DNA of 20,000 nucleotides from an uncultured virus (IMG/VR IMGVR_UViG_3300027852_000004) (IMGVR_UViG_3300027852_000004); one strand, 5' to 3'; shown: positions 1-20,000, counted from the stretch's first letter. The notes: generated by a model from the sequence alone, not told the origin. Translations and numbers: made by a program.

Positions 1-2
1 AT

Positions 3-284
3 CGTTTTCTTAGCCATGGGTAAAGCTTTGGGTGAGAAGGAAACGTGTGAGAACAATTTACGCCCAGCATATTCACCGTCAGTGATTTGAAGTGTCAGAG
101 ACCACATAGGTTGGCCGGAGTTGGCGGAAAGTTTATATTCGCACTCTTCAATGATCGCTTCGTATTTGCCTTTAGGAACAACCTCAAAGGAAGCCTCCTT
201 GACATCTGACAGATCGATCATCACAGAACCATCTCCACCCTCGAAAGTGTCATCGGTTACATCATCGTTATCTTTTTTAGCCAT
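3..284 (-). CDS. DUF669-like protein, putative ssDNA-binding protein (3' end runs off the window)
   Basis: Not in the ORF track. Translated by hand from ATG at 284: MAKKDNDDVTDDTFEGGDGSVMIDLSDVKEASFEVVPKGKYEAIIEECEYKLSANSGQPMWSLTLQITDGEYAGRKLFSH... The 'vP.G.Y...I......s..sG.pm..l...I.dGey.GRklf' pattern and the position after an AAA ATPase fit DUF669. Confidence 0.8.
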   Translation of the reverse strand, partial: MAKKDNDDVTDDTFEGGDGSVMIDLSDVKEASFEVVPKGKYEAIIEECEYKLSANSGQPMWSLTLQITDGEYAGRKLFSHVSFSPKALPMAKKT

Positions 285-346
285 TGTTTTTCCATTCATG
301 ATAGGAGTTAAGTTAGTTAGTTAGGTAGTTGCCCCATTGTGGGACT

Positions 347-1297
347 TTACGCTTTACCGAGCCTAAATGCCTTTACAAGATCTGACATTGTAGGGTCGTC
401 AAAGTACGCCTCTTTGAAGATTGCTAACCGATTCTTGGCGGCAAATCTTCCAACTGGTTGAACATATAGCCGGCGAGGAGCATTTACTCCATCAGCAGCT
501 GTACCTGTTTGCATGAAACCCACCACATCAAAATAACCTTGAATTTGGTTAGTGAGCTTGCCAGTCAGATCAGGTGTCCAATTCATACGCTTCTGCTCAT
601 CCTGGGTGTATTGAGCACCACAGACAATGATCAGATTCATTTTCAAGTCACGGAAAGCCCGAATAATCCGGTTAACCATGTTATTGTTCTTTTTGTATTC
701 GGCGAATTCTGCAGTCTTCTGATCAGTATCGAATAGTTCAACTGCATCGAAGTCTTCCTTGAAGCCTAGCAAAGATTGCATACAGTATGCTTCAACTTCC
801 GTCAGCGAATCAATGATAACGGTAAAGAACAACTTCGGCTCGGTAATCGTATCTGCAGGCACCTGCTTCAACCAAGCTTCAAATTCGATTAGCTTCTGCA
901 AAGCTTCCTTATCATTTGGATCCGCAATATAACGATCACGAAACATCACGTGAGCTGACAAGTACTCGTAGATCTTACCGAGGATCATGAAAGTGTTGAT
1001 CTCCACCCGTTCAATCAGTTCGGGGTGCTTGATACGGTCATTGTTCTCTAGAATCAATTCACCTGATTCAGCATCAATCATAAAAACATCACGCATGGCT
1101 TCAACATCAACGGATGAGGCTGCAAGCGTTGTCTTACCTGCTCCAGGCTTGGCATATACCAGCAGTTTAATATACTTACTGCCTTGACGAGTATTGGAGA
1201 GTTTGAATGGCGGGTTACTCTTTACCGCCATTGGAGCCTTAGTCGACGTTGAGCTTGTTGCCACACCTTCATCGGTTTTCTTCATCTCATTAGCCAT
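347..1297 (-). CDS. AAA_24-type P-loop ATPase (Sak4-like recombination protein)
   Basis: Walker A YAKPGAGKTT, IDAESG, Walker B VIIDSLTE, C-terminal AKNR; lies between a Cas4-like nuclease and an SSB-like gene. Confidence 0.85.
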   Translation of the reverse strand: MANEMKKTDEGVATSSTSTKAPMAVKSNPPFKLSNTRQGSKYIKLLVYAKPGAGKTTLAASSVDVEAMRDVFMIDAESGELILENNDRIKHPELIERVEINTFMILGKIYEYLSAHVMFRDRYIADPNDKEALQKLIEFEAWLKQVPADTITEPKLFFTVIIDSLTEVEAYCMQSLLGFKEDFDAVELFDTDQKTAEFAEYKKNNNMVNRIIRAFRDLKMNLIIVCGAQYTQDEQKRMNWTPDLTGKLTNQIQGYFDVVGFMQTGTAADGVNAPRRLYVQPVGRFAAKNRLAIFKEAYFDDPTMSDLVKAFRLGKA

Positions 1298-2538
1298 TAA
1301 ACGAAATCCTCTTTTGTTAAGTCGACTACATCTGCATCGACCATACCCTTAAGGTCAATACGCTTAATATCATTTTGCAAATACTTACGCCATGATTCAT
1401 CTGTTTTAGCACGTTCCTGAGTGTTCAGCTTTAATTGATGTTCCCAGTCTGACCCATCATCCATTGATACACACTCCTCATAGAAAGAGCACATCAAGGG
1501 GCAAGTCCAGCCAGGATTAGGATATAGTGGTAAATTGGGGTTAAGCATATCTTCACATTCCATCAGGATCTTTGATCCCTCGACTTCTAATGAATGCGGA
1601 TTCTTCCAGATACGATCCCGACGAATGAATTTGTCCCGATTCTCGTCTTCGATTGCTGCCATTGAATTAAGGTAGTCAACATTTGGTTTAGGTGCACCCA
1701 TCACGGTTCCGTATTTCTCGATCAACGCATCACGATACAGCGTATGGGATGTTACCTGATTCTGTGCTAATGAAATCGTACCATTTTTTAGCTCTCTTGG
1801 CCCCTTAGGAGCAGTCTTAGAGAATTGATGGTATATCATTCCCCCGATTGGTCTCTGGTATATATGATAAGCTGCCCAGCAGTAGGAGGTAACTTGCGGA
1901 TCATTTTCATAATGGGAGGATTTCATCTGCTTAGCAGTTTTGTAATCCTGCAACCATAGTTTACCATCTTCAGGGTCTATAACTACTCTATCAATTGTCC
2001 CCGAGTATATAGCACGATCGTAGTCAGGTGTAATTCCCTGTGATACAAGCCGATCACGCCAATCATTTGGAATATCTACAAGGAAGTTGACTTCGACTTG
2101 AGGCTCACCATTCAAAACGAATGTTTCGTAGGGATCTCTTCGTGACAGCCATCTGTCAGCGTAATACGATAACGTAGCCATACCTAACTCTCGCAACTCT
2201 TCCCACTCATCTGGTAGCTGCAAATTATGTGCATTTTTTCGTGTGGCGTATATATAGTCTTCAAAGCCTTCAATGATGGTGGAGTAATCCTTGGCTCCAT
2301 GGTAGTCTTCTAGCGCATAATGAATACCCGTACCATACCATAAAGGCGCAGGAGACTGCTTGGGTTCAAGGTTGAATCTTAGACCAGATGACCAATTCCA
2401 CTTGCGGCGACATGCTTTGAAAGACATTCTATCTGATGTCCGTATGACTGCCACTCTTTCTTTGAATTCACCTGTACGATGCACCTTAGATGGGTCTGCA
2501 TCAATATCATACTTCGTAACGTTCTGGTTGACAGGCAT
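1297..2538 (-). CDS. PD-(D/E)XK exonuclease, Cas4/AddB-like, probable Fe-S cluster
   Basis: GTGIHYALE, EVNF, GTIDRV, LQDYKT and QVTSY motifs; one N-terminal Cys (KACRRK) plus three C-terminal Cys (CPLMCSFYEEC); TAATG coupling to the next gene. Confidence 0.85.
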   Translation of the reverse strand: MPVNQNVTKYDIDADPSKVHRTGEFKERVAVIRTSDRMSFKACRRKWNWSSGLRFNLEPKQSPAPLWYGTGIHYALEDYHGAKDYSTIIEGFEDYIYATRKNAHNLQLPDEWEELRELGMATLSYYADRWLSRRDPYETFVLNGEPQVEVNFLVDIPNDWRDRLVSQGITPDYDRAIYSGTIDRVVIDPEDGKLWLQDYKTAKQMKSSHYENDPQVTSYCWAAYHIYQRPIGGMIYHQFSKTAPKGPRELKNGTISLAQNQVTSHTLYRDALIEKYGTVMGAPKPNVDYLNSMAAIEDENRDKFIRRDRIWKNPHSLEVEGSKILMECEDMLNPNLPLYPNPGWTCPLMCSFYEECVSMDDGSDWEHQLKLNTQERAKTDESWRKYLQNDIKRIDLKGMVDADVVDLTKEDFV

Positions 2539-2605
2539 GCTGATCTTCCCCTTATAGAATCACAGGTTAATTAGGTTCTGTTGGATTTTTCCCTAGCAGA
2601 CTTTA

Positions 2606-2634
2606 ATATTAATATATTTTTTCTAGGATATCAA
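2606..2634 (-). promoter_or_regulatory. sigma70-like promoter for the recombination module
   Basis: Minus strand TTGATA-17 bp-TAATAT in an AT-rich intergenic gap. Confidence 0.6.
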
Positions 2635-2653
2635 GATGAATTTTAAAACACCC

Positions 2654-3037
2654 TCAATGAATTTTAAGTTCACCATAATTCCCACATCCAAGAATTTTCC
2701 CTACAATATACTTCTGTCTTTCTGCCGTAGCAACACGTGCATTCAATATAGAGATATGCCCTTCAATACGACACTTCAAGTCCTTCAAGGCCAACTCTTG
2801 TGTGGGTACTGCCCACTGTCTAGCGGCATTCCCAAGTATGAATTTCGTATCTTTGGAACCATCCCAATATTTAATAAGCACACCTTTAGGGGTATGATGG
2901 ATTACAGGATACGATGTCATTTCAATGCGAGTAACTGACCCTGCAGGTTGCCCCCACTCAGCCCGAGGATCATACGCTGCATATTCCCTGGCTTCAGCTC
3001 TCCACCACACCTCATCCATGCTGTAAGTACTTTGCAA
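2654..3037 (-). CDS. hypothetical phage protein
   Basis: 127-aa ORF co-oriented with neighbours, with a purine-rich RBS-like sequence upstream. Confidence 0.65.
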   Translation of the reverse strand: MQSTYSMDEVWWRAEAREYAAYDPRAEWGQPAGSVTRIEMTSYPVIHHTPKGVLIKYWDGSKDTKFILGNAARQWAVPTQELALKDLKCRIEGHISILNARVATAERQKYIVGKILGCGNYGELKIH

Positions 3038-3052
3038 TATCCACTTCCTTAC

Positions 3053-3442
3053 TCATCGTGTTATCCTTTCCAGCCTCCTACGAACGCTTTCCATCAAATC
3101 CCACACTTTTGGTGCACGTGTAGAAACTTCACTAAATCCAGTTCCTATACCATCGGAAGGCCAAATAACAATCTTACCACGCTCTAAAGCCAATTCTATA
3201 GGAAGGATATCACACATAAAATTAGCCTTAATTCGCTCAAAGTCCCTATCATTATAGAAAGCCTCTTCAGACATGTTTGGTAGGTATTTTGTAGCCACTC
3301 CAACAGCATTAGGCTCACCACGCATTTGAGCAGCCTGACCACCCATACCCTTGCGAAGCATGTTATCACCGAAAACGAATAGGACATCTGGATTATTTTG
3401 CAGATACCTACGATAGATTCGATGTTGCTTAATAATGGGCAT
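3053..3442 (-). CDS. conserved phage protein with macrodomain-like glycine loops
   Basis: VFGDNMLRKGMGGQA and IWPSDGIGTGFS resemble the two ADP-ribose-binding loops of macrodomains; fold is inferred. Confidence 0.6.
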   Translation of the reverse strand: MPIIKQHRIYRRYLQNNPDVLFVFGDNMLRKGMGGQAAQMRGEPNAVGVATKYLPNMSEEAFYNDRDFERIKANFMCDILPIELALERGKIVIWPSDGIGTGFSEVSTRAPKVWDLMESVRRRLERITR

Positions 3443-3445
3443 AAT

Positions 3446-3943
3446 TTAAACCTTCAGATCATCGGGGTGAATTTGCGGGATGGGAGTTAGATCTGGTTCT
3501 TCACCACCCAGGAAAACGTAGTTATAGTATTCTTCCAAACGTGGCCACAGCCAGTCAGTTCCGCCATGCAAAAACCCCTCACGGAACTCAGCCGCATAAA
3601 GACCTCCAGCCGATGAAAAACACCCACCCCCAGTTATGGAACACTCCTCCGTAAACGTATCTGAGTCAAACAACTCTTCAGCACTGTGACGTGAAATTAG
3701 GTTGAACCATGGATATTTCGTACCCCCCAATCCAGAAGGTACATGTGTGTCAGGTGTGTACCAATCCGTGGACGCAGTTAACTCTATACCCCCGATGGGA
3801 CCCTTCACAATGAATGCTATACTGACCCCATGAATACCATAATTCGTGCCTGGGGGGTTACGTTTAAAGTTATACGCACCATTCATCCTTACTTCACGGG
3901 TCAGAGAAAATGCTTCATCAGCCATAGTAGTTACCTTTACCAT
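3446..3943 (-). CDS. hypothetical phage protein (start may be the Met at 3925)
   Basis: 165-aa ORF tightly packed in the operon. Confidence 0.65.
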   Translation of the reverse strand: MVKVTTMADEAFSLTREVRMNGAYNFKRNPPGTNYGIHGVSIAFIVKGPIGGIELTASTDWYTPDTHVPSGLGGTKYPWFNLISRHSAEELFDSDTFTEECSITGGGCFSSAGGLYAAEFREGFLHGGTDWLWPRLEEYYNYVFLGGEEPDLTPIPQIHPDDLKV

Positions 3944-4235
3944 CAGTTGCCTTCATGTGAACTTTCCTACCGACATTTCCTTGATCGCCTCCGTTTTGAT
4001 TCAAGCTGCGCTTACCTTGTTTGACGAGCTGCATCATACGGCGGCCAACTTCAGCAGGCGTCACACGATTCTTCTTTGCAGTTTGACGAGTTAGGCGACG
4101 TGACATTTGACGAGATGTCGGACGCTCCACATACGGAATCGCTGCATTTGCCTGACGTTTAGCTTTAGCCACTTTTGCGTGGTGGGCATGACGATCATGC
4201 TGTTCCCGTTGCTCGGGTGTCATTTTCTTAAACAT
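3918..4235 (-). CDS. hypothetical highly basic protein
   Basis: 105 aa, Arg/Lys-rich; starts 1 nt after the helicase stop with a GGGGA RBS. Confidence 0.65.
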   Translation of the reverse strand: MFKKMTPEQREQHDRHAHHAKVAKAKRQANAAIPYVERPTSRQMSRRLTRQTAKKNRVTPAEVGRRMMQLVKQGKRSLNQNGGDQGNVGRKVHMKATDGKGNYYG

Positions 4236-4236
4236 G

Positions 4237-5718
4237 TTATTCCCCTAAGTCCATTTCTGATTGATTCCACGTCCCACCCCGTAAGGTGTTAATATACGTG
4301 GACATTGTTAATTTGATATTGTTCGCCTTAGTATCTAGTGCTTCCTGTAGCATCTCACCCTCGATCGTATCATCATATTTATAGTATAGGATGTTAATTG
4401 GGTGAGGTGTATTTAATCTATGCAGCCGATCCTCCGCCTGAGTATTTTCATCAACTGTCCACTCCCAACCTATAAACCTACCCTGCCTAGCAGATGGTAA
4501 CTCAAAGCTTTCGGCAAACTTGATTGAGACTATACAACACTTCCCGCGGTTCTCAGGCAGATTAAACTCCTCTTCAACCCTTCTAAGCTCCCCAGGTTTT
4601 GTCCCACCTTTCAACACATACGGTTCAGGATACCCGGCACCTACTACTGCTCCCCGTATGAAGGGGATGGCGGCCGCGAAAGGAGTGAATATTACCTGGT
4701 GAGGATCATCTTCTAAAGACTCCACAACATGACTGATAGCAGCCCCAACACCCATACTCTCATCCAGCATTTTAGGGCATACCAGGAGTTGTCGTAACTT
4801 CGTGATCTGACTCAGCACACTAGCAGCAAGTATCAACTCCCCGCTCGGTGATAAAGCTCCCCCAAATTTTGACAAGCTATCATACATCTTCTTCTGTTCC
4901 GGTGTCATCGTTACGGGTAGATAGTCACGGGTCTTGGGCGGCCTTTGCGCATCTACCTCATCATCCGATTCACGCAATCTAATAACATAGGGTGCAATAG
5001 TTGCTGCCAGCATTTTAAGGTTCTTGGGACCTACATATTCTTGACCATAGAATCCTGCCACATGCTCACAGAAAGTATTCGAGAACTTCCAATATGATGG
5101 AAACTTTGATGGGTCACAAAAGTTTAAGGATGTCCATAAGTCCTGAGGCCCCACCCGGAGAAGGGTACCAGACAACCCGATGAAGTACTTCACTTGCTTG
5201 ACATATCTGCGGAATGCTTTTGCAAGTACAGTCTTACGGTTACGTAGTTTCTGGATCTCATCACCTATCATCATCTCGAACTTGGTCAAGTCTACACCGC
5301 ACCGCGCATCCATCATATCCCTATGAAGCATATCCCATGTAGTGACGACAACAGTGGCTTGCGTCTTCCATAGTTTTCTCCTTTGCTGAGGCGTACCTGT
5401 GATGATCTGAATATCACTATCAGTGAAGCCAGGTACCCACTTAGCATATTCCCGGCGCCAAGTGTTGATGGAGTTCTTCTTACACACCACAATTACACGT
5501 AGACCCCAACACAAGGCCTGATGAATCATAATTGCAATCCTCGACTTACCTAACCCTGGATCAATATATAAGATTCCTCGACCTTTTGATGCCACCGCGG
5601 TCGACATATGATCCGACAGCTTGACCAGAGTAGTGATCTTACCGCAGAGAAAGTCTGTCACACGCTCCTGATATTGGTAGGGGGGTACCCTTACAGATAT
5701 GTGCTCAACATCAGTCAT
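4237..5718 (-). CDS. SNF2-type superfamily 2 DNA helicase
   Basis: YQ Q-motif, motif I DPGLGKS, motif II GDEIQ, motif III GLSGT, LRQLLVCP, motif VI QAEDRLHR. Confidence 0.9.
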   Translation of the reverse strand: MTDVEHISVRVPPYQYQERVTDFLCGKITTLVKLSDHMSTAVASKGRGILYIDPGLGKSRIAIMIHQALCWGLRVIVVCKKNSINTWRREYAKWVPGFTDSDIQIITGTPQQRRKLWKTQATVVVTTWDMLHRDMMDARCGVDLTKFEMMIGDEIQKLRNRKTVLAKAFRRYVKQVKYFIGLSGTLLRVGPQDLWTSLNFCDPSKFPSYWKFSNTFCEHVAGFYGQEYVGPKNLKMLAATIAPYVIRLRESDDEVDAQRPPKTRDYLPVTMTPEQKKMYDSLSKFGGALSPSGELILAASVLSQITKLRQLLVCPKMLDESMGVGAAISHVVESLEDDPHQVIFTPFAAAIPFIRGAVVGAGYPEPYVLKGGTKPGELRRVEEEFNLPENRGKCCIVSIKFAESFELPSARQGRFIGWEWTVDENTQAEDRLHRLNTPHPINILYYKYDDTIEGEMLQEALDTKANNIKLTMSTYINTLRGGTWNQSEMDLGE

Positions 5719-6664
5719 CGTCAGTCTCCGGACTCATGTCGATTGGATTGCGGAATCCTAGGAAGATAGGATGGCGAGGCTTATTCTTGGATCCGATAGG
5801 TGTAAACTTGAACTTAATCAACCTACCTAGATAGTCTTCACGATTATCCCACACTTTCTGACGTAGTTCAAAGTCCAAGCCTATACCTGAACCAACTTTT
5901 ACATTAACCATCTCACCTTTAAACTTGCACCTACAATAAAACTTCCCAAGTGTGCCTGCAGGAACTTTACCTGCTATATGTGAAGATCGTACTGTCATAC
6001 CGCGTTCGGATTCTGTAGCTACATTTCCATTATGCAACATTTCCTCAAAGCCCGTGATGCTACCTTCCATATCCTCCCAAACCTTACGTCTTAGCAAATG
6101 CCCCTGCAGCATTGTTGAACGTCCATATTTATATCCTGAGGATGTTTGACGCAACACAATACCTTCATGACCCTCAGAAAGGAACTTCTCTTCAAGCTGG
6201 TGAAACATTCCCACATCGAGAACCTTATATGAGGGTACCAACTTAATACGTCCATATCCAGCATCGTGCAGATGGCGTACAAGAGTTTTCACTCTCTGGT
6301 ATCTTGCGTACGCCATTAGATTAGGTGAGTTACAGACGTCAAATACGTAATACGCAAAATTAGGTTCACCGGCCACCGACATAACTGCCGACTGGATACT
6401 ATTGAAGTCTTGAGCTTCACCTTGATCATCACGCGTAACTAGTTCGCCATCTAGACCGTCAGCCCAGGATGGTAACCCGTCAAAATATTCTTGAATGAAT
6501 AAGTTAGGTAAAGGTTTCAATGATCTTGAAGTCGCTACTGACGACAAATTAATAGCACGAATACCATCGATCTTGGGCTGAGCTAAGTAAGGTAAACCTT
6601 CCTCTAGTCTATCCTCCTTGATCGTAGCAGCCAACATAGGCATAATCCTATCAACATTACTCAT
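5711..6664 (-). CDS. lig: ATP-dependent DNA ligase (minimal, Chlorella-virus-ligase-like)
   Basis: Motif I QPKIDGIRA (KxDG), LDGEL, YYVFD, HEGIVLR, KVGSG, PRHPIFLGFR. Confidence 0.95.
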   Translation of the reverse strand: MSNVDRIMPMLAATIKEDRLEEGLPYLAQPKIDGIRAINLSSVATSRSLKPLPNLFIQEYFDGLPSWADGLDGELVTRDDQGEAQDFNSIQSAVMSVAGEPNFAYYVFDVCNSPNLMAYARYQRVKTLVRHLHDAGYGRIKLVPSYKVLDVGMFHQLEEKFLSEGHEGIVLRQTSSGYKYGRSTMLQGHLLRRKVWEDMEGSITGFEEMLHNGNVATESERGMTVRSSHIAGKVPAGTLGKFYCRCKFKGEMVNVKVGSGIGLDFELRQKVWDNREDYLGRLIKFKFTPIGSKNKPRHPIFLGFRNPIDMSPETDDD

Positions 6665-6813
6665 TTGGTCACATCCTTGATTTTGGGTTCGAACATGGGT
6701 GAAACGATTTTACACTTGGGGACATTATGCTTCTTCATGCATGCAGTATCTCCAACGCACAAAGCAAGTGACAAAATCAACGCTGCAGCAAAGAAACCTA
6801 TAACATAATCCAT
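6661..6813 (-). CDS. small membrane-anchored protein (50 aa)
   Basis: Not in the track: MDYVIGFFAAALILSLALCVGDTACMKKHNVPKCKIVSPMFEPKIKDVTK. Fills the gap exactly and its stop overlaps the ligase ATG (ATGA). Confidence 0.65.
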   Translation of the reverse strand: MDYVIGFFAAALILSLALCVGDTACMKKHNVPKCKIVSPMFEPKIKDVTK

Positions 6814-6814
6814 A

Positions 6815-6997
6815 TTACTCGTCCGATCCATCTTTAGACAAACAGTGTGACTGGTTCAGGGTTGCAAGCTGAGTCTGGGCGGGTACCTGTAAGTGCTTGA
6901 TAACCGTTACCATACTTTGTTCGCAGACGGCTTTGGACTCGAATTCAGCTGTAAATCCACCCTGTAAGGGTATAATAATTATCATTATCCAGTTCAT
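6815..6997 (-). CDS. small hypothetical protein with hydrophobic N-terminus
   Basis: MNWIMIIIIPLQGG...; TGATG coupling with the upstream gene and a GAGG RBS. Confidence 0.6.
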   Translation of the reverse strand: MNWIMIIIIPLQGGFTAEFESKAVCEQSMVTVIKHLQVPAQTQLATLNQSHCLSKDGSDE

Positions 6998-7209
6998 CAC
7001 CAATTTCCTCCGTAAGTTTCAGACTCACCCCAAGTGCAGGGCCCACATAAGCCTACCGCATATACTACGGGCTTTTCACCACAATTCGTACACCCACGAG
7101 TATAATCCTTTTGAAAGGCTTCCTTATCAGTCATATTTTCAGGGTCAACACATGTCGGCTTGGGATGCACAGTAGGTGTTAACCCCAGTTTAATCCTATC
7201 ATCAGACAT
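6997..7209 (-). CDS. small zinc-ribbon protein
   Basis: CTNC...CGPC motif; 70 aa; overlaps both neighbours. Confidence 0.7.
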   Translation of the reverse strand: MSDDRIKLGLTPTVHPKPTCVDPENMTDKEAFQKDYTRGCTNCGEKPVVYAVGLCGPCTWGESETYGGNW

Positions 7210-7615
7210 TGCTAAGATCCACCATCGTTGAGGCGTTCTCGATGTCTGACATTTCCAGAATAAAGTCGGGCAACTTGATCAACTTGCAAGCTTTGGATTT
7301 GCCGTCGAACATAACACCAATTTCATAATGCCCTAGAGCATTCATGTGCTTAGCAAACTGCACAATCGCCTTATGACGACAATCATTAGTCCCAGCAGGA
7401 CACTTGCAGTCATACCCGCCACGTTTAACCAACATCCAATACGAGCTACTAAAGTCCCAGTTCTGGAGATACTTCGTAATCTTGATATCACCCCCCGAAC
7501 CAGAGTTTTCATCCTTATTGACATACAGCGAATACAGATGTGTTGTCTTGGGTAATCCTGCAGGCACATCAGCCAACACGAAATCCATATCTACTTCACC
7601 CACTTCTTCAGTCAT
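7202..7615 (-). CDS. SWIM-type zinc-finger protein
   Basis: YDCKCPAGTNDCRH matches CxC-xn-CxH; probable start MTEEV after a GAGGGAG RBS. Confidence 0.65.
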   Translation of the reverse strand: MTEEVGEVDMDFVLADVPAGLPKTTHLYSLYVNKDENSGSGGDIKITKYLQNWDFSSSYWMLVKRGGYDCKCPAGTNDCRHKAIVQFAKHMNALGHYEIGVMFDGKSKACKLIKLPDFILEMSDIENASTMVDLSNV

Positions 7616-7616
7616 C

Positions 7617-8207
7617 CTATCTCTCCCTCTGGTTTGCACGTTGTTCGACTGCAGTAGCCCACCTCACATTGCCAGGCTTATACGGTCCATCATTATCGAT
7701 TCTGTCAATTGAAAACTTCCGACTCTTGCGAGGACCAACATGCTCCAAGAAGTTCCTAAAGCCATCTTCAGGTCCAGCCTTGTTAGGATCTTTATTCCAT
7801 TCATCACATACGAAGATCCCACGACCTCCATAGGATGAGTAATGTTTATGATTTTTGTCCTCGGTACGACGATGCATCATATACCAAATACCATACTCTT
7901 CTTTGAACAGGGATTTGAGTGTTGAGGTACGACAACCGCAATTCCACTTAGGTGCAGCACGTTTCATATAATACTCAGGAACTGTGAGCTCAGTCCCACA
8001 ACTACACTTACACCTCCAACGTATCGCAAGGTTAGGTGATAAACGTCTGGAACGACGAATCTTCCGTAACAACTTAAGTTCACCAAACTGCATTCCAATA
8101 TAGAATCTTCCGGGCACTCTCTTGGGAGGTTCAGCATCAGGTGCCCCCTCAACTAGGTGTGCAGGTAAATCCAGTATATACTTAGGCTTACGTGTAGTTC
8201 TAACCAT
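7617..8207 (-). CDS. phage HNH homing-endonuclease-like protein
   Basis: WRCKCSCG, YGGRGIFVCDEW and SIDRIDNDGPYKPGNVRWAT, typical of free-standing phage HNH endonucleases. Confidence 0.85.
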   Translation of the reverse strand: MVRTTRKPKYILDLPAHLVEGAPDAEPPKRVPGRFYIGMQFGELKLLRKIRRSRRLSPNLAIRWRCKCSCGTELTVPEYYMKRAAPKWNCGCRTSTLKSLFKEEYGIWYMMHRRTEDKNHKHYSSYGGRGIFVCDEWNKDPNKAGPEDGFRNFLEHVGPRKSRKFSIDRIDNDGPYKPGNVRWATAVEQRANQRER

Positions 8208-8367
8208 TAAGAATCTCCCTGATCTGCTCTTTCGTCAGCTTGTGATAATCTCGTAGGTGATGCGACACACCAATTTTATCTCTGAGACCTTTCCCACATT
8301 TAGGACACTTGTGCAAATTCTTCCGAGGTGCGCGGGCGTGTAGTAAATGCTTACTTTTATCAACCAT
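8200..8367 (-). CDS. C2H2 zinc-finger protein (55 aa)
   Basis: Not in the track: MVDKSKHLLHARAPRKNLHKCPKCGKGLRDKIGVSHHLRDYHKLTKEQIREILNG, containing C-x2-C-x12-H-x4-H; overlaps the HNH start by 8 nt. Confidence 0.75.
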   Translation of the reverse strand: MVDKSKHLLHARAPRKNLHKCPKCGKGLRDKIGVSHHLRDYHKLTKEQIREILNG

Positions 8368-8384
8368 CAGCCAAAATAGTCCCT

Positions 8385-8588
8385 TTTAAGTTAGGTGGGA
8401 GTGGTTCGCGGCACATGCCACTCCCGTTCCATGCATTCAGGGCACATGAAGAAAACCCCGCCGACTGCTCTCGACGCACGTCAGTGGTCCAGAGTTTAGT
8501 TGGGGGCGATTTTGTGGCACATGCCACCCCCGTTTTCATGCTGTTAAGGTCTGTCAAGAACCTTGCCACACTCTAGACCCGTCGAAGC
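8385..8588 (-). ncRNA. unclassified structured RNA element with two homologous stem-loop/pseudoknot units
   Basis: Two ~45-nt related units (8391-8434, 8496-8541) with compensatory stem changes, plus closing helix GGUCUAGAGU/ACUCUGGACC and hairpin AAGGUU/GACCUU. Confidence 0.55.
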
Positions 8589-8903
8589 CTAGAGTTTGAG
8601 TTCACGTTGCAAAGCCATCATCTGGATAGCACGCTCGGCAACTGCTTCTTCGACCAACGCCTTAGTTGAACGAATATCCAAGCCTTTGACAGCAGCGGCC
8701 TGCATCAATAGTTCACCGTTGACATTGGTTTGCATCGCAGCAAATACCTCATCAGCATTCTGGTCGTCTTGCACATCGCAGACCATTCCAAGCTCGACAC
8801 GCTGATTTGCGTAACGCTCAGTTGGGATCAGGATTGACCGCCGATATTCCAATGATGTGATCTTCAACTTAACCTTCTTGCTCTTGTCTTTACCTTTACC
8901 CAT
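8589..8903 (-). CDS. hypothetical phage protein
   Basis: 104 aa, GAAAGGAAA RBS, basic N-terminus. Confidence 0.75.
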   Translation of the reverse strand: MGKGKDKSKKVKLKITSLEYRRSILIPTERYANQRVELGMVCDVQDDQNADEVFAAMQTNVNGELLMQAAAVKGLDIRSTKALVEEAVAERAIQMMALQRELKL

Positions 8904-8945
8904 GATTTTCCCTTTCCATGGTTAGTTGCTGGAGTAGTATCGTAT

Positions 8946-9048
8946 AGCAATATTAAAAAAGGGATGGAAAGCGCATGTCTACCCACACAAACCACCCCAG
9001 TTAGAGCCTTGCAGTGCCGGCTCGAGGCGTCCCTTTATTAATATTGCT
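8946..9048 (-). ncRNA. structured leader or small RNA with alternative terminator and long-stem folds
   Basis: 21-bp inverted repeat (8946-8966 / 9028-9048, 2 mismatches); hairpin GAGCC/GGCUC; terminator-like GGGGUGG...CCAUCCC followed by U6. Confidence 0.5.
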
Positions 9049-9078
9049 TAATCCTCAATTTCCTTTCATCTTGATTTT

Positions 9079-9107
9079 ATTTTAAATCATTTCTCAATGA
9101 CTCTCAA
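9079..9107 (-). promoter_or_regulatory. sigma70-like promoter
   Basis: TTGAGA-17 bp-TAAAAT, the same hexamers as the promoter at 14433-14461. Confidence 0.65.
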
Positions 9108-9420
9108 GATGGCTTTTTAAGTTTTTTTTAGGGTCAATCAATGCCTGCTGAGGATTTAAGACGTCTTCGACAATCTTACGAAAACGGTCATTATTAGGTG
9201 TATGTCCCCCACTGATAGCCCCAGCACAAGCAAACTTCCAAGCATTCTCAACTTGAAGCATGGCAAGCAACGATGTAGCCTGATGAAAAGATAATCCCAT
9301 TAAAGATAACTCCTGTGCGAACTCTTTGTCACGTTCAAACATCATTATCTGGAGCTGCCTTGCTTTAGCCATATGCTCAGCCTTAACTGCGAAACGTTCT
9401 GGATGAATCTTATCTGGCAT
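9094..9420 (-). CDS. hypothetical protein
   Basis: 108 aa; TAATG coupling with the upstream gene. Confidence 0.7.
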   Translation of the reverse strand: MPDKIHPERFAVKAEHMAKARQLQIMMFERDKEFAQELSLMGLSFHQATSLLAMLQVENAWKFACAGAISGGHTPNNDRFRKIVEDVLNPQQALIDPKKNLKSHLESH

Positions 9421-9731
9421 TATACTTTTCCTACCTTAGGTATTCTTGTTTGGGTTTGTGTTACCTTAATGAACTTGGGTGTAAGTATCTTTAGGGTATA
9501 GGTTAACATACGCAATTTAAGTATATCATTAGCAATGACTGAGCCCGTATCCAATAAGTCGGCCAAACGTATGAAATCATCAATATCGAAAGTGAGCTTG
9601 TACATGGCTACAGGATTTTTGGTAATCATAGCCATCTGAACATCGGCTCTAAGAATTGCCATCTCATGTCGTAACCTCTCAGCATTCTTTAATTGTTCAG
9701 GGCTGTACTGCACCTTTAAATTCTTTGGCAT
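9420..9731 (-). CDS. hypothetical protein
   Basis: 103 aa with a GGAG RBS upstream. Confidence 0.65.
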   Translation of the reverse strand: MPKNLKVQYSPEQLKNAERLRHEMAILRADVQMAMITKNPVAMYKLTFDIDDFIRLADLLDTGSVIANDILKLRMLTYTLKILTPKFIKVTQTQTRIPKVGKV

Positions 9732-10269
9732 CGACTACATGCTCCCCCTTATTGAACATTAGATAGTATAACCCGTGACGGATTGCATCTCTTGCGTGGC
9801 GTTCACCCTTCTGCCATAAACCCCAATGCTGTAACAGATCGTCGGTAGCGAACGTTTTAGCTGTAACTGCCATCTGCATCTGATACGGTATCTCGTGATA
9901 ACCGAATACACTTTCAAATGCACCTATCAGTTTAGGTGTGTGAAGTTTAGAGAATGTATGTTCATCTTTCTTCCAACCATACATTCTATAATCTTCCATC
10001 ACTACCCTAGAATTAACAGTAGGAACGTTGTGCTTTGACATTATCCCAAGTATATAATCATGTGCATGCTCTCGGCACTTTGTTTGAATTTGTCCTGATG
10101 CCATAAGTTCAAAGTCTTCGAACAATGCCCAGCCCGTAGTTTCACCTGGATCAAGGCAGAGCAACCAACCTCCCCACATTGTAAGACGTACATCATCCTT
10201 CTTAGAGTTCGACCGAAATGCCGTGATGGTTTCACGAAAGGTTTTAGGATAAATTTCAGCAATGCCCAT
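9697..10269 (-). CDS. RuvC-like (RNase H fold) Holliday junction resolvase
   Basis: LCLDPGETTGWA, VVMEDY and HARDAIRH catalytic-type motifs; AGGAG RBS. Confidence 0.8.
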   Translation of the reverse strand: MGIAEIYPKTFRETITAFRSNSKKDDVRLTMWGGWLLCLDPGETTGWALFEDFELMASGQIQTKCREHAHDYILGIMSKHNVPTVNSRVVMEDYRMYGWKKDEHTFSKLHTPKLIGAFESVFGYHEIPYQMQMAVTAKTFATDDLLQHWGLWQKGERHARDAIRHGLYYLMFNKGEHVVDAKEFKGAVQP

Positions 10270-10290
10270 AGTATCTCTCCTATGCGTACT

Positions 10291-10313
10291 AAAAATGTCG
10301 GCCTCGCACCGAC
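10291..10313 (-). terminator. intrinsic terminator
   Basis: GTCGGT-GCGAG-GCCGAC hairpin followed by ATTTTT; two further small hairpins precede it (10317-10355). Confidence 0.65.
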
Positions 10314-10356
10314 TCGGAGGTTAAACAGTACCTCTAATGCCCAGGTATGGTTGGGG

Positions 10357-10674
10357 TTATTCTTCGGCGCCAGTATCAGTTTCTGCATTTTCTTCAGCAG
10401 GTTTTTCTTTCTTTGGCGGACGATAGTCTTTAGTCGCGGCATAAACAATTTGAAACTGAACTTCACGGCCTTCAATTTCACATAGCTGGTTTGTCACTTC
10501 ACGACGTGTGCGACCATTTTCAATCACTTCACGACGAATAAAGTCAACACGTTTGATCTGCTCACCCCCTACAGGATCAGTGATCATAATAAAGCGTCCA
10601 CCCTTACCTTTCGATGCAGCTTCAGCGCCTTCCTCAGTTACAACTTCTTCTTCATTTGCTTTTTCTTTGGCCAT
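10357..10674 (-). CDS. small HTH-like DNA-binding protein
   Basis: Charged tails around KRVDFIRREVIENGRTRREVTNQL...VQFQIVYAAT; GAAAGGAA RBS; has its own promoter and terminator. Confidence 0.65.
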   Translation of the reverse strand: MAKEKANEEEVVTEEGAEAASKGKGGRFIMITDPVGGEQIKRVDFIRREVIENGRTRREVTNQLCEIEGREVQFQIVYAATKDYRPPKKEKPAEENAETDTGAEE

Positions 10675-10734
10675 GGAATATTCCTTTCGTGCCATTGGTT
10701 AATTATGCTAAATTTTAGCGATTCAACAATTTAA

Positions 10735-10762
10735 ATAATATAGCATCTAAATGATAAATCAA
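10735..10762 (-). promoter_or_regulatory. sigma70-like promoter, AGATGCTA class
   Basis: TTGATT-16 bp-TATTAT with AGATGCTA immediately 5' of the -10. Confidence 0.65.
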
Positions 10763-10804
10763 CGACTTTTTTAATAGTCACTCGAAATTAATTTCGACTA
10801 CAAT

Positions 10805-11206
10805 TTAGCCTTGGGTAGTTCCATCAGACGTAGGTTCGGGATCAGGATCCTGCAACTCTACGTAAGGGGTAGTATCAAAATCACGGGCTAACGCTAAAGC
10901 ATCAACCGAGACATATGCCCACTGTGCCATAGATTTGATATTATACGGCATCGTGCCCTCAGCCCAGACTTGATCGGTAACCAGATCGTTGATATTCAGA
11001 TAAGCAATCATGGCTGCCAACATTCGTGCAGCACTATCATCACGTTTCTCAGCATCTGTCTGCCGCGTCGCAGCTGTAGGTGTAGGTTCAGTTTCAAGCA
11101 TACCACGTAAGACATTAAGGTCTTCGATAAGCCAGTCAGGCGATGATGCCAACCGTTCCACATGTGCTTGAATCTTCGCCAATTGAGCGTCTGAAAGTAT
11201 GTCCAT
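10805..11206 (-). CDS. hypothetical acidic protein
   Basis: 133 aa, AGGAG RBS. Confidence 0.7.
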   Translation of the reverse strand: MDILSDAQLAKIQAHVERLASSPDWLIEDLNVLRGMLETEPTPTAATRQTDAEKRDDSAARMLAAMIAYLNINDLVTDQVWAEGTMPYNIKSMAQWAYVSVDALALARDFDTTPYVELQDPDPEPTSDGTTQG

Positions 11207-11223
11207 AGTCTTTCTCCTATAAG

Positions 11224-11457
11224 TTAAATCCCATAATTAATCTCCGGTTTTAATGCGCTTCGGTATGCTCTACCTAGTGCAGTTAATTCATAGCACTGTG
11301 ACGGATGCTTAGGATGCTCAATCAATCCACGAGAGCACATACCCATTAATGTCATCCAATATGTACTTCCCGGATGCAATGACTTACCCGCTGAACTTTT
11401 AAGCACCTTACGCATGTTAGGTGACAAATCTGCCAATTGATCAAAACTAATCTTCAT
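11224..11457 (-). CDS. small winged-helix-like protein
   Basis: MKISFDQLADLSPNMRKVL...GLIE...YELTALGR; GGAGG RBS before the ATG at 11457. Confidence 0.6.
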   Translation of the reverse strand: MKISFDQLADLSPNMRKVLKSSAGKSLHPGSTYWMTLMGMCSRGLIEHPKHPSQCYELTALGRAYRSALKPEINYGI

Positions 11458-11500
11458 AGGTTCCCCCTCCAAGGATATTTAGTTGTACCACGCCATCTCA

Positions 11501-14095
11501 TTAACTACCCTCAGGTGTGTCGTCGAGTATTGACCAAGAGTCACGAGGCTCTACTTTATAGGTCTCGACATTCTGACGTTTTCCAGCTGCACATATTCCA
11601 CACACCTCCCGCACCAGCTGCTGGTTAGTCTTAAGATATCTTCCTAGCCTTCTTGAGTTCTGCATTGGTGTACATTCTGCATAATCTTCTGATGACATAG
11701 CCCATTCAGATATATTACCTGCAGTAACCATAGACGTCGGTGAATTTTCATATAACAATCTTGCGTATGTTGTAAGCCCTTCAAGTACCCAATCGCCCGA
11801 TGCAACTTGCTTACGTGTCGAACCTGCCAGGTGCTTAGTTACCCACGATGAATCATCACCGAAAACTTCGGATAATAGCATCAGGCATTGTTCAACATTA
11901 ATCAAACGATAACCTGCGGAATAGTTAGGATCCCATTTACGATATACAATCTGAAAAAACTTATGCATAACTAGCATCTGATGTGCGATCCACGCCTCAC
12001 GTCCGCCATACTTCTTCATCTGATTAGGTACCCAAGAGGAGTCGTAGGTCATCTTACCATGCGCATCAACTGATGATGCCTTATCCATTTCAATAATAAC
12101 TGACCTTTGAAGAATATCAGCATTAAGAAATGGCTGTTGTATAGCAGTAATCGCAAACGTTGTAGTAATTGGCAGCCGTAACAATTTATTGTTTGTGTAC
12201 AATGCACGCATCTCAACATGAGGATCCGGTTCAGTTACCAGTCTACATAACTCATCACTGAGACGCTGCCTTAATGACTTGTCCGATAGTACAACATTAT
12301 CTGTCACATGCAAGCCACCTGATGAAGTAACGCTAGCATGCCAGTCCCTTAAGTCAGCCGGAGAGTTTCTTAACTCTGCTCTTCCCGTCAAGACATTTAG
12401 TCGGTGTTCATATACTGAAGATTTACCTGAACCAGCTTCCCCCAATACCACCTCTACGGGTATTTGAGTTCCGCGCCATTTGTTTAACCATGGAGACATA
12501 TAAAAAATTAATGCTGCCAGGCGGCGCTCATCAGTACTATTTTTCATACGTGTGTCATTGATTACATTAAGCCACCACTTAGGTACCTTACCTAACTTAT
12601 TCGACTGCTCCAGCTGCTGATTGAAATTCTTCATGATCAAGTCAGCATCCATAGGTTCAGTGTGGCCAGCTTCAAATAAGATACCGTCAACTCCATTGTC
12701 AACAATCTCTAATGGCTTAGATGTTGAAGCTGTAACTTTAGCATACTGACCATCATTAATTTGATACCGAATAATATTCTCATTTACCCGAGGCCTACAG
12801 ATCAGTTTATGCGGATCGATGTTCTCAATAGGTTCTATCGATTCAAATAAAGCATGTAATACTGATACAATTTTATGATCGTTACCTGTTAGCCCGTAAC
12901 GAACAAACAACCATCTACCAAATGTCGTAGCATGCAACGCGTTCTTCTGCTGCTGTATGAACTCTACTTCAATCAAAGTTCTTGTCGCACGATCAAAATA
13001 ATACATCTCACCTGACGCTTGTGACCGAATACGTTTACCTCTAGCCTCCATGTCTGCAAGTATTGCCGTAGCTAACCTACGGTACGCATCTCTAGGTAAA
13101 TTGCTGCGAGTCAGTATCTTAGAGACATATTCCTTAATGTTAGGATGCTGCGGAAACGATCCCATCCCACTCTCAGTAGTAGTCAGGAGTAGTAGTTGGT
13201 GTTGTAAGTCTTTGACATGCTCTCCAGATAGTAAGTAATCATCTAACCCTATCTTTACAGTAGAGGCATCCTCACCGTCGGAATCGTAGGGCAATATAAT
13301 CTGATGTATTTGATTGAATGCAAGTCCATACTGCACCATCTCAAAACCTAGAACAGCTGCTGCACGTTGAACTTCAGGCTTCATACCCAACTCTTGATTG
13401 TCAGTGTCGAATATAATAGTAAGGTGCCAACCTTTATGAACTGCAGTATCAAATAACTCTTTCAAACCTTGAGCAAGAATACCCCCATTAATAGACTCCT
13501 CTAAATCTGTACCGGGCTGTATCCTCAGTGAATATGCTTGATTGCCCTTACTATTCTTGTTTGATGTCATTTGTACATCACTGGGTAACTGTATGATACG
13601 GTTACGCCAAGAGTCAACCCCACCTAGACCTACTGCAAGAATACCCTTCTTAACTGCCGCCGCAGCCTTCTTTTCACCCTCACAAATGACAATGTTAATT
13701 TGTTCATCTGTACTTTCAAATGTCCTGCTCAAGAGTAGCGGCCAGAAGTCTGGTGGATAATAAATATGATTCCCAACACGTGCAGGCTGTCTATACTTAA
13801 ATGCTTGGTCAAAGTATCTTACACGAAAGAAAGGTATAGGCTTACCCTGCATATCGAAATATGGAATTACATAACCTTGAGCATTGCCTGCAACATTCAG
13901 TGCATCATTCTCGGGCATCTCTGCCACACGTGCACGTATATCTTTTAATGTCAGATCTGATTTACCCAGATCCTGAAGTGCTATATTTTTCAATGCACGA
14001 CCCCCACATGAATTTGCGTTATTACGAAGTTTTGGGGCTGGTTCAGTTTTATGGGTTGGTTCTGAATCGGTCGGCTTCTTCGGTTGGCTGAACAC
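11501..14095 (-). CDS. DNA primase-helicase (DUF3854/TOPRIM primase plus C-terminal P-loop NTPase); start uncertain
   Basis: TOPRIM motifs ICEGEKKA, GLGGVDSW, IIFDTD, KIGLDDYL; Walker A GEAGSGKS; Walker B HVTDN. Confidence 0.85.
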   Translation of the reverse strand: MFSQPKKPTDSEPTHKTEPAPKLRNNANSCGGRALKNIALQDLGKSDLTLKDIRARVAEMPENDALNVAGNAQGYVIPYFDMQGKPIPFFRVRYFDQAFKYRQPARVGNHIYYPPDFWPLLLSRTFESTDEQINIVICEGEKKAAAAVKKGILAVGLGGVDSWRNRIIQLPSDVQMTSNKNSKGNQAYSLRIQPGTDLEESINGGILAQGLKELFDTAVHKGWHLTIIFDTDNQELGMKPEVQRAAAVLGFEMVQYGLAFNQIHQIILPYDSDGEDASTVKIGLDDYLLSGEHVKDLQHQLLLLTTTESGMGSFPQHPNIKEYVSKILTRSNLPRDAYRRLATAILADMEARGKRIRSQASGEMYYFDRATRTLIEVEFIQQQKNALHATTFGRWLFVRYGLTGNDHKIVSVLHALFESIEPIENIDPHKLICRPRVNENIIRYQINDGQYAKVTASTSKPLEIVDNGVDGILFEAGHTEPMDADLIMKNFNQQLEQSNKLGKVPKWWLNVINDTRMKNSTDERRLAALIFYMSPWLNKWRGTQIPVEVVLGEAGSGKSSVYEHRLNVLTGRAELRNSPADLRDWHASVTSSGGLHVTDNVVLSDKSLRQRLSDELCRLVTEPDPHVEMRALYTNNKLLRLPITTTFAITAIQQPFLNADILQRSVIIEMDKASSVDAHGKMTYDSSWVPNQMKKYGGREAWIAHQMLVMHKFFQIVYRKWDPNYSAGYRLINVEQCLMLLSEVFGDDSSWVTKHLAGSTRKQVASGDWVLEGLTTYARLLYENSPTSMVTAGNISEWAMSSEDYAECTPMQNSRRLGRYLKTNQQLVREVCGICAAGKRQNVETYKVEPRDSWSILDDTPEGS

Positions 14096-14408
14096 CGCAC
14101 AACACGTCTGATGCTACCCACAAGAGAGTAGTATATGTCTGGCGACGACGAGTTACGGGCGTTTCGCGAACACTGTGCCAACGGGCAATCAGGTGCTCCC
14201 CAATCATCTCCTCCAATACGGGATGCCAATCTTCGGCACGTAGTGCCAAGGAGATCTGCAACATAGAAGGTGAGATCTGTGGGTATTGTTGGAAAATATG
14301 AATGATCAAATCCCGGATCCGTTGCCAGTCTCGTGTATGTTGCTCTTGTAGAGCCTCTGCCGTAGGGATAGTAGGTCCAGTATCTGTCATTTTGCTTACC
14401 AATCTCAT
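14049..14408 (-). CDS. winged-helix-like protein upstream of the primase (start may be 14390)
   Basis: IRDLIIHIFQQYPQISPSMLQISL...WHPVLEEMIGEHLI has a wHTH-like helical pattern; first gene after a promoter. Confidence 0.6.
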   Translation of the reverse strand: MRLVSKMTDTGPTIPTAEALQEQHTRDWQRIRDLIIHIFQQYPQISPSMLQISLALRAEDWHPVLEEMIGEHLIARWHSVRETPVTRRRQTYTTLLWVASDVLCGVQPTEEADRFRTNP

Positions 14409-14432
14409 TCATAATTTACCTGCTCAACTTTT

Positions 14433-14461
14433 ATTTTAATTGAAACACAAAGGAATCTCAA
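14433..14461 (-). promoter_or_regulatory. sigma70-like promoter for the primase unit
   Basis: TTGAGA-17 bp-TAAAAT. Confidence 0.65.
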
Positions 14462-14485
14462 GTGTTAATTATGACACATTCTCAA

Positions 14486-15667
14486 TCAATTAGATGACTT
14501 TAAATGGTGGGCCAGTTTAATTAAACGTTGGAATAGAAAATTCTGCATACTTCGTGACTCATCAGAAAAACCATACACTTTATGTAACCATTCCTCATAC
14601 AGGGTGGCTGCAAGAAAATCATTACCCATATCAAGAGTCTTGGAGTCGATAAAGATTTCTTTGGTTGGGGGTTTATAGAAACCAAATACATCTTCACCCA
14701 AATTTCGAACTATAGTAAAGTCCTCCCGCTTCAAGTCACACCCAAGTTTAGTAATCAGCTTTAGACATGTATCCAGATCAGATTCAGATGCCTGTGAGGG
14801 CTTAAAGATTTCATGTACATCCTCAGAACCTTGAGTATACTTTAACACTGAACGTGCAGACGCAATTGCATTTGCTCCATGACCCTTAACAAGATTCAAA
14901 AAGGCTGGTGCGGGTTCATACCTACTTAATACCAAATCACTTTCAAACGTATTCTTTGCCGTAATATAAGATTCATGAACCTCTATGCAGTCCTGTTTAG
15001 GTAGCCTTTGAGAAATCTTTGAACGTACAGCGTACTCACTTTCAAGATTCCGATCTTCTGACAATGACATAGGCTCTAGAATGTTATATGTATTTTGCGA
15101 CATCTTAGATAATGTTCCAGCACGCACACCCCTATAATATATGTAGGACGTTGCGCCTGCATGTACTTCAATACTACTATCAGCACTTAAAGGTTCAGAT
15201 GTCAAAAAGATCTCGTCACGATTATTATATGCTTTAACAATGTCATGACCTTCAATATAAAATGCTGTATACTCTGAAGAGGCTCGCAATTTGTGAATCG
15301 TCGGATGTAAATCAAAGTCAGTAATGATCCCAGCTTCATCCAGTGTGTTACTGTGCAACTCCCTATAAGCCTGCCATACATCCCAATTCCGACCGAGATC
15401 AGTTGTGAATGGTAGTGCCTTATCATTCATGTGAATAATGTCAAAACTCTCACCACGAATCTTTGTAGGAACTGCATGGAATTCAAAGAACTCACCACCC
15501 CGATTCATAGTAATTGTATGCCCCGTACGTAGAAGAATGGCCAGGGCATACTTCAACCCCGTACCAAAATATCCAATAGGGTTGTCATTAACCTTTACAG
15601 AAACCCCCATTACCTGAATTACATTAAGATCAATTAGACCTGGAGTTACAAAATTAATTCTCGTCAT
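14486..15667 (-). CDS. GHKL/HATPase-like ATP-binding protein with C-terminal metallopeptidase-like motif
   Basis: IGYFGTGLKYA glycine box, RELHSNTLDE (ExxxNxxD) N-box, C-terminal TLYEEWLH. Confidence 0.65.
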   Translation of the reverse strand: MTRINFVTPGLIDLNVIQVMGVSVKVNDNPIGYFGTGLKYALAILLRTGHTITMNRGGEFFEFHAVPTKIRGESFDIIHMNDKALPFTTDLGRNWDVWQAYRELHSNTLDEAGIITDFDLHPTIHKLRASSEYTAFYIEGHDIVKAYNNRDEIFLTSEPLSADSSIEVHAGATSYIYYRGVRAGTLSKMSQNTYNILEPMSLSEDRNLESEYAVRSKISQRLPKQDCIEVHESYITAKNTFESDLVLSRYEPAPAFLNLVKGHGANAIASARSVLKYTQGSEDVHEIFKPSQASESDLDTCLKLITKLGCDLKREDFTIVRNLGEDVFGFYKPPTKEIFIDSKTLDMGNDFLAATLYEEWLHKVYGFSDESRSMQNFLFQRLIKLAHHLKSSN

Positions 15668-15670
15668 CGG

Positions 15671-15937
15671 CTACATCCCCTCGGATTCTGAATTTTCGAT
15701 ACGTCGGACAAGCTCTTTCATCCAGTACAGATTGTCGGTGTGTAAGATTACGTGAAGCCCTTTATGCAAGTTGAATGGTATAGCCTCACTCTCATCATAG
15801 ACACTGAGTAGGCGTAGTAGGGCCTGCTTAACAGTTATTCCAGATGGCTCAGATATATGCAACTGGCTTTCCAGTTTAATTATTCGCGTTTCCAGCTCAT
15901 CGATCCGCTGCAAATGCTGTTCTTCTGTAGTACTCAT
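15671..15937 (-). CDS. hypothetical protein with N-terminal coiled coil
   Basis: 88 aa; GGAGATAGGA RBS. Confidence 0.65.
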   Translation of the reverse strand: MSTTEEQHLQRIDELETRIIKLESQLHISEPSGITVKQALLRLLSVYDESEAIPFNLHKGLHVILHTDNLYWMKELVRRIENSESEGM

Positions 15938-15959
15938 TTCCTATCTCCTATAGGTTTTC

Positions 15960-16106
15960 TTAGACTTTAGCTTGTTCCTGTTTGAGAATTCCACCCAACC
16001 AATCCTGCCACTCCGTAACATCGTCAGTATCGTAGAGGGGTGATAATATAAAGAAGAAGTCACTGTCGGTAACAGCAACACAAGTCTCCACCTGTGTCAA
16101 GTTCAT
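15960..16106 (-). CDS. possible small acidic protein (48 aa)
   Basis: MNLTQVETCVAVTDSDFFFILSPLYDTDDVTEWQDWLGGILKQEQAKV fills the gap, but the strongest RBS serves an out-of-frame ATG at 16119. Confidence 0.35.
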   Translation of the reverse strand: MNLTQVETCVAVTDSDFFFILSPLYDTDDVTEWQDWLGGILKQEQAKV

Positions 16107-16161
16107 CAAACTCGTTCATAATACTCCTTTCTCCCCTACGGAGGAGTAGTAGTAGTAGAGG

Positions 16162-16527
16162 TTAAGCTGGCCTTCCGATCATCAATTTACGTAACGTGCC
16201 AAGACGACACAAACAAGCCGTATTACCATAGTTTAATGTCATGGCTTCGTGTGGACTTTTTAACAATTGTGCAGTAATACATGCACGTAATATACCTTTA
16301 TTCTCTGACCAGTTCTTAACCCATACCTGAGTACGATCCGCTAAACCCATGTCACACAATGTTGCCTCATCAAACAGGTTCACCGTAATAGTGACTTGAG
16401 GCATACCATTGAAATCGAATATCGTGAACTTGGGCGAGTTGTCTATGTAGAAACCTTCACACTTAACAACATACTCGCTCTTAGGTAAGTAATCGGTTTC
16501 CAGTTCAACTACTATCTGCTCATCCAT
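16162..16527 (-). CDS. hypothetical phage protein
   Basis: Probable start MDEQ overlapping the upstream stop, with AAGGGGA RBS; contains VWVKNWSENKG. Confidence 0.7.
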   Translation of the reverse strand: MDEQIVVELETDYLPKSEYVVKCEGFYIDNSPKFTIFDFNGMPQVTITVNLFDEATLCDMGLADRTQVWVKNWSENKGILRACITAQLLKSPHEAMTLNYGNTACLCRLGTLRKLMIGRPA

Positions 16528-16840
16528 CAGTAGTCCCCTTCTCAGGTAATAGGGATTTAAGGAATTCAACCTCTTCCAATGCCCGCTTATGAAACAGTGT
16601 ATACTGCTCACTTAGGTAAGCGGATATGACTTTACTATATGGGGAACCGATACATCGAAACCTCCCAGTTCTAACTTTCACGGGGCAACCCATGCACATA
16701 GTAGTGTAAAACAATCTGCATAGTTTACAATGTTGGACACCCATCTTCACGTCGTGAGGGAACTGATGTTGCTCAATGGCAGCATTCTTTTCCCAGTGCC
16801 TAATCGATTCTTTTAAGGCCTTATGTGTAGCATTATCCAC
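16520..16840 (-). CDS. Cys-rich (putative Zn-binding) hypothetical protein
   Basis: SIRHWE...CKLC...CMGCPV...C. Confidence 0.7.
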   Translation of the reverse strand: MDNATHKALKESIRHWEKNAAIEQHQFPHDVKMGVQHCKLCRLFYTTMCMGCPVKVRTGRFRCIGSPYSKVISAYLSEQYTLFHKRALEEVEFLKSLLPEKGTTDG

Positions 16841-17180
16841 CGTTCATTAACTCCCTAGCTTTAGCGACACGCACTGGTGAGGGAAAGACTGATTGTTTAC
16901 GGTCACCCCAGATATGCATTTGAGGCCCATGCACCCAATCAAGCATAATCCAGTCACCTATCACAGCACAATCGAAGCTAGTGCCACATGCACTACACAT
17001 AAGGTTTACAGACACCCCATCTTCAGGCCCACTCAGGAGACTTTTTCGAGTACCACAACAAGGACATTCTGCTTTATACGTAAACCTTTCCATCAAGATT
17101 AATCCAGTCAGCTCACGTTTAAACATGAACCCAAAATAATCTTCTAACCATATGTACAAACGTCTTTTCAACTTACGCAT
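16833..17180 (-). CDS. zinc-ribbon protein
   Basis: CPCCG...GPEDGVSVNLMCSACG; start MRKLK with an AAGGAG RBS. Confidence 0.7.
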   Translation of the reverse strand: MRKLKRRLYIWLEDYFGFMFKRELTGLILMERFTYKAECPCCGTRKSLLSGPEDGVSVNLMCSACGTSFDCAVIGDWIMLDWVHGPQMHIWGDRKQSVFPSPVRVAKARELMNGG

Positions 17181-17388
17181 TGTTAGTCTCCTTATAGCTG
17201 GTTCCACCGTGAGTATTACGAAATGCACGGCGCTCAGCAGTAACGGCACGCTGGTATGTTATGGTGGCTTCACTGCCATGAGCAATTGCAGGTTGACACT
17301 TGGTGACCTCTTTGGTCTCCAGAAATGCATCAATGGCAGCTTGGTCAGATGATGTGATGGGGGTCTTACTTGATTTGACTGTAGACAT
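17173..17388 (-). CDS. small early protein
   Basis: 71 aa, AAGGA RBS, first gene after a strong promoter; AAIDAFLETKEVTKCQP motif. Confidence 0.7.
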   Translation of the reverse strand: MSTVKSSKTPITSSDQAAIDAFLETKEVTKCQPAIAHGSEATITYQRAVTAERRAFRNTHGGTSYKETNNA

Positions 17389-17426
17389 TATTTTTGTATC
17401 CTTTTGTTTTATGAATGTATGATTTT

Positions 17427-17455
17427 ATTATATAGCATCTATTTATAACACTCAA
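17427..17455 (-). promoter_or_regulatory. strong sigma70-like promoter, AGATGCTA class
   Basis: TTGAGT-17 bp-TATAAT with an AT-rich UP-like tract. Confidence 0.8.
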
Positions 17456-17510
17456 GAGGCTTTTAAAATAAAAATTTGATGTCTCCTTGCACGGCGGATT
17501 GTAGACTTTT

Positions 17511-17537
17511 CGGAAGTATCGGAAGTATCGGAAATAT
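17511..17537. repeat. 9-bp tandem repeat, 3 copies
   Basis: CGGAAGTAT CGGAAGTAT CGGAAATAT. Confidence 0.85.
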
Positions 17538-17782
17538 CACACATTCACTGCTACTACTACTCATTAGTTAGTGTTGGTGTTAGAGTTCTCCGCAACCTTA
17601 ACTTAGGTTCACACCATAAGTAAGTCACCTCTATGGGAGGAAGTTAAGAACCTGATTGAGTCTACCCCGTACCGCACAATGAAAATTCGACGGATTTCAA
17701 TATTGAAAGGTACTGAATACTCAAGGATCCTAATGCGGTAACAGCTAAGGCAAGTAAGTGGTATCTATAATACATACGGATC

Positions 17783-17791
17783 TGTGGATAA
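17783..17791 (-). promoter_or_regulatory. consensus DnaA box
   Basis: TGTGGATAA on + (TTATCCACA on -), directly preceded by GATC; function not shown. Confidence 0.5.
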
Positions 17792-17821
17792 TTGTAAGGG
17801 AGAAACCGTTGGTTAATTTAT

Positions 17822-17972
17822 ATACTGTCAAATTAACCCCCGGGAATATCCTGAAAACCAACGTTTTCTTCCCGCAAAAAATGTGGAGGAGTCGACAAGT
17901 TTTGAATTGTTTTTAGAACACGTTGTCAAGAAAAACATTCATACTGTCAAATTAACCCCCGGGAATATCCTG
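17822..17972 (+). repeat. perfect 32-bp direct repeat, 2 copies
   Basis: ATACTGTCAAATTAACCCCCGGGAATATCCTG at 17822-17853 and 17941-17972. Confidence 0.95.
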
Positions 17973-18001
17973 TAACCACCGGGATTGGCGCGATAAAGGT
18001 G

Positions 18002-18202
18002 TAGGTTAACTTATTGAAATATATAGATAATATTAGTTTCGTTGGTTAGTTAGTTATATCTAATATATAATAAAAAAGAAGTGGATGAATAAAAAAAGGT
18101 ATTAAAATATATAGAAAATATTTGTATATATATAGTATAAAATTAACCAACTAACCAACGGTTTCTGCCAATTTAGGTTAACTTGTTGAAAACATTAGAT
18201 AA
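18002..18202 (+). repeat. 29-bp imperfect direct repeat, 2 copies (IHF-like core)
   Basis: TAGGTTAACTTATTGAAATATATAGATAA (18002-18030) vs TAGGTTAACTTGTTGAAAACATTAGATAA (18174-18202), 24/29 identical. Confidence 0.85.
18040..18160. repeat. 17-bp inverted repeat flanking an AT-rich core
   Basis: CGTTGGTTAGTTAGTTA (18040-18056) vs TAACCAACTAACCAACG (18144-18160), 16/17 complementary. Confidence 0.85.
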
Positions 18203-18495
18203 AATCTGTGTGAGTATTGAATGACGTATGAGAATCCCCAGTAGTTTCACAATTTATTGTTAGAAATCAACTAGTTAAACCACCGGGTTTTCCAACGAAC
18301 TTGTTGTGTTGTGATATGGAGTGTACTTCTACGGAATGAATGATAGTGAATCTGACGTGGCTGTGTGTAGGTCCGATCTTGGCAGGACCTACAAAAATTT
18401 CGGTTTGTCAGGAAATCCCAACCTCCCTATTTTTAAAATTTGAACCGCGCTCAGTTACTAGCAACTTACCTGTAGCAGTGGTAAACAGGTTAAGC

Positions 18496-18525
18496 GTACC
18501 TACGTACTTGGTACCTACGTACCTG
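18496..18525. repeat. 15-bp tandem repeat, 2 copies
   Basis: GTACCTACGTACTTG GTACCTACGTACCTG. Confidence 0.85.
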
Positions 18526-18539
18526 GTCCTCACATGCAC

Positions 18540-18576
18540 AAAAAAAGACCCGAACCAGCGTACCGGAACGGATCTT
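18540..18576 (-). terminator. intrinsic terminator closing the early unit
   Basis: AAGATCCG-TT-CCGG-TACG-CTGG-TT-CGGGTCTT followed by a T run. Confidence 0.75.
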
Positions 18577-18597
18577 AGCTTTGTCAAGCGTTGGGCC

Positions 18598-18681
18598 CTA
18601 GAAGATGAGTGACGGGAGCACCAGTGCTACGAGGAGCACCAACATGACCCCGCCAAAGAAGTACAAGAGTACGTGGCCCAT
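18598..18681 (-). CDS. 27-aa single-pass membrane peptide
   Basis: Not in the track: MGHVLLYFFGGVMLVLLVALVLPSLIF; starts 1 nt after the upstream stop and ends before the terminator. Confidence 0.55.
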   Translation of the reverse strand: MGHVLLYFFGGVMLVLLVALVLPSLIF

Positions 18682-18682
18682 C

Positions 18683-18928
18683 CTACTTTTCTGTGGCAGC
18701 TTTTAGTGCATCGTTAACCAGGACGTTACGGACATGCTGGTACCGGATACCCATGAACCGTGAGATGTCAGCTCGTGTAAAACCTTCGGCCGACAGTTTA
18801 CGGATCACTGCAGATTTGGTGACCAGCTCTTTCATCAGGGCCGACAGCTCGTACGTATCACCCGGAAGTGCAACTTTGACTTCTTCGGTTTTTGCGACAG
18901 GTGCAGTGTTTGTTTTCTTAGTAGACAT
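18683..18928 (-). CDS. small HTH DNA-binding protein
   Basis: TKSAVIRKLSAEGFTRADISRFMGIRYQHVRNVL is an HTH pattern; GAAAGGA RBS. Confidence 0.8.
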   Translation of the reverse strand: MSTKKTNTAPVAKTEEVKVALPGDTYELSALMKELVTKSAVIRKLSAEGFTRADISRFMGIRYQHVRNVLVNDALKAATEK

Positions 18929-18982
18929 GATATGATCCTTTCAAGATCTAGATAGTAGAAACGTTATTGTTTCTATGATATT

Positions 18983-19012
18983 ATTATATAGCATCTTCAT
19001 ATTGGTACGCAA
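18983..19012 (-). promoter_or_regulatory. sigma70-like promoter, AGATGCTA class
   Basis: TTGCGT-18 bp-TATAAT; shares AGATGCTATATAATAA with the promoter at 17427. Confidence 0.75.
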
Positions 19013-19021
19013 GCATTATTT

Positions 19022-19279
19022 TCACCCTGGTGTTAAATTAATTTGTACCTGATTACCAACTACTCCGTCAGCCCGCCCAGCAGCAACATAGTAGTCTACC
19101 AGGAGCTCTATGTCTCTCATAGTAGAATGACCTGAGGCTACCATGTCCCTATGTTCGGCCTTTAGTTTTTCCAGTAGGGCCTGACGATTGGTCAACATCC
19201 AACCGAGTAACATACACGTTTCTAATTTGTCTTCCATTTCTTGACGGACTTGGATCATTGACTTACTAGGGCTTGACAT
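19022..19279 (-). CDS. hypothetical early protein
   Basis: Start MSSPSK after a GAGGAG RBS. Confidence 0.7.
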   Translation of the reverse strand: MSSPSKSMIQVRQEMEDKLETCMLLGWMLTNRQALLEKLKAEHRDMVASGHSTMRDIELLVDYYVAAGRADGVVGNQVQINLTPG

Positions 19280-19421
19280 TGTGGATCTCCTCACCATTAA
19301 TTGCGACGTACTCGACTTCGTCAGGACTGACTTTCCCTAACCAGTCTCGGATCTCTTCGAACGACATATTGGTAAACTGGAAGGCGTCCCGGTTACGAAC
19401 TAGTTTAATTTCGATGATCAT
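19266..19421 (-). CDS. small hypothetical protein (51 aa)
   Basis: Not in the track: MIIEIKLVRNRDAFQFTNMSFEEIRDWLGKVSPDEVEYVAINGEEIHNVKP; GAAGGA RBS. Confidence 0.65.
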   Translation of the reverse strand: MIIEIKLVRNRDAFQFTNMSFEEIRDWLGKVSPDEVEYVAINGEEIHNVKP

Positions 19422-19457
19422 GGTCTTATTCCTTCAGAGTGAATTCTAGGTTGGCTG

Positions 19458-19715
19458 TTATGTAGTACCGAATAGTTTACGTTGGGTCTTACCATTGTAC
19501 AGGATCGAGTAACGTTCGGTAGGCTTACCATTTACCGTTACCTGTACGTTACAGGACTTATCTTGGTACACTATTACCTTACCCTTACACGCGGTAGCAC
19601 ATGCTACGTCTTCCGTACCGGACGGTTCGGTTTCTAGTAGAAAGATACGCGGGTCACGTATCGATCGGTTTTTAGGGTACAGGTAGATAGTACCATCACG
19701 TAACGGGTTGTACAT
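19458..19715 (-). CDS. hypothetical early protein
   Basis: 85 aa; AAGGAG RBS. Confidence 0.7.
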   Translation of the reverse strand: MYNPLRDGTIYLYPKNRSIRDPRIFLLETEPSGTEDVACATACKGKVIVYQDKSCNVQVTVNGKPTERYSILYNGKTQRKLFGTT

Positions 19716-19726
19716 TGTTGGTCTCC

Positions 19727-19939
19727 TTAAGTTAGTAGGTCTGGATCTAGGGTACGTATGTTCTCTAGTACCTGTTCTAGTTGGTCGGGGTAACAGTTTT
19801 CTACCATGTTGATGAATAGTTCGGTAGGGCTAACATGTAAGGTACCTTTACATGTATGTAGTTCGGTTTCGTTCGGGTCTCTATTATCGACCTCATAACC
19901 TAGATTCGGTAACTTCGGTACGTAAGATTCGGTATTCAT
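19727..19939 (-). CDS. hypothetical early protein
   Basis: 70 aa; GAGGA RBS; TATAAT -10 element at 19973-19978, with the -35 cut by the window edge. Confidence 0.7.
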   Translation of the reverse strand: MNTESYVPKLPNLGYEVDNRDPNETELHTCKGTLHVSPTELFINMVENCYPDQLEQVLENIRTLDPDLLT

Positions 19940-20000
19940 TTTTTAGTCCTCTTATTTTGATGTACGTAATTAATTATAATATATTTTCGATGGTACTTTC

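Follow-up and report, generated by a model that had tools for sequence, protein, structure and literature searches.

GpC-poor small-gene units beside the terminase genes of a phage family with a predicted DNA-guanine transglycosylase: candidate genes exempt from the phage's own DNA modification

The DNA analyzed here (the window) is 20,000 nt long and constitutes the last 20 kb of the 64,777-base single-contig record IMGVR_UViG_3300027852_000004, hereafter the focal genome. The contig ends share a 127-nt exact overlap (window positions 19874 to 20000, equal to genome bases 1 to 127), indicating that the focal genome is, as assembled, a 64,650-bp circle. A biological terminal repeat at the window end was ruled out: the 127-nt repeat results from assembler circularization, and the circular junction is spanned at 100% identity by a second record, L006. 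A Logan contig corresponding to window positions 17943 to 20000 showed 0 differences; its run is labeled marine metagenome and is possibly the source sample. This contig breaks at a 35-nt repeat (17822/17941), with flat depth (one run, contigs). Beyond the window end there are ~1.9 kb more of small minus-strand open reading frames (ORFs), followed by terS (genome position 2028) and the terminase large subunit gene. From the repeat block described below to terS, the zone measures ~4.4 kb, near 7% of the focal genome.

The zone opens with an AT-rich block of direct and inverted repeats (17601 to 18400) that is GpC-poor and may be origin-like. A T5-type stop-signal block at the inner border of the zone and an origin would fit these repeats equally. 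To its right, a 15-nt tandem duplication (18496 to 18525) holds four GTAC sites, so that part of the GTAC excess reported below is local slippage. The genes that follow are all on the minus strand. The first encodes an 81-aa helix-turn-helix (HTH)-like protein, the hallmark of the family (18683 to 18928), in a unit that is GTAC-rich (10 sites) and not GpC-poor; a paralogue lies at genome positions 1392 to 1616, inside a second GpC-poor unit past the window end (genome 850 to 1727, 14 GpC observed against 30.4 expected). A promoter-like 23-nt repeat (18974 to 18996, minus strand) has a 96% identical copy at 17418 to 17440, each copy being located upstream of a small minus-strand ORF. A 91-aa ORF (19022 to 19297) is intermediate, with 9 GpC versus 14 expected. 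The core GpC-poor unit (19251 to 20000, 14 to 15 GTAC) consists of a promoter followed by ORFs of 70, 85, and 51 aa and is likely a single transcript. Its promoter (19973 to 20000), which borders the core hole on the right, is the best sigma-70-like site of the zone, with 11 of 12 matches and an 18-nt spacer by consensus match only; its −35 box crosses the window end by 2 nt (L006 2337 to 2308, equal to window 20002 to 19973). A scan for sigma-70-like sites gave no excess over shuffles (11 versus 12.7). The 70-aa ORF (19727 to 19939) contains a single GpC and, as the initial annotation had noticed, no alanine (5.9 expected); it has one homologue, in the relative G023 (53% over 36 aa), and a protein search with it matched only itself. 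The 85-aa ORF (19458 to 19715) has 3 alanines, 5 GpC, 8 GTAC, and no family, and the 51-aa ORF (19266 to 19421) has 2 alanines and 3 GpC. The zone ORFs scanned, all of <100 aa, matched no PHROG of known function at an E value of ≤0.001, no Pfam above the cutoff, and no T5 A1/A2-like gene, and for the function of the small ORFs neither a family nor a trustworthy structural look-alike was found. The bias falls on small genes that follow sigma-70-like promoters in a terS-adjacent, probably early zone.

The initial annotation had described skewed word usage toward the window end, and its counts proved exact: 14 GTAC and 7 GpC in 19441 to 20000, 26 GTAC in 18481 to 20000, and 2 GTAC in 1 to 600, the focal genome mean per 560 nt being 2.4 GTAC and 28 GpC. 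CG (34), TA (72), CTAG (6), and TTCGGT (7) were also frequent, as stated. In 300 block-shuffled genomes, no 560-nt window matched the observed GpC depth or attained 14 GTAC, and the GTAC excess persisted after dinucleotide shuffling (14 versus 7.3, P = 0.004; 26 versus 12.0, P < 0.001). The bias also persisted in the codon test that the initial annotation had named as able to refute it, in which the protein sequences were held constant and codons followed the usage of the genome: the nine zone ORFs had 55 GpC versus 73.7 ± 5.0, with GCA/TGC at 21 versus 47.2, codon-junction GpC at 10 versus 24.2, and GTAC at 23 versus 9.2, while 19 small genes outside the zone had 300 GpC versus 299 under the same null. 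The core hole (19251 to 19990) has 10 GpC versus 33.1 expected (P = 2.5e-6), with GpC-free gaps of 180 and 184 nt. The claim that the shift begins just right of the repeat block did not hold for GpC, which is low in the block itself (10 versus 24.4 expected, P = 9e-4) and normal in 18401 to 19020 (31 versus 33.1). The finding comprises two things, a GpC hole, which recurs in the family, and a GTAC excess, which is strong only in the focal genome.

The family was defined by the 81-aa HTH-like ORF, a search with which returned 72 viral loci, the HTH gene being adjacent to terS in most. Among named phages, the Brevundimonas siphoviruses MaInes and StAshley (ON529866 and ON529865; PMC10070969) alone matched the primase-like protein or terS of the focal genome; a primase search of viral contigs gave no matches. 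Both are syntenic with the focal genome (terS, 28%; primase-like protein, 39%) and carry Que genes, a DpdA-like gene, and HTH paralogues; they differ from it in being distant in sequence and, for MaInes, in lacking the GTAC excess. In the available portion of their description (PMC10070969), nothing was found on termini or modification.

Recurrence of the hole was assessed in 22 long IMG/VR records plus MaInes and the focal genome, picked by length and not by word usage (G+C content, 39 to 56%). In 19 of the 24 genomes, the 800-nt window with the least GpC was located ≤3.7 kb upstream of terS. In a stricter 600-nt test, for which two records with <2.4 kb upstream of terS were left out, 15 of 22 genomes had their deepest GpC hole 0.3 to 4.5 kb upstream of terS, with 1.5 expected, and the other 7 had it elsewhere. 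The same test gave 17 for CA, 6 for AT, 5 for AC, 4 for AA, 3 for CC, 2 each for AG, CG, and GA, and 0 for TA. Binomial P values overstate independence here because the family genomes are related. CA/TG holes also turned up in several unrelated control phages, close to divergent or origin-like DNA, and the CA/TG depletion was therefore set aside as mostly generic. At the gene level, small ORFs with a rho(GC) of ≤0.4 numbered 15 of 147 in the zone versus 2 of 883 outside it, as delimited by a crude ORF caller. The deepest hole of MaInes covers MAINES_00430, a 58-aa gene without alanine behind a consensus promoter, and alanine is entirely missing from four unrelated proteins, i.e., the focal 70-aa ORF, MAINES_00430, a 61-aa ORF of G020, and an HTH protein of G007. 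The GpC hole is a real family-wide feature and the more interesting half of the finding. Neighborhoods of terminase large subunits from other families, most of them not family members, showed no GpC dip.

The holes have sharp, gene-sized edges, with neighbors and paralogues in the same zone being normal for GpC. Among HTH copies, 17 were purged of GpC, 55 normal, and 22 intermediate; a purged copy was present in only 17 of 51 loci, and the 31 multicopy loci had either exactly one (13 loci) or none (18 loci). The 50-nt flanks of the 17 purged genes, which played no part in the classing, were purged too (ratios of 0.22 ahead of the start codon and 0.15 past the stop codon, versus 0.89 and 0.75 for normal copies). 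Farther upstream the signal fades, GpC being mildly low (0.7 to 0.8) in the adjacent DNA and ~0.9 to 1.1 beyond it, and several purged genes retain a GC beside the −10 box. Within the purged genes, the GpC contexts fell alike with their reverse complements (GCA 0.19 and TGC 0.25; GCC 0.15 and GGC 0.14; GCT 0.35 and AGC 0.34; small counts), as would be expected if the target were double-stranded. Neither the top promoter-like sites genome-wide (ratio, 1.00) nor the ORF-free, origin blocks pooled over 16 genomes (0.92, near neutral and weak as a family rule) showed GpC avoidance.

A cause different from those put forward in the initial annotation is offered by a gene cluster outside the window. 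The focal genome encodes a full preQ0 pathway, FolE, QueD, QueE, and QueC, identified by Pfam/NCBIfam matches (genome 41528 to 44274). Adjoining the Que cluster and the polymerase gene is a gene for a 269-aa protein with no family match by sequence, whose predicted structure (pLDDT, 91) is a TGT barrel matching tRNA-guanine transglycosylases in Foldseek (E value, 5e-7) and whose profile matches the bacterial DpdA 7ui4 (E value, 0.002). This DpdA-like gene was found in 23 of 28 family records, including 14 of the 14 that are ≥90% complete. Its closest named homologue, AYJ76173.1 of phage BSP7 (28%; E value, 5e-8), is listed as DpdA3 in Data S1 of PMC10516641, which reports that the three DpdA3 phages tested (CP220, phiST, and immuto_2-6A) replace all G; complete replacement by a DpdA3-type enzyme would leave no motif. 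The link of the family enzyme to the tested DpdA3 enzymes is remote and runs through BSP7 only, with no direct match at an E value of ≤1e-3 and with 22 to 28% between BSP7 and CP220/phiST. DUF6610, a DpdA4 marker, was weakly matched by the family enzyme in 7 of 22 members, and DpdA1 enzymes were not detected by its profile. Youna2 and BSTP12, two Bacillales phages, carry the same gene type and show no GpC hole. In a DpdA tree viewed by eye, strong holes fell on several branches.

If such an enzyme were behind the hole, the early region of a phage whose DpdA motif is known should be devoid of that motif, a prediction set before the genomes were inspected. Among the GA control phages, the motif has been measured only for iggy (GA, 97% of sites modified, with a 1,091-bp terminal repeat; PMC10484667) and CAjan (GA and GGC; PMC7544227). 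Both resemble the focal genome in having a preQ0 pathway and a transglycosylase beside the DNA polymerase gene, and by our counts each is depleted, on both strands, of the step that it modifies around an origin-like or divergent early region; they differ in having DpdA1 enzymes and in that the lost step is GA, not GC. In iggy, positions 60001 to 60628 have 5 GA versus 40 expected and 9 TC versus 37, with GC normal, and the first small genes have 23 GA versus 49 and 17 TC versus 30, with GC normal or high. This hole, on both strands, adjoins the terminal repeat, on the assumption that the record starts at the repeat. CAjan has half-depth GA holes at 49960 to 50420 and 52650 to 53950, its deepest being in the tape-measure gene. 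GA holes at AT-rich or divergent points were also found in R31B, PSTCR4, and phiSM; they are strong in iggy, R31B, and PSTCR4, weak in MiCath, and weak or absent in JenP2, JG012, MMDA13, VpKK5, and RHEph06. These intervals were chosen after viewing the profiles; a gene-level count was not. The ratio of GC-poor to GA-poor small ORFs was 21:6 of 1,192 in the family and 2:11 of 456 in 11 DpdA1-type phages (Fisher P = 4e-4, with cutoffs of 0.4 and 0.55 of our choosing). Neither kind of ORF occurred among the 134 from four other Dpd phages or the 262 from six records lacking QueD (0:0 in both groups). Single-genome GpC holes do occur in phages without QueD (log P of −4.8, −3.9, and −3.1). The deepest control GpC hole, in G033, corresponds to a low-complexity Asp/Lys-rich ORF.

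The explanation that we favor, with a probability of roughly 45%, is that the phage leaves the site that it modifies, predicted to be the G in GpC, out of the genes that are read first. The DpdA-like transglycosylase would, after replication, swap this G for a 7-deazaguanine, a target that would comprise ~23% of G in the focal genome and 26% in MaInes. Virion DNA would then enter fully marked, with the units read first written without the target. The two small-gene units and the repeat block beside the terminase gene, nearly GpC-free, would be these units; they are probably read first and would work better unmarked. The benefit could be that host RNA polymerase transcribes them faster or that they evade enzymes attacking modified G. 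A cyano group resembles an ethynyl group. Ethynyl and vinyl groups on 7-deazaguanine are those that most inhibit bacterial RNA polymerases, inhibition being placed at initiation (PMC4838386), and a host glycosylase, Dag1, is reported to attack preQ0 DNA (10.1101/2025.10.29.685425). A block at initiation fits poorly with the mild depletion upstream, in the promoter region, and with the GC kept beside the −10 box: the holes follow the transcribed stretch, whereas the published inhibition is at initiation (PMC4838386). Counting against a GpC-specific enzyme are the filing of the nearest named homologue as DpdA3 and the absence of a hole in Youna2 and BSTP12. The 7 of 22 genomes with their deepest hole elsewhere, the restriction of purged HTH copies to 17 of 51 loci, the uneven GA control, the single-genome GpC holes of phages without QueD, and the neutral promoter-like sites and near-neutral ORF-free blocks also weigh against the exemption of first-read units. 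A broader and slightly more tentative proposition is that DNA-modifying phages in general write their first-read units and origin without their own target, and that this family has the first GpC-specific DNA-guanine transglycosylase.

The main rival to exemption from the phage's own mark is a host defense factor that itself reads GpC, be it an RNase, an mRNA-modifying toxin, or a DNA reader, genes needed before its neutralization lacking GpC. Such a factor would account for the hole matching the transcribed stretch better than the promoter; it needs no motif-specific DpdA and fits the absence of a hole in Youna2 and BSTP12. It also has precedents with a 2- to 3-letter target whose absence would spare a transcript, in CmdT, which modifies GA in mRNA (10.1101/2024.02.24.581662), and MqsR, which cuts GCU and spares GCU-free mRNAs (PMC4905990). 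As a lead only, the nearest predicted-structure cluster of the HTH protein has MazE-antitoxin fusions in 26% of its members. However, CmdT and MqsR are strand specific, whereas the depletion in the focal genome is strand symmetric and not centered on GCU: on the coding strand GCU was not lost more than other contexts, GCT, the MqsR site, being among the least depleted. The repeat block, probably untranscribed, is GpC-poor in the focal genome nonetheless; in the GA holes of GA-modifying phages, TC is lost as much as GA (52 of 131 expected versus 87 of 173), which an mRNA reader does not explain; and no GpC-reading host factor was found in the literature searched. We consider a host reader unlikely, if the most credible of the alternatives.

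Less plausible still is that the step is under no selection and that fast-evolving, partly noncoding DNA near an origin drifts by local mutation bias and slippage. Drift is compatible with the CA/TG holes of the same zone (17 of 22 genomes) and of the unrelated control phages, with the AT-richness of the purged HTH genes (41% G+C versus 52%), with the tandem microduplications, and with favored words that differ by genome (GTAC, GATC, CTAG, and CCGG). It does not readily produce gene-sized edges with normal neighbors and normal paralogues in the same zone, nor the loss of every alanine from unrelated proteins, and in the corresponding regions of DpdA1-type phages GC is as frequent as expected or more so.

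The initial annotation had suggested that the zone might be seeded with GTAC sites for a methylase or binding protein. In a wider form, GTAC in the focal genome, and another 4-bp palindrome in relatives, would serve a host methylase, a DNA-binding protein, or as decoys. GTAC is indeed ~3-fold over neutral and withstands dinucleotide shuffling, 17 of 22 genomes are more enriched in palindromes lacking GC inside the zone than outside it, and some relatives have strong words of their own (GATC in G020, 55 versus 18; CTAG in G001, 18 versus 3; CCGG in G006, 20 versus 4). Yet the family as a whole shows no GTAC excess (median log2 ratio of 0.00 over 22 genomes); among these genomes, the excess reaches P < 0.01 only in the focal genome (34 versus 12.8), and MaInes has 5 versus 7.5. 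The focal sites are irregularly spaced with nonconserved flanks, no methylase was found among the subset of focal ORFs scanned, and seeding leaves the GpC hole unexplained, making it very improbable. The 4-mers gained in the focal zone (GGTA, GTAA, TACA, and GTAC) correspond to transitions of the ones that were lost (GGCA, GCAA, and TGCA), and we read the GTAC excess as a lineage-specific by-product of GCA/TGC to GTA/TAC changes plus slippage, which would cover part of it, rather than as a signal.

The least probable reading, also from the initial annotation, takes the zone for first-step-transfer DNA of the T5 kind, cleared of restriction sites and injected in two steps. In its favor, the zone is near the 7.9% of T5 in relative size and has a repeat-rich noncoding block as its border, 32 of 49 contig ends of relatives cluster ≤5.2 kb upstream of terS, and site avoidance in leading regions is established elsewhere (PMC10644984; PMC12455610). 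The restriction-site purge fails because palindromes without GC are enriched, the reverse of what such avoidance predicts, and only the GC step is lost (18481 to 20000: 4-mer palindromes with G/C but without a GC step, 87 versus 38; 6-mer palindromes without GC, 34 versus 15 expected). No known-function family, T5 A1/A2 included, is matched by the zone ORFs scanned, and the contig ends fit genome ends or assembly breaks at repeats such as that of the focal Logan contig.

T5 first-step-transfer DNA and Murciavirus do resemble the focal genome in that motifs are lost only within a short, variable stretch of small genes (PMC10644984; PMC12455610; 10.1101/866236); according to these sources, what they lose is a host's 4- to 8-bp site, whereas in the focal genome a 2-bp step disappears from individual genes and restriction-type palindromes become more frequent. 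The avoidance of motifs in particular regions and the modification of G at specific motifs are each known, and their combination did not appear in the literature searched. The available text of the iggy and CAjan papers (PMC10484667; PMC7544227) does not mention motif holes, and nothing on point about motif-free early units in modifying phages was found in a search that covered few subscription papers. The "gpC" of the DancE preprint is a lambda protein, irrelevant to the GpC step.

Base modification has been described as protection, and it may also carry a cost for the early expression of the phage that makes it. Should a host reader be the cause, the holes would point to an undescribed GpC-reading defense. 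If, instead, they are modification-exempt units, they would flag the genes needed in the first minutes and provide a sequence-only predictor of DpdA specificity, a property measured for two phages in the literature found. Were the broader proposition true, a dinucleotide hole would reveal enzyme specificity from sequence alone, and a large, mostly uncultured family would have GpC specificity in a branch thought to replace every G. A cultured member of the family, MaInes, makes the modification-exempt reading testable.

In the genome of iggy (MN029011.1; sequences L224 and L222), one of the phages used for comparison, GA is deeply depleted on both strands over positions 59600-60628 and 1-950, a stretch that adjoins the terminal repeat; a 600-nt span in this hole has a GA count of 11 versus 74. 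GA is also the measured motif of the iggy DNA-guanine transglycosylase, DpdA, according to the consulted sections of the published account (PMC10484667), in which we found no mention of the hole.

The DpdA-like gene of the window phage, at 40524-41333 in the whole 64,777-base record (L002:10524-11333), belongs to an unclassified branch intermediate between DpdA3 and the DUF6610/DpdA4 type. The same branch is common to the Bacillales phages BSP7, BSTP, and Youna2, where its genes are annotated as hypothetical or, wrongly, as integrase, kinase, or NadR. A dATP/dGTP diphosphohydrolase gene (PF18909) lies at genome 34570-35127, and no PurZ accompanying it was noticed among the ORFs scanned.

Several zones upstream of terS in the family show a strong excess of one 4-bp palindrome, which differs by member (GATC, CTAG, or CCGG); the zones concerned are those of genomes G020, G001, G006, and G017 and of Brevundimonas phage MaInes. 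GACC/GGTC is among the three most enriched zone 4-mers in most genomes and is low genome-wide in the window phage. GTAC was absent from each of the 15 1-kb bins examined of an unrelated phage, G033 (L029).

Nearly all family members encode, upstream of terS, one to four copies of HTH-like proteins of 60 to 160 aa (51 loci), and in many cases a single short copy has been purged of GpC. Those of the window phage lie at window 18683-18928 and genome 1392-1616; the 5′ leaders of both paralogues and of the ORF at window 17173-17388 resemble each other, and a promoter-like 23-nt repeat occurs at window 17418-17440 and 18974-18996. Four mismatches between the window and the matching Logan metagenome contig cluster at window 15990-16003. 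The orientation of the replication module with respect to terS is reversed in G002, G004, and G018 from that seen in the rest of the family.
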